A DNA stretch of 64,000 bases from an uncultured Dehalococcoidia bacterium. Lineage in GTDB: Bacteria > Chloroflexota > Dehalococcoidia > Lucifugimonadales > UBA3495. A program made the translations under genes and the position numbers. This document shows, piece by piece, positions 1 through 64,000 of this stretch. The stretch is taken from contig OY282494.1 of the NCBI GenBank assembly GCA_958296385.1, positions 539,925 through 603,924 of the forward strand, read 5' to 3'. The notes under the pieces were generated by a model that saw only the letters and a program-made list of their open reading frames with translations, made no database searches and was not told the DNA's origin. The first letter of the stretch is position 1, and every line of letters begins with the position of its first letter.

Positions 1-451
1 CGCGTACATCCCCACCAGCATTTCCACCCAATCGTGCGAGTCCGTACCGCCCGCCCCGGAATGGATCGTCAGAATACCCGGCCGGTTATCGTAGGGCCCC
101 GACAGCGTAAGCTGCATCTCCGCCTTGGCCAAATCAACAGCGACGCTCCCGGTCTCCGCGGCCAGCTCGTCAAACAGACTGCCATCGTCGTTCTCGATAG
201 CCAGCTCGGTAAGCTCCAGCAGATCCCCCACCCGCGCTTCCAGCGCGCGCCACAAGTCAACCGACTGCTGGAGTTGCCCCAACTCCTGCATTTTCCGCTG
301 CGCCGTACCCGGGTCATCCCAAAAATCCGCCGCCGCCGCCGCCCGGTTCAGCTCCGCTATCGACTGCTCCCGTCCCGCCAGGTCAAAGCCGCTCCACGAC
401 GGAGTGGAGCTTGGCGGACATATCAACAAGTTGCTGGCGAATTTCTTCCAT
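1..451 (-). CDS. prfB: Peptide chain release factor 2, 5' part (runs off window), with programmed +1 frameshift
   Basis: Minus strand ATG at 451 reads MEEIRQQLVDMSAKLHSVVERL, then CTT TGA C (388-382). The +1 frame continues DLAGREQSIAEL...LSGPYDNRPGILTIHSGAGGTDSHDWVEMLVGMY, matching the RF2 AGAGGTE(A/S)xDWAxML motif. Not in the ORF track. Confidence 0.95.
382..397 (-). promoter_or_regulatory. RF2 autoregulatory +1 frameshift site
   Basis: GTGGAG CGG CTT TGA C: SD-like GGAG 3 nt before the slippery CTT-TGA-C at codon 22. Confidence 0.93.
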
Positions 452-630
452 CTCATTCCCGATACAATAGCGTTCTGCCGATACCGTCGGCGCACCGCCA
501 TTATACATCAGCCGCCCGCCCCAAATCCGTTATACTTACTAACGCTAATTCCACTGTCCCGCGGCCCCGCCATCCCACCGGCGCTGCGCCGCCCCACGCC
601 ACGATTTACAGTTACAGGCAGGTTTGCACA

Positions 631-2415
631 ATGCTTGACCACGGCACCCCCGAACACGCCGCCAGCGACCCCATCGCCGCCCACCGCCACCGTCTGCGCC
701 ATTCGGCCGCCCACGTGATGGCCGATGCCGTACTGCAACTCTTCCCCGACGCCAAAGTAGCCATCGGCCCCCCCACCGCCGACGGCTTTTACTACGATTT
801 TGAGGTTGAGCGTCCTTTCACCCCGGAGGATTTGGAACGCATTGAGGCATTGATGCTGGAAACCATCCGCAGCAACACCCCTTTTGTCCGTGAGGAACTC
901 GACCGCCCCGATGCCCAATCCATGTTCGCGGCCCAGCCTTTCAAGCAGGAGATTATTGACGACCTGCCCGACGAAACCACCCTCAGCATTTACCGGCACG
1001 GCGCGTTCACCGATTTGTGCCAGGGCCCCCACGTTGACCGCACCGGCGATATTGCCGCCGTCAAACTGCTCCACACCGCCGGCGCTTACTGGCGGGGCGA
1101 TGAGAACCGCCCCATGCTCCAGCGCATTTACGGCACCGCCTTTGAGTCCCGGCAGGAACTCGACGCCCACCTGGAACGCCTGGCCGAAGCCGAGCGCCGC
1201 GACCACCGCGCCTTGGGCCGCCAGCTCAACCTCTACACCGTCCACGAGGACATCGGCCCCGGCCTCATCGTCTGGCACCCCAAAGGCGGCGTCATGCGCT
1301 CCCTCATTGAGGACTACTGGCGCGCTATTCACTACCGCCGGGGCTACAGCATCGTCTATTCCCCCCACATCGGCCGCGCCCGCCTCTGGCAAACCAGCGG
1401 CCACCTCGATTTCTACCGCGACAGTATGTACGCCCCCATGGAAATTGACGAGCAGGAATACTTCCTCAAGCCCATGAACTGCCCCTTCCACATCCAAATC
1501 TACCGCTCCGCCCTGCGCAGCTACCGCGAACTGCCCCTGCGCATCGCCGAGTTGGGCACCGTATATCGCTACGAACGCAGCGGCGTCCTCCACGGCCTAA
1601 TGCGCGTCCGCGGCTTCACCCAGGACGACGCCCACATCTTCTGCCTCCCCGACCAGGTAGCCGCCGAAGTCGGCGATGTGCTTGACCTCACTTTTGAGAT
1701 TATGTCCGCCTTCGGCTTTGACGAATACGACATCATGCTCTCCACCTGCCCGGACAAATTCGTCGGCGAACCCGATATGTGGGAGCACGCCACCGAATCC
1801 CTCCGCGCAGCCCTCGTATCCCGCAACCTGCCCTACGCCATCGACGACGGCGGCGGCGCCTTCTACGGCCCCAAAATTGACGTCAAGATCAAAGACGCCC
1901 TGGGCCGCGACTGGCAATGCACCACCGTCCAGTTCGACTTCAACCTCCCGGAACGCTTCGACCTAACTTTCCAGGACGACCAGGGCAACCGTTCCCGCCC
2001 CTACATGGTGCACCGCGCCATACTAGGCTCGTTAGAACGGTTCTTCGGCGTACTGGTCGAGCACTACGCCGGCGCCTTCCCCCTCTGGCTCGCCCCCGTC
2101 CAGGCCACCGTAATCCCCATCGCCGACCGCCATATCCCCTACGCCAATCAAGTAGCCGAGCAGCTACAAGATGCCGGCTACCGCGCCGAAGTGGACGACC
2201 GCAGCGAGCGCATGAACCAGAAGATCCGCCAGGCCCAACTCCAGAAAACCCCCTATATGCTGGTAGTAGGCGATCGAGAACAAGAGGCCAACGCCGCCGC
2301 CGTCCGCACCCGCGATGGCGAGAATCTAGGCGCCCTCCCCCTAACCGAAGTCCTGCAACGCCTTGACGCCGAACTAGAGGGCACCCCAGCCGCCGCAACC
2401 CGCCGTCGCCCATAA
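631..2415 (+). CDS. thrS: Threonine--tRNA ligase
   Basis: RHSAAHVMA, DLCQGPHV, GAYWRGD, KPMNCP, RVRGFTQDDAHIF, AFYGPKID and C-terminal anticodon domain. Start taken at ATG 631; the upstream ORF extension overlaps prfB. Confidence 0.97.
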   Translation: MLDHGTPEHAASDPIAAHRHRLRHSAAHVMADAVLQLFPDAKVAIGPPTADGFYYDFEVERPFTPEDLERIEALMLETIRSNTPFVREELDRPDAQSMFAAQPFKQEIIDDLPDETTLSIYRHGAFTDLCQGPHVDRTGDIAAVKLLHTAGAYWRGDENRPMLQRIYGTAFESRQELDAHLERLAEAERRDHRALGRQLNLYTVHEDIGPGLIVWHPKGGVMRSLIEDYWRAIHYRRGYSIVYSPHIGRARLWQTSGHLDFYRDSMYAPMEIDEQEYFLKPMNCPFHIQIYRSALRSYRELPLRIAELGTVYRYERSGVLHGLMRVRGFTQDDAHIFCLPDQVAAEVGDVLDLTFEIMSAFGFDEYDIMLSTCPDKFVGEPDMWEHATESLRAALVSRNLPYAIDDGGGAFYGPKIDVKIKDALGRDWQCTTVQFDFNLPERFDLTFQDDQGNRSRPYMVHRAILGSLERFFGVLVEHYAGAFPLWLAPVQATVIPIADRHIPYANQVAEQLQDAGYRAEVDDRSERMNQKIRQAQLQKTPYMLVVGDREQEANAAAVRTRDGENLGALPLTEVLQRLDAELEGTPAAATRRRP

Positions 2416-2531
2416 CTAGCGCCGGCGGCGCCAACCGCCCGCATCCATTCCAATGCAGTAGGCCCGGTCGTTCCGTCACAGACGTGAACAACCGGGCCCT
2501 ACTAACCCCCCCGTTTTCTACGCCCTGCGCC

Positions 2532-3401
2532 CTACTGCGCCAGCCCCTCAAACGCCCCCCGCAAAGTCGCCGCGTCAGCAACGCTGCCGTACCCCTTGCG
2601 GAACGTAATCACCCCGTCCCCATCCAGAGCCAGCATCGACGACTGGCTGACTATCCGCAAGTCCCGCAGCATCCGACCCACCGGCTGCGCCGACGTAATA
2701 CCGGCATACCCCTCGCCGGCAGCGTAAGAATCCAGTCGCGCGGCGTCCTCGCTGAACGACACCAGGTAAAAATCCACTTCCCCGGCATATTCCGTAACAA
2801 TAGGGCTCAGCGTCCGCAACTCGGCGCGGCACGCTGGTCACCACGTCGCAAAATACATCATAAACACCGGCCGCCCCGCCGCCGTCAGCGACTCCGATGC
2901 AACCTCAGTCCCATCGGTCAACTGCATCACAAAAGCCGGCGCCATCTCCCCCACGCTGGTGCCCACCGGAACCGGCTCCGCCGGCACATCCGTAGGCGGT
3001 ATCGGCGTTGGCGGCGTTTCCGTCGGCGGTAGCGGTGTCGGCGGCACATCCGTAGGTGGCGGCAGCGTTGCCGGTTCGTCCGTCGGCGCCGCATCCGTAG
3101 CCGCCGGCGCCGCCGTCGGTGCGTCCGTAGCCGGCGGCAATGTTGCCATCTGCGCCGCAGTCGCCGACGGCGATTCCGTCGGCTGCTCTGCCGTCGGCCT
3201 GACCACCGCAGCCACCGTCGCTGTCGGAGCGGACACCACAGCCGCAGCAGTAGTAGCCGTCGGAACGCTAACCGTCTGCGCCGCCTGCGGCACCGACATC
3301 GCCGCCTCCGGCCCCGGAGCGTCCCCGCCCCCGCACGCCAGCAAAGCCGCCCCCGTTATGGTGACCGCCGTCAAAGTGGCTATGATTTTGGCTTTAATCA
3401 T
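2532..3401 (-). CDS. TlpA/ResA-like redoxin lipoprotein, predicted selenoprotein (FATW-U-PAC), with Pro/Thr/Ala-rich linker
   Basis: ORFs 2838..3419 and 2532..2819 are in frame and joined through TGA at 2840-2838, giving [18 protein letters not shown], where the TGA takes the first Cys of WCxxC. Lipobox LLAC. Confidence 0.88.
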
Positions 3402-3443
3402 CAGAATGTGCAGCGTCAACGACGCCAGCGAAGCCTACCCTCA

Positions 3444-4061
3444 TCAGCTTGGCAGCTGAATGTCCCGTTGCCGTTGTTCTCTCTGCTGCTCCGCGTTTTC
3501 CTGCGACGGAGCGGCGTTAGGGTTCTCAATCAGCTGGTCCAAATACCCGGGCCACTCCCGCGCGTCCCCTTTGGACTGCCGGTGCAGGATAAGCCCCCGT
3601 GCGTTCAGCGCCATCATCGCCGACTGCTGGGAAACCTCCAGGTCGGCCAGCATCGTGCCCACCGGCTGCGCCGCGATAAACCCCTGGTAGCCGTTCTCGG
3701 TTATGTATTCCTGAATAACGCCGGCGTCCTCGTTAAACGACACCACGTAAAAGTCAATCTCGGAGGCGTAATCCGATGCGAAATTGTCCAGCGTCTGCAA
3801 CTCAGCGCGGCAGTGTGGTCACCACGTCGCAAAGTACATCATAAACGCCGGCCGCTCACCCTCAACCAGATTCCTCAGCGCAACCTCCGAACCGTCGGTC
3901 AACTGCATCGCAAACGGCGGCGCAACGTCGCCAGCGTCAACCCCCATTCCCGTACCACCGTCACCCCCCGACGACGGAGCGCAAGCGGCAATCAATACCG
4001 CCAGCAAAGCCGCCATCAGCAACCCCGGCAGCAGCCGTCCCATCCTTCGCGCTCTCATCAT
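3444..4061 (-). CDS. TlpA/ResA-like redoxin lipoprotein, predicted selenoprotein (FATW-U-PHC)
   Basis: ORFs 3819..4061 and 3444..3800 are in frame and joined through TGA at 3821-3819, giving [18 protein letters not shown]. Lipobox IAAC; paralogue of the adjacent gene. Confidence 0.88.
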
Positions 4062-4139
4062 GCCCCTTGCAATGGCCTGTCATCTGGTATGCTTGCCAGT
4101 ATCGCCAGCAATTCTATCACATATGGGGAGTGCAACCCG

Positions 4140-6191
4140 ATGCCCAACCGATTGAGCCAGGAAACCAGCCCCTACCTTTTGCAGCACGCCAATAACCCGG
4201 TGGACTGGTATCCCTGGGGCCCCGAAGCCCTGACCCGCGCCATCACCGATGACCGCCCCATCCTGTTGAGCATCGGCTACTCCGCCTGCCACTGGTGCCA
4301 CGTGATGGAACGCGAGTCCTTTGAGAACCCCGAAATCGCCGCCCTGATGAACGAGCATTTCGTCAACATCAAGGTTGACCGCGAGGAACGCCCCGACCTC
4401 GACGCCGTCTATATGGAAGCCGTCCAGATGCTCACCGGCAGCGGCGGTTGGCCCATGACCGTGTTCCTCACCCCCGAAGGCCGCCCCTACTACGGCGGCA
4501 CCTACTTTCCCCCCGAGGACCGCCCGGGTATGCCCGGCTTTCCCCGCCTGCTCACCGCCGCCAGCCAGGCTTACCAAACCAACAAAGGCGAGATCGAACG
4601 CGTCACCCGCCAGCTGGCCCAGCAGATGGGCCGCACCGGCCAGATGCCCCGCGGCTCTACCCCCCTGACCACCGAAGTAATGCACAACGCCTACTCCCAG
4701 CTGGCCACCCAATTCGACCACCTCAACGGCGGGTTCGGCAACGCCCCCAAGTTCCCCCAGCCCATGACCCCGGAGTTCCTGCTCCGCTACCAGCAGCACG
4801 GTTTCAACCCCCGCGCCCTGGAAATGGTAGAGCTAACCCTGCGCAAAATGGCCTACGGCGGCATCTACGACCAAATCGGCGGCGGTTTCCATCGCTACTC
4901 CACCGATGCCTACTGGCTCGTTCCCCACTTCGAGAAAATGCTCTACGACAACGCCCTGCTGTCCCGCCTCTACCTCCACGCCTGGCAAATCACCGCCCAC
5001 CCCCTCTACCGCCGCATCACCGAGGAAACCCTCGACTACGTGCTCCGCGAGATGACCGACGCCGCCGGCGGTTTCTACTCCGCCCAGGACGCCGACAGCG
5101 AGGGCGTAGAGGGCAAGTTTTTCGTCTGGACGCCCGCCGAATTGCAAGACATCCTCGGCGACGACGCCGAACTAATCACCGCCTACTACGGCGTAACCGA
5201 ACGCGGCAATTTTGAGGGCGCCAACATCCTGAACGTCCCCCGCGACCCCCAGGAGTTCATCAACCAGCGCGGCATCACCGCCGACGAATTGGCCGCCGCA
5301 ATATCCCGGGCCCGCGCCGCCCTGCTAACGGTACGCGCAACACGCATCCACCCCCTGCTTGACGACAAAGTGCTCACCGGATGGAACGGCCTGATGCTGC
5401 GTTCCTTTGCCGAGGCCGGCGCCGCCCTTGACCGCCCCGATTACCTTGATGCCGCCCGTCGCAACGCCGCTTTCCTGCTGGACGCCCTCCGCGCTGCCAA
5501 CGGCCGCCTCCTCCGCACCTGGCGCAACGGCCAGGCCAAACTGCTGGCCTACCTGGAGGACTACGCCTGCCTCGCCGACGGCCTCATCGCCCTCCACGAA
5601 GCCACCCTGGAACCCCATTGGCTCCAATCCGCCATAGCCCTTGCCGACGACATGATTGACCTCTTTTGGGATGATACCGTCGGCGGTTTCTACGATACCG
5701 GACGCGACCATGAGGAGCTGGTAATCCGCCCCCGCGACGTATTCGACAACGCCCAACCCTGCGGCGGTTCCGTAGCCACCGACGTCCTGCTGCGATTAGC
5801 CGTAGCCACCGGCAACGACGACTACGCCGCCAAAGCCTCCACCCCTCTGCGCGCCCTCCACCCCCTCCTCGGACGCGCCCCCTCCACCACCGGCCATTGG
5901 CTCGGCGCCCTGGATTTCTACGTATCCCTCCCCAAAGAAATCGTCATCGCCGGCCCCCTCGATCACCCCCAAACGCAAGCCCTGCTAACCCAAATCGGCC
6001 GCCGCTACCTCCCCAACCGGGTAGTAATCGGCCTCTCCGACCCCGCCAACCCCCCCATCGCAAACTCCCCACTACTAGAGCAGCGCACAATGCAAAACGG
6101 CCTCCCCACCGCCTACGTCTGCCAGCACTACGTCTGCCAACTCCCCGTCACCACCCCGGAAACCCTGGCCGCCCAACTAACCGCCCCCTGA
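4140..6191 (+). CDS. Thioredoxin-domain protein, YyaL/SPATA20 (DUF255) family
   Basis: [54 protein letters not shown]-terminal AYVCQHYVC. Confidence 0.93.
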
Positions 6192-6359
6192 ACACCCCCC
6201 CGCCCCCGCCATGTAATTTCTAAGCGCAGCGCTGAATCCCGACACCGTAGCAGCACCCTTGCCCTCAAGAATGAGGGGGTCTGGGGGAAATCATTTCCCC
6301 CAGCGCAGCCCCTTAGAATACGCCCCACCGACAAATCCAAAATCAGCGACCCCAACCTC

Positions 6360-6388
6360 TTGCAACCGTACATCAGTTCGTGTAAGAT
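6360..6388 (+). promoter_or_regulatory. Sigma70-type promoter of repeat/ncRNA copy 1
   Basis: TTGCAA-N17-TAAGAT; equivalent boxes are kept at the same position in copies 2 and 3. Confidence 0.65.
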
Positions 6389-6393
6389 ACATC

Positions 6394-6810
6394 TATCGGG
6401 CAAATCAACAACCAATCCCCGCCTCAACCGTTCTCCACCGGAGAACACCCCTGAGGAACCGGGGCCATCACACTATCACCCAGATCACAACACCGCGTCA
6501 AACGTCGCCGGAGATTCCAGTCACCACGGCCACCCCCGTCAGCATCCAAATCGCAATCGGCCAGGCCGCCTATCCCTGCTTCCACAGCGCGGGCGGTACT
6601 CCGCAGGGTATCGAGCTTCAGCCCGCGTGCTGCCTCTCATTAGGGCAGGACACGTAAAATGAAGGTCCGTAATAGTTGCGTAAAAACCTTCCGGCCGTAA
6701 GGGCTGACACCGACTCGAATCTCCGGCGATAACCACCAAACCAACCGAACGACCCAAACCAAACCGAACCCACCGCCCGATAAACGCCCGATACCACACC
6801 CGCCCGATAG
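6394..6810 (+). ncRNA. Multicopy structured element, candidate ncRNA, copy 1
   Basis: Homologous to 29331-29706 and 36316-36719 (both reverse). Long-range stem 6504-6522/6712-6730; pseudoknot ACGGCC/GGCCGT and GTCAGC/GCTGAC; 3x CGCCCGATA at the 3' end. The repeat itself is certain; RNA function is inferred. Confidence 0.65.
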
Positions 6811-6849
6811 ATAGCCCGACCGCAACCCCCCGCACCCCTATGAACTTTG

Positions 6850-8232
6850 CTACAACAATCCCGCCGCCGTCGCCGTCTCCCGGTTCACCCTATCCGGCAG
6901 TCGGTAGCGCCGCCAGACCACAAAGCCCAGCAGCGCGATTGCGCCCGCCAGCGGCCCGGCCAGCCGGATGCCCAGCGGGTTCTCTGCCGAATCCCCCAGC
7001 AGCAGCGCCAGGCTCAACAGCAGTGGCGACAGCGACAATGCCACTTTCTCAAAAAAGTTCTGTGTCGAATAAAACAGGGCCTCCCGTCGCTCGCCCGTCA
7101 GCAAAGCGTCGTAATCCGCGATGTCCGCCGTCAGCGCTTTGGGCAGCAGAAACACCCCCGACATCGGTATCCCCGCCAAAAACGACAGCGCAATCCCCTG
7201 CGCCAGCAACCCCGCCTCGGTCAGCAGCCCCGGCAGCGTCAGCAGGGGAAACGCCGCCCCGCTCCCAATCAGGCACCAGGCGTAAATCCGCCGCTTTCCG
7301 TAGCGGTTGGACAGCGGCCAGAATATGACCCCGGCCACTACTGCCCCGGTGATTACCGCTATAAACAGCAGCCCCGTCACCGTCCCCTCGTTCTCCGCCA
7401 GCAGCACCTGCGATGCGAAAAACGGCACCCACGCCATCAGTATCCCCACCGCCATCGAGAACATCACAAACGTCGGCAGAAAATAGACGAACTGCGGATT
7501 ACGTAAAGTCGCCCACAGCCCGGCCCACAGCGCAACTCTGGCCGGCGGCGTCCCCCGCGGCGCGTACCGCCACACCGCCGATAGCGCTATGTAGCGGAAC
7601 ACCACGCCCACCACCGCCACGAACACCCCCATCGTCTGGTAGCCCAGCGTGTCCGCAATCCGCCCGCTCAGCGCCAGCCCCACCCCGGCCCCCACTATCG
7701 CAAACAAAAATATGCTGCCCACTATCGCCATCCGATCCGACGGCGTTGGCGATACCTCCGGTATCAGCGCCTCCAGCGGCCCGCTGGACATCGTATTCGC
7801 TACAAAGAACAGCTCCAGCATCACCACCAGGTACAGCGCGTTCCACAAACTCGGCTCGTCCGACGGCAGAAACCAGATGAGCGCCGCAAACAGCGCGTAA
7901 AATGGCGTGCTGAACAGAATAAACGGCAGCCGCCGCCCCCACCGGCTTTGCGTCCGGTCGCTCCACCACCCGATGAGCGGGTCATCCACCGCGTCCACAA
8001 ACCGCCCCACCGTCAGCAGCCCGCCGGCCAGCACCCGCGCGTCAACGTCAAACCCCAGCAGCGACACCCCCGGCACCAGCCCCAGCCCAACCGCCGCCGG
8101 CGGCGCCAGATAAAAAAGCAGCAGCGTCCCCCGCGCGTAGCTGATGGTTTGCAGCCCAATATGGTCCGAGGCAAACAGCAGCTTATTGATGAGCGGCAGA
8201 CGCGCCGCCGCCGGTCCCGTATCGCCCATCAC
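6850..8232 (-). CDS. MFS transporter, GPH/MelB-like sugar:cation symporter family
   Basis: DAVDDPLIGWWSDRTQSRWGRRLPF and ADIADYDALLTGERREALFY motifs; about 12 hydrophobic segments. Confidence 0.9.
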   Translation of the reverse strand: MMGDTGPAAARLPLINKLLFASDHIGLQTISYARGTLLLFYLAPPAAVGLGLVPGVSLLGFDVDARVLAGGLLTVGRFVDAVDDPLIGWWSDRTQSRWGRRLPFILFSTPFYALFAALIWFLPSDEPSLWNALYLVVMLELFFVANTMSSGPLEALIPEVSPTPSDRMAIVGSIFLFAIVGAGVGLALSGRIADTLGYQTMGVFVAVVGVVFRYIALSAVWRYAPRGTPPARVALWAGLWATLRNPQFVYFLPTFVMFSMAVGILMAWVPFFASQVLLAENEGTVTGLLFIAVITGAVVAGVIFWPLSNRYGKRRIYAWCLIGSGAAFPLLTLPGLLTEAGLLAQGIALSFLAGIPMSGVFLLPKALTADIADYDALLTGERREALFYSTQNFFEKVALSLSPLLLSLALLLGDSAENPLGIRLAGPLAGAIALLGFVVWRRYRLPDRVNRETATAAGLL

Positions 8233-8436
8233 GCCTCAAACCCGCCGCAAAATCACCGCCGCAATGTACCACATCAGCGTAACACGGGCTACCATTGATT
8301 AGCTTTCCTGTGTATAATCGGCACGGTTTATCCTGCGGAATCTACCCCATCCCGCCAACCAGTCCGGGCCTGTGTCAACAACTTTTTTTGGCAACCTGTA
8401 GCGGCCTCGGAATCCACTTTTGCCAGGGAGCATATC

Positions 8437-10665
8437 ATGCCAGAAGCCGCCAAAATTATTTACACCGAAACTGACGAAGCCCCGTTCCTCGCCACCCATT
8501 CCCTGCTGCCGATTCTCCAGGCTTTTACCAAAAGTTCCGGCATCGCACTGGAGACTTGGGACATTTCCCTGTCCGGCCGCATCATCGCCAATTTCCCCGA
8601 CAATCTCACCGACGCCCAGCGCATCCCCGATTACCTGCGGATGTGCGGCGAGCTTTGCCTGGAACCCTCGGCTAACCTCATCAAACTGCCCAACATCAGC
8701 GCCTCCATCCCCCAGCTCAAAGGCGCCATCGCCGAGTTGCAGGCCAAAGGCTACGACGTTCCCGACTACCCCGACCAGCCCGCCAACGACGCCGAACGCG
8801 CCACCCAGGCCCGCTACTCCCGCGTGCTGGGCAGCGCCGTCAACCCCGTCATCCGCGAGGGCAACTCCGACCGCCGTTCCTCCACCGCCGTCAAGGAACA
8901 CGGCAAGCGCAACCCCCATCGCATGATGCAGGATTGGCCCCCCGTCTCCAAAACCCGCGTTGGCCACATGGCCGACGGCGACTTTTTCGGCAGTGAGCAG
9001 GCCGTAACCATTGCCGACGCCGGGTCGGCCGCCATCCAATTCGTAGCCGGCGACGGCAGCGTCACCGAGTTAAAATCCGGCATCCCCCTCCAGGCCGGCG
9101 AAATCATCGACTGCGCCGCCATGAACGTCCGGCAATTGCGCCAATTCTACGCCGCCGAAATCGCCAACGCCCAAGCCGACGACGTCCTGCTTTCCCTCCA
9201 CGTCAAAACCACCATGATGCGCGTGTCCGACCCCATCATCTTTGGACACTGCGTATCCGTGTTCTACGAGGACGTGTTCGCCAAACACGCCGCCGCACTG
9301 TCCGAACTGGCCGTTGACCCCGACAACGGCGTTGCCGAACTCCTCACCAAGATTCAGGCCCTGCCCGACGACAAGCGCGCCGAAATTGAGGCCGACATCC
9401 AGGCCGTCTATGACCGCCGCCCCGGACTCTCCATGGTCAACTCTAATCGCGGCATCACCAACCTCCACGTCCCCAGCGACGTCATCATTGACGCCTCCAT
9501 GCCCGTCATCGTCCGCGACGGCGGCCGCACCTGGGGCCCCGATAACGAGCTGCACGACACCATCGCCATCATCCCCGACCGCTCCTATGCCACTATCTAC
9601 CAGTCGGTTATCGAGGACTGCCAGCAGCACGGCGCCTTTGACCCGGCCACCGCCGGCAGCGTCGCCAACGTCGGCCTGATGGCCCAAGCCGCCGAGGAAT
9701 ACGGCTCCCACGACAAAACTTTTAAAGCCCCCGGCAACGGCACGATTCGCGTCGTTGACGCATTGGGCGCAACCCTGATGGAACAGAGCGTTGAGGAGGG
9801 CGACATTTTTCGGATGTGCCAGACCAAAGACGCCCCCATTCAGGACTGGGTTCGCCTCGGCGTCAACCGCTCCCGAATCACCGGCTCCCCCTCCATTTTC
9901 TGGCTTGACCCCAACCGCGCCCACGATGCCGAGCTAATCAAAAAGGTTGACCAGTACCTACCGGCCCACGACACCGCTGGCTTGGACATCCGCACCATGC
10001 CCCCACTTGAAGCCATGCGTGCCACCATGGAGCGCAGCCGCGCCGGCCAGGACACCATCGCCGTAACCGGCAACGTCCTCCGCGATTACCTCACCGACCT
10101 GTTCCCCATCCTCGAACTGGGCACCAGCGCCAAAATGCTCTCCGTCGTCCCCCTGCTCAACGGCGGCGGCCTCTTTGAGACCGGCGCCGGCGGCTCCGCC
10201 CCCCGCCACGTTCAGCAGTTCCTCGAGGAAGGCCATCTGCGCTGGGATTCCCTGGGCGAATTCTGCGCCCTAGTCGCCTCATTCGAGCATTTCGGCGAAG
10301 TATTCAACAGCGATCAGGCCCGTCTTTTGGCCGAAACCCTCGACCAGGCCATCGGCGAACATCTGGAATACCGCCGCGCCCCATCCCGCCGCGTCAACGA
10401 GCTGGACACCCGCGGCAGCCATTTCTACCTCGCCCTCTACTGGGCCCAAATGCTCGCCAAACAGACTCAAGACCCGGAACTGCAAGCCCGCTTTACCGCA
10501 GTGGCCCAGCAGCTAACCGACAACGAAGCCCAAATCGTCCAGGAGCTGGAGGACGCTCAAGGCCAGCCCATAGACATCGGCGGCTACTACCGCCCCGATG
10601 CTGCAATGGCCGCCCAGGCCATGCGCCCCAGCCCCACCCTGAACGCCATCATCGATGCCATCTAA
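8437..10665 (+). CDS. icd: Monomeric NADP-dependent isocitrate dehydrogenase
   Basis: [47 protein letters not shown]; 742 aa. Confidence 0.97.
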
Positions 10666-10769
10666 CCTCGATGCCAAATCTGACATTGACGCCATCTGTA
10701 ATCAAAGCCACCTGACATCCCTGCCGTCTGGCAGCACACCGATTAACACTCTGGAGGAACACTCACCGG

Positions 10770-11714
10770 ATGCGAAGTAAAGTTACCGTAGTTGGCGCCG
10801 GCAACGTGGGCGCAACCACCGCACAGCGAATCCATCAGCTCGGCTATGCCGATGTTGTCCTGGTGGACGTAGTCGAAGACCTGCCCCAGGGCAAGAGCCT
10901 GGATATGCTGGAATCCGGCCCGGTCATCGGTTCCGATGCCTTGATTACCGGCGCCAACGGCTACGAGGAAACCGCCGGCTCCGACATGGTAGTCATCACC
11001 GCCGGCATCGCCCGCCGCCCCGGAATGAGCCGCGACGACCTGCTGCTCACCAATATGCGCATCACCTCCGCCGTCACCAGCGAGATTGTGCGCCATTCCC
11101 CCGACACCATCATCCTCGCCGTAACCAACCCGCTGGATGCCATGGTGCAAAACGTGTACGAAACCGCCGGCCTCCCCCGCAGCCGCGTGTTCGGCATGGC
11201 CGGCGTTCTCGACACCGCCCGCTACCGAACCTTTATCGCCCAGGAACTCAACGTTTCCGTGGACGATGTTCAAGCCTTGGTGCTCGGCGGCCACGGCGAC
11301 GACATGGTTCCGCTGGTTCGCTACACCACCGTAGGCTGCATCCCTCTAACCGAACTGCTCAGCCAGGAACGTATCGACTCCATCGTCCGGCGCACCCGCG
11401 ACGGCGGCGGCGAGATTGTCGCCCTGCTCAAACAGGGTTCCGCTTTCTACGCCCCATCGGCCGCCATCACCCAAATGGTCGAAGCCGTCCTGCTGGACAA
11501 AAAGCGCATCCTCCCCGGCTGCGCCTACCTGCAAGGCGAATACGGCATCAACGGCCTCTGCGTCGGCGTCCCCGTCAAAATCGGCGCCGGTGGCATGGAA
11601 CAAGTGCTGGAAATCAGCCTCACCGACGCCGAGCAAGCCGCCCTCCAAAGCTCCGCCGCCTCAGTGCAAGAACTCGTTGACGTGATGGCCAAAGCCCGCG
11701 CCGAAGCCGGCTAA
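10770..11714 (+). CDS. mdh: Malate dehydrogenase (LDH-like)
   Basis: [33 protein letters not shown]. Confidence 0.96.
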
Positions 11715-11736
11715 CCGCCGCTCCAAACGCCCCCCA

Positions 11737-11769
11737 AACACGCCGTGCCGGGCAACCGCACGGCGTGTT
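11737..11769 (+). terminator. Hairpin downstream of mdh, probable terminator
   Basis: AACACGCCGTGC-loop-GCACGGCGTGTT inverted repeat about 20 nt after the stop; U-tract is weak. Confidence 0.55.
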
Positions 11770-11829
11770 GTATAATGCTTATCCCGATTGACGAACACAC
11801 TGAATTGCATTTCGCCTCAGGAGGCCACG

Positions 11830-13125
11830 ATGACCCAGCGCAATCAGATTGAGCAGGATTTGCTCGCCAAAGCCGCCCGCTATCTCCCCGGCAGCGGCAC
11901 CGGCAACACCAATTACCCGGACGAGTTGAAGTTCCTCGTCCGTGAGGGCAAGGGCGGCCGCGTTTGGGACGTGTCCGGCAACGAGTACGTTGACTGGCTG
12001 ATGGGTTCCGGCCCCATGATTCTCGGCCACGCGCACCCCGCCGTAACCGAGGCGGTTTCCCAGGCCGTGGGCCGCGGCTCCACCTTTTTTACCACCAACG
12101 AGCAGGCCGTTATGTTAGCCGAGGAACTGGTCAACGCCGTCCCCTGCGCCGAGCAGGTTCGTTTCACCACCAGCGGCACCGACGCCTGTTTCCAGGCCAT
12201 GCGGGTGGCCCGGGCTTTCACTGGCAAGGAGAAAATCCTCAAGTTTGAGGGCGGTTTCCACGGCACCAGCGACTACGCCATGATGTCCGTCTTCGCCTCC
12301 GCCTCCGTCGAGTTTCCCCAGGCCGAAGCCAACAGCGGCGGCATCCCCCGCGCCATCAACGACTTGATGCTGATTTCCCAGTTCAACGACCTCGATACCA
12401 CCGCCGCCATCATCGACGCTCATAAGGACGAAATCGCCGCCGTAATCGTTGAACCCCTGCAACGCACCCTGGCGCCCAACCCCGGATTCCTGGCCGGCCT
12501 CCGCAAGCTCACCGCCGACGCCGGCTTGCTGCTGATTTTTGACGAAGTGGTAACCGGCTTTCGTCTGGCCTACGGCGGCGCCCAGGAGTTCTACGGTGTA
12601 ACCCCCGACCTCTGCTCCGTCGGCAAGATTATGGGCGGCGGCTACCCCCTGGCCGCCACCATGGGCCGCGCCGACGTTATGTCCGTTTATGACCGTGCCG
12701 CCGTCTCATCCGACGACTACGTTGACCAGATTGGCACCCTCAACGGCAACCCCATCGCCTGCGCCGCCGGACTAGCCACCCTCGCCGAGCTGCGGCAAGA
12801 TGGCGTGTACGACCGGATGCGCGCCGTAGGCGGGCAGCTGCGCCAGGCGTTGGCCGACGCCTGCACCGAGCAGGGCTTTACGGTGCAAAGCGTTGGCGAG
12901 GATGCCGTATTTGACATCTACTTCGCCGACCACGCCGTGCAAAACTACCGTGACGGCCTCGCCGCCGACGCCGCCACCCTGGGCAAACTCAACGCCGGCC
13001 TGCTGGAACGCCGGATCATCAAATCCTGGCCCCAAAAGTTCTACCCCTCCATCGTCCACACCGACGAGGACGTAGCAGAAACCATCGCCGCCATCCAGGC
13101 CGTAGCCCCCACCCTCCGGAGCTAA
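11830..13125 (+). CDS. Class III PLP aminotransferase, glutamate-1-semialdehyde aminomutase-like
   Basis: WDVSGNEYVD, GPMILGHAHP, FEGGFHG, LLIFDEVVTGFR, GKIMGGGYP, GTLNGNP. ATG 11830 follows GGAGG. Confidence 0.9.
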   Translation: MTQRNQIEQDLLAKAARYLPGSGTGNTNYPDELKFLVREGKGGRVWDVSGNEYVDWLMGSGPMILGHAHPAVTEAVSQAVGRGSTFFTTNEQAVMLAEELVNAVPCAEQVRFTTSGTDACFQAMRVARAFTGKEKILKFEGGFHGTSDYAMMSVFASASVEFPQAEANSGGIPRAINDLMLISQFNDLDTTAAIIDAHKDEIAAVIVEPLQRTLAPNPGFLAGLRKLTADAGLLLIFDEVVTGFRLAYGGAQEFYGVTPDLCSVGKIMGGGYPLAATMGRADVMSVYDRAAVSSDDYVDQIGTLNGNPIACAAGLATLAELRQDGVYDRMRAVGGQLRQALADACTEQGFTVQSVGEDAVFDIYFADHAVQNYRDGLAADAATLGKLNAGLLERRIIKSWPQKFYPSIVHTDEDVAETIAAIQAVAPTLRS

Positions 13126-13165
13126 TCCGCACCTACAAACCCGGAACGGCCATCAACCCCAATAC

Positions 13166-13199
13166 CAACGCCCCGGCAGGTTTTCCTACCGGGGCGTTG
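13166..13199. terminator. Hairpin between convergent genes, probable bidirectional terminator
   Basis: CAACGCCCCGG-CAGG-TTTT-CCTA-CCGGGGCGTTG. Confidence 0.65.
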
Positions 13200-13224
13200 C
13201 TGATTGCAGATGGGCAGCGTTTTA

Positions 13225-14106
13225 TCAGCGCCGTCCGCCCACCTTAACCTCCAGCGGCCCGGTGCTGACGATGTGCTTTTTCAGCCCAAGTTCAGTAGGT
13301 GACATCCCCATCGCCAGCCCAATCAGCTGCGGCATATGCAGAATTGGCAAGTCAATGGAGCGGCGCGCCTGCGATGCGGCTTTGGGCTGGAAACCATCCA
13401 GGTTCAGATGGCACAGCGGGCACGGCGTCACCATCGCATCGGCGCCCAGGTCTTTAACCTCGGACGTATGCTTGCCCACCATCGCCATCGAGTTGCGCTC
13501 GTTGATGGTAAGAATCGGAAACCCGCAGCAGCGCGTCTTGCCCTCAAAGTCAATAATCGTCGCCCCCAGCGCGTCAATCAGCATTTCCAGCGACTGCTGC
13601 CGCTCCGGATGCTCCGCAATGTCCAAAGCCTCGGTTGGCCGGACAATATAGCAGCCGTAAAACGGCGCCACCTTGAGCTCGGTCAACTGCCGGGTAATAT
13701 GCGGCGCCAGCTGGTCCAACCCGTAGTCCTCAATCAGAATCCACAGCAGATGTTTCGGTTCGCTGTTCCCGCTGTATTCCAGCCCTTCCTCGGCCAGATA
13801 GGAGTTAATTTCGGCCAGGTACTCCGGGTTCCGCATCCGGTGGTTAGCCTGCGACATCACCCCCTGGCACGTGCTGCAAATTGTCAGGATTGGCAGCCCC
13901 ATCCGCTCCGCTTTGGCAAAGTTGCGGGCGTTCAGCGTATCCCCAAAGAGCTGGTTTTTTTCCTGGATAACCCCGGCCCCGGTGCAAGTCCAGCCGGGAA
14001 TTTCCTCGAGTTCAATCCCCAGCCGGTCGCAGACCATCCGCGCCGCCGGGTAGAGTTCTGGCGCGCCGCCCTGCGATACGCAACCCGGAAAAAAGGCGTA
14101 CTTCAC
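13225..14106 (-). CDS. CCG-domain (HdrB-like) subunit of succinate dehydrogenase/fumarate reductase
   Basis: YAFFPGC, WTCTGA, CSTC, FYGC, RCCG, PCPLC; directly downstream of sdhB. Confidence 0.9.
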
Positions 14107-14158
14107 TAGTTAATCCTCCTCGAACTGATACGGGAAACTGATACGGCCAGCCGTCCCC

Positions 14159-15163
14159 TTACCCAAAGGGCGAGTTGGTGCTGACTTGCGGCGGCGCCGG
14201 CTCCGGTTCCATCTTCTGGAACAGCCGGCGCACCGCCTCCACGTTCTCCACGTTCTTGTGCGCGATTGGCGGCATTTTGCCCCGCCGCAGCGCCCGCAGC
14301 GCCACCGGCATATACCCCATCAGCGCCGGCAGATTCATCATCCCCACGCTCTTGATGGGCAGCCGCAGCTCGTCCAACCGCCCGCTGTGTCCCACCGACT
14401 CGGTGAACGCATCGGTGTGCCGCGCGCCGTTGTTGTTAGCGTAGCCCGCCTGTATCGCCTGCTCCCGCATCGCCATAATGCGGTCCATCGGAGCAACCCC
14501 TTTGGGGCAAACCTGCACGCACTCGTTGCAGCGGGTGCAGTCCCAGATGCCGCTCGGTTCGCTCAGCGCCCACAGCCGTTCCGTTGACACGCCCTGATTG
14601 TCGCCGTCGCGCGGGTCGGCCGTAAAACGGTACGCTTTCGCCAGCGCCGCCGGCCCCAGAAACGTCGGGTCAACCTCCAGCACCGTGCAGTCCGAAACGC
14701 ACGCCCCGCACATTATGCACGCCGTAACGCCGGACAGATGCAGCATGGCCTCGTTGGAAACCACGTACTCACTTTCCGGCACCTGCCCGATGTGCTTCAG
14801 GTACGGGTCAACCTGCTTGATTTTCTCCCAGAACAGGTCAAAGTTGACCACCAAATCTTTGATGACCGGCATCACGCCGGCCGGTTCAATAGTGATGACG
14901 CCGTTCTGCACCACCGTGTTGGCGATGGTTTTGCAGGCCAGCGCCGCGTGGCCGTTGATGCGCATAGCGCACGAGCCGCAAATTGCGCTGCGGCACGAAC
15001 AGCGCAGCGCCAGCGTGCCGTCGTCATCCTCGCGAATCTGAATCAGCGCATCCAGAACCGTAGCGTTATCGGCGATGCTGACCGGGTATTCCTGCCAATG
15101 GGGTAGCCGTCGCTCGCCCGTCGCTTCTGGGTCTTGTCGTTTCACCCGTATGGTTACGTCCAT
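14159..15163 (-). CDS. sdhB: Succinate dehydrogenase/fumarate reductase iron-sulfur subunit
   Basis: SCRSAICGSCAMRING, CIMCGACVSDC, CTRCNECVQVCPKG. Confidence 0.95.
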   Translation of the reverse strand: MDVTIRVKRQDPEATGERRLPHWQEYPVSIADNATVLDALIQIREDDDGTLALRCSCRSAICGSCAMRINGHAALACKTIANTVVQNGVITIEPAGVMPVIKDLVVNFDLFWEKIKQVDPYLKHIGQVPESEYVVSNEAMLHLSGVTACIMCGACVSDCTVLEVDPTFLGPAALAKAYRFTADPRDGDNQGVSTERLWALSEPSGIWDCTRCNECVQVCPKGVAPMDRIMAMREQAIQAGYANNNGARHTDAFTESVGHSGRLDELRLPIKSVGMMNLPALMGYMPVALRALRRGKMPPIAHKNVENVEAVRRLFQKMEPEPAPPQVSTNSPFG

Positions 15164-15166
15164 AAC

Positions 15167-16864
15167 CTAGTATTTCCTCTCTTCTGGCGTCCACTTGGTG
15201 ATGGTTACCGGCAACTCCGAGATTTGCGGCCCCCCGTCGGATTTGGTGACCACGATATGGTGCAGCCACTCTTCGTCGTTGCGTTGCGGATAGTCAACCC
15301 GAAACTGCGCCCCCCGGCTTTCCCGCCGTTCCAGCGCGCCGGCGGCGATGGTATCCGCGCAGTCCAGCATATAGCCCAACTCCAGCGCAAACACCAAGTC
15401 GGTGTTGAAACTCTTGCCCTTGTTGTGCACCGGCACGTTCTCGTAGCGCCGCCGCAGCTCGTGGAGGTCGCCCAGCGTTTCCTGAATCCCCTCCTCGTTG
15501 CGGAACACGGCCACGTTCCGGTTCATTGATTCGCCCATGTCCTGCCGGATGGACGCCCAGCGGTCGCCGTTGTCCGGGCGATCCAGCATCTCCTGAATCC
15601 GCCGCGATTCCTGCAACATGGCGGCAGTAGTGTTGAACTCGCCAAAGCTCCGGCCCCGCGCGGCGGCGGCGGCGTGATTGCCGGCCCGTTCGCCGAATAC
15701 GATGGTATCCAGCAGCGAATTCGCGCCCAGCCGGTTGCCGCCGTGCACGCTCACGTTGGCGCACTCCCCGGCCGCGTACACCCCTTCCAGGTTGGTCAAA
15801 CCGTCAATGTCGGTCTTGATGCCGCCCATTATGTAGTGCATACCGGGGCGGATCGGAATTGGCTCCCGGATCATATCCACCCCGGCCAGGTCAATGCCAA
15901 TCTCGCGAATCTGGATGAGCTTCTCCATAATCAGAGCTTCGCCCAGATGCGTGCAATCCAGGTACACGCACCCGTCAACCCCGTTGCCGGCATTGATTTC
16001 GGTCTGTTCGGCGCGAGATACCACGTCGCGGGAGGCCAGCTCCATCATGTTGGGAGCGTACTTCTCCATAAAGCGGTTGCCGTCTTTGTCCCGCAGATAA
16101 GCCCCTTCCCCGCGCGCCGCCTCGGAAATCAGCACGCCGCTGCCGGCCAGCGTGGTGGGGTGGTACTGCACCATCTCCATATCCATCAGCTGCCCGCCGG
16201 CGCCGTACACCAACCCCATCCCGTCGCCGGTAACAATCAGCGCGTTGGTGCTCGGCTCAAACAGCCGCCCGCAGCCGCCGGTAGCGAGGATGACCGTCTT
16301 GGCCCGTATCAGATGCAATTCCCCGGTGCGGATTTCCAGCGCGGTCACCCCGGCCGCCTTGCCATCCTCCATAATGAGGGACGTTACAAACCATTCCTCG
16401 TAACGCCGGACGCCGGACTTGATAAGCTGCTCAAACATCACGTGGAGCAGTGCCTGTCCGGTAAAGTCGCCGACAAAGAATGTGCGGGCCCGCCGTTGGC
16501 CGCCAAAGGCCCGGGTGCCCAGCCGTCCCTCATCGTCCCGGTTAAACGTAACCCCCATGTGTTCCATGTCAATGAGCGACGCCCCGGCCTGCCGGCACAT
16601 CACCTCAATAGCGTCCTGGTCACCCAGAAAGTCGCTGCCCTTGATGGTGTCGTAGGCATGGTCTTCCCAGTCATCCCCCCGGTCCAGCAGGGCCGCGTTG
16701 ATGCCGCCCTGTGCGGCGTTGGAGTGGCTGCGCACCGGGTGCACCTTGCTGATGATGGCGGCGCTGGCCCCGTTGGCGCGCGCGGCAATCGCCGCCCGCA
16801 TACCGGCCAGGCCGGCCCCGACGACCAGCACGTCGTGTTGCAAATTTTCAGGCATTCCTGTCAA
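15167..16864 (-). CDS. sdhA: Succinate dehydrogenase/fumarate reductase flavoprotein
   Basis: GAGLAG, RSHSNAAQGG (covalent FAD His), QYHPT, SEAARGEG, HGGNRLGANSL. Confidence 0.96.
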   Translation of the reverse strand: MTGMPENLQHDVLVVGAGLAGMRAAIAARANGASAAIISKVHPVRSHSNAAQGGINAALLDRGDDWEDHAYDTIKGSDFLGDQDAIEVMCRQAGASLIDMEHMGVTFNRDDEGRLGTRAFGGQRRARTFFVGDFTGQALLHVMFEQLIKSGVRRYEEWFVTSLIMEDGKAAGVTALEIRTGELHLIRAKTVILATGGCGRLFEPSTNALIVTGDGMGLVYGAGGQLMDMEMVQYHPTTLAGSGVLISEAARGEGAYLRDKDGNRFMEKYAPNMMELASRDVVSRAEQTEINAGNGVDGCVYLDCTHLGEALIMEKLIQIREIGIDLAGVDMIREPIPIRPGMHYIMGGIKTDIDGLTNLEGVYAAGECANVSVHGGNRLGANSLLDTIVFGERAGNHAAAAARGRSFGEFNTTAAMLQESRRIQEMLDRPDNGDRWASIRQDMGESMNRNVAVFRNEEGIQETLGDLHELRRRYENVPVHNKGKSFNTDLVFALELGYMLDCADTIAAGALERRESRGAQFRVDYPQRNDEEWLHHIVVTKSDGGPQISELPVTITKWTPEERKY

Positions 16865-16930
16865 CCTCCGACCGGGCAGTTACGCTGGCCCGGTTCTTTT
16901 GCGCGCGTTTGGCGGCGCGGCAAAGCGACG

Positions 16931-17479
16931 CTAATTATCCCCCAAGATGCGCATGGCAAGCAACAGCGACGCCACGCTCTTTGCGTCCTGTATCGTGCCG
17001 TCCGCAATCAGCCCCGGCACGTCCGCCAGAGCCACCCGCTCCACCTCGATAAACTCATCCTCATCCGACTCCAACGCGGCCGGGGTCAAGTCAATAGCCA
17101 GGTAAGCGTGCATATACTCGGTACACCAGCCCGGCGCCAGCCAAAAGCCGACCATCCGCTGCAACTGGCCGGCGGTATGGCCGATTTCCTCTTGCAGTTC
17201 GCGTAGGGCCGCTGCCTCCGGCTCCTCGCCGGCCTCAATGCCGCCGGCCGGCACTTCCAGCAGGAAAGCCCCCGCCGGCTTGCGATACTGGCGAACCAGC
17301 AGCGCGTTGCCGTCGTCGTCCACCGGCACTACGCAAATTGACGGCGCGTGTTCGGCAATCTCCCGGGTGCTGGTGCGGCCGTTGACCAGCTGCACGGTAT
17401 CTACGCGCACGTTAAGTATGCGCCCCTCAAACACGGTGCGGGTGGCCAGCGTTGGTTCGTTGTTAGCGGGAGTGGTCAT
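16931..17479 (-). CDS. NUDIX hydrolase, ADP-ribose pyrophosphatase-like
   Basis: Nudix box GGIEAGEEPEAAALRELQEEIG, LLVRQYR, IQDAKS. Confidence 0.92.
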   Translation of the reverse strand: MTTPANNEPTLATRTVFEGRILNVRVDTVQLVNGRTSTREIAEHAPSICVVPVDDDGNALLVRQYRKPAGAFLLEVPAGGIEAGEEPEAAALRELQEEIGHTAGQLQRMVGFWLAPGWCTEYMHAYLAIDLTPAALESDEDEFIEVERVALADVPGLIADGTIQDAKSVASLLLAMRILGDN

Positions 17480-17511
17480 TATGTAAAAAGCGTCTCAACC
17501 CGAAAGCGTAA

Positions 17512-18375
17512 TCAGCGGCGTTGTTGCAGGCTGAAACCCAGCCGTTGCGTCAGGGTAGCCCAGAAGTAGTTGTGCTCGTGAGCCCGCAGGAAACGGGCCC
17601 GGTACGGACTGCGCGTGATACGCACCCAATCGCCGGGTTCAATAGGATGGTTCTCAAACCCGTCCACGCTGAGGATACCGCCTTGCGAACCCTCCAGGTG
17701 AAAGTCAACGCTGCTGGTGGGCCGCAGCACCAGCGTGGCGGTGAGACCAACGTGGGACGCCAGCGGAGTCAGGATTACATCATCGGACAGCGGGTCAACG
17801 ATTGGCCCGCCGGCGGCAAAGCTGTACCCGGTGCTGCCCGTCGCCGTAGCCAGTATCACCCCATCGGCCCGGAAAGTGGACACGTCGGCCCCGTCAACCG
17901 CCGCCCGCACCGTAACCACCCGCGAAACCTGCCCCCGCGTGAGCACAACGTCGTTCAGGGCATGGTACGGCCCGCGCTCCACCGGAGGCCCGCCCTCCGG
18001 GTCCCGCCGGAACGACGACGCCATCAGCATACTGTGCTCCGACACGCGCATATCGCCGTCCAGATAGCGGGGCAGTTCGTCCATCACACCCGGCACGGTA
18101 AGCTCCGTCATAAACCCCAGGCGGCCCATGTTCACGCCCACCAGTGGTATGCCCAGCGGGGCGATTGCCCGATTGACCCGCAGGATGGTGCCGTCGCCGC
18201 CAATGGTGATGACCAAATCCCGGTCGGCGGCCCGTTCGGTAAGCCGGTCGGCCGCCTCCGCCGCCAGAATCCAGGTATCGGCAGCCAGATTCAGCTCCCT
18301 GACGATGGCATGGGCCAGGTCAAGCGCCTCCGGAATCAGGTCGTTGTAGGCGATGCCTACGCTTTTGGCCGTCAT
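17512..18375 (-). CDS. nadK: NAD(+) kinase
   Basis: GGDGT, GRLGFM, LNDVV, ATATGSTGYSFAAGG; start at ATG 18375. Confidence 0.93.
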   Translation of the reverse strand: MTAKSVGIAYNDLIPEALDLAHAIVRELNLAADTWILAAEAADRLTERAADRDLVITIGGDGTILRVNRAIAPLGIPLVGVNMGRLGFMTELTVPGVMDELPRYLDGDMRVSEHSMLMASSFRRDPEGGPPVERGPYHALNDVVLTRGQVSRVVTVRAAVDGADVSTFRADGVILATATGSTGYSFAAGGPIVDPLSDDVILTPLASHVGLTATLVLRPTSSVDFHLEGSQGGILSVDGFENHPIEPGDWVRITRSPYRARFLRAHEHNYFWATLTQRLGFSLQQRR

Positions 18376-18377
18376 CT

Positions 18378-19892
18378 TTAACTGCCGCCCGCCAAGACTG
18401 TCACCGCCCGTTCCGCAGCGGCCAGCAGCGTGCCCGGCGCTACTCCCAGCCACAGCATGGACAGCGCGGCGATGCCCAAAGCGACGTTGACCGGCCAGGA
18501 CGCGCCCACCCGCTGCGAGTTAATCGCCGGTTGCAGGAACATCACCTTGATTATCCTCAAATAGTAATAGGCCGATACCACGCTGTTCACCACGGCAATT
18601 ATCACCAGCCACGTCATCAGCGATTCGCCGGTGTTGATTGCGGCGGCGAATATGTAGATTTTGGCGATGAATATGCTCGTCGGCGGCACCCCAATCAGCG
18701 CAATCAGCGCAAACGCCAGCGCGATTGCCAGGAACGGCGATCGGCGAATCATCCCGCCGTAGTCGGCGATTTCGTCACTCTCGATGCGGTTGCCGATGCA
18801 CACGATGGCAAAAAAGGCCGTCAGGTTGGCCGCTGTGTACGCCGCCAGGTAAAACAGCACGCTGCTTGGCCCAAAGGAATCCGCGCCGCCGCTCGTCGTC
18901 GCAACGGCTGCCACGCCCACCAGAATGTAGCCGGCGTGGGCGATAGTGCTGTATCCAAACAGCCGCTTGATGTTGCGCTGCGCGATGGCCACCAGGTTGC
19001 CGATGGTCATTGACAAGGCCGCCAGCCCCGCCAGCAGTATCCACCAGTCCCCCTCCAGCGACTCGAAACCGATGTAGAAAACCCGCATCACCAGGGCAAA
19101 AGCCGCCGCCTTGCTGGCCACCGACAGGAAAGCAACCATCGGCGTCGGCGCCCCCTCGTACACGTCCGGCACCCACATTTGGAAAGGCGCCGCCGACATC
19201 TTAAAGCCGAACCCAACCAGCAGCAGGCTAACCGCCAGCAGCACCGCCAGCCCGCCAAAGGGAACGAACCCGGACGACGGCGCCCCGGCCAGCGCAATTG
19301 CGATTTCGTCCAGTCGTGTGCTGCCGGTGAAACCGTAAATCAGCGCCATCCCGTAGAGCATCACCGCGCTGCTTACCGCGCCGATGATGAGGAACTTCAT
19401 CCCCGCCTCGCCGGAGCGTCCGTTGGGCAGAAACGCCGCCATCGCCGCCAGCGGCAGCGTCGTCAACTCCAGGGCAATGTAAATTGTAATCAGCTCACTG
19501 GCCGCTACCAGCAGCATCATTCCGGTGGCCGACAGCAGCATCAACGCAAAAAACTCGCCCTGCAAGCGCGGCATCCGCTGCACGTAGTCGTGGGATACCA
19601 AAACCACCAGCCCGGTTGCCGCCAGTATCAGGAAGTTAAAGAACAGGGAGAAGCGGTCGATGGACAGCGTGTACAGGACTACCGAACCCTCAGCGGCCAA
19701 TCCGCCCGAACCGCTGCCGGAGATTTCGGCGACTTGCAGTGCGCTCAGCGCGGCCGGCGCCGCCAGCCCCACGAAAGACACCCCCACCAGCCAGGCGGTG
19801 CGGCGCGTGAACAGGTCAACGACGATGACGACCAGCGCCAGCGCGGCCAGCGCCAGATGGGGCGAGATTAGATAGAGGTCGTAGGCGGTCAT
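18378..19892 (-). CDS. nuoN: NADH-quinone oxidoreductase subunit N
   Basis: EAGMKFLIIGA, FKMSAAPFQMWVPDVYEGAP, last in the nuo operon. Confidence 0.95.
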   Translation of the reverse strand: MTAYDLYLISPHLALAALALVVIVVDLFTRRTAWLVGVSFVGLAAPAALSALQVAEISGSGSGGLAAEGSVVLYTLSIDRFSLFFNFLILAATGLVVLVSHDYVQRMPRLQGEFFALMLLSATGMMLLVAASELITIYIALELTTLPLAAMAAFLPNGRSGEAGMKFLIIGAVSSAVMLYGMALIYGFTGSTRLDEIAIALAGAPSSGFVPFGGLAVLLAVSLLLVGFGFKMSAAPFQMWVPDVYEGAPTPMVAFLSVASKAAAFALVMRVFYIGFESLEGDWWILLAGLAALSMTIGNLVAIAQRNIKRLFGYSTIAHAGYILVGVAAVATTSGGADSFGPSSVLFYLAAYTAANLTAFFAIVCIGNRIESDEIADYGGMIRRSPFLAIALAFALIALIGVPPTSIFIAKIYIFAAAINTGESLMTWLVIIAVVNSVVSAYYYLRIIKVMFLQPAINSQRVGASWPVNVALGIAALSMLWLGVAPGTLLAAAERAVTVLAGGS

Positions 19893-19905
19893 TTTTATCG
19901 TTTCG

Positions 19906-21444
19906 CTAGCGGGTCATTCCGGCAAGGCCGGCATTATAGCCGTTGACGATTGGCTCCAGCCCGTCGCGGAAAACATCCGTGAGCCAAACCGGATAAACGC
20001 CCACCGCCACAATGCTGATTGCCAGCAGGGCCACCGGAATAGCGTCAACCAGAGTAGCATCGGTAAGGCTGTCCCAGCGCGCCGGGCGCGGCCCAAAGAA
20101 GGTGCGCTGAATCATCCAGAGGATGTAGCCGGCGGCCAGTATGATGCCCAGCACGGCCAGAATCGTTAGCGCCGGGAAAGCCCGGAAACCGCCAAAGAAC
20201 ACCAGCAGTTCCGACACAAAACCGCTAAGGCTGGGCAGCCCCAGTGATGCGGCGCCGGCCAGCAGGAACGCTACCGCAACGATGGGCATACGGTTGGCCA
20301 GCCCGCCGAGTTCCATGATATTGCGCGTGTGCGTTTTCTCATACACTATCCCAACGGCAACGAACAGCAGGCCGGTAATCGTGCCATGGGTAAAGAGCTG
20401 CATCGCGGCCCCCACCAGCCCGGCATCGGTAAGGACGCCGCCCACTACGGCCACCGATCCAATCCCAATCAGCACTAGTCCCATGTGACTTACGCTGGAG
20501 TAGGCAATCAGCCGTTTCAAGTCGGTTTGGCGCAGGGTAACCACCGCGCCGTAAAGCACGCTGATGACGCCCAGGATGACTACCGGCAGGGCGTAGGTTT
20601 GCAGCTGCTCCGGGAACATCCCGGCGTTGACGCGCAGCAGGCCGTAGCCACCCATTTTGAGCATCACGCCGGCCAGCATCACGCTGCCGGCCGTTGGCGC
20701 GTCGGTATGTGCGTCAGGCAGCCACGTATGCACCGGCCAGGTGGGGAGCTTGACGGCAAAAGCGACGAAAAACAGCCAGAACAACGCCCCCATCGGCAAG
20801 GCGGCCCGGCCGGCGTCCAGCGCAGTCCCCGGCTCCAGCAGCAAAGTCATGTCAAAGCTGCCCACGCCGGAGCTGACGAACACTGCCACGATAGCAACCA
20901 GCATAAACGCCGAACCCAGGATGGTGAAAATCAGGAACTTCATCGCCGAGTATTCCCGGCGTCCCGAACCCCAGGTGGAGATGAGCATGTACATCGGCAC
21001 CAGCTCCAGTTCCCAGAACAGGAAAAACAGCAGGAAGTCCAGTGCGGTGAACACGCCCATTACGGCGGTTTGCAGCACCAGCAGCCAGATAAAGTATTCC
21101 TTGACCCGGCTGCCCACGTGGAACGACGCAAAGACGGCGCACAATCCCAGCAGTCCGGTTAGCATCACCAGCGGCGCGCTCAGGCCGTCAACGCCCAGAA
21201 AGTAGCTGGCCTGTACGGTGCCGGTGTCAATCCAGGTGAATCGGTCCAGCAGCTGGAACCGCTCCCCGCCCCGCTGGAACAATGCGAATACCAGCACGGA
21301 CAGCACCAAATCGCCGGCCGTCACCAGTACGGCAAACCAGCGGATGGCCCGGTCGCCGCGCAGGATGCCAACGGCCAGCAGCAAAGCCGCTACTGCCGGC
21401 AGGAATACCGTTACAGTGAGCAGGCCGTTGAATTCGTTGAACAT
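19906..21444 (-). CDS. nuoM: NADH-quinone oxidoreductase subunit M
   Basis: FFLFWE, HTWLPDAHTDAP, LKMGGYG, IAYSSVSHMG. Confidence 0.95.
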   Translation of the reverse strand: MFNEFNGLLTVTVFLPAVAALLLAVGILRGDRAIRWFAVLVTAGDLVLSVLVFALFQRGGERFQLLDRFTWIDTGTVQASYFLGVDGLSAPLVMLTGLLGLCAVFASFHVGSRVKEYFIWLLVLQTAVMGVFTALDFLLFFLFWELELVPMYMLISTWGSGRREYSAMKFLIFTILGSAFMLVAIVAVFVSSGVGSFDMTLLLEPGTALDAGRAALPMGALFWLFFVAFAVKLPTWPVHTWLPDAHTDAPTAGSVMLAGVMLKMGGYGLLRVNAGMFPEQLQTYALPVVILGVISVLYGAVVTLRQTDLKRLIAYSSVSHMGLVLIGIGSVAVVGGVLTDAGLVGAAMQLFTHGTITGLLFVAVGIVYEKTHTRNIMELGGLANRMPIVAVAFLLAGAASLGLPSLSGFVSELLVFFGGFRAFPALTILAVLGIILAAGYILWMIQRTFFGPRPARWDSLTDATLVDAIPVALLAISIVAVGVYPVWLTDVFRDGLEPIVNGYNAGLAGMTR

Positions 21445-21466
21445 CGTTCGTTATCCGGTAAGCGGG

Positions 21467-23506
21467 TTAGCCGAGGATGAGATACAGGATGAGAATCACC
21501 AGGCCGCCGGTTGCCGCGGCCAGCGGATAGGTCTGCACCTGTCCGTTCTGCGCCAGCGCAATCAGGCCGCCGATGTTGCGGGAAATCCACCCCAGCAGCC
21601 CGACGATTCCATCAACCACGTTGCGGTCAATCCAGTCGGTGGCGGCGACGGTGATGCGGTAGAAAATGCGGTTGACGATTAGACCCTCGTACAAGTCGTC
21701 AAAATAATAACGTTGCGCCAGCAGCGTGTGAACCACGCCGCCCCGGGTAAGCGGGTCCAGCGATGTGAACGCGCGGGGCCAGGCATAGACCAGAACTGCC
21801 AGACCGATGCCGGCCAGAGCGACTACGTTGGATATGACTGCCATCGCGATGCTGAACGGCGGGGCGTGGTGCCCGTCGTGGAGTCCTGACGCCAGGTATT
21901 CGGTAAGCCAGTGCGACGGAATCAGCCCGAACAGCATACCAACGCCGATGGGGTTGGCCAGCCATCCGGCGATGACTGCGCTGATACCCAGCAGGAACAT
22001 CGGCGCTACCATCACCCGAGGCGACTCGCCCAGGTGGACGTGGTGCGTTACGCCGGTGGGAGCCGGCTGCCCGGCGGCGGCCACGTCATGCAGCTCCCGC
22101 TCGCCGCCGCCCCGGAACTCGCCGTGAAAGGTAAGGTGAATCATTCGGAAAGAGTAAAACGCCGTCAGCAGCACGCCAACCAGCAGGGCAAAGAACACTA
22201 CTATGGCTACCGGCGCAGCCCCGCCGGCCAGCCACGACTCCAGCAGGATTTCATCCTTGCTCCAGAACCCGGCCAGCGGGAATATGCCTACCAGACTCAA
22301 AGCACCTACCAGCGTAAGGCCGTAAGTCCAGGGCATGGACTTGCGGAGGCCGCCCATGTACATCATGTTGAATGTGCCCGCCGCGTGGTTGACGCTGCCG
22401 GCGCCGAGGAACAGCAGGGCTTTGAAAAAAGCGTGGGTGAACAGGTGGAACAGGGCGGCGTTGTACGCGCCCACGCCCAGGGCCGCCATCATGTAACCCA
22501 GCTGGCTCACGGTGGAATAGGCCATCACCCGCTTGATGTCGTTGGCGGCCAGGGCCATCGTGGCGGCGAAAACTGCGGTGAACGCTCCAATCAGGGCTAC
22601 GACCATCATCGCAACTTCCGACTCGGCAAAAACCGGGAAAAAACGCCCCACGAGGAATACTCCGGCGGCCACCATCGTAGCGGCGTGAATCAGCGCGCTG
22701 ACCGGGGTCGGGCCTTCCATAGCATCGGGCAGCCAAGTGTGGAGGGGGAATTGCCCGCTCTTGCCTACCGCTCCGGCGAACAGGCCCAGGCACAGCCACA
22801 GCAGCGCTCCGCCAGCGACAATGCCGGCGCCGCCGGCCGCGATGGGGCGGGCCGCCTCCCAGATGTCGGGAATGTGGAATGCGTTCAGCCCGCGCGCGGC
22901 GAAAGTGTCGGCCTGGAAAAACAGAAAGATTATCGCCAGCAGAAAGCCAACGTCGCCAATGCGGGTGATGATGAAAGCCTTTTTAGCCGCCGCCGCCGCT
23001 GCCGGACGGTCGTGCCAGAATCCAATCAGCAGATACGACGACAGGCCCACCAACTCCCAGAACACGTACATTTGGACGATGTTGGACGCCAGAACCAGGC
23101 CAATCATGGATGCGCTGAACAGGGACATATAAGCGTAATAGCGCGCAAAGCTGCGGTCGCCGTCCATATAGGCCAGCGAATAGATTTGCACCATCAGGCT
23201 GACGCCGGTCACAACCACCAGCATTATGTTAGTCAGCGGGTCCAGCAACAGTCCCATTTGGACGGACGCCGGCCCCAAGTCCAGCCACAAGTGGGGGGGG
23301 AAGGCGTAGATGACGCCGTGGGCCGATGAGCGCAGCAGCCAGATGGAGAGGGCGAATCCGATGCCCAGGGCGATGATGGTCAGGTAGCCCGATGCCTTGG
23401 CCAACGCCGGGACAGCCGATATGGCCGGCCGTAGCACCAAACCGATAATCAGGAATGACGCGACGGGCAGCAGGAAAATTGCCCAGACCAGCGGTTCGGT
23501 CAGCAT
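21467..23506 (-). CDS. nuoL: NADH-quinone oxidoreductase subunit L
   Basis: GKSGQFPLHTWLPDAMEGPTPVSALIHAATMV, HAFFKALLFL; start at ATG 23506. Confidence 0.96.
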   Translation of the reverse strand: MLTEPLVWAIFLLPVASFLIIGLVLRPAISAVPALAKASGYLTIIALGIGFALSIWLLRSSAHGVIYAFPPHLWLDLGPASVQMGLLLDPLTNIMLVVVTGVSLMVQIYSLAYMDGDRSFARYYAYMSLFSASMIGLVLASNIVQMYVFWELVGLSSYLLIGFWHDRPAAAAAAKKAFIITRIGDVGFLLAIIFLFFQADTFAARGLNAFHIPDIWEAARPIAAGGAGIVAGGALLWLCLGLFAGAVGKSGQFPLHTWLPDAMEGPTPVSALIHAATMVAAGVFLVGRFFPVFAESEVAMMVVALIGAFTAVFAATMALAANDIKRVMAYSTVSQLGYMMAALGVGAYNAALFHLFTHAFFKALLFLGAGSVNHAAGTFNMMYMGGLRKSMPWTYGLTLVGALSLVGIFPLAGFWSKDEILLESWLAGGAAPVAIVVFFALLVGVLLTAFYSFRMIHLTFHGEFRGGGERELHDVAAAGQPAPTGVTHHVHLGESPRVMVAPMFLLGISAVIAGWLANPIGVGMLFGLIPSHWLTEYLASGLHDGHHAPPFSIAMAVISNVVALAGIGLAVLVYAWPRAFTSLDPLTRGGVVHTLLAQRYYFDDLYEGLIVNRIFYRITVAATDWIDRNVVDGIVGLLGWISRNIGGLIALAQNGQVQTYPLAAATGGLVILILYLILG

Positions 23507-23519
23507 AGCGTCGTCGTCC

Positions 23520-23714
23520 TCACAGCTTCCGCACAATCTCTTCGGCAACGTGTTCCCGGCCTTTGGGAACGTAGATGCGGAAAGGGACGCGCTCGCTCCA
23601 GTCGCGGATGTCGCCTTCGGGCAGCAGTTTTGCCGGCAGGCCCTCGGCCTCCAGGGCCTCCTTCCAGATTTCGGCGGCCATCAGGTTGGGCGCGCGCTTG
23701 AATTCTACCCACAT
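23520..23714 (-). CDS. Small protein, DUF2007 (putative signal-transducing/PII-like) resemblance
   Basis: 64-aa ORF filling the nuoK-nuoL gap; pattern AEIWKEALEAEGLP...RIYVPK...AEEI. Confidence 0.7.
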   Translation of the reverse strand: MWVEFKRAPNLMAAEIWKEALEAEGLPAKLLPEGDIRDWSERVPFRIYVPKGREHVAEEIVRKL

Positions 23715-23758
23715 GATTAAGTTTCAATCGGAGTCAAAGCTCGGAGTCAAAGCGGTGA

Positions 23759-24088
23759 TTAGTGGCGCATTGTTGCGGCATCGGTCAGGTCAACGCTTTC
23801 GTTGGTGCGGTACACGGCGAAAACGATGCCCAGTCCCAGCGCAATTTCGGCGGCGGCTACGGTGATGATGAATACGGCGAACACCTGGCCGGTAAGCACG
23901 GTGGACAGCTGTTCCTGCACGGCGAAGGGAACCAGCCAGCGGCCCATTGCCACCAGCGTGAGGTTGACCGCGTTGAACATCAGCTCAATGGACATCAGCA
24001 CGGCGATAAAGTTGCGGCGGGCCAGCGCCCCGTACAGGCCGATGCAAAAGATGATGGCCGCAACGATGAGCATGGATTCGAGGGACAA
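23759..24088 (-). CDS. nuoK: NADH-quinone oxidoreductase subunit K
   Basis: LMSIELMFNAVNL, GQVFAVFIITVAAAEIALGL. Confidence 0.95.
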   Translation of the reverse strand: MSLESMLIVAAIIFCIGLYGALARRNFIAVLMSIELMFNAVNLTLVAMGRWLVPFAVQEQLSTVLTGQVFAVFIITVAAAEIALGLGIVFAVYRTNESVDLTDAATMRH

Positions 24089-24092
24089 AACG

Positions 24093-24677
24093 CTATCTCC
24101 CGCGCCCGCGCGCTAACGCCAGGCCGCCAATCGCAGCCGCCAGCAGCAACAGCGAAACCGCCTCAAAGGGCAGGACGAACTCGCCAATCAGCAAGTCGGC
24201 CAGGCCGCCGGTTTGCACGTCGGTCACTTCGTCGGCAGTCAAGCCGGCGGCGGTTAGCCGGGCGGCGTCGGGGATGCCTACGGCCTGAATCTGGGCAACG
24301 CGGGATTTGTTCTCCAGCCCGGCGCCAGCCAGCGTAGTCCAGTCGGTAGTGACGACGGTTGCCACCATCATCACCAGCAGCAGGGTTGCGATGAACGCGG
24401 CCGGAACCTGCAAGCGGTTCGGCGTGTTGCCCCGCTGGACGTCTCTGGTCAGCATCACGGCGAATATAAAGAGCACTGCGATGGCGCCCACGTAGATTAG
24501 CACCTGGACTACGGCCAGGAACTCGGCGTTCATCAAGATAAAGAACCCGCCTACGGCGATGAACACCAGCGACAGCAGGAGGGAGGCCCGGAACAAGTCC
24601 CGCACCAGCACAACTCCAACGGAGCCGGCGATGGCGACGACGGCCAGAATCCAGAAAACTGCATCCTCAAACCACAT
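24093..24677 (-). CDS. nuoJ: NADH-quinone oxidoreductase subunit J
   Basis: AEFLAVVQVLIYVGAIAVL, LPFEAVSLLLLAA. Confidence 0.95.
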   Translation of the reverse strand: MWFEDAVFWILAVVAIAGSVGVVLVRDLFRASLLLSLVFIAVGGFFILMNAEFLAVVQVLIYVGAIAVLFIFAVMLTRDVQRGNTPNRLQVPAAFIATLLLVMMVATVVTTDWTTLAGAGLENKSRVAQIQAVGIPDAARLTAAGLTADEVTDVQTGGLADLLIGEFVLPFEAVSLLLLAAAIGGLALARGRGR

Positions 24678-25250
24678 TCAGGCGTCGTCCTCCGCATTGC
24701 GGCCTTGCAAGCGCATCCCGGCTTTCTCCCGCTGGTGCCAGCGCCAGCCCTCCCGGCCCACGTCGCGCCAGCCCAGCGGCCGGCTGGTTCCGGGCCGGTA
24801 GTCCATGCTTTCCAGCTGCGGACGGAACCAGGTGCTGGGGTTTTTGTCGGCCTGCCGCAGGCGGTCGATGGAGATGACCAGGTCGGTGCGGCGGTATTGT
24901 CCCTCCTCAAAGCCGCTGCCCATAAACAGGGCGTCGTAGGGGCAAGCCTCTACGCACAGGCCGCAGAACATACACCGCTGCAACTCGATGTCAAAGGTTT
25001 CCAGCAGGTACTTGTCGCCCTGCAAGGGGGCGGTTTCGCTGGGCGAGGTCACAATCTTGATGATACCCAGCGGGCAGTACTTGGCGCAGGACGCGCAGCC
25101 GGTGCAGCGTTCCTCATACCAGGTGAACTCCTCGCCGCGAAACCGGGGGTGCTGGCGCACGCGCTGTTCGGGGTAGGCAACGGTGAACGGCTTGCGCATC
25201 AGGTTGGTCAGCGTAACCAGCAACCCTTTGGCCATTTCCAATCCGTACAT
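24678..25250 (-). CDS. nuoI: NADH-quinone oxidoreductase subunit I
   Basis: Two CxxCxxCxxxCP motifs (CTGCASCAKYCP, CMFCGLCVEACP). Confidence 0.95.
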   Translation of the reverse strand: MYGLEMAKGLLVTLTNLMRKPFTVAYPEQRVRQHPRFRGEEFTWYEERCTGCASCAKYCPLGIIKIVTSPSETAPLQGDKYLLETFDIELQRCMFCGLCVEACPYDALFMGSGFEEGQYRRTDLVISIDRLRQADKNPSTWFRPQLESMDYRPGTSRPLGWRDVGREGWRWHQREKAGMRLQGRNAEDDA

Positions 25251-25271
25251 CTGCGAATCCCCCGGCTCTGC

Positions 25272-26516
25272 CTAGCCTTGTCCCTGGCTTACTTCGATGG
25301 TGGAAACGCCGCTAACGACCAGGCGGGACGCCGGCGCAGTCTGGGAGGAATTGCGAACCTGCTGCCGGATGAGCTGGCCGAACACCGCTATGGAAACTGC
25401 GGCGATAACGATGTTAATGCCGGCCATAATCCACAAGTCGGCAGTGGTCAATACCCCATGGGCGTCGCGCAGGAAAAAGACCTCCAGCGTTACCGCAATC
25501 AGGTTGATGATGCTCAACGGCATCAGGAATTTCCAGCACACCGCCATTATCTGGTCAAGCCGCAGCCTGGGATAGGTGGAGCGAATCCAGACGAACAGGA
25601 ATATGCCGATAAAAGTCTTGATGAGGAACCAGAGCCAGCCCAGCCAGTCGGCCACCGGCCCGGCCCAGCCGGCGAGAAACAGGGTGGCGATGAGGCCGGA
25701 AACGACCAATGCCCCGCCGAATTCAGCGGCTTGGATTAGGGCGAACTTGATGCCGCTGTATTCGGTGTGGTAGCCGGCGATGATTTCCGACTCGGCCTCA
25801 GCCACGTCAAAGGGCGTGCGGTTCAGTTCGGCGGACATACCGGCGACGAAAACGAAAAAGGCCAGCGGCTGCACCAGAAAGAAAGGCACGGCCTGAGCAA
25901 CCACGATGTCGCCCAGCGACATAGAGCCGGCAACCAGCACCACGCCCAGCACGGAAAGGACAACCGGCACTTCGTAGCTGAGCAGCACCGCCACCGCACG
26001 GCCGGCGCCGAACAGCGCATAACGGTTGTTGGAGGCCCAGCCGGCCGTAAAGATGGCAATGGTGGTCAAAGAGCTTACCGCCAGGATAAACAGGACGCCA
26101 ACGTTCAGGTCAACCAGCGCAACGTCTTTGGCGAAAGGAATAACCGCCGCGCCTACCAGCAGGCTCGCTACCATCAGGACGGGTACGATGGTAAATGCGA
26201 TGCGGTCGGCGCCGTAAGGAACAATATCCTCTTTGGTAAGCAGCTTGGTAAGGTCGGCAATCGGCTGCAACGCGCCAAAGGGGCCCCAGCGATTGGGGCC
26301 GACGCGGTTCTGGAACCGTCCCAACAGACGGCGTTCGCCCCAGCTGACGATAGCGGCGCCCAGCAATACTGCGTTAATCAGTATCAGCATGATGGCAGCG
26401 CCGGCGACGACGTAGGCCATCCAGCAGGGCAGCATCTGGCCGACACCCTCGTAGATGAAACGGAACAGGTGATTGCCGCCCAGGATGCTATGGGGGTTGA
26501 GGACGCAGGCGTTCAT
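25272..26516 (-). CDS. nuoH: NADH-quinone oxidoreductase subunit H
   Basis: ERRLLGRFQNRVGPNR, QPIADLTKLLTKE, RTPFDVAEAESE. Confidence 0.96.
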   Translation of the reverse strand: MNACVLNPHSILGGNHLFRFIYEGVGQMLPCWMAYVVAGAAIMLILINAVLLGAAIVSWGERRLLGRFQNRVGPNRWGPFGALQPIADLTKLLTKEDIVPYGADRIAFTIVPVLMVASLLVGAAVIPFAKDVALVDLNVGVLFILAVSSLTTIAIFTAGWASNNRYALFGAGRAVAVLLSYEVPVVLSVLGVVLVAGSMSLGDIVVAQAVPFFLVQPLAFFVFVAGMSAELNRTPFDVAEAESEIIAGYHTEYSGIKFALIQAAEFGGALVVSGLIATLFLAGWAGPVADWLGWLWFLIKTFIGIFLFVWIRSTYPRLRLDQIMAVCWKFLMPLSIINLIAVTLEVFFLRDAHGVLTTADLWIMAGINIVIAAVSIAVFGQLIRQQVRNSSQTAPASRLVVSGVSTIEVSQGQG

Positions 26517-27619
26517 CGGTCAACCTCGCCCATGTTTATGTCAACACTGCCCAGCGACACAATCATATCGGCCAGTTTCCAGCCGATAAGCAGGTGCTCG
26601 GTGATGGTGAGGTTGATTAGCGATGGCGACCGGATTTTGCAGCGGTAGGGGGAGATGCCGCCGTCGCTGACCAGAAAGAAACCGAGTTCGCCCTTAGATG
26701 CCTCGACCCGTCCGTAGGCTTCGGCGCCGGGGGCGGCGCGCAGGACCAGGGGCAGCTCCAGCCGGGCCGGGCCCGGTTCAATCTGCTCGATGCACTGGCG
26801 CACGATGCGGAGGCTTTGGCGCACTTCCTGGACGCGCACCCAGAATCGGTCGTAGTTGTCCCCGCTGCTGCCGATGGGAACGTCAAAATCAACCTGGTCG
26901 TAGGCGTCGTAGGGGGCCATCTTGCGCCAGTCCCAGTTGACACCGCTGGCGCGGAGCACCGGGCCGCTGACGGAGCAGTTGATGGCAACGTCGGGGGGCA
27001 GCGGGCTGACGCCGCGGGTGCGAACCATCAGGATTTCGTTGTTGAGCAGCAAGTCCTCCAACTCGGCCAGTTCGCCCTCAAAGTCGTTGAGGAACTGGTC
27101 CAGAGCGGGCCAGAAATCGTCGGGAGCGTCGGCGAATACGCCGCCGGGCCGCATATAGCTGACGGTAATGCGGGCGCCGCAAAGCATCTCAAAAAGATCG
27201 AGGATGCGCTCCCGGCTACGGAAGGTGTACATGAGCGGCGTGCCGAAAGCGCCTAATTCCTGCACAAAGAAACCGACGGCAATCAGATGGCTGGCGATGC
27301 GCTGCAACTCGGCGGTGAGGGTGCGGAGGTACTTGGCCCGGGGCGGCGGCTCAATGCCCAGCAGCTGCTCTACGGCCAGGCAGTACGCCTGATTGTTAAT
27401 CATTGAGGACGTGTAGTCCAGCCGGTCGGTCAGGGTGACTATCTGAACGTAATTGCGTTCCTCGGCCAGCTTCTCGGTGCCCCGGTGCAGATAGCCCAGC
27501 ACCGGCTCAACCTCCACGATGTCCTCGCCGTCAAAGGTGATGCGGACGCGAAACACGCCGTGGGTGCTGGGGTGCTGCGGCCCCACGTTGACGGTCATCG
27601 GTTCGGTGCGGATAGTCAT
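26513..27619 (-). CDS. nuoD: NADH-quinone oxidoreductase subunit D
   Basis: GPQHPSTHGVFR, GYLHRGTEK, DRLDY, terminal GEVDR. Confidence 0.96.
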   Translation of the reverse strand: MTIRTEPMTVNVGPQHPSTHGVFRVRITFDGEDIVEVEPVLGYLHRGTEKLAEERNYVQIVTLTDRLDYTSSMINNQAYCLAVEQLLGIEPPPRAKYLRTLTAELQRIASHLIAVGFFVQELGAFGTPLMYTFRSRERILDLFEMLCGARITVSYMRPGGVFADAPDDFWPALDQFLNDFEGELAELEDLLLNNEILMVRTRGVSPLPPDVAINCSVSGPVLRASGVNWDWRKMAPYDAYDQVDFDVPIGSSGDNYDRFWVRVQEVRQSLRIVRQCIEQIEPGPARLELPLVLRAAPGAEAYGRVEASKGELGFFLVSDGGISPYRCKIRSPSLINLTITEHLLIGWKLADMIVSLGSVDINMGEVDR

Positions 27620-27652
27620 GGCAAACTGAGCGGTTGAAACGGCTGGCGTCGT

Positions 27653-28093
27653 CTATAGGAAGTCTTTGCGCAGGGGGTGACCGTCAAAGCCTTCCCAGAG
27701 CATGATGCGTTTCATATTGGGGTGGCCGGTGAACCGTATGCCCATCAAGTCCCAGATTTCCCGCTCCTGGAAATCGGCGCCACGCCAGACGCCTACCACC
27801 GACGGCGCCGTTGGCTCCTCTCGGCCATACACCCGACTGCGGACGACAGCGGTATGGCGTTTTGATATTGAGGTTAGATGGTACACGAGTTCAAAGTGGG
27901 CGACGAAATCAACGGCGCTGACGGCGTTCAGGAATTGGAAGTCCAGTTCCGGGTTATCGCGCAGGGCACCGGCGACGGCGCTGATGGAGTCGGGGGCGAC
28001 CCATACTGCCGAGTCGTTCCAGTCAAGCACGGCGTCGGGCAGGGTGTCCCGCAGCCGTTGGGCCAGGTCTGCGCCGCTCAGGGCAGTAAGCAT
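27653..28093 (-). CDS. nuoC: NADH-quinone oxidoreductase subunit C
   Basis: EREIWDLMGIRFTGHP, GHPLRKDF. Confidence 0.95.
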   Translation of the reverse strand: MLTALSGADLAQRLRDTLPDAVLDWNDSAVWVAPDSISAVAGALRDNPELDFQFLNAVSAVDFVAHFELVYHLTSISKRHTAVVRSRVYGREEPTAPSVVGVWRGADFQEREIWDLMGIRFTGHPNMKRIMLWEGFDGHPLRKDFL

Positions 28094-28710
28094 CACGGCT
28101 TGAAACTACCGCTGCCCAGGTTGCGGTACCTCTTGATTTTTTCGTGCAGTTCCATGATGCCGTAAAGCAGCGCGTCGGGGCGGGGCGGGCAGCCGGGGAC
28201 GTACACGTCCACCGGGATTATGTGGTCAACGCCGGGAACCACGCTGTAGGAACCGAAGTAGGGGCCGCCGCTGGTGGCGCATACGCCCATGGCGATAACC
28301 CAGCGGGGTTCGGCCATCTGCTCGTAGATGCGCTTGATGGGCGGCGCCATTTTCCAGGTGACGGTGCCGGCGACAATCATCAGGTCGGCTTGGCGGGGCG
28401 AGGCGCGGAACACTTCCATGCCAAAGCGCGAGATGTCAAAGCGGCCCATGGCGGTGGCCATCATCTCAAAGGCGCAGCAGGCCAGGCCAAAGGATACGGG
28501 CCACAGCGCCGACTTGCGGCTCCAGTTCACCAGCGCGTCCACCGACGTAACCATCAGGTTGCGCTTGAGGTCGTCGGGGACTTCAATGGCCGGCATCGCA
28601 ATGGGGGACTGAGAGGCGGCGAACAGGTCGTTGACCAGCTGGCCCTCCGAGCGGTCGATGTCCCACGTGCGGCTGTGGAGCGGCCCGCCGCCGGGCATGA
28701 GTTCTACCAC
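28093..28710 (-). CDS. nuoB: NADH-quinone oxidoreductase subunit B
   Basis: [28 protein letters not shown]. Confidence 0.96.
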
Positions 28711-28716
28711 GTCCGG

Positions 28717-29103
28717 TTAGCCCTGCCACTCCAGGTCGCGCTTGCGCCAGGCGTAGGCCCAGGCCAGCAACAAGATTCCTAGGAATACCGCCATCTCAAT
28801 CAGGGCGAACAGCTCCAGCGTGAGGAACTTGGTAGCCCAGGGGTAGAGGAATACGACCTCAACGTCAAACACCACAAAGAGGATGGCGAACATATAGTAG
28901 CGGAACTGAAAGCGGTTCCAGGTGCCGCCGATGGTTTCCACGCCGCACTCGTAGGTGTCCTGTTTCACCGCGTCCGGCCGGTTGGGGCGGATGCCGATTT
29001 TGGACATCGTGGACGACGCCAGCAGCATACTGGCCGGCACCACGATAGCAAGCACCAGGAAGATGGCAATGAGGCCGTATTGTCCCAGGTAATCGTCAAG
29101 CAT
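28717..29103 (-). CDS. nuoA: NADH-quinone oxidoreductase subunit A
   Basis: YECG, FVVFDVEVVFLYPWA. Confidence 0.95.
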   Translation of the reverse strand: MLDDYLGQYGLIAIFLVLAIVVPASMLLASSTMSKIGIRPNRPDAVKQDTYECGVETIGGTWNRFQFRYYMFAILFVVFDVEVVFLYPWATKFLTLELFALIEMAVFLGILLLAWAYAWRKRDLEWQG

Positions 29104-29330
29104 GGTGGCTCTACAAACGTCGCCGTGAACTCGAGCTGAGGATAAGCGGGTTTCGGGTATGGGTCGCGCGGTTGGTATTCAGGATTGCTGAATGAGCGAC
29201 GGCATTATATCACAAACCGCGCGCCGCAAAATCAATGGCGGCGGCGGAAAGGCAGCGTTCCGTTTCGAGTGGTTTGGTCATTTCATATCATCATCGGCCA
29301 TCCTGTGGGAGTGGGTTTGGGGTTGGCTGG

Positions 29331-29706
29331 TATCGGGCGGGTATCGTATCGGGCGTTTATCGGGCGGTGGGTTCGGTTTGGTTTGATTGTTGGTGTCGGA
29401 GATTCAAGTCGTTGTCAGCCCTACGGCCGGAGGTGGGTACGCAACTATTTTGGACCTTCATTTTACGTGGCCTGCCCTAATGAGAGGCAGCACGCGGGCT
29501 GAAGCTCGATACCCTGCGGAGGCAGCCCGCGCCGTGAAAGCGGGGTCGGGACTACCCTTGCCGATTGCGATTTTTTGCTGACTGGCCGTTTTGACTTGAA
29601 TCTCCGACGGTGCGATGGTGCTAGCGGTTTGGTGTGATGTCCCCGCTTTCCAGGGATGCCTCTTACTGAGAACGGCTGGGAAGGGGGTTGGTTGATTTGC
29701 CCGATA
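29331..29706 (-). ncRNA. Multicopy structured element, candidate ncRNA, copy 2 (most diverged)
   Basis: Reverse-complement homologue of 6394-6810. Perfect 16-bp stem GTCGGAGATTCAAGTC/GACTTGAATCTCCGAC with a compensatory change relative to copy 1. Confidence 0.65.
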
Positions 29707-29711
29707 GATGT

Positions 29712-29741
29712 ATAGTAGCGAACGCAGGTGCTGATTGGCAA
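29712..29741 (-). promoter_or_regulatory. Sigma70-type promoter of repeat/ncRNA copy 2
   Basis: TTGCCA-N18-TACTAT on the minus strand. Confidence 0.65.
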
Positions 29742-29956
29742 GAGGGCGGCGTCATTGATTTTTTGGATTTGGCGGGGGATTTTGACGGGGGGCGTGCGCT
29801 TGGGGAGTAACGGGGGGACGCTGGGGGAAATGATTTCCCCCAGACCCCCTCGGCGGATCCTTGAGGGTTCGGGCGCGCTATCGGTGGCCCCGCTAATTGG
29901 CGTCGTGTATAATTTGGCGGTCAATCCGCTATTCGCATCGGTGTAATGACGGCATT

Positions 29957-30856
29957 TTGTCCACTGAATCTTACTCCATTGAATCGCACGCCGACGACTG
30001 GGCCAGCCGGTTCGTCCAGGCCAACGGTATCCGGCATCATTATCTGGAATGGGGTGACCCGGATGGGGCGCCGCTGTTGATGCTGCACGCTACGGGTTTG
30101 TGCGCCTGGCCGTGGAAGCCGATTGCGCGGCAGCTGGCCCGGCGGTATCGGGTGCTGGCCTTTGACCAGCGGGGGCACGGGGACACGGACGCATCGGACA
30201 AGGGCTACCGCTTTGAGTATGCCGGCGAGGACTTGGCGGCGATTATTGAAACGATGGGGCTGGAGCGTCCGCGGGTGGTAGGTCATTCGTCGGGCGGGTT
30301 GGCGAGCATCATTGCGGCTACGCTGCTACCGGGGCGTTTGGGGCCGGTTGCGCTGGTGGAGACGCGGGTTAGCAACGACCCAGCTACTACGCCAACGCAG
30401 GACTTGAATCTGCGCGCGGAACGAACCCGGCTGAAACGGCCGGTTTGGGAATCGCGGGCGGAGATGTTTGCATCCTACCGGACGCGGGCGGCGTTCCGGG
30501 ATTGGGAGGATGAGCCCTTTGCGGAGTTCATCGCCGGCGGCACCCGGCTGCGGCCGGACGGCAAGGCGGAGCTGAAATGTCATCCCGAAACCGAGGCTAC
30601 TTTTTACGGTATGCGGGACGCGCTGCCGGTCGAGAACTACCTGCGGGATTTGCCCGGCCAATGGCTGCTGCTGCTGGCGGACTATCCGGGGTGCCAGCGG
30701 GCCGATGATACCGGAGTGCGACGGTTTGAGAGTCTGGTATCCGGGAGTACGGTCAAGCCGATGGGCAAGGGCAGCCACTTTCTGCCGATGGAATATCCCG
30801 GCGCAGTGCTGGATGCGGTGCAGGGCTGGTTTGACGCTGCCCCGGATGCGCCGTAA
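29957..30856 (+). CDS. Alpha/beta-fold hydrolase
   Basis: LMLHATG, DQRGHGDT, nucleophile elbow GHSSGG, C-terminal SHFLPME. Start codon uncertain. Confidence 0.9.
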   Translation: MSTESYSIESHADDWASRFVQANGIRHHYLEWGDPDGAPLLMLHATGLCAWPWKPIARQLARRYRVLAFDQRGHGDTDASDKGYRFEYAGEDLAAIIETMGLERPRVVGHSSGGLASIIAATLLPGRLGPVALVETRVSNDPATTPTQDLNLRAERTRLKRPVWESRAEMFASYRTRAAFRDWEDEPFAEFIAGGTRLRPDGKAELKCHPETEATFYGMRDALPVENYLRDLPGQWLLLLADYPGCQRADDTGVRRFESLVSGSTVKPMGKGSHFLPMEYPGAVLDAVQGWFDAAPDAP

Positions 30857-30911
30857 TATCATCGCTAATCACTGAACTAATCCCCAATCGCTTTGCGCCG
30901 ACATTCATCTA

Positions 30912-30977
30912 AGATGGGTTCCGACTGAGATGGGTTCCAACTGAGATAGGTTCCGACCTGAGATAGGTTCCGACCGA
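30912..30977. repeat. Intergenic tandem repeat, 4 x 16-17 nt (AGATRGGTTCCRAC-TG)
   Basis: agatgggttccgactg / agatgggttccaactg / agataggttccgacctg / agataggttccgaccg read directly. Confidence 0.9.
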
Positions 30978-31136
30978 GCTACGTTCCGCTATGCACTGCC
31001 GTCGCTGTAAATCCAAAATGCAGGTTGAGGCGCACCGGGCGCACAAGCAGGAAAAGTGGCGCTGCGGCAAGTGCAATGCGGTGCGGATGAAACCGGCGTC
31101 TTACCAGCGCGGGGGGCGAAAGAATGGTTGAATCCA

Positions 31137-32387
31137 ATGGCTGAATCCGAGGATATGACTATCAGCGCAGCGCAGTCGGGCCCGCTGGCCGGGCTGAAGG
31201 TGCTTGACCTTTCCATCATTGTTGCCGGCGGCACGGCGTCATCGCTGATGGCGGACTTTGGCGCTGAGGTGGTCAAAATTGAGCGGCCCGGAGGGGGCGA
31301 TCCGCTGCGGAATTGGGGGCCGTTTTACAACGGGGTTTCCCTCTGGTGGAAAGTCCATTCGCGCAACAAGCAGTCGGTTACCCTGAACATGGGCGATGCG
31401 CGGGGGCAGGATTTGGTCAAGCGGCTGGCGGCGCAGGCGGACGTGCTTATTGAAGGGTTCCGGCCCGGAACTATGGAACGCTGGGGGTTGGGGCCGTCGG
31501 AGCTGCACGCTCCGGAGGTGAACCCCGGCCTGGTCATTCTGAGGTTCTCCGGGTTTGGGCAGACCGGGCCGTATAAAGACCGCCCCGGCTTTGGGACTAT
31601 CGCTGAGTGTATGAGCGGCTACATCGGGATGACCGGGTTTCCGGATACGCCGCCCAACCTGCCGCCGGTGCCGCTGGCGGATGAGATTGCCGGCGTCTTT
31701 GGGGCGATGGCCGGGATGATGGCGGTGTACCGGCGGGACGCGGACCGGCGCAACGGCGAATCCGGCCGGGGGCAGGTGGTAGATTTAAGCCTGTTTGAGC
31801 CGCTGTTCCGGCTGTGCATCCCGCACTTGACCATCTACGACCGGCTGGGCGAGATACGGGAGCGGGTGGGCAACGACTTTCCGGATGCCGCGCCGCGCAG
31901 CCTGTACCGCACCGGCGACGACCGCTGGCTGGGGCTGTCGGCAACGTCGCAGAACACCTGGGAGGGATTGGCCCGGGCGATGGGGTTTGAGGAGTTGCTG
32001 GCCGACCCGCGTTTCGCGAACAACGCCGCCCGTCTGGAGAACAAGGACGCGCTCAACGACATTCTGCAAGGGTGGCTGGGCGCGCGTTCCACCGCCGCTA
32101 TTATGGATGACTTGATTCCGTCCGGGGGCGTCGTCGGGCCGGTGTACAACAGTGCGGACATCGTGGCCGATGCTCATTACCGGGAGCGGGGGGACATCGT
32201 GAACGTGAACGACCCGGAGTTGGGGGAAACCATTATGCTGGGCGTGGTTCCCAAGTTCAGCGATACTCCGGGCGAATTGCGTCATATGGGGCCGACGGTG
32301 GGGCAGCACAACGGCGACGTGTACGGCGGCTGGCTGGGCATCAGCGACGATGGGCTGGCGGAGCTGTCGGCCGACGGCGTGATTTAG
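31137..32387 (+). CDS. Family III CoA-transferase (CaiB/BaiF)
   Basis: GPLAGLKVLDLS, ADFGAEVVKIERP, RNKQSVTL, SGFGQTGPY. Confidence 0.93.
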   Translation: MAESEDMTISAAQSGPLAGLKVLDLSIIVAGGTASSLMADFGAEVVKIERPGGGDPLRNWGPFYNGVSLWWKVHSRNKQSVTLNMGDARGQDLVKRLAAQADVLIEGFRPGTMERWGLGPSELHAPEVNPGLVILRFSGFGQTGPYKDRPGFGTIAECMSGYIGMTGFPDTPPNLPPVPLADEIAGVFGAMAGMMAVYRRDADRRNGESGRGQVVDLSLFEPLFRLCIPHLTIYDRLGEIRERVGNDFPDAAPRSLYRTGDDRWLGLSATSQNTWEGLARAMGFEELLADPRFANNAARLENKDALNDILQGWLGARSTAAIMDDLIPSGGVVGPVYNSADIVADAHYRERGDIVNVNDPELGETIMLGVVPKFSDTPGELRHMGPTVGQHNGDVYGGWLGISDDGLAELSADGVI

Positions 32388-32436
32388 CCGCTGACTTCCT
32401 TAATAGAGCTGGAGAATTGAACGACTTGGAGATGCG

Positions 32437-33108
32437 ATGTTGCCGACGCTGCTGGTAGCTACGCGCAACCCCGGCAAGATGCGGGAGTACCGGGAACTGC
32501 TGGCGGGTTGTCCGGCGGAACTGGTGTCGCTGGACGACTTGGGCATAACGACGGACGTTGCGGAAACGGGGGATACGTTTCTCGCCAACGCACTGCTGAA
32601 AGCGTCGGCCTACGCCGGCGAATCGGGCTGCCTTACGCTGTCGGATGATTCCGGGCTGGAGGTGCACGCGCTGGGCGGGGCGCCCGGCGTTTATTCGGCG
32701 CGGTACGGCGGGGATGCGTGCGTATCCGATGCAGACCGCGTTGCGCTGCTGCTGCGGAACTTGCAGGGGGTGCCCTGGGTTAATCGGATGGCCCGGTTCC
32801 GGTGCTGTACTGCGATTGCCGCGCCGCCGGGGGTGGCGATTTCCGAGGAGGCGGCCGGGGCGCCTTATCCCGATGGTGGCGGCGGGCGCATCGCTACCGT
32901 CGTGGGTTCGATTGCCGGGGTGATACAATACGAGCCGCAGGGGGAACACGGCTTCGGTTATGATCCGGTGTTTTATCTGCCATCTTACGGCAAGACGATT
33001 GCCGAGCTGCCTTTGACCGCCAAGAATCGTATCAGCCACCGCGCAGATGCGGCGGGGCGGGCGCTGAGGCAGCTGAACCAATGGCTCGCGCAGCGGGCCG
33101 GGATATAG
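32437..33108 (+). CDS. rdgB: Non-canonical purine NTP pyrophosphatase (RdgB/Ham1)
   Basis: ATRNPGK, DDSGLEV, PGVYSARY, GFGYDPVF, KNRISHR. Confidence 0.95.
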   Translation: MLPTLLVATRNPGKMREYRELLAGCPAELVSLDDLGITTDVAETGDTFLANALLKASAYAGESGCLTLSDDSGLEVHALGGAPGVYSARYGGDACVSDADRVALLLRNLQGVPWVNRMARFRCCTAIAAPPGVAISEEAAGAPYPDGGGGRIATVVGSIAGVIQYEPQGEHGFGYDPVFYLPSYGKTIAELPLTAKNRISHRADAAGRALRQLNQWLAQRAGI

Positions 33109-33114
33109 CGCCTG

Positions 33115-34134
33115 ATGATTACAGACTTGCTGGGCCGCCCACTGCGGGATTTGCGGATTTCGGTTACCGACCGCTGCAATTTCCGCTGTCCTTACTGTAT
33201 GCCGGCCGAGATATTCGGCGAGGCGTACCAGTTTCTGCCCAAGGATGAGATTCTGACCTTTGAGGAAATTGCGCGGCTGTCGGGTTTGTTCGTCGGGCTG
33301 GGGGTGAACAAGCTGCGGATTACCGGGGGGGAGCCGCTGCTGCGGGCGGGCTTGCCGGATTTGGTGGGGCAGCTGGCGTCAATCCCCGGCGCCGATGATA
33401 TTACGCTGACTACCAACGGGTATCTGCTGGCCGGGCAGGCGCAGCAGCTGAAGGATGCCGGGCTTAACCGCATCACCGTAAGTCTGGACTCGCTGGATGA
33501 TGAGATATTCAAGGCGATGAACGGGCGGGGGTTTGGCACCCGGCGGGTGCTGGACGGCATCCGGCGGGCGGCGGACGTTGGGCTGGTTCCCATCAAGATT
33601 AACGCGGTGGTGCAGAAGGGAACGAACGACCATACGGTGGTGGAGCTGGCGCGTCATTTTAAGGGGACGGGCCACATCGTGCGGTTCATTGAGTATATGG
33701 ACGTGGGGAACCGCAACGGCTGGAAACTGGACGAGGTGATGTCGGCCGCCGAAATCGTGGCCCGGATTGACGCTGAGCTGCCGCTGGAACCGGCGGCGGC
33801 GAACTATGCGGGAGAGGTGGCCAACCGCTGGCGGTATCGCGACGGCAGCGGGGAGATTGGCGTAATCGCGTCGGTGACGCAGCCGTTTTGCGCGGACTGC
33901 ACGCGGGCGCGTCTGGCTACGGACGGCCGGCTGTACACCTGCCTGTTCGCCTCAAACGGGGTGGACTTGCGGGGGCCGATGCGGGACGGCGCGGACGACG
34001 ACGAACTGGCGGGCATCATCACCGGGATTTGGAACCGGCGGCGGGATCGCTATTCGGAGGAACGGTCGGAGATGACGGAAACCGGCGCCGGGATGTCCGG
34101 GCGCAAGGTTGAGATGTATCACATCGGGGGATAG
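33115..34134 (+). CDS. moaA: GTP 3',8-cyclase
   Basis: [28 protein letters not shown], terminal IGG. Confidence 0.97.
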
Positions 34135-34141
34135 ACGCGTT

Positions 34142-34651
34142 ATGTCTATGGAGAATCAGGTCAAGCCGGCCGACCGGCTGACGCATCTGGCGGAGGACGG
34201 GAGCGCCCGGATGGTGGACGTGGGGTGGAAGCCGGTAACGGAACGCTTTGCGCAGGCGTGCGGGGACGTGGTGATGCAGCCGGAAACGCTGGCGCTCATC
34301 CGGGACGGGCTGATGAAAAAGGGGGACGTGCTGACGATTGCGCAGCTGGCGGGCATTATGGGGGCCAAGCGCACCGCCGAGCTAATTCCGCTGTGCCACC
34401 CGCTGCCGCTGAACAAAGTGGACGTGGAGCTGGCGCTGGATGAGGAACATAGCCGGGTGCGGGTGGTGGCAACGGCGGCGACGTCGGGCAAAACCGGGGT
34501 GGAAATGGAGGCGCTAACCGCCGTGTCGGTGGCGGCGCTGACGGTTTATGATATGTGCAAGGCGGTGGACCGGGCGGTGCGCATCGACGGCGTGCGGCTG
34601 CTGCGCAAAACCGGCGGGCAGTCGGGGGATATTGACCTTAGTGACGGCTAA
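34142..34651 (+). CDS. moaC: Cyclic pyranopterin monophosphate synthase
   Basis: [31 protein letters not shown]. Confidence 0.97.
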
Positions 34652-35034
34652 GGGGTGCGGCTCTGCCGGCGCGCCTCGGGGGCGAGGGCGCGGATGGCGG
34701 CCATCAGGTAAAGCAGACGCTCCTCGGGTTCAAGCTCTAGCGGCTTGAATTCCTCGACTTGGTCCACTTCCAGGACGCCTACAATTCCCGGAATCGCGGT
34801 TACGTCAAGGGCGGCGATGGCGCCGTCGGGGGTTACTACTACGCAGCCCCGGTCGGGCAGTCCGGCCAGGGCTGGTTCCAGTTCAACGGCCTGGATGGTG
34901 GACATACCGAGGAATGATGGGAACGGGTCGAGCTGGCGGCAGAGGGCGTCGAGGATGGCCTGTATGCGATCGCCGGCGTCGGTCAGGGCGGCCTGGGCCT
35001 GGAGTTCAGGGTCTGGGGGGGATGCTGAGGGCAT
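34648..35034 (-). CDS. Hypothetical protein (~128 aa)
   Basis: Protein-like ORF ([20 protein letters not shown]...[11 protein letters not shown]). ATG 35034 chosen because the longer ORF overlaps the tRNA. Confidence 0.7.
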
Positions 35035-35148
35035 TTTACTTGTGGGCTGCGCTGGCGATTTTGGGGGTTGTAATTGACAATTTGGCGGGGCGGGATTTAC
35101 CATTGTGATTGTGTGCAACGCTGACGGCTGGTCGGCGACACGCCGGTT

Positions 35149-35223
35149 GGCGACGTAGCTCAGAGGCAGAGCGGGCGCTTCATAAGCGCTAGGTCGTTGG
35201 TTCGAATCCATCCGTCGCCACCA
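35149..35223 (+). tRNA. tRNA with CAT anticodon, probably elongator tRNA-Met
   Basis: GGCGACG/CGTCGCC acceptor stem, TAGCTCAG D arm, GGCGC-TTCATAA-GCGCT anticodon arm, GGTTCGAATCC T arm, encoded CCA. Confidence 0.96.
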
Positions 35224-35279
35224 TACAGGCAAGGCAAGCCATGCCACATCAGTTCCGCGCAGGATATGGATATGAACGG

Positions 35280-35306
35280 GGCCGGGTCGTTATGACCCGG
35301 CCTTTT
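35280..35306 (+). terminator. Rho-independent terminator after the tRNA
   Basis: GGCCGGGTC-GTTAT-GACCCGGCC-TTTT. Confidence 0.8.
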
Positions 35307-35341
35307 GCTGCGCTGGTTGGCGAGGTGTGATCTGCGTGGGG

Positions 35342-36253
35342 TTATTCCTCGCGTTCCTCTAAATCGCCGCCCAGCTCGCTGAGGAACTGCTCGATTTCGG
35401 GGGACAGGGATACGGGGTCGCCGGCGGGTTCGGTTTCGGCGGATGCGGGTGTTTCGGCTTCGTTGGAGTCGTAGTAGGCTTCCATCTGCTGGATTAGGCC
35501 CTGCAACTCGGAGTTGCGCTCGACGGCGGAGTTCAGCTCGCGGTATTGGCGCTGGCCGCGGCGCACGGGGGCCAGGTCGGCCGGGATGTCGCCGTACACG
35601 GAGGACAGGGCTTCCAACATCCGGGCGGTGCCGTTGAAGTCCTCATCGAGCTGGACGTATTGGGGCAGATGCACCATGAAGTTGATGGATTCCACGCCCA
35701 GGCGGTCGATGCCGTCGGAAACGAGGTTCATTATGGTGGTGGGGCCCTGGTAGGTGCTGCGGCGGAGCCTGAGGTTGGGGACGGGGCGAATTTGGGGGAC
35801 GCTGCCGAGGGAGCCGGTGACCAGCAGGGGGCGGGTGTGGGGAACGGCGTCGTACATTGCCCCGACGCGGCAGTAGCGCTTGACGTCGAAGGTTTCAACG
35901 ACCTTGAGGATGGAGTCGGTGTATTCCTCACTGTTGGCGTGAGGTTCGCGGAGGTGGAAGAAGAGGAAGTCGGGGCCGTTCTCGGTTTGGGCGTAGCGGA
36001 TAACGCTGTTGGGGATGCGGACGCGCCGCTCGTTATCCACCAGCCTCATGCTGGGGCGGTAGCGGGTGAAGTCGAAAAACTCGCCGGGCCGGTGCAACCG
36101 TCCCAGCTCGGTAGAGCCGAGAAAGCGTTCCAGCCGGGTCAGGGTTAGCGTGCCCACGCTGCCCACGTCCACCCAGGGGCGGATCATGGCGAACACGTGG
36201 GGTTCACGGAGTTGGGGCAACGGTTCTTGCAGTTCAAATGCGCCGATTCTCAT
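35342..36253 (-). CDS. PAC2 family (proteasome assembly chaperone-like) protein
   Basis: WVDVG, FFDFTRYRP, GAMYDAVPHTRP, YQGPT, HLPQY, acidic EIEQFL tail. Confidence 0.85.
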   Translation of the reverse strand: MRIGAFELQEPLPQLREPHVFAMIRPWVDVGSVGTLTLTRLERFLGSTELGRLHRPGEFFDFTRYRPSMRLVDNERRVRIPNSVIRYAQTENGPDFLFFHLREPHANSEEYTDSILKVVETFDVKRYCRVGAMYDAVPHTRPLLVTGSLGSVPQIRPVPNLRLRRSTYQGPTTIMNLVSDGIDRLGVESINFMVHLPQYVQLDEDFNGTARMLEALSSVYGDIPADLAPVRRGQRQYRELNSAVERNSELQGLIQQMEAYYDSNEAETPASAETEPAGDPVSLSPEIEQFLSELGGDLEEREE

Positions 36254-36315
36254 AGTAGAACCATATTGCCAGACCTGAGGCGATAATTCAAGAAGTGAGC
36301 GGGCGAGGTTGTTGG

Positions 36316-36719
36316 TATCGGGCGGGTGTCGTATCGGGCGTTTATCGGGCGGTGGGTTCGGTTTGATTTGGTGGTGGTTATCGCCGGAGATTCAAGTCGG
36401 TGTCAGCCCTTACGGCCGGAAGGTTTTTACGCAACTATTACGGACCTTCATTTTACGTGTCCTGCCCTTTGGGGGAGCAGCACGCGGGCTGAAGCTCGAT
36501 ACCCTGCGGAGTACCGCCCACGCCGTGGATGCGTCGATGGGTCGGCCTGGCCGATTGCGGTTTGGATGCTGACGGGGGTGGCCGTGGTGACTGGAATCTC
36601 CGGCGACGGTTGGTTGATGCGGTGTTGGATCTGGGTGATGTGTGTGGCCCCGGTTCCTCAGGGGGCGCTCTCGGTGGAGAACGGCTGAGGCGGGGATTGG
36701 TTGGTTGAGATGCCCGATG
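36316..36719 (-). ncRNA. Multicopy structured element, candidate ncRNA, copy 3
   Basis: Close reverse-complement homologue of copy 1; stem substitutions give G-U wobbles only on this strand. Confidence 0.65.
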
Positions 36720-36724
36720 TGGTT

Positions 36725-36753
36725 ATTATGGCGAACGGACGCGCGGGTGGCAA
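36725..36753 (-). promoter_or_regulatory. Sigma70-type promoter of repeat/ncRNA copy 3
   Basis: TTGCCA-N17-CATAAT on the minus strand. Confidence 0.7.
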
Positions 36754-36782
36754 GGGGTGTGTGTCACTGATTTTCAGCTTTT

Positions 36783-36809
36783 GTCATTATGAGCGCAGCG
36801 GAGAATGAC
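36783..36809. repeat. REP-like palindromic repeat (GTCATT..GAGCGCAGCG..GAATGAC family)
   Basis: Related copies at 6212-6238, 38425-38480 and 57625-57650. Confidence 0.7.
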
Positions 36810-36862
36810 AGTAGGGGATGCTGGATGATAGACAGTAAGAGGGGGTTCCGGCGGGTTCCGGT

Positions 36863-38341
36863 TTAGTCGTCGGCGGGGGTTGGTTCTGCGATGGCGGCGG
36901 GGGTTTTTTTGCCCCAGGTTCTGGTTATTGATATTGCTACTCCGATGGTTAGGAAGGCGCCCATTAGCAGGAAGGCCCAGCGGAGGCCGGCGATGAAGGC
37001 GGTAGAGACCTGGGGGTTGACGGCGTCCAGTTTGGGTTCTACTCCGTAGGTGGCCATGGTGGTTACTATTACCACGGTGGCTACGGCTACGCTTACTACG
37101 TTGGCGGAGTTGCGGACTAGCTGGGTTAGCGCGGAGACGACTCCGTAGCGGCTGCGGTCGACGACGCTGATGATGCTGCTGCTGTTGGGGGAGTTGAACA
37201 GGGCGGTGCCGCAGCTTTGCAGCATCAGCGTGCCGATTATCAGCTCGTAGGACGATTTCTCGTCGAGGGCAAAGGCCAGTATGAAGGCGCTGATGGCAGT
37301 CAGGGTCAATCCGCCGATGGTGAAAGCCTGCCAGCCAAAGCGGTCGGACAGCCGGCCGCTGAACGGGCCAATCAGCACCATGCACAAGGCGGGGGGGATC
37401 ATCATCAATCCTACTTCCAACGGGGTATGGGACAGCACGCGTTGCAGGTAGAAGGGCATGATGAATCGGGAGGCGGAGGTGCCGAAGAAGGACAGCCATC
37501 CGGCGGCGACGCCCAGGCCGAAGATGCGGTTGGTGAAGAGGCGCAGTTCCAGCATCGGGGAGCGGAACCGCAGTTCCCACCAGATGAACGCCACCATTGC
37601 GACGACGACCAGGCCGGCGCCGACGATTACCAGCGTAGAAGTCCAGCCGAATCCGTTGCCGTTGCCGACGACCAGCAGCAGCACCAGCAGGATGACGCCG
37701 GACAGGGCGGCGCCAACCCAATCAAAGGAGGAGTTGGAGTCGCTGCGATGGGCGGCGGCAGTGGGGCCACGCTCCAGGACGAGCAGGGAAACCAGCAGGA
37801 CGAGGCCGCCGGTGGGGACGTTGACGAAGAAGACCCACTGCCAGCCGAGGTAGGCGACGAGGAATCCGCCCAGGGCGGGGCCGGCGATGGCGCCGAGTCC
37901 GACGACGCTGAGGTGCATCCCCAGGGCTTTGCCGCGCTCGGTATCGGGGAAGGCGGCGATGAACATACCCATGCCGCAGCCCTGCACCATGCCGGAACCG
38001 ATGCCCTGCAAGATGCGGAAGAGGATGAGCCAGCCCAACGTGGGGGCGAAGGTGGAGCCGAGGGAGCCGGCAACGAAAATGGCGGTGCCGAGGACGTACA
38101 CGCGACGGCGTCCGATGACGTCGCCCAGGCGGCCCATGGGCAGCAGCAGCACGCTGATGGTGAGGGCGTAAGCGACAACGACCCACTGGACGGACTCCAG
38201 GTTGGCGTCGAAGTGGGCCTCGATGCCCGGCAGGGCAATGAGCACGCTGCCGTGGTCGACGACGGAGAAGAAGGTGCCGGTGGCGATGGTCCAGAAGACC
38301 CACCACTTATAGCCCCGGCTGGCTGTAATGCGTTGGAGCAA
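36863..38341 (-). CDS. MFS drug:H+ antiporter, DHA2 (EmrB/QacA) family
   Basis: WVVVAYAL, GRLGDVIGRRRV, GPALGGFL, WQWVFFVNVP; about 14 hydrophobic segments. Confidence 0.92.
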   Translation of the reverse strand: MLQRITASRGYKWWVFWTIATGTFFSVVDHGSVLIALPGIEAHFDANLESVQWVVVAYALTISVLLLPMGRLGDVIGRRRVYVLGTAIFVAGSLGSTFAPTLGWLILFRILQGIGSGMVQGCGMGMFIAAFPDTERGKALGMHLSVVGLGAIAGPALGGFLVAYLGWQWVFFVNVPTGGLVLLVSLLVLERGPTAAAHRSDSNSSFDWVGAALSGVILLVLLLVVGNGNGFGWTSTLVIVGAGLVVVAMVAFIWWELRFRSPMLELRLFTNRIFGLGVAAGWLSFFGTSASRFIMPFYLQRVLSHTPLEVGLMMIPPALCMVLIGPFSGRLSDRFGWQAFTIGGLTLTAISAFILAFALDEKSSYELIIGTLMLQSCGTALFNSPNSSSIISVVDRSRYGVVSALTQLVRNSANVVSVAVATVVIVTTMATYGVEPKLDAVNPQVSTAFIAGLRWAFLLMGAFLTIGVAISITRTWGKKTPAAIAEPTPADD

Positions 38342-38424
38342 GTTGAATCACGTCCCGATTGGACTATCATACTCCGTTAACGGGGCCAGGCAAAATTGGG
38401 GGTGGGAGGGGGTTAGCGTGTTTC

Positions 38425-38480
38425 GTCATTCTGAGCGCAGCGGTGTTGTTCCATAAAGGGTGGGCTACGCTCAGAATGAC
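38425..38480. repeat. REP-like palindromic repeat, long form
   Basis: GTCATTCTGAGCGCAGC...GCTACGCTCAGAATGAC inverted arms. Confidence 0.75.
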
Positions 38481-38533
38481 ATGGACCGGAATTGCGTTTT
38501 GCAAGCCGTCTCATTATATACGGGTGTGGCCAA

Positions 38534-39148
38534 ATTGCCTTTGTGCCGCCCCTTTTTGGGGGCGGTTATGTGATGGCGCTGGTCGCCGTGCGCGTGGTCG
38601 GGGCCTAGCTTCAATTGTGCCGCCCCCGTTCGGGAACGGTTATCCGTGCGGTATTCGTTATACCGTTTCAGGGCGCCGTGGCTTCAATTGTGCCGCCCCC
38701 GTTGAGGAGCGGTTATATGCAGGTCATACCGCCCGCCATCCTTGTTAGCCTCGCTTCAATTGTGCCGCCCCCGTTGGGGAGCGGTTATGTCGTTGCGGCG
38801 TCGTCGTTGAATACGGGTATCCACCTTCAATTGTGCCGCCCCCGTTGGGGAGCGGTTATTGGGGTGCCGGTGGCAAAAACGACGGCCTCCTTACTCCTTC
38901 AATTGTGCCGCCCCCGTTGGGGAGCGGTTATTACGATGTACCGCTCGCGGATGGGGCGGTCGGTCTCCCTTCAATTGTGCCGCCCCCGTTGGGGAGCGGT
39001 TATATCCGACGGCGGCGGCCATCAAAACGCAATATGAAAGCCTTCAATTGTGCCGCCCCCGTTGGGGAGCGGTTATCATCTACGATGACCTACAGCAATT
39101 CTTTCTGGTGTCACTTCAATTGTGCCGCCCCCGTTGGGGAGCGGTTAT
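38534..39148 (-). CRISPR. CRISPR array, 9 repeats / 8 spacers (35-38 nt), type I-G-like repeat
   Basis: Plus-strand repeat (G/C/A)CTTCAATTGTGCCGCCCCCGTTGGGGAGCGGTTAT at 38534 (degenerate), 38608, 38681, 38753, 38824, 38896, 38968, 39041 and 39113. Mismatches accumulate at the left end, so the leader is on the right and the repeat ends ATTGAAG(C/G). Confidence 0.98.
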
Positions 39149-39346
39149 CGCTATCGGACTAGCGAATGCGCCGTAGTATGGCTGATTTGCGCTTTTTTGT
39201 GTGGTTTTGGCATTCGCTTTTCGTATTATGACATTTGGCGCCTCTTTAACGAATTGGCGTGCAATCGGCGCGCTTTGCGAAAGGTTTCTGTTGAGACGGT
39301 TCATTGCTAAGCCTCTCGCATCGTCCGGCGGCATTGCCTGGCGAGT
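39149..39346 (-). promoter_or_regulatory. CRISPR leader
   Basis: AT-richer non-coding gap between the array and the last cas gene, with extended -10-like TGtCATAAT near 39225-39233 on the minus strand. Confidence 0.7.
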
Positions 39347-40336
39347 TCAGACTGGTGTGGCGGGGGTGAAGTTGCGCTGTTTTCCCTCGGTTACTCGCCG
39401 GCTTCGGTACACTGCTGCGATGCCGAGCGGCATCAACCTTTCGTGCCTGGGCTCATCCCGCCCGAGTTCTTGCAGTCGCATTACCGATGCTATGGTAGCG
39501 ATGTTGAGCGGACAAATCCAGATGGGCCAGCTGACGTAGATGCCGCGTCTGCGTTCTTGTCTGAACCCGGTGGTTGCTAACCCGGCACCGCTGATTGCGG
39601 TGGGGAACAGCGGCAGCGCTTCAATGGCCAGCCGATTAGCGCCGCGCTCGGTGGTGGCCGGTTTGCTGCTGGGTTCAGCCCAGCGCAAGGCGTACCGGCG
39701 TTCCTCGGCCGGGTCCCATCGCAAACCCAATCTGAGGTCTTTACGCTCCCACGGCTCAAACAGGCTGCGGCGCAGATGCTCGGCGTCGGTCTGCCGTACC
39801 GTTTGCAGCATTGTATCCAGAAAATGCTGGTGACCGGCCCCGGCCATGGTACGCAGGGCCGTGTCCTGAATGTTGCCTTTTTTATCTCGCGTCGTGGTGT
39901 TCTCGCAGCCGAAAGACGTTATGAAATCAGCGAAACGACGGTCTGAGCAAGTGGCTTTACCCTGCGCGGTTTTTGCCAATTCGCGGAATTCATCAGTGCT
40001 GATGGTGAGATTCTTGCCGATGGCCAGCGCGTTGTTGTCGGTGTTGCGCAGGTAGTCTGCCAATCGTTGGGGTAATTCTGCCGGCTCCAGGGCCGTGTTG
40101 CCGGACAGCGTGGGGCGCCATGGGCCGTCATCTTGCTGCCAGCACATCCGCCAATCGGCGGCGGGCTCTATTGCGGTTACGGATTGCAGGGCGCCTACTG
40201 CGGCCAGAAAGCCGAGCAGATTGCCGCCGTCGAGTCCTTTGAGCGCGAACTTGCGTTGTGCCACAGGCTGTTGGGGGTTGCCGTCCGAGTCGGGCGTTGG
40301 CGCAAAGTCAAAGTGGAGCTGTCCGTTGCTAGTCAT
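39347..40336 (-). CDS. Type I-G CRISPR-associated protein, probable short Cas8-like large subunit
   Basis: Overlaps the cas3 stop. LKGLDGGNLLGFLAAVGAL N-terminus and LAIEALPLFP resemble Cas8g/Csx17-type motifs, but it is only 329 aa. Confidence 0.7.
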   Translation of the reverse strand: MTSNGQLHFDFAPTPDSDGNPQQPVAQRKFALKGLDGGNLLGFLAAVGALQSVTAIEPAADWRMCWQQDDGPWRPTLSGNTALEPAELPQRLADYLRNTDNNALAIGKNLTISTDEFRELAKTAQGKATCSDRRFADFITSFGCENTTTRDKKGNIQDTALRTMAGAGHQHFLDTMLQTVRQTDAEHLRRSLFEPWERKDLRLGLRWDPAEERRYALRWAEPSSKPATTERGANRLAIEALPLFPTAISGAGLATTGFRQERRRGIYVSWPIWICPLNIATIASVMRLQELGRDEPRHERLMPLGIAAVYRSRRVTEGKQRNFTPATPV

Positions 40337-43289
40337 CGTGGGTTTCCTCCCATTGGCTGCGGCTCCAGTCGGCGACGCGGAGAATGGCCTCCAGGTAGGC
40401 CAGTCCCCACCAGCCGTACTTGCGCGTCAGACGCCAGTAGCGTTCCGTTACGCCGGAGTCGAGGCGTTCCAGCCCCGTGGGGCCTTGCCCGCGCATGGCC
40501 ACGTCATCGAGTATAAACTCGGCGGCGCGCTTTTCTAAATCGGCCTGGCGAAAGGGGGCAAAGGGGCGGCAATGGCCGTGGTGGCTGGCAATCAGATGCA
40601 GGGCCAGGTCTCTGGCGTCCGGGTCGTCGGGCAGCAGGGCCGGGTTGCTTTCGGCCATCCGAACCGACATCAGCTCGTGACGGACGCGGATGTTGGCGGC
40701 GTTGGGCGATTTGGCAAGCGGCTGCGCGGCGTCGTAGTAAGGATTGCCGCCGTGCATTGCCTGCTGGAACAGGGGGTCGGCCTTGCCGATGTCGTGGAGC
40801 AGGGCGGCGCAGCGAATTGCCGTTAGTTCCGGCCCGTCAATGCCGCACCCTATTGCGTATTGCACTGCCCAATCCGCTACACCGTGGGAATGGTCGGACA
40901 GGAGAACCGTGTTGGCGCGGCGGGAATGGCTAATATCGTTCTCATCATCCGGATGCTCACCCTGCCCGCCGGTTATGGGCAAAGGATGGCGGGGCCGCAA
41001 GACCAGCGAGTGTGCGCTACAAGCGACAATACGGAAACCCACGCTGCGCCGCCGCAGAAATCCGGCGTTTTCGGACAAATATCGGTACCCGGCAGGCAGA
41101 TCCGCATTGGCAAGTAACTGTAGTAATACCTCTACCTCCTCTGCCATTTCCGCTGCGGTTAAATCGGGCCGGCTAATCTCGGACAGAGCATCCCGTACTA
41201 TCTGCGGAGATGCGGGGGCCTCCGGAGCGGCGTCATCGGACGCAACCTGCTGCCAGCTCTGTAAAAGCTCCGGGCTGATGCGCAGCGTAGGCCGGCCGCG
41301 CGCTTTGCGGTTCGTTTCGTCGCCGATGTCCAGCGTTGCCGGGCCGCCCGGCGTATAATCCGGCAAATCGCCGATGCGGTGAAAGTCGCCGGGGTGTCCG
41401 GTGGGGATGACTACAGTATCGCCGGGGGCAATGTCTCGGGGGTTGGCCGTTATGTCATTGCGGACGGTTTGCCCTCCGCGCCACCGGATAACCCGACGGC
41501 TGTTCGGGCTGGTGTTGGCGGGCGGCGGCGCATCGGGATGCTGGCCGGGCGCATCGCCGCTGTCGTCATCTCCGGCGGCGTCGGCCAGCCAGCTGCGGAA
41601 CGCATACAGGGGAACGGGCAGGGTTTCCAAAGAGTTTGGCGGGCAGGCTTGCAGAATCTCGCTGGCCTGGTCGATGCTGTCCAAATCCAGGCCGGCACGC
41701 CAGCACACCTGCACGTCGGCCGGCCGGTCATCTTTACCGTGGAGGTAAGTAGCTACGGACGGAGACGGCCCGGTTTCCGGTTCCGGCCCCGTCTGCGCCC
41801 AGGCGTCAATGTGCGCGGGCAGCATAACGGTGGCGTTCTCCGCCGGCGGATTCAGCCGCTCCTGGGCCTCCGGCGATGTATTCGCCAGCAACTCTGCGAC
41901 GTTGGCGATGGCAAAGTTTATTGCGCCCGACGTGCCGGCCTGTTCGTTCAGCCACTGCCAAGTTGCGCTGATGGCGTTGCCGTATATGGGATCGGGGGTT
42001 TTGGCGTCCACCTGGTCGGCGCGGATGATGATGTGTGCGAGAGCGGTTATATCCCGACCGGTGCGGTTCAGCCGCCCGAAACGCTGGCGCAGGGCGTCCA
42101 GACCGGCGCACTCGGTGACCAGGCCGTCAAAGTCCAGGTCGGCGCCGATTTCCAGCGTTTGGGTGGCCACGGCGATTAGCGGGCGGGCGCCGGCGCGGGT
42201 TTGCGAATCAGCATACGGGCTGACGCGCGCCAGAGTGTGCATGACCTGTTCCCGTTCCTGCTGGCGCATCCGTCCGGTTAAGAGGACGGTTTCGGTTATG
42301 TCATGCTCCCGGATGATGCGATAGGCTGCCCGCGCGGTCGCTACCCGGTTGGCGAAAACTACTGTTGTTGCGATGCCTTGCCCAGTCAAATGCAGTGCGG
42401 CGTCAGCTAACTCTTGCCCTAGTGCGGCGTGGACATCGCTGTTGCGGGGAACCCGTTTTGCCACGGCCAGCGTTGCCGGTTTGGATGCCATTTGCCGGCG
42501 TCCCAGCGGGTGATCGGGGTCAGTCGGCTGCGACGACGTATCGCGAAAATGCCGGCTTTCCGTGATTTCGCCGGGGGGAGTGGCCGACATTATGACGGCC
42601 TGGAACGGCGCACCAGTCGGGTATTCCGTCCATTGGCGATACTTCTGGATGGCCCGGACGGTTTGCAAGAACGGCTGCGCGCAGTGTGCCTCGTCCAGGA
42701 TGATGAGGCTGTCGTTGGCGGCCAGCCCGGCGTGTACCGGCCAGACGCCGCGCCCTTTGCCGTAAGCGCGGAACAGCAGGGCCGAGCCTACCTGGTCAAC
42801 TGTGGTGGTGATAATCGCCGGCTGGCGGGGGTTTCTTTCCCAGCTGCTGGACTGGCGGATGCCGCCGCGCAGCCGGTACACCGCCAGCGGTGGGGCGTTA
42901 CTGCCGCCAGCCAGTAACCGCAGCCGGTCGGCTACGATTTTGACGATGCCATCGCCGGCGTCTGCCAGCTTCCTGGCAAGGGATTCTGCACGGTCGTAGG
43001 TCTGGTCAACGATGTTCCGGCGGTCCACGGTGTAAAACAGACGCCGGGGGTGCGGGCTGGTTTCCTGCTCCGGGTCGACCAGGGCGGCCAGGGCGAACAC
43101 CGCTATGTCCAGGCAGGCCGTCTTGCCGGCGGCGGTGGGCAGATTGACGGCCTCAGGCCATATATTGCCGGCAGACTGCATCACTTGTTCCGCCATACGC
43201 TGCTGCCAGTTGTAGGGTTCGTAGGGCCACAACGCTTGGAAAAACGGCCCGAAATCGGCGGGGGTTAGATTGTCGTTTGCGATGCTCAT
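40329..43289 (-). CDS. cas3: Type I-G Cas3 helicase with C-terminal HD nuclease
   Basis: PYNWQ, LPTAAGKT, TVDQVGSALLFRAYG, DEAH, MSAT, QRFGRLNR, then LSDHS...LLHDIGKAD...RHE...SHHG at the C-terminus; ATG 43289. Confidence 0.95.
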   Translation of the reverse strand: MSIANDNLTPADFGPFFQALWPYEPYNWQQRMAEQVMQSAGNIWPEAVNLPTAAGKTACLDIAVFALAALVDPEQETSPHPRRLFYTVDRRNIVDQTYDRAESLARKLADAGDGIVKIVADRLRLLAGGSNAPPLAVYRLRGGIRQSSSWERNPRQPAIITTTVDQVGSALLFRAYGKGRGVWPVHAGLAANDSLIILDEAHCAQPFLQTVRAIQKYRQWTEYPTGAPFQAVIMSATPPGEITESRHFRDTSSQPTDPDHPLGRRQMASKPATLAVAKRVPRNSDVHAALGQELADAALHLTGQGIATTVVFANRVATARAAYRIIREHDITETVLLTGRMRQQEREQVMHTLARVSPYADSQTRAGARPLIAVATQTLEIGADLDFDGLVTECAGLDALRQRFGRLNRTGRDITALAHIIIRADQVDAKTPDPIYGNAISATWQWLNEQAGTSGAINFAIANVAELLANTSPEAQERLNPPAENATVMLPAHIDAWAQTGPEPETGPSPSVATYLHGKDDRPADVQVCWRAGLDLDSIDQASEILQACPPNSLETLPVPLYAFRSWLADAAGDDDSGDAPGQHPDAPPPANTSPNSRRVIRWRGGQTVRNDITANPRDIAPGDTVVIPTGHPGDFHRIGDLPDYTPGGPATLDIGDETNRKARGRPTLRISPELLQSWQQVASDDAAPEAPASPQIVRDALSEISRPDLTAAEMAEEVEVLLQLLANADLPAGYRYLSENAGFLRRRSVGFRIVACSAHSLVLRPRHPLPITGGQGEHPDDENDISHSRRANTVLLSDHSHGVADWAVQYAIGCGIDGPELTAIRCAALLHDIGKADPLFQQAMHGGNPYYDAAQPLAKSPNAANIRVRHELMSVRMAESNPALLPDDPDARDLALHLIASHHGHCRPFAPFRQADLEKRAAEFILDDVAMRGQGPTGLERLDSGVTERYWRLTRKYGWWGLAYLEAILRVADWSRSQWEETHDD

Positions 43290-43306
43290 TCCGTTATCGC
43301 TCACTC

Positions 43307-44725
43307 TCACGCGGGGCGGCACAGGCCATAGCCCCGGTAGCGTCCGCTGCCGAGTATGACTGGCCCGCGCACCGGCGCGTCGAATATGATGGTGGCGTGG
43401 GTGTGCTGCCATTCGCCGTTGCCGCCCTGGTCGCTGCGGCGGCGCAGCCGGGGGAACTCCCGCGCCGGCGGGACGCCTTCCAGCATTGACACCGGGCCCA
43501 ACGCCACCGCAACGGGCGAGGGCAAGCCGATACGCCGGCACTGCTCGGCAACGTTCTCACGCTCCAGCCGGGCTTTGTCCGGCCCTTTGTAGTAGCGGTC
43601 AAGGGTCACCGGGGTTACGGTGTGCCAAGTATCGGATGGACGCGTCCAGGTGTCGGCTTGCAGATTATGTCGCGCCGGCTGACGGGCGCTTGACTCCGGC
43701 TGGCGCAGCGTTGCCTCGTTCCACCGGCCGCGCATTATTTGGTGCGATTTCAGTTCGCCATTCGTTTCATAGCCGAGGAGATTGTGGAAAAGACGGTTTG
43801 CTTCTGCGTCGGGTACAGTGCGGGGCAGGGCAATCGCCAGCCCCATAACGCGCCCGTTGGCGTGTTGACGCCCGACGAAAGGCAGCGGTATCAGGGCAAC
43901 GTGGGGACTCTCGCTGCGCCCGCCGTCCGGGGTATGGCCGCTAATCCATTCCGGCAGCGGTTCCGGGCATTGGGCCAGAATCAGATTGCGAAAGGCGGCG
44001 GTGAGCTGGCCGGCTGCTCGTAAATCCAGGCCGGCGCCGGTGGCCTCAAACACTATCAGACGGTCGGTGAAAACGCTGTGCGGGCGCTCCGTGGTATCTG
44101 CGGCGCCGGCGCGGAGATAGCCTACCCAACGCCGCGCCTCCGGCCGCTGGCCACTCGCGTAGGTGGTGGACAGGTCGTCGAGCCGGCCGTCGTAGGGGAC
44201 ACGCATCTGGTAGCCGCCCGGCCCGGCTGCCGGCCGCCAGTTTGCGGGGGGCGGGTTGTCGTCAACCCACGCTTGCGCCAGCGATGACGAATGCCCTACG
44301 CTGGTGAGGCTGGCGGTGAGCCGTTGCAATGCGGGCAGATGCTCGGCCGGGTCGGCATCCGGCCAAATGATATGCGCGGTGGGGTTGTCCAGTGTCGCAG
44401 TGGCGAATTGACGAGGCTGCCGGCTGCGACTTTCCGGCAATAGCTGCCGGCGTTGCGCCGGAGGGCGGTCGTCATTCACCGGGACATAGTGCCGGACTGC
44501 TTGCCGGGTCTGGCACTCGCCGGCGGCCAGGGACGGCGTGGCTTGGCTTTCCAGCCAGCGCAGCGCCTGTTCGGCGTCGGCATCCTGGCCGGTTTCACCC
44601 CAGGCGGCCACCAGCGCCATAAACACCCGGTCGGGATGCGGGGGCCATTCTACGGCCCCGCCGGGCGAGCCGTAAGTGGATGCCGCGACACGGCCATTCA
44701 GGTAGTTGATTGCGATGGCAAACAT
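43307..44725 (-). CDS. csb2: Type I-G Csb2 (Cas5-Cas6 fusion)
   Basis: EWPPHPDRVFMALVA, HYVPVND, WISGH, TVTPV, terminal G-loop GPVILGSGRYRGYGLC; ATG overlaps the cas7 stop. Confidence 0.93.
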   Translation of the reverse strand: MFAIAINYLNGRVAASTYGSPGGAVEWPPHPDRVFMALVAAWGETGQDADAEQALRWLESQATPSLAAGECQTRQAVRHYVPVNDDRPPAQRRQLLPESRSRQPRQFATATLDNPTAHIIWPDADPAEHLPALQRLTASLTSVGHSSSLAQAWVDDNPPPANWRPAAGPGGYQMRVPYDGRLDDLSTTYASGQRPEARRWVGYLRAGAADTTERPHSVFTDRLIVFEATGAGLDLRAAGQLTAAFRNLILAQCPEPLPEWISGHTPDGGRSESPHVALIPLPFVGRQHANGRVMGLAIALPRTVPDAEANRLFHNLLGYETNGELKSHQIMRGRWNEATLRQPESSARQPARHNLQADTWTRPSDTWHTVTPVTLDRYYKGPDKARLERENVAEQCRRIGLPSPVAVALGPVSMLEGVPPAREFPRLRRRSDQGGNGEWQHTHATIIFDAPVRGPVILGSGRYRGYGLCRPA

Positions 44726-45957
44726 CAATCCTGCTCCGGCGATTGGACGTCCAAATCCTGGCTGCGCTTTACCAGTTCCATCAGTTCGTCCGAAGGTACA
44801 AGGGATATGATGCTTTCCCAAGGCAGGCCGCTGCTTTTAGCCGCGTCAATGGCGGCGTTGAGCAGTTGCAGGGCGGACGTTTCGTCCAGCGGAAATACGG
44901 CGGGCGGCTGGCCGGGCTGTTTCAACAGTTCCCAGACCACCGGATTCTGGGGAATTAGATGGCAGCGGGAACGCAGGTCGGTATCGGTGCGGGCCAGCGT
45001 GCCGGCGGCCAACCCCAGCGCGGCCAGAACGGTACGAGCGGCAACATCAACGGCGGCGTCGGAATCTACGGCACCATTCAAGGGAAAGCGCAGGCGGCGG
45101 ATTACGGCCAGCGACAGCGTGGTGGTTTGCACGGCCTCGCTGATGGTAAAGCCGCCGTCAGAAATAGCCGGCGTTACATTGCCGTGGTTTGCTTTTGACG
45201 GATTTCCGGGGTTGCCTTTGTCATTATCTCTGGGATTATACGCCTTGGGTTTGTTCCTTTCTGAAAGGGCTTCATTTTCGGACAAAGTCCAGTCAGGAGA
45301 TACGTCGTTTTGCAACGCGCGTTCATACAAAGTGCCCGCTTGGATGCTGATCGAGGCCGGGTCAATCCGGCTGGCGGTTTTCTTGCCCGGTACGGCGTTG
45401 TGGCCGACAATTTCCGAGGTTATGGCTCGCTGAAACTTGACGCCTGCGCCACCTCTGGGGCCGGTGGAATCCCAAAAGCCGAACAGCAGCGCGGTAGGGC
45501 AGATGCCGAATATGCCGGCGGCGTTGTCAATGCGGGCGTGGTCCAGCAGCTTGCCGGTGTCGGAGGCGCGGAACATCTTGCCGTCCAAACGGCTGTCCCG
45601 GAACAGGGCGTCGGCGATGCGGTGCGGCGCTTCCAGGCTGGTCACCGTGAACTTACGGGGCAGGTCGTTCCGGTCAAACTGTACTTCCAACAAAGGCAAG
45701 TTGACGCGCCCGGAACGGCGGGACGCCAGCAACGCCAGTTCCATACGGTTGGCTTGGCTGGCTACGGAATCCAGCAGTACGCACTCCCTGATTTCTCCGG
45801 TATCAGGATTGATGCGCTGCTCGGTAGCATACTGCCCGCCTTCGTAGGTAGGTGGGAATACTTTATCGCCGGGCCCGCCGGCCGGCTGGTATTTGGTGAT
45901 ACAGCGGAAAGCGGCGGCGTTGCTGGCAACCGCTTCCCGGAGGGTTTGTATGTCCAT
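44725..45957 (-). CDS. cas7: Type I-G Cas7 (Csb1)
   Basis: QPAGGPGDKVFPPTY, LLDSVASQANRME, APHRIAD, LLFGFWDS, DLRSRCHL. Confidence 0.94.
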   Translation of the reverse strand: MDIQTLREAVASNAAAFRCITKYQPAGGPGDKVFPPTYEGGQYATEQRINPDTGEIRECVLLDSVASQANRMELALLASRRSGRVNLPLLEVQFDRNDLPRKFTVTSLEAPHRIADALFRDSRLDGKMFRASDTGKLLDHARIDNAAGIFGICPTALLFGFWDSTGPRGGAGVKFQRAITSEIVGHNAVPGKKTASRIDPASISIQAGTLYERALQNDVSPDWTLSENEALSERNKPKAYNPRDNDKGNPGNPSKANHGNVTPAISDGGFTISEAVQTTTLSLAVIRRLRFPLNGAVDSDAAVDVAARTVLAALGLAAGTLARTDTDLRSRCHLIPQNPVVWELLKQPGQPPAVFPLDETSALQLLNAAIDAAKSSGLPWESIISLVPSDELMELVKRSQDLDVQSPEQD

Positions 45958-46062
45958 TATGGTATTCTCCAAGTTGGGAATTTGCCGAGTTAGTAAAGCC
46001 GAACAATTGTTCACTGGCATTTTAGGCCGATTGGCACTTTTCGTCAAACTCGGAGCACGCTG

Positions 46063-46359
46063 TCAAACCACCAATACCTCCCGCTCCGCCGGTTTCAGCT
46101 GGCGGCCCAGCGCCTTGACCACGTTGCTGCCCCGGCCGGTTGCCGGCCCGATGTCAATTATCAGCACCCGGTCCTCTTTCAGATTGATTAGCTCGGTTAG
46201 CGCTTCCTCCATCAGAACCCGCTCTTTGGCTGAAAGGTCGCAGGCAAAAACCGAGTACTGCAATGGGTCGCCAAACCCGTTCATCTTGCGGTGCACCCGC
46301 CGCAGCCGGGCCGGGTCGCTGACGTCATAGGCTACGATGTGACGGTTTCGCATCGTCAT
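46063..46359 (-). CDS. cas2: CRISPR-associated endoribonuclease Cas2
   Basis: IVAYDVSDPARLRRVHRKMNGFGDPLQYSVFAC. Confidence 0.95.
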   Translation of the reverse strand: MTMRNRHIVAYDVSDPARLRRVHRKMNGFGDPLQYSVFACDLSAKERVLMEEALTELINLKEDRVLIIDIGPATGRGSNVVKALGRQLKPAEREVLVV

Positions 46360-46858
46360 TCACGGCGAAATAGACCCGCGCCGCCGCGCCCTCGGTGCCC
46401 AGCAGCCTCGGCATACCGTCCGCCCGGGCGGCATTGGCCGCCAGTCGTTCCAGCTCGCTGATGGCCGGGGCTGGCGCGGCCGGATGGTTGCGCCGCAGCA
46501 TTACCCGGCTTCGTAGGCGTTGCCGGGAACATCAGAGACGGCGCCGCGCTTGTAGTCCACCGGCGTAGCGTATTTGCCGTCTGCTTCCACTAGGTCAATG
46601 CGGACGATTGCGCCGAGCGTTTCATCGGAAATAGTGACGGCACGGGCGTGAATTTCATCTGCATCGCCGGCGTCGTCATCCGGCGCAGGCAAGGCCAGAC
46701 TGCCGGCGGGCCGGTCAACGCGCCGGTGCTGGAAACGCCCGTCGACGGTATCGGCGCTGTGCGCGAACTCGCCTTGTACCCATTCAAAGACGGAGGCAAT
46801 AGGCAAACTCGTTCAGCATCCTCGCCGGGACCAGTTCCGGTATAGCCGTGGCGGTCAT
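46340..46858 (-). pseudogene. cas1: Remnant of cas4-cas1 fusion (frameshift plus large internal deletions)
   Basis: MTATAIPELVPARMLNEFAYCLRL* shifts frame to EWVQGEF...RIDLVE...PVDYKRG (Cas4). It then jumps to LLRRNH...LLGTEGAAARVYF (Cas1 middle) and runs directly into cas2. About 0.5 kb in total. Confidence 0.88.
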
Positions 46859-47354
46859 GCTGGATCCGCGCCCGGGGTGATAGTCTGCCCCGGCGATGAT
46901 AGGCCGTTGCCGGGTGCGCAGTTTCATGCGTTATGTTAGCATAGTCGCACGAACGGAGGGGCCGCAGTAGCAACTGCGGACGGCGTCAATCCGGAGGGGC
47001 GGGTACGTCGTCAGTGTCTTACGCAATCCCGGCCATACAAGCGTCGGTTTCGGTAAGACGGCGGTACGTTGGACAGCACACCGCAGGCTTTTGCGCGGGC
47101 CTGAAAACTAGTGAACTGCCCTTTACGTGAATCGGCGCCGTTGGTATTCTTGGCGGCAATCGTGACGTAGGTGAAGCACCGTGTTCAATAGCAGGACATA
47201 GACGCCCAGAGGCGAGCGGAAAGCTTGCTGACCAGTGGTGTTGGGACGCTACTCGCTGCCGCCTCGGTTGGTGTTACGCTCTACGAATATCACGGTTCCA
47301 AGCGCACGGTTGCCGGGTGTGGCGTGGCGAAACTATTTTTGAGGAGCGGGCGAT

Positions 47355-47672
47355 ATGACATTTGGACAAGCAATCACGCAGGCCCGCCGGGACAAGAAGT
47401 TGAGCCAGAAGCAGGTAGCGGCCGGAACCCGGAAAGAAGACGGGCAGGCCATCTCCGCTCAATACCTGAACGATATTGAGCATGACCGGCGCAACCCGCC
47501 TGGCGAACATATCGTTCGCCAGTTGGCGAATACACTGGACTTGGAGCTGGACTATCTGCTGTTTCTGGCCGGGAGATTTCCCTCGGACGTGCTGGAACTG
47601 TCTCGTGATGAGGAAGGCATCAAAACGGCCATGAGAGCTTTTCGAAGCAGCCTGAGGGAGCAAAGCCGATGA
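47355..47672 (+). CDS. XRE-family HTH regulator (CapH-like)
   Basis: TFGQAITQARRDKKLSQKQVA...ISAQYLNDIEHDRRNPP. Confidence 0.9.
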   Translation: MTFGQAITQARRDKKLSQKQVAAGTRKEDGQAISAQYLNDIEHDRRNPPGEHIVRQLANTLDLELDYLLFLAGRFPSDVLELSRDEEGIKTAMRAFRSSLREQSR

Positions 47673-48388
47673 GATGGGTCAAAGATACGACCGGGCGGTT
47701 CCCGGTGCGACCGTACTATCCCCAGGAAGACCTGGATAGTCTGAGTGAAGAATGGATTATTGGCTTCCTGTGCGAGCGGTACGGCGAGGCTGAGTTCCCG
47801 GTGTCCACTGCGGACCTGACCGTTATGATCGAGTGCGATACTTCCGACCTGGACCAGTACGCCGATCTCAGCGCGGAGGGTGGGGAAGAGGTAGAGGTGC
47901 AGGGATTGACCCTGTTTTATCCGGATAGGAAACCCGAGGTGAAAATTGATCAGGAATTGGCCGATGCAGATTACCGGGAGCATCGGCTGCGGACGACCCT
48001 TACCCACGAGTTCGCCCACGTAAAGTTGCACGCGCGGCTGTGGCCGTTCGATCAGCCAAGGCTTTTCACTGATGCAGAGGAAGCGTCCGGGCCTATGTGC
48101 AAAAGGCCGGGAGACATCGGGGGATACGGCTCTGACTGGATGGAGTGGCAGGCCGGTTACGTGTCAGGGGCCATCCTGATGCCGATTACTCGGCTAAAGC
48201 AGTTAGTCCATGCGACCTTTGACGCATGGGGAGCATTCGGAGCAATACCAACCGCGTCCGTCAAAGGAACGGCTCTCATTGCCAGGGTAGCGGGGCAGTT
48301 TGAAGTTTCGAATGATGCCGCGCGGGTAAGGCTGGCGCAATTGGGTTACTTGACGGGCGGGCCTGAGGGACGGCCGCTGGGATTTTGA
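47669..48388 (+). CDS. ImmA/IrrE-family Zn metallopeptidase (CapP-like)
   Basis: RLRTTLTHEFAH (HExxH), EWQAGYVSGAILMP, FEVSNDAARVRL; ATGA-coupled to the HTH gene. Confidence 0.9.
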   Translation: MRWVKDTTGRFPVRPYYPQEDLDSLSEEWIIGFLCERYGEAEFPVSTADLTVMIECDTSDLDQYADLSAEGGEEVEVQGLTLFYPDRKPEVKIDQELADADYREHRLRTTLTHEFAHVKLHARLWPFDQPRLFTDAEEASGPMCKRPGDIGGYGSDWMEWQAGYVSGAILMPITRLKQLVHATFDAWGAFGAIPTASVKGTALIARVAGQFEVSNDAARVRLAQLGYLTGGPEGRPLGF

Positions 48389-48459
48389 TAAAAGGCTTGC
48401 ATTTTTTTGCCGGCTATAATACGCTGATTAGCGTATCCGCTGATTCAGGTTTCTATGCT

Positions 48460-49494
48460 GTGAATGCAGAACTCGAAAAACCAATCCGCAGGTCGGACAC
48501 GATCCTGCAAACCCGCCGTGAACTTTTGCCCTGGCCCGACGATGCCACGTTCAAGATTTTGTCCCTAGACGGCGGCGGTATAAAGGGTATTTTTCCGGCG
48601 GGTATCCTGACTTACCTGGAAGAGCAGTGCCTGGGCGGTCAGCCTATCGGGGGCTATTTCGACCTGATTACCGGCACCTCTACCGGCGGCATCATAGCTC
48701 TCGGATTGGGCGCTGGAATGACGGCTCGTTCCCTGTTGGATTTGTATGTTAATGAGGGCCGCCACGTATTCCCGCCGCAGCAACGCGCCGGCGGACCGTT
48801 GCCGTGGCTGCGTAATCTGTTTCGCAATCGATATGACCGGGCCGCTCTGGACGAATTGCTTCGTCAGACTTTGGGGGCAAAAACGCTTCGGGAATCCAGG
48901 TATCGGTTGCTGATACCGGCAACCGAGGGTAAGCATGGCGATCCTGCGGTGTACAAAACGCCGCACCATCCCGGGTATTTTCTGGACGGCGACAAGCCCA
49001 TGGCCGAAGTGGCCGCCGCGACGTCTGCGGCGCCTACCTACCTGAAGCCGATGGTACAGGACGGGTACATCCTGCTGGACGGGGGCATCTGGGCTAACAA
49101 CCCAACCATGATGGGCCTGGTCGAAGCTTTGACCTGCTTTACGGTGCAGCGGGAGAACATTGCGATACTGAGTATTGGGTGTGGGCAGGACGACTTTCGG
49201 ATTGACCGCAAGCAGGCGGCCGGAGCCGGGCAATACCAATGGCGCAAAATAATCGAAGTGGCCATGCACTACCAATCCCTGACGGCCGTCAACCAAGCCG
49301 GGCTGTTAATTGGCCGTGATAAGGTTACGCGGCTGGACAGGCCGGCGGGCGCGGAGCGCGTTGACCTGGACGATTGGACGAAGGCCAGACGGCTGCTGCC
49401 GGAGGAGGCGTCTGCTGTCGCAGAACAATATGCCGACCGGATAGCCGGGACGTTTTTTACCCAGACTGCGGCGCCCTTCACGCCGCTGGCATAG
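48460..49494 (+). CDS. capV: CBASS patatin-like phospholipase effector
   Basis: ILSLDGGGIKG, GTSTG, TSAAPTY, DGGIWANNP, VYKTPHH; directly upstream of the CD-NTase. GTG 48460 is the likely start. Confidence 0.9.
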   Translation: MNAELEKPIRRSDTILQTRRELLPWPDDATFKILSLDGGGIKGIFPAGILTYLEEQCLGGQPIGGYFDLITGTSTGGIIALGLGAGMTARSLLDLYVNEGRHVFPPQQRAGGPLPWLRNLFRNRYDRAALDELLRQTLGAKTLRESRYRLLIPATEGKHGDPAVYKTPHHPGYFLDGDKPMAEVAAATSAAPTYLKPMVQDGYILLDGGIWANNPTMMGLVEALTCFTVQRENIAILSIGCGQDDFRIDRKQAAGAGQYQWRKIIEVAMHYQSLTAVNQAGLLIGRDKVTRLDRPAGAERVDLDDWTKARRLLPEEASAVAEQYADRIAGTFFTQTAAPFTPLA

Positions 49495-49511
49495 TGCCAA
49501 GGAGCTAGAAA

Positions 49512-50399
49512 ATGGCTAAGAACAATCAGCAATTCGCCGAGTTCCTCAAGGATGAGGTGAACCTCAATAAAAGTCGGCTGGATCGTCTGGAGACCGCCGT
49601 GGGAGGGGTGAACGGTTACCTCAAGGATAACCTGACCGGATACCAGAGTATGGAACGGCAGGGTTCCTATGCCTTAAGTACGCTCATCAAACCCGTGGAC
49701 GACAACGACGAGTACGATGCCGACATCCAAATCGTGATGAACCCGAACCCCAATTGGGATGCTAAGGATTACGTCCTCGAGATTAGGCGGACGCTGGCGG
49801 GCAACAAGACTTACGCAGACAAGCTCAGGCTCAAGACCAGGTGCGTAACCGTCGATTATGCCGGCGACTTTCACTTGGACGTGGTGCCGAGGGTGACCAG
49901 CAAGGGCAAGCACTACGTCTGCAACCGGATTGACAACGAGTTCGAAGAAACCGACGGTAACGGATACCGCGAGTGGTTCAACGAGAAGAACCGCATCACC
50001 CGCGGCAATCTGAAGCAAGTGGTGAAATATCTCAAGTACCTGCGCGACCACAAGAACAGTTTCACCGCCAAGTCGATTTTGCTGACGACGCTTGCCGGTA
50101 ACGCTATCAGGGAGTCCGGCACAAGAACTCCGGAGGTGAGTTCCGTTGCCGACACGCTGGTTACCGTCCTCTCCCGGATGGACAATTACTTGCAGCGGCA
50201 TTCCAATATGCCGGAGATTAAGAATCCGGTGCTGCGTGTGGAGAACTTCAACCGGCACTGGGACCAGCGGAAATACGCCAATTTCCGGGACCGTATCCGG
50301 TCGTATGCGAGTACGGCGAAACAGGCAAAAGCTGCGCCATCGGGTGAAAAGTCCATCCAGCTCTGGCAGGAACTGTTTGGTGACGGGTTCGGTAAATAG
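49512..50399 (+). CDS. cGAS/DncV-like nucleotidyltransferase (CD-NTase, SMODS)
   Basis: QGSYALSTLIKP...EYDADI, CVTVDYAGDFHLDVVP, KYLKYLRD, NPV..ENF, WQELFG. The frame continues past the TAG to 50498. Confidence 0.93.
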   Translation: MAKNNQQFAEFLKDEVNLNKSRLDRLETAVGGVNGYLKDNLTGYQSMERQGSYALSTLIKPVDDNDEYDADIQIVMNPNPNWDAKDYVLEIRRTLAGNKTYADKLRLKTRCVTVDYAGDFHLDVVPRVTSKGKHYVCNRIDNEFEETDGNGYREWFNEKNRITRGNLKQVVKYLKYLRDHKNSFTAKSILLTTLAGNAIRESGTRTPEVSSVADTLVTVLSRMDNYLQRHSNMPEIKNPVLRVENFNRHWDQRKYANFRDRIRSYASTAKQAKAAPSGEKSIQLWQELFGDGFGK

Positions 50400-50502
50400 G
50401 CGGGTTCCGGGACTGGCCGCAACGCTCGTACCCCGGTGGCGCCCGCTGCGTCTATACCCGTAGCACCACGGCAGGGCGAAGCCGACAGGTTCGGATAGGG
50501 CG

Positions 50503-52038
50503 ATGATGGACGACCATTTCTTTACGGAGTCGCTTGAGGAGTTCCAGCGCGAAATGGCGGCGGCCGGCTTCGAGCCGGTCGCGGCCGCCGACCCGCCACG
50601 CTGGAGAGGGCCAATCCATCCGGCCTTCGCTCCGCTCACGGACGCGAAGACTATGGACATCGTGATTACGCCCGGATGGCACTTTCAGCCTCCCGCTCTG
50701 CTGGTGGATGGCCTTGATACTAATCACTCAATGCTGAACGGGTTGGTTTGTATGTGGCAAGATGGGGATGCCAGCCTCGAATGGACCACTATGCCAGGAT
50801 TTTTCTCACGCATCGCAGATTGGTGCGAGAATGCCAGGAACGGCTGGGCAGGCGATGACCTGGTGTATGACGCCTTTCTGAACTTCCAAAAGAAACTGGC
50901 GGGAGTTGCGACCTTTAATCTGCCTGAACTCAATATGCGCAAAGGCGGTTGTGGGGATGTTTATGGCATTGTGAACGCAGATTTACAGAGGATTGATGTT
51001 AAGCGGGGACGGTCTAACTCGCCCGGCCAGCTACGCGGCCTGTGGTTTCACGCGGGAGTGTTGGACAATCCTCCGCCCCGGCGACTTTCGGAAGTGTTTC
51101 GCTGCTTGCCCAGGAACCAGAGGAAAGGGCTGGAGCGCGAACTCGGCAATCGCCGGAGGCCCGAACCATGCTCGGTCAGCGGCGGAGTGGACATCATCCT
51201 GTTTTGTTGGGAGCATCGCGGCCGGCCCGACTTGCTGGTGATGGTGTGTGAGGGAATGAACGACCAAGTTGATGCGGTTGCGTTGCAGCCAGGACCGATT
51301 GACGAAGACAGCCTTATCCTGCGGGCTGGCCCGGATGCGCCGCTGCTGCGGACTTGCAAAGTGACGCTGTTCGGGGCTGGAGCGTTGGGCGGTTACGTTG
51401 GGGTGGCGCTTGCGGAGAGCGGGTTGGGCTCTCTGGACGTTGTGGACGGCGATACGCTCTTGCCGGGCAACGTGGTCAGGCACGTCGCCGGCCACGACCA
51501 GGTGGGCAGACCCAAGGCGCAGGCAGTCCGCTACGTGATTGAAAAGCACGCGCCCTGGACTGGGGTTGCGGAGTTCTTTGAATCTCCGGTTACTGCGAGC
51601 AAAATACGCGAGCGCATCGCTAACGCTGATATGGTCGTTGACGCTACGGGTAACGAGGCTTTTACCGGGGCGTTGGCCGTGGCGGCGCGGGGTATTGGAA
51701 TACCGCTGGTCTCCGGGGCGCTTTACCGGGGCGGCAGTATTGCGCGGGTGCAGCGGCAGGCGCTGCCGGACGATGTTCCCCTGCACCGGCGTGAGGATAC
51801 GCCGCAATTTCCGGCTATTCCCGCCGGCGATGGCCGCTATGATTTTGCGTCGCCCGCGCTGGGCTGCTCCGCTCCGGTGAACAACGCTCCGCCGGCTTCG
51901 GTAACCGCGTGCGCTGCCCTGATTGTCCAAATGACCCTGGATGCTCTCACCGGCCGGTTTGAGTTCAACGACGAAGTGATCGACGTTTATCGGAGTATCG
52001 CAGAGGCGCCGTTTAATCGTGTCGGTAGAGTGGGATAG
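50503..52038 (+). CDS. cap2: Cap2-like E2-E1 (ThiF) fusion
   Basis: N-terminal E2-like NHSMLNGLVCMW; C-terminal GAGALG, DGDTLLPGNVVRH, VVDATG and catalytic GCSAP. Confidence 0.88.
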   Translation: MMDDHFFTESLEEFQREMAAAGFEPVAAADPPRWRGPIHPAFAPLTDAKTMDIVITPGWHFQPPALLVDGLDTNHSMLNGLVCMWQDGDASLEWTTMPGFFSRIADWCENARNGWAGDDLVYDAFLNFQKKLAGVATFNLPELNMRKGGCGDVYGIVNADLQRIDVKRGRSNSPGQLRGLWFHAGVLDNPPPRRLSEVFRCLPRNQRKGLERELGNRRRPEPCSVSGGVDIILFCWEHRGRPDLLVMVCEGMNDQVDAVALQPGPIDEDSLILRAGPDAPLLRTCKVTLFGAGALGGYVGVALAESGLGSLDVVDGDTLLPGNVVRHVAGHDQVGRPKAQAVRYVIEKHAPWTGVAEFFESPVTASKIRERIANADMVVDATGNEAFTGALAVAARGIGIPLVSGALYRGGSIARVQRQALPDDVPLHRREDTPQFPAIPAGDGRYDFASPALGCSAPVNNAPPASVTACAALIVQMTLDALTGRFEFNDEVIDVYRSIAEAPFNRVGRVG

Positions 52039-52114
52039 GCTACGGGCCGGAAGGCACATCACGAGCTCTGGAACCGACGTGAGACCATCACTAATGATTG
52101 GGGCGTGTGGAGGT

Positions 52115-53350
52115 TCAGGGTAGGCGGCGGACGCGGGCCAGGGTGGCTATGCAGATTAGGGCGAGGATTAGGCCGAGGGTGCCTACCAGCGCTATTGCGA
52201 TTACGGGGGAGGTTTCGTCGGATAGGAAGCCTACGCCGAGGCTGGCTACTACGAGGAAGCCCCGGTCGAAGCTTTGCAGGCTGGTGAGGCGTCCGCGCAG
52301 GCTGTCGGGGGCAATGGTTTGTATCAGGGTGCCGCGGGTGGTGCGGAATACGGCCTGGCTGAAGGCCATGGCGGCGATTATCACAAAGGCCAGCGCCATC
52401 CAGTGGGAGAAGGCGAACAGCAGCAGCGTTATGGAGCTGGCGACCGCCGCGCCCAGCACTACTTTGCCTTTGCTGAACACGAATCCGAAGGATGCCATAA
52501 AGAGGGCGGCCAGCAAACCGCCCACGCCGGTGACGGCCAGCAGATAGCCGCCGACGTCAACGCTGCGTTTGAGTACGTCGGTGGTGAATACCGGGAACAG
52601 GAACCAGGCCGGATGCAGGATGATGTTGGGGATTATGGAAAGCAGCATCAGCTGGAAAAGGGCCCGCTCGCCAGTCCAGACGTAGCGCAAACCCTCTACC
52701 ATGTTGGCGATGGCGGAGCCGCGCTGCCGGGCGTTGCCGGGACGGTGAAAGGGCGTTCGCAGCCAGAAAATCATTACTACGTTGGCGAGGTAGAGGCAGG
52801 CTTCGATGGTGAAGTTGGCGAAGAATCCCAGCTTGAAAATCAGGATGCCGCCGATGAACGGGCCTACGATGCGGGTGCCGGTGATGGTCAGCACGTTGGT
52901 GGCCAACGCATTGCCGAGCATATCGCGGGGTACGGTGCCGGCAATCAGGGCCTGGCGCATGGGCTGGGTCATGGAGTGGCAAGCGCCGGCCAGGATGACG
53001 TAGAGGTAGGCGTGCCAGACTTGCACCTGTCCGGAGAGGACGAGCAGGGCAAACGAGAACGCGAGGACGGCCATTATCAGTTGCAGGCCAATTATCAGCT
53101 TGCGGCGGTCGAAACGGTCGCTGAGGACGCCGCCCCAGGGGCCGGTAATCAGGCCGGGCAGGGTGTTGATGCCGCCAACGGTTACCACCAGCAGGCCGGC
53201 GACGTTGGAATCCTGGGTGAGGTCGCGCACCAGCCAGCCGACGCTGAGCAGCTGGAGCCACTGGGCGTTGTTGGCGAAAAAATTGCCAATCCACAGCAGG
53301 CGGTAGTTGGGATACGCCAGCCAGGCGTCCAGCGTATGCAGGCGGGGTAT
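52115..53350 (-). CDS. MFS transporter (DHA3/macrolide-efflux-like), start codon uncertain
   Basis: NYRLLWIGNFF, GGVLSDRFDRRKL, LRGRLTS. The frame is open upstream of 53230 and aligns with paralogue 56241..57482 up to ATA at 53350. Confidence 0.85.
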   Translation of the reverse strand: MPRLHTLDAWLAYPNYRLLWIGNFFANNAQWLQLLSVGWLVRDLTQDSNVAGLLVVTVGGINTLPGLITGPWGGVLSDRFDRRKLIIGLQLIMAVLAFSFALLVLSGQVQVWHAYLYVILAGACHSMTQPMRQALIAGTVPRDMLGNALATNVLTITGTRIVGPFIGGILIFKLGFFANFTIEACLYLANVVMIFWLRTPFHRPGNARQRGSAIANMVEGLRYVWTGERALFQLMLLSIIPNIILHPAWFLFPVFTTDVLKRSVDVGGYLLAVTGVGGLLAALFMASFGFVFSKGKVVLGAAVASSITLLLFAFSHWMALAFVIIAAMAFSQAVFRTTRGTLIQTIAPDSLRGRLTSLQSFDRGFLVVASLGVGFLSDETSPVIAIALVGTLGLILALICIATLARVRRLP

Positions 53351-53751
53351 GCGGGGGAATGACGGAATGATGGAGCCTCGGAAAGGGCCGGCGGGGTTGG
53401 CGCGCGGGGTGAGGTTGTGGTCGTGGGATGGCGGGCAACCGGGCTATCATAGGGCCTGCGCCGTTGAGTAGCAATCTGATGCTGATGGTATTGGCCAATG
53501 ACAATCGATGTTTAAGCGTTGAGAACTTGCCGTATCAAGCTTTGGACGTGGCCTTTCGGCAAGCTCTACGCCGGGTAGCAAGGGCCAGAGAACGATACTC
53601 GCTGGCGTCCGCTGCCAACCGGCTAAACGGCAGCTATGCCGACGGCCAGCATAGCGATAGTTTGTGATGACTGAGTTTATCCGAAAGGGCCGGCATTTTT
53701 GTGCATTATCGGGTTTGCCAGGACGTAGCGGACGGCTTTTCTTGCTATGGT

Positions 53752-53780
53752 TTGCAAGGGCGGGCAGCCTTTTGTATAGT
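53752..53780 (+). promoter_or_regulatory. Sigma70-type promoter of the helicase gene
   Basis: TTGCAA-N17-TATAGT about 80 nt before ATG 53863. Confidence 0.55.
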
Positions 53781-53862
53781 AGGCGCGCTGCCAATGTAAC
53801 AGTTGGTTTCAGAATGGTTGACGGCGAACTTACAGCCAGCTTTGACGGAGCATACGGATAGA

Positions 53863-56133
53863 ATGAACACGATTGACATTGACAGGCTATTGACGCGGTT
53901 GAACGAGCACGACGCGTTGCGCGCGGTAGATACCGTCAAGACGGGCGCTGTCGAGCGCATCGAACCGCAACTCGCGGGCCAATGGCCCGCAGAACTGAAT
54001 CGGGCTGTTCGCGAGGCGTTGAACGGCATTGGCATACAGCGGCCTTATCAGCACCAGGCTGACGCCATCAGCAAATCGCTGAGCGGCGCAGACGTGGTTA
54101 TGGAATCCCCTACCGCCAGCGGCAAAACACTGGCGTTCACGGCGCCTATGCTCAACTCTCTGCTGCTCAACGAAGGTTCTCATGCGCTGATGATTTACCC
54201 GATGAAGGCTTTGGCCTTTGACCAGCGGGAACAAATCCGGCAGGTTTGCGAACCACTGGAAATCGAATCGTGGCCTTACGACGGAGATACCCCGGATGAC
54301 GTTAAGTCTTGGCTTCGAAAAAGCCCGCCGCAGATTTTGTTGACTAACCCCGAATACCTAAATGCTTCGTTTCTGGGCTGGCGGGAGCTGTGGGATGGAT
54401 TCCTGCGCAACCTGAAATATGTTGTCATCGACGAGATGCACGAGTATCGGGGGTTTTTTGGCGGCAATATGTCGCTTTTGCTGCGACGGTTCTTTTTGCA
54501 TCTGAATCGCATCGGCGTATCGCCCCGCGTATTTTTGTCGACGGCTACCTGCGCCAATCCAGCAGAACACGCGCGGAATCTCACTGGTCGCGACGTAGAA
54601 GTGGTATCTGCACGAAATGTCCTGCGGCCCAAACGGCATTTTATGTTTGTCCGCCCTGATATTCCCGACTTCAGGTATCGGGAGATTTTGCAACGGCGTA
54701 TTGAACAGGCAGCATTAACCGCTCTGTCTGAAGGTTTGCAGACGCTGGTTTTCTGCCCGTCAAAACGATTTCTGGAAGACGCTTTCCGCAATGCACAGAC
54801 TAGGGCCGCAGGGCTTGGTTTAGATGCTGACCGCATATCAGCATTTCACGCAGACCTGAAGAATGATCAGCGGCAAGACATACAGCAGAAGATTAAATCG
54901 GGCGACATTACCATCGTGTTCACAACCAACGCTTTGGAGCTGGGGTTGGACATCGGCGGATTAGACGGTGTGATACTGGCCGGCTTTCCGCCCAGTATCA
55001 TGTCCGCCTGGCAGCAAATCGGACGCGCCGGCCGGGGCTGGAACAGGGATGCTTTTGTGTTGTTCTATGCGATGAACGACCCTATCGACCGCTTTTTCGT
55101 AGGCAACCTGGACGCCTTTCTGGACAAGCCTTTTGATGAGTTGGTGATAGACCCGGACAACGAAGAACTGATTGACAATCACCTGGCTCCCCTAGCTGCC
55201 GAAACCGGCGGGGCAGTTCAGCCCTCAGAAGAGAGCATCTTGGGCAACGCATTTTATGAGGCTGCCAAAAAGGACTCTGGCAAGGTTCCAAAAAATTACC
55301 GGCCGCACTTGCGCCTGAATATGCGGGGTGGTATTGGGCGGTCGTTTGATTTGAAACGAGGGAACGAGGAAGTGGGGCAAATCTCGGCATCACGACGGTT
55401 TCGCGAAGCCTACATCGGGGCCATTTTCACTTTCTTTGGCCAGCGATACCGCGTCCATTCTCACGAAGAGAACGCCGTTGTGCTGGCTGAAGTTGAACCT
55501 AACCTGCGGACGGATGCCGGTTTCTACACCGTAACGACGCTGAGGGACATTTTCAGTGGCTATTCCTACGGGGACATTGAGGTTTATTACGGTTCTTTGG
55601 ACGTAATAACGAACTTCACCGGCTATAAGCTCATAGACGAGCGAAACGGGGAGGAAAAAGGAGCCGGCGGAACTCCCGATGCACAATCGCAGAACAACTT
55701 GCATACCTTCTGGATCAATGTTCCGCAGAGTGAATGCTCCACCGCCGGAATTGGCGCATTGGAGCATATGCTCCGGGTTGGCGCGATGTTCGTCATTCCG
55801 GCAGACCGCTTTGATACCAGTACCCACTCAAAGACCAACGACGAACCCACCGCCTACTATTACGAAAACTACTCCGGCGGTATCGGCGTTGCCAAGAAAT
55901 TGTTTGAGGTATGGCAAACCGCCCTGGCGAAAGGGGTTGAAATTGCCGAGAACTGCGACTGCCGGCTAGGATGCCAGAACTGCATCGAACCGGCTAAATC
56001 GTACAACATCAGCAACGCAGACATCGACAAAGTGCGTGGCGTAGAGCTGGCAAAGAACTTGCTGGCAACGGTTCAAGATGGCCCAGACCATAAATTCCAC
56101 AACGGGCGGATGGTTCCGGTGGGAAATCCATAA
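53863..56133 (+). CDS. SF2 DEAH-box helicase with C-terminal DUF1998 (MrfA/Hrq1/DrmAB-like)
   Basis: YQHQ, PTASGKT, YPMKALAFDQ, IDEMHEY, STATCANP, TNALELGLDIG, QQIGRAGR, terminal CDCRLGCQNC. Confidence 0.92.
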   Translation: MNTIDIDRLLTRLNEHDALRAVDTVKTGAVERIEPQLAGQWPAELNRAVREALNGIGIQRPYQHQADAISKSLSGADVVMESPTASGKTLAFTAPMLNSLLLNEGSHALMIYPMKALAFDQREQIRQVCEPLEIESWPYDGDTPDDVKSWLRKSPPQILLTNPEYLNASFLGWRELWDGFLRNLKYVVIDEMHEYRGFFGGNMSLLLRRFFLHLNRIGVSPRVFLSTATCANPAEHARNLTGRDVEVVSARNVLRPKRHFMFVRPDIPDFRYREILQRRIEQAALTALSEGLQTLVFCPSKRFLEDAFRNAQTRAAGLGLDADRISAFHADLKNDQRQDIQQKIKSGDITIVFTTNALELGLDIGGLDGVILAGFPPSIMSAWQQIGRAGRGWNRDAFVLFYAMNDPIDRFFVGNLDAFLDKPFDELVIDPDNEELIDNHLAPLAAETGGAVQPSEESILGNAFYEAAKKDSGKVPKNYRPHLRLNMRGGIGRSFDLKRGNEEVGQISASRRFREAYIGAIFTFFGQRYRVHSHEENAVVLAEVEPNLRTDAGFYTVTTLRDIFSGYSYGDIEVYYGSLDVITNFTGYKLIDERNGEEKGAGGTPDAQSQNNLHTFWINVPQSECSTAGIGALEHMLRVGAMFVIPADRFDTSTHSKTNDEPTAYYYENYSGGIGVAKKLFEVWQTALAKGVEIAENCDCRLGCQNCIEPAKSYNISNADIDKVRGVELAKNLLATVQDGPDHKFHNGRMVPVGNP

Positions 56134-56240
56134 GGGCCGGAGCGATATAAACAGGGGCGAATAACCATCCGTCCCCGCATAGTTCCGGCCTAGCCGTACA
56201 ACCTCGGAAGCAGTACGGCGGGGCTATGGAGTGGGTTGGT

Positions 56241-57482
56241 TTATTCAAGGGCGCGTACTCTTTGGAGGGTGGCGGTGCAGATTGCGGCTAGGAGTAGTCC
56301 TAATCCGCCCAGGGCCAGGATGGCTATGGAGGCTGAGGTGGCGTCGGCTAGCATTCCTACCAGGACGCTGGCTGCGGTTAGGAAGCCGCGCTCGTAGGCC
56401 AGGACGGCCATGGTGCGGGCGCGGAAGCGGTCGGGGACTATGGTTAGGACTACTGTGCCCTGGGTGGTGCGGAATTGGGCCTGGAATAGCGACATCAGCG
56501 CCAGGAACAGGAAGGCGGCGGGCAGCCAGGATGAGTGGGAGAAGGCCATGGTGCACATTGAGCTGAGGGCGGCGGCGGCCAGCAGGATGTAGCCTTTGCG
56601 CGACGGGAATCCGAAGGATGCTATGGCCAGGGTTGATATGAGGCCGCCGACGCCGGTTATCGCCAGCAGGTAGCCGCCCATGTTGGCGTCGGCGTGCAGC
56701 ACTTGCGCGGTGAACAGCGGCAGCAGGAACCACACCGGATGCAATATGGTGTTGGGGATTATCGACAGCACCATAATCTGTAAAATCTCGCGCTGCTGTC
56801 GCCAGAGGTGCATGATGCCGTCGCGGAAATCGGCGACGGGGGAAAAGCGGCGGCTGACGCTCTCCGGCAGGGCGGCGGCGTAGCGCAGGCGCATGGGGAT
56901 TAGCAGCAGCACGACGGCCAGATAGAGGCCGCCCTCCAGCGCGAAGTTCCAGAAGTAGCCCAGCCAGAATATCAGCAGGCCACCGATGAAGGGGCCAAAG
57001 ATGCGCGTGCCGGTGATGGTGAGCACGTTGATGGCGTAGGCGTTGCCCACCGCCGCGCGGGGGACGGTGTTGGAAACGAGTACCTGCTGCATCGGCTGCG
57101 TGATGGCGAGGAAGGCGCCGGAGATTAGGACGTAGGCGTAGGCGTGCCAGGGGCGAATCAGGTCGCTGTCAACGAGGAAGGCGAACGCCAGGGCGAGCGC
57201 GGCGCCGAACGCCTGCACCGTCATTACCAGCTTGCGGCGGTCAAGGCGGTCGCCGAGGACGCCGGTTAGCGGGTTGACGAGCAATCCCGGCAGGGTGTTG
57301 ATGGCGCCTACGGAGACGACCAGCAGGCCGCCAACCGTCGAACCCTGGGACAGGTCTTTGACCAGCCAGCCGACGCTGAGCAGCTGGAGCCACAGGGCGG
57401 TGTTGGCGCAGAAATTCGCCAGCCACAGCAGGCGAAAATCCCGGTACGCCAGCCATGCGTCCAGGGTCTGCAAACGGGGCAA
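56241..57482 (-). CDS. MFS transporter, paralogue of 52115..53350
   Basis: Shared TLDAWLAY, WLQLLSVGWLV, NVLTITGTRI and IIPNxILHPxWFL segments. Confidence 0.9.
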   Translation of the reverse strand: MPRLQTLDAWLAYRDFRLLWLANFCANTALWLQLLSVGWLVKDLSQGSTVGGLLVVSVGAINTLPGLLVNPLTGVLGDRLDRRKLVMTVQAFGAALALAFAFLVDSDLIRPWHAYAYVLISGAFLAITQPMQQVLVSNTVPRAAVGNAYAINVLTITGTRIFGPFIGGLLIFWLGYFWNFALEGGLYLAVVLLLIPMRLRYAAALPESVSRRFSPVADFRDGIMHLWRQQREILQIMVLSIIPNTILHPVWFLLPLFTAQVLHADANMGGYLLAITGVGGLISTLAIASFGFPSRKGYILLAAAALSSMCTMAFSHSSWLPAAFLFLALMSLFQAQFRTTQGTVVLTIVPDRFRARTMAVLAYERGFLTAASVLVGMLADATSASIAILALGGLGLLLAAICTATLQRVRALE

Positions 57483-57624
57483 TCTACGTGGTGAGCGGAT
57501 GGGGGAACCTTTGCGGATGGGGGATGTTCGCCGGGCCGAGCGGCGGTGGGCCGGACGGGACGGCAGGGGGGATGGGGATATAGTGGTACTGCGGCGCCCG
57601 CAATGTCAACTGCGTATGCGTTAT

Positions 57625-57650
57625 GTCATTCTCCGCTGCGCTCAGATTAC
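57625..57650. repeat. REP-like palindromic repeat
   Basis: GTCATTCTCCGCTGCGCTCAGATTAC, near reverse complement of 36783-36809. Confidence 0.7.
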
Positions 57651-57757
57651 CCCCAATCCGGTATGCCAGCTTGAGCTCAGGACAGGTATAATACGCACGC
57701 ACCCCGTCCCATCGGCGCAACAGCCCATCCCGCCGGGTTCCAAAGGTGAGGTTCAGT

Positions 57758-58573
57758 ATGACTACCGCAAACATCGCCGCCCCCAAAACGCCGCCACTAC
57801 CACCGCCACCGTCTGCGCCAACACCAGCACCGGACCGTTTCCGGTTTCCGGATCCGCCTGAACGTGAGCTTGATGAAATGACCAGCATCAAATATCTGTA
57901 CATGGAGGGCAGCGGCCTGCACCTCAAACGGCACCTGGGCAACCGGGATACCACCCTGATCACCGCCGACTTTTGGGTTGCCCGCGGGCCGCGCCCCGGC
58001 ACTCTCGGACTGCGCCGCCCCGACCTGCTCATCGCCTTTGACGTCGACCTGGCCGCTTACGATGCCACCGGAGGCTATCTAATCTCAGAGCAGGGCAAGC
58101 CCCCGGACTTTGTGCTGGAGGTAGCATCGGAGAGCACGGCCCACGTGGACGCGGAGCAGAAGCCCCGTGATTACGCCGCGCTGGGTATCCCGGAATACTG
58201 GCGTTTTGACGCAACGGGGGAGTTTCACGACACTCGGCTGGCCGGTGACCGGCTGGTGAATGGCCGGTATGAGCCCATTCCTATAGAGGAACTGCCCGAC
58301 GGTTCTTTGCAGGGGTACAGCGCAGTGCTGAACCTGTACCTCCGGGCGGAGCAGGGGGGGTTGGGCTGGTATGACCCGGAAACCGGGCAGCACATCCCGA
58401 CGTTTGACGACGAGCGGGCGGGACGCCTCCAGTCTGAGGCCCGCGCCGAGCTGGAGCAGGCGGCCCGCATCCAGGAGCAGGCGGCCCGACTCCAAGAGCA
58501 GGCGGCCCGGCGGCGGGCTGAGGCGCGGGTTCGCGAGCTGGAGGAACAGCTCCGGCTGCGGGGGGGTGGGTAG
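57758..58573 (+). CDS. Uma2/DUF820-family PD-(D/E)xK endonuclease with coiled-coil tail
   Basis: RRPDLLIAF, GKPPDFVLEVAS, YAALGIPEYWRFD; tail EQAARxQ x3. Confidence 0.9.
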   Translation: MTTANIAAPKTPPLPPPPSAPTPAPDRFRFPDPPERELDEMTSIKYLYMEGSGLHLKRHLGNRDTTLITADFWVARGPRPGTLGLRRPDLLIAFDVDLAAYDATGGYLISEQGKPPDFVLEVASESTAHVDAEQKPRDYAALGIPEYWRFDATGEFHDTRLAGDRLVNGRYEPIPIEELPDGSLQGYSAVLNLYLRAEQGGLGWYDPETGQHIPTFDDERAGRLQSEARAELEQAARIQEQAARLQEQAARRRAEARVRELEEQLRLRGGG

Positions 58574-58768
58574 CCCTCTATCTGGGCGGCGGCGGCGGGC
58601 TGCTGTTTGATGTGCCGGGCTGTTGGGGGGATGGCGCTGGCGGGGGATGTGCTAAAATGGTTGTTGCTTTGTGCCTGCTATGCTTTGTCTTGTTTGGAGG
58701 GTTTGACGATGTTGGCCCGGTTTGGACGCGTTTCGTTTAACAGCCGGATAGGTCGGAGGGGTGGCAGA

Positions 58769-61700
58769 ATGATGGGCCGCCGCCGTCGCACCCGCATTGG
58801 CATCGGCGTTGGGCTGGGCGGGGTGGTGGCGCTTTTGCTGGTGCTGGCGGGCCTGGCCTGGTTTGGCGTTGCCGGGGACGCGTTGGCTCAAAGCACTATT
58901 GATTACGATAGCGATGACGATGGGCTGATTGACGTTACTACGCTGGCTCAGCTGGATGCTATCCGCCATGACCTGGACGGCAACGGAGACCCCGTTACTG
59001 CGGGTACTGCCGCATACAACACCGCTTTTCAGAACCGCATAACCACCGCCAGCGGACGGATGGGCTGCCCCACCTCCGGCGGCTGCACCGGCTACGAGCT
59101 GCTGGACGACCTGGACTTTAACACCGACGGCAGCAGTGATAACAGCGCCGATGCGCCTTACGTCAACTGGACGCCCATCGGCACTTACACGGCCGTCTTT
59201 GAGGGCCGGGGCCGTACCATCTCCAACCTGAGCAGCAGCTCGAGTGCCAGTAATGTACACCTTGGGCTGTTCGGGACAGTGGGCAGCGCCGGCGTTATCT
59301 CCGCCGTGGGGCTGATTAATCCCACTTTAAGCTACGGAACGAGCAGCGTCACCGCCAATCTGGGCGCACTGGTGGGCGAGAACCACGGTACAGTCATCGC
59401 CTCCTTTGTCAGTGGCGGTTCCGTTACCTCTGACAATCAAAACTCACGCAGCGGCGGACTGGTGGGGGAGAACAACGGCACGATACGCGCCTCTTGGTCC
59501 ACCGCCGCCGTCAGCAGCACCATCCGATATGGTACGCCGATGTCCGGCGGGCTGGTGGGCTTGAACGAGCGCGGCGGCGCCATCATCGCCAGCTACGCCG
59601 CCGGCAGCGTTGACAGCATCCTTGACGAGACCAACCGGATAGCAACGCACAACGCGCACTGTCTGGTCGGCCGGAGCACCGGCGGCAGCAGCATAACCAA
59701 CAGCTATTGGGACTCCAACGTGTGCACCTACCGCAGCACCCGCGGCGGCGGCGTGGGCTATCCCACCGTCGCATTTATAGCGCCCACCGGCTACACCGGC
59801 ATCTACTCGGCCTGGAATCTGAATCTGGACGGTGCAGTCGGCAACGACGACCCCTGGGACTTCGGCACGCCCTCCCAATATCCCATCTTGCGCTACGGCC
59901 GTGATGCAGCGGGCCTCCAGCAGCAGCGCGCCACCGCCGTAGCCGTCATTGACTACGATGCCAACAATAACAATCTGATTGACGTCCGGACGCTGGCCCA
60001 GCTGAACGCCATTCGCCACGACTTGAACGGCGATGGGGCCGGCGTGGCCGCCGGCACTGCCCGCGCCGAATACCTGGCCGCCTTCCCCGGCGGGCCCGAG
60101 GGGATGGGCTGCCCCGCTACCTGCACGGGCTACGAACTGCGGGCCGCCCTGGACTTTGACACCAGCGGCAACGACGACGTGGCCGACGCACCTTACGCCA
60201 GCTGGACGCCCATCGGCGACGCTACTACGGCGTACAGCGGCGCCTTTAACGGCAACGGCCATACCATCGCCAACTTGACTATCAACGACACCAGCACCAC
60301 GACGAGCGTTAATCGGGTGGGGCTGTTCGGCGCCGCCAGCGGGGCCATCTCCGGCGTGGGCCTGCCCGGCGCCAGCGTGAACTCGGCCCGTGGCCTCGAT
60401 CTGTATGCCGGCGCGCTGGTCGGCAACCTGCTCACCAACGGGTCGGTAACTTCGTCCTGGGCCGCGGGCAGTGTGACCTCCGGCTCCACTAGCAACCAGT
60501 TTAGAATCATCGGCGGCCTGGTGGGTAATGCCAGCGGCCCGGTGCGGGCCAGCTATGCCGGGGTGTCGGTAACCGCACACTCGACCGCCGATTCAGTTTC
60601 AAGCGGCGGCCTGGTGGGACGCATAAACGGGCATCCGGTAACGGCCACTTACGCCACCGGCGCCGTATCCGGCGGCTCGGGCAACAGCTCTAACGCCGGC
60701 GGCCTGGTTGGCGTTGCCACCGGAACCGCCGCCGTCATCACGGCGTCTTACTCAACAGGCCGGGTCACCGGCACGCGCGCCAGCGACACCGGGCTGGTCG
60801 GGGATTTTGACAGTGGCGCATCGGCCGTCAACAGCTATTGGGACGTCGCCACCAGCGGCGTTGACGACGACGCTGACACCACCGGGGCGGAGGGCAAGAC
60901 TACCAGCGAACTGAAAACGCCCACTGCCTACGGCACCAGCACCACCACCGACATCTACGCTGCCTGGAACGTGGACATTGACGGCGATACCAACGCCGAC
61001 GACCCCTGGCACTTCGGCGGCGCATCCGACTACCCCACCCTGCAATACGGGCGGGACGCGGCCGGCATCTATCTCATCTTTAACCCGGGCGCGGCCACCA
61101 AAGACTACGACGACAACAATAACAATCTGATTGACGTTAGGACGCTGGCCCAGCTGAACGCCCTGCGTTATGACCTGGACGGCAATGGAGCAGTGTCCGG
61201 CGGCAACGCCATCGCCTACGGGCAGGCGTTCCCCGGCCTGACGACGGGGATGGGCTGCCCCGCTACCTGCCGGGGCTACGAACTGCGGGAAAACCTGGAC
61301 TTTGACACCGACGGCAGCGGCACGGTGGACGGCGGCGACGCCTATCCCAGCTGGGCTCCCATCGGCAACATCGGCAACCTCGGCAACGATAATGATGGGC
61401 AGCCGTACAGCGGCGCCTTTGACGGCAACGGCCATACCATCGCCAACTTGACCATCAACGACACCAACCGCTCGACGATCGTTAAGCGGGTGGGGCTGTT
61501 CGGCACCGCCAGCGGGGCCATCTCCGGCGTGGGCCTGCCCGACGTCAGCGTGACCACGGCCCGTGTCCTTGCTCTGAATGCCGGCGCGCTGGCCGGCCGC
61601 GTGGCCAGCGGCGGGTCGGTAACTGCCAGCTGGGCCACGGGCAGCCTGACGGCCAGCGACCATCTCCCCAGGTATCAGAAATATATCGGCGGCCTGGTGG

Positions 61701-64000
61701 GTAATGCCAGCGGCCCGGTGCGGGCCAGCTATGCCGGGGTGGACGTAACCGCAAACTCGGCCGCTACTGGCGCCAATGCCGGCGGCCTGGTTGGAACCCT
61801 CCTCGGCCAGCCGTTAACGGCCAGTTACGCCACCGGCAACGTAACCGGCGCCACCGCCACCGGCGACAACCCTAACACCGGCGGCCTGGTCGGCGATGCC
61901 GACGGCAGCGGGGCCGTCATCACGGCTTCTTACTCAACGGGTAGGGTCACTGGCCGGCGCTCCAGCGAAACCGGGCTGGTCGGCATCATTCAGGGTGGCG
62001 CATCGGTCGTCAACAGCTATTGGGACACCGACACCAGCGGCATTGGCGACGACACCGACACCGACGCTCCGGAGGGCAAGACTACCAGCGATTTGCAGAC
62101 GCCCGTTGACTACACCGGCATTTACTCGGCCTGGGATGCGAACCTTGACGGCGTGGACGGGGGCGATGTCCCCTGGCACTTTGGCGGCGTCGACGAATAC
62201 CCGGCGCTGCAATACGGGGGGCTGGAACTTTACCGGCAGGGGCGCGCTTTCATTTTCAACCCCGACACGGTGTCCGTAACCGAGGGCGATGCCGCCGGTT
62301 CCACTTACACCGTTGCGCTGAGCAGCCGGCCCTCGGGCACGGTAACCGTAGCCATCGCCGACGCCGGCGACAAAGTAACCGCAACGCCGGCATCTCTAAC
62401 GTTCAACTCCGGCAACTGGAACACGGCGCAGACGGTAACGGTAAAAGCGGCGTCCGACGCCGACCTTGACGAGGACACCGACACCATAACGCACACGCCC
62501 ACCGGAACCGGCTACCGCGCCAGCAATGCGGCCAGCCTGTCCGTAACCATCCTGGACACCACCGCGCCGGGCTTTACCTTTGCCCCGACCAGCCTGTCTA
62601 TAGAGGAGGGCGCCACCAGCACTGAGTACACGGTGGTGCTGAATGACCAGCCCCCGGCTGAAACCACCATCGCCATTGCCACTGACATCGCCGGCGTCAC
62701 CGTCAATCCGACGACCTTAACTTTCGCCGCTGACGCTACCTACAGCACCCCCAAGCCGGTAACAATCGACACGGTGGCGGACAGCACCATGGACCACGCG
62801 GCGTCCGGGCTGCGGCACACGCCCACCATCCGGGGCGTGGCCAGCGGCGCCGCGCTGCTGCCGCTGCTGCTGTACGAGCCCGGCAACGCAACCACAACCC
62901 CAATTGAGTTCAGAGCGCCGCCGCCCGGCGGCTCCGGCACTTACACCGTTGGCTCCGGGGGGGGTGCGGTAACGTACACGATAAACAGCGAGGCTGGCGT
63001 CCCTGAGGGGATAACGGTCAAAACGAAGGCGGGACCGGGACAGGGCGCCAGCGTGGACACGACCATCACGTTCAGCGTGCCAGCCGACCCCGGCGCGCGC
63101 GCCGGCTACACTCTGGACGGGACTACGCTGGTGGACATCAGCGCAACGTCAGTGCCGCCGGGCGGCTTGGAAATCTGCCTGCCGCTACCCACGGCCGCCG
63201 GCACCGGCCCGCCAGTGCTGATGCACTACACGGGGGGCAGCTGGCGGACGGTGCCGAGTTCGGTGCGCAACGGCAAAGTCTGCGGCACGGTAAGCAGCCT
63301 CTCGCCGTTCATCGCCGGCCGCGCCGCCGCACCCACAACGCCAACAGTAACGCCGCCCGATGCAGTAGCGCCGCCCGATGAGGAGGATGACGACGACGAA
63401 CCGACCGGCGCCGGGAGCGGCGGCAGTTCCGGCGGCGGCGGCGGTGGTGGCAGCTTCGGAGCCGGCGGCACAACGCCCCAGCCGACGCCAACCCCGGCGC
63501 CCAAGTCCACGCCCACGCCAACGCCAACGCCGGCTACACCTACGCCGGCGCCAACCGCGATGCCGACGGCAGTACCGGCCACGCCGGCGCCTGTCCGGCC
63601 CACGCCAACGCCGGCGCCGGCGCCAACACCTAGGCCGACAGCGGCCCCAACGCTGGCGCCGGCCCCGCCGACGGCGATGCCGCCGACGCAACCGCCCCCG
63701 GTAGCGGCCATCGTTCCGCAGCCGGCGGTAATCGGAGAGATTACGTTCAGCAATCCCAACCCGCAACCGGGCAGTTCGCTGATGGTAGAGTTCCAGGTAA
63801 CCAACCCCGGAGCGGTAGCCACCGAGTACCAACTGGTGCTGGAAATCGCCGGCGAGGCAGTACAGCGCCAGACGGTTACGGTTGCGCCCGGCGAAACGCA
63901 GGATTTGCAGCTGCCCATAGTTGCCCCGGATGGCCAATCCGAGGTAACGGTTCGGGTGGATGAGCAGTCCAGGACGGCAACGCTGACGCCGGCCGTTTCC
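58769..64000 (+). CDS. Large secreted/surface repeat protein (>1740 aa, runs off window): three GLUG-like repeat modules, Ig/Calx-beta-like domains, Pro/Thr linker, CARDB-like domain
   Basis: GGAGGG RBS; MMGRRRR plus hydrophobic signal ending ALA-Q. Modules begin DYDxxxxxLIDVxTLAQLxAxRxDLxGxG at ~58901, 59951 and 61103, in the same frame as the start and the window end. Absent from the ORF track because no stop is reached. Confidence 0.9.
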   Translation, partial: MMGRRRRTRIGIGVGLGGVVALLLVLAGLAWFGVAGDALAQSTIDYDSDDDGLIDVTTLAQLDAIRHDLDGNGDPVTAGTAAYNTAFQNRITTASGRMGCPTSGGCTGYELLDDLDFNTDGSSDNSADAPYVNWTPIGTYTAVFEGRGRTISNLSSSSSASNVHLGLFGTVGSAGVISAVGLINPTLSYGTSSVTANLGALVGENHGTVIASFVSGGSVTSDNQNSRSGGLVGENNGTIRASWSTAAVSSTIRYGTPMSGGLVGLNERGGAIIASYAAGSVDSILDETNRIATHNAHCLVGRSTGGSSITNSYWDSNVCTYRSTRGGGVGYPTVAFIAPTGYTGIYSAWNLNLDGAVGNDDPWDFGTPSQYPILRYGRDAAGLQQQRATAVAVIDYDANNNNLIDVRTLAQLNAIRHDLNGDGAGVAAGTARAEYLAAFPGGPEGMGCPATCTGYELRAALDFDTSGNDDVADAPYASWTPIGDATTAYSGAFNGNGHTIANLTINDTSTTTSVNRVGLFGAASGAISGVGLPGASVNSARGLDLYAGALVGNLLTNGSVTSSWAAGSVTSGSTSNQFRIIGGLVGNASGPVRASYAGVSVTAHSTADSVSSGGLVGRINGHPVTATYATGAVSGGSGNSSNAGGLVGVATGTAAVITASYSTGRVTGTRASDTGLVGDFDSGASAVNSYWDVATSGVDDDADTTGAEGKTTSELKTPTAYGTSTTTDIYAAWNVDIDGDTNADDPWHFGGASDYPTLQYGRDAAGIYLIFNPGAATKDYDDNNNNLIDVRTLAQLNALRYDLDGNGAVSGGNAIAYGQAFPGLTTGMGCPATCRGYELRENLDFDTDGSGTVDGGDAYPSWAPIGNIGNLGNDNDGQPYSGAFDGNGHTIANLTINDTNRSTIVKRVGLFGTASGAISGVGLPDVSVTTARVLALNAGALAGRVASGGSVTASWATGSLTASDHLPRYQKYIGGLVGNASGPVRASYAGVDVTANSAATGANAGGLVGTLLGQPLTASYATGNVTGATATGDNPNTGGLVGDADGSGAVITASYSTGRVTGRRSSETGLVGIIQGGASVVNSYWDTDTSGIGDDTDTDAPEGKTTSDLQTPVDYTGIYSAWDANLDGVDGGDVPWHFGGVDEYPALQYGGLELYRQGRAFIFNPDTVSVTEGDAAGSTYTVALSSRPSGTVTVAIADAGDKVTATPASLTFNSGNWNTAQTVTVKAASDADLDEDTDTITHTPTGTGYRASNAASLSVTILDTTAPGFTFAPTSLSIEEGATSTEYTVVLNDQPPAETTIAIATDIAGVTVNPTTLTFAADATYSTPKPVTIDTVADSTMDHAASGLRHTPTIRGVASGAALLPLLLYEPGNATTTPIEFRAPPPGGSGTYTVGSGGGAVTYTINSEAGVPEGITVKTKAGPGQGASVDTTITFSVPADPGARAGYTLDGTTLVDISATSVPPGGLEICLPLPTAAGTGPPVLMHYTGGSWRTVPSSVRNGKVCGTVSSLSPFIAGRAAAPTTPTVTPPDAVAPPDEEDDDDEPTGAGSGGSSGGGGGGGSFGAGGTTPQPTPTPAPKSTPTPTPTPATPTPAPTAMPTAVPATPAPVRPTPTPAPAPTPRPTAAPTLAPAPPTAMPPTQPPPVAAIVPQPAVIGEITFSNPNPQPGSSLMVEFQVTNPGAVATEYQLVLEIAGEAVQRQTVTVAPGETQDLQLPIVAPDGQSEVTVRVDEQSRTATLTPAVS

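Follow-up and report, generated by a model that had tools for sequence, protein, structure and literature searches.

A probable lineage-specific nonsense mutation parts a CBASS cyclase from its predicted Cap2-recognition tail in an uncultured Dehalococcoidia bacterium

Introduction

In type II CBASS, the C-terminus of the cyclase (CD-NTase) is disordered and conserved, and Cap2 first adenylates and then conjugates it, as laid out in two primary reports, by Ledvina et al. (10.1101/2022.03.31.486616) and Jenson et al. (PMC10097602). According to these reports, the tail conjugated by Cap2 ends in Gly or Ala. Deleting or mutating the C-terminus of cGAS abolished conjugation there and phenocopied the loss of Cap2; defence against some phages persisted despite this loss (10.1101/2022.03.31.486616, PMC10097602). 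A sequence-only reading of the DNA considered here had taken as its premise that Cap2 conjugates the cyclase via a flexible tail ending in Gly or Ala, which matches what these reports state.

The DNA (the window, a stretch of 64,000 nucleotides) derives from the genome of an uncultured Dehalococcoidia bacterium. It encodes a CD-NTase (SMODS fold) with the GS and DxD...D motifs, an effector in the same operon, and a fused E2-E1 Cap2, all of which are features of type II CBASS. Two further features of such systems are missing, namely Cap3 in the operon and a disordered CD-NTase tail ending in Gly or Ala, the product stopping at K295 under translation table 11. The latter is due to an in-frame TAG codon at the boundary of core and tail. 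It very probably arose by a real, lineage-specific nonsense mutation, which changed the first tail codon to TAG in a type II CBASS of the Cap3-less kind and would uncouple the cyclase from Cap2 priming. The evidence for this reading, and for the alternatives to it, is given below.

Results

Composition of the operon

The features of the operon and of the adjacent CRISPR-Cas locus are compiled in Table 1. The order CapP-like gene, patatin, CD-NTase, Cap2 is common to related loci, and the genes downstream vary; in the window, the gene 3′ of cap2 encodes an MFS transporter on the minus strand. The public records of the relatives are labelled as Dehalococcoidia or SAR202 MAGs.

Table 1. Features of the CBASS operon and the neighbouring CRISPR-Cas locus (positions within the window).
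Feature	Position	Strand	Evidence
CRISPR array, 9 repeats of ~37 nt	38534-39149		
Cas3 helicase with C-terminal HD domain	40329..43541	-	
Cas_GSU0054	43307..44821	-	
Cas_GSU0053	44725..46047	-	
CapH-like HTH regulator (weak match)	47355..47672	+	PADLOC HTH_VI E 1.8e-8, capH E 4.7e-5
CapP-like M78 peptidase regulator (weak match)	47669..48388	+	PADLOC capP E 4.1e-7
Patatin-like phospholipase effector (CapV-like)	48385..49494	+	Pfam Patatin 107.4 bits; PADLOC Phospholipase effector 355.2 bits
CD-NTase as now terminated, 295 aa, whole catalytic core, without tail	49512..50399	+	SMODS PF18144 110.5 bits; PADLOC Cyclase PDLC00793 358.8 bits
In-frame TAG, core/tail boundary	50397..50399	+	Inferred from Ser TCG; relatives GGN, TCN, GCC, ACC, AGA, AAC or CGA
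Cut-off C-terminal tail, 32 codons plus original stop, ending ..GEADRFG	50400..50498	+	22/29 identical to P0004 end
GTG, sole in-frame ATG/GTG/TTG in cut-off tail	50436..50438	+	Direct reading of sequence
cap2, E2-E1 fusion, 511 aa, apparently intact	50503..52038	+	PADLOC E1-E2 PDLC00847 550.2 bits; ThiF 71.5 bits

The CapP-like ORF scored below the cut-off of Pfam Peptidase_M78 (18.8 bits; cut-off, 22), and three related loci (L021, L028, L033) contain an ORF of 240-245 aa at the same position. Because the homologues of the patatin are 343-351 aa long, the real start of its ORF probably lies downstream of the one listed. This protein, which is predicted to be a CapV-like effector activated by cyclic nucleotides, agrees with 35 homologues at all 66 columns for which conservation among them reaches at least 95%. 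The core of the CD-NTase retains all invariant columns of its alignment (A1), including G51 S52, D69 A70 D71, and D123. The match of Cap2 to PDLC00847 spans profile positions 2-512 of 523, and all five conserved cysteine residues are kept. Of 162 conserved columns, five are altered in Cap2, compared with a leave-one-out range of 0-13 in 30 relatives, and its divergence corresponds to 66% identity, compared with 68% (range, 57-86) for other pairs of equal cyclase divergence. Judged from these alignments, the Cap2 and the patatin of the window show no excess decay.

Neither Cap3 nor any other JAB protein was detected at the locus; the sole Prok-JAB match in the 3.30-Mb single-contig genome lies ~494 kb away. 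Likewise, no JAB match over the cut-off was found at the corresponding loci in the genomes of five relatives. Because the operon of the window is devoid of Cap3 and the five relatives' loci have no over-cut-off JAB, the clade looks like a Cap3-less variant of type II CBASS.

A predicted Cap2-recognition tail follows the stop codon

The ORF of the CD-NTase ends with ..LFGDGFGK, directly before the TAG. Past this codon, the frame remains open for 32 codons, AGSGTGRNARTPVAPAASIPVAPRQGEADRFG, up to a second TAG (50496-50498), which is separated from the ATG of cap2 at 50503 by four bases (GGCG). In this respect, the DNA is exactly as the sequence-only reading had described it (TAG at 50397-50399, 32 open codons to the next TAG, 4 nt before the cap2 ATG). 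That the frame is open carries no weight, because this is expected by chance in 41-51% of cases: the expectation from base composition is 0.41, and 1987 of the 3930 ORFs in the genome with at least 200 aa are followed by 32 open codons past their stop.

The encoded residues are more informative. The hidden peptide aligns with the very end of P0004, the nearest homologue, at 22 identities in 29 residues (E 1e-12), and its terminus is the E-A-x-R-F-G-stop conserved in the family (alignment A3, containing the hidden tail and 22 homologous tails). By this measure, what lies hidden past the TAG is the C-terminal Cap2-recognition tail conserved in the family, and the earlier suggestion that it has the character of a Cap2-type tail holds, both in the match to P0004 and in the ..EAxRFG end. 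Unusual residues toward the end of the window's tail, including the D of ..EADRFG, are each found in intact relatives (L065, L066, L050). The last 12 residues are identical to those of relatives at 6.8 positions on average, compared with 8.37 (sd 1.55) in other pairs with the same core divergence; this lower likeness, by ~1 sd, could reflect some relaxed constraint, or nothing.

The type of tail goes along with the type of partner encoded downstream. When the 43 tailed loci were parsed (36 could be used; the other seven were dropped since no ORF start lay near the start of the match), 30 of the 36 encoded a Cap2 of 450 aa or more directly downstream of the CD-NTase gene. An ORF followed the CD-NTase gene in 34 of the parsed loci, and its start was located between -4 and +6 nt from the CD-NTase stop. 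A sister group of cyclases (13 loci: L044, L051-L053, L055, L057, L059, L060, L062, L067, L097, and others) carries a tail ending in ..PRKPYAR-stop, which is followed by a gene for an E2-only protein (213-220 aa; PADLOC E2 PDLC00872). CD-NTase and E2 are fused in one ORF of 565-576 aa at three further loci (L035, L039, L079). The tail is absent from eight loci, and the three of these for which ORFs were listed (L080, L082, L084) have no Cap2. The family displays a three-way link, i.e., ..EAxRFG with E1-E2 Cap2, ..PRKPYAR with E2-only proteins or E2 fusions, and no tail with no partner, which could guide work on substrate recognition.

Whether Cap2 of the window and the cut-off tail form a complex was addressed by structure prediction. 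The median score was 0.47, that of the best of three controls 0.00; the runs agreed in at least 85% of the contacts, with a partner pLDDT of at least 48. Of 80 solved complexes, 58 attain the mark applied, as do 2 of 110 mismatched pairs, but scores of 0.60 or lower at the mark were obtained for just 7 of the 80 solved complexes and for both mismatches. The prediction, thus, lends weak support to binding of the cut-off tail by Cap2, and since a similar complex has been solved (7to3), the pass may reflect memory.

The stop codon is present in independently built contigs

The TAG could be a sequencing or assembly error, with a sense codon as the true one and an enzyme of full length, which was one of the options offered by the sequence-only reading. 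Such an error is conceivable inasmuch as the genome is a single-contig assembly of the metagenome type with reads from one sample, and as two other loci (L043, L047) have frameshifted tails, possibly through assembly errors in G-rich runs. However, contigs built independently from four runs (depth 181, 137, 83, and 61) cover 50057-51400 with no difference to the window and carry the same TAG. All four runs stem from one public sample, probably the source sample of the genome, and in none of them was an alternative contig found at the TAG site, with the proviso that contigs drop rare variants, so that a minority sense allele could stay hidden. Furthermore, the change is a substitution rather than an indel and lies outside any homopolymer, and the exact 295-aa product is recorded on six contigs, which may not be independent of each other. 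An error is, therefore, very unlikely to account for the TAG.

Two of the four runs also yielded another contig at 49826-50003 (depth 21-26, versus 67-87 for the main one), which ends short of the TAG site. Because it differs at 17 of 178 positions within the cyclase gene, it represents a related cyclase of another strain or species in the same sample.

Relatives carry a sense codon and an uninterrupted tail

Among the best 120 database matches, a length of 295 aa was exhibited by the window's own product only; the remaining 119, at 78-85% identity, have lengths of 326-347 aa. When 25 homologues were aligned with the read-through translation, every one of them had S, G, A, or T at the TAG column, and every one ended with ..EAR(R/G)(F/M/I)G. 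At the level of DNA, an uninterrupted tail of the ..EAxRFG type with a sense codon at the respective site was present in 43 of 78 loci from other species. The residue at this site is mostly Gly (27 loci: GGC 17, GGT 6, GGG 4) or Ser (9 loci: TCC 4, TCT 4, TCG 1), besides Ala (2; GCC), Thr (2; ACC), Arg (2; AGA and CGA, 1 each), and Asn (1; AAC). Because TCG (locus L028) is the only one of these codons that is one step away from TAG, and because the nearest homologue, the protein P0004, has Ser at the TAG column, the ancestral codon was, most simply, Ser TCG, changed to TAG.

A tail motif behind an in-frame stop was found in none of the 78 loci, all three frames being scanned. At one of them (L047), the motif is out of frame; this is a frameshifted copy with its Cap2 displaced and N-terminally cut. 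Within the genus, eight matches of 75-80% identity (in 5 genomes) emerged from 53 other genomes, none with an internal stop. The closest relative is 85% identical. The collections searched contained no copy of the same species from another sample, and a metagenome scan yielded one locus, at 81% identity. In-frame TAG codons were also encountered in two congeners (G008, G024) and rejected as further cases; at 45% identity, these genes belong to a tail-less clade that naturally stops there, and no tail sequence follows.

The sequence-only reading had proposed to ask of homologues whether TAG and tail are conserved together. The tail recurs, in 43 of the 78 loci, and the TAG in none of the 78. 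This speaks for the first of its options, a recent nonsense mutation, given that the relatives have a sense codon and that TCG, a one-step precursor, is observed among them.

Programmed use of the stop codon

It had also been proposed that the stop is read through conditionally, i.e., that a full-length cyclase which Cap2 can conjugate is made only under suppression of UAG, as could be brought about by a phage that recodes TAG and supplies a suppressor tRNA, the stop being a sensor of infection. The tail past the TAG is indeed intact and in frame and retains the conserved motif at its end, and the cap2 behind it is intact. Moreover, phages are known that recode TAG and have suppressor tRNAs (10.1101/2021.08.26.457843, PMC9523058). 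However, conservation of the stop is lacking: it occurs in none of the 78 loci, none of the 119 close homologues, and none of the 8 matches in the genus (75-80% identity). The genome search returned 48 tRNAs, including a SeC tRNA but none with a CUA anticodon, and RF1 (prfA) is present (484.8 bits; cut-off, 423.25). TAG ends 674 of 1965 crude long ORFs (34%), so that its suppression would affect a third of the host genes. The RNA 3′ of the TAG does not fold in any special way (z +0.67; 147 of 200 shuffles fold at least as well), and no Rfam match was obtained after the TAG at E ≤1. Among the literature matches listed that pair CBASS with readthrough, none concerns a cyclase gene, as far as their titles and the openings of their abstracts tell. 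Because the relatives lack the stop, no CUA tRNA was found, RF1 is present, TAG is common, and no special RNA structure is apparent, readthrough is unsupported, and it is even less likely than an error. A sense codon in close homologues was also what the sequence-only reading had named as refuting programmed readthrough, so that the idea does not pass the check set for it there.

No more probable than readthrough as such is the notion of the TAG as a working switch. The host would make an unprimed cyclase of low activity, and an amber-suppressor tRNA of a phage, or a block of RF1, would restore the Gly-ended tail. If this were true, Cap2 would prime the cyclase via the restored tail, leading to abortive infection, and the defence would sense a change of the genetic code. 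Nothing indicates selection for such a switch.

Least likely of all is that re-initiation at the GTG 36 nt after the TAG (at 50436) provides the tail as a separate 20-residue peptide, which Cap2 would use as a free tag: although this GTG is in frame and the predicted complex of Cap2 and tail is weakly supportive (0.47, versus 0.00 for the best control), no Shine-Dalgarno-like or purine-rich stretch is present in the 15 nt before it, the layout occurs only in the window's genome among the 78 loci compared, and there is no sign of expression.

Neighbourhood of the operon and further observations

A CRISPR-Cas locus (window 38534-46047) is located directly upstream of the CBASS operon. Its array had no match in the INPHARED collection of cultured phages. 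Further downstream (53803-56133), a protein with DEAD/Helicase_C and MrfA Zn-binding domains is encoded. In PADLOC, it is matched best by SngC and by helicases of the BrxHI type, which places the CBASS operon within a defence island.

In three congeners (L107, 2182..5130 of G072:C5; L108, 2041..4989 of G077:C1; and L020, on G004:C54), an ORF of 982 aa is located just upstream of the CapP-patatin-CD-NTase-Cap2 operon, preceded by a gene for a 422-aa AAA ATPase. It comprises an N-terminal AAA_16/STAND-like ATPase, a wHTH, TPR repeats, and a C-terminal CD-NTase core (aa 699-981; PADLOC Cyclase, 349.7 bits; 78-81% identical to the core of the window), at which it stops, without a tail. The protein has the appearance of a sensor fused to a cyclase. 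The genome of the window, in which the window's cyclase as query gave one match, showed no such ORF.

At one related locus (L026), the CapP-like gene upstream of the patatin gene is replaced by a small trio (597..2392), consisting of a 131-aa ORF, a 174-aa ORF, and a 292-aa ThiF-like ORF. The 174-aa ORF may be a sub-threshold Prok-JAB match (24.2 bits), if the contig numbering is as assumed, and the trio would be E2/JAB/E1-like.

Elsewhere in the window (11927-12029; genome 551851-551953), ARAGORN called a tRNA-Pro(tgg) whose length of 103 nt far exceeds that of the other tRNAs. Since a tRNA-Pro(tgg) of normal length (75 nt) is encoded at another place in the genome, there are two calls of this kind; the long one may contain an intron or be a miscall.

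Discussion

The in-frame TAG is best explained as a commonplace mutation that has damaged a defence system of known type, namely the lineage-specific nonsense mutation put forward above. Because the core of the cyclase, the patatin, and Cap2 show little decay, and because each unusual residue at the end of the tail recurs in intact relatives, the mutation looks recent relative to neutral decay.

What the lesion entails can be envisaged from the sequences and from the better characterized systems. Because the 295-aa product ends where its tail-less type I relatives end, it would still be folded and is probably a basally active cyclase. By analogy, without the Gly-terminated handle, it could not enter the E1 site of Cap2 and would be neither adenylated nor conjugated, so that priming would be lost. 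Defence would then be weaker against phages for which a primed cyclase is needed. In addition, translation of Cap2 may fall: because the CD-NTase stop has moved to 103 nt upstream of the cap2 ATG, instead of lying within ~6 nt of it, translational coupling may be weakened. Taken together, the operon would resemble a type I system in which Cap2 is left as an orphan.

Defence catalogues would score this operon as a complete CBASS, despite the fact that its priming circuit is probably cut, which calls for caution when "functional" systems are counted in metagenome-assembled genomes. At the same time, the allele shows in nature what the engineered mutants with a deleted tail were made to show in the laboratory; it comes from an environmental lineage, and its clade possesses Cap2 and lacks Cap3.

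Comparison with known systems

Like the type II CBASS of V. cholerae, E. coli, and E. cloacae (DncV/CdnD, CapV or Cap4, Cap2, and Cap3), the locus combines a CD-NTase with a patatin effector and an E2-E1 Cap2. As in those systems, the tail is predicted to be disordered, and it is Gly-ended in the family of the window; the end of E. cloacae CdnD, ..GRFA, given by Ledvina et al. (10.1101/2022.03.31.486616), resembles the ..RFG of this family. The E1 domain of the window's Cap2 matches solved Cap2 structures (7to3_A, E 1.7e-7; 7tsq_A, E 3.1e-8). In contrast to the known systems, the locus is devoid of Cap3/JAB, and Cap2 is shorter (511 aa, versus 600). The cyclase is distant from those with solved structures, the best match being CdnG (8hsb; E 2.6e-15), and in the genome of the window, a stop codon parts the tail from the enzyme.

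In-frame TAG codons followed by a homologous open frame are also known from stop-codon recoding (pyrrolysine; the TAG-to-Gln code 15 of phages). The stop of the window differs from these in that it is not conserved, that neither a CUA tRNA nor special structure accompanies it, and that RF1 is present.

The tail-less type I CBASS cyclases (L080-L087; L005 and L006 from the same genus) end 0-6 residues past ..LFGxxFG(K/R), very much as the truncated product does. Their operons, where listed, are without Cap2, whereas the window keeps an intact cap2. Further counterparts are the engineered cGAS mutants of the two reports (10.1101/2022.03.31.486616, PMC10097602), with a deletion of the C-terminus or of its Gly, in which the core is kept and the handle for Cap2 is gone. 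In contrast to these, the window contains a natural allele, by which the whole tail of 32 residues is removed.
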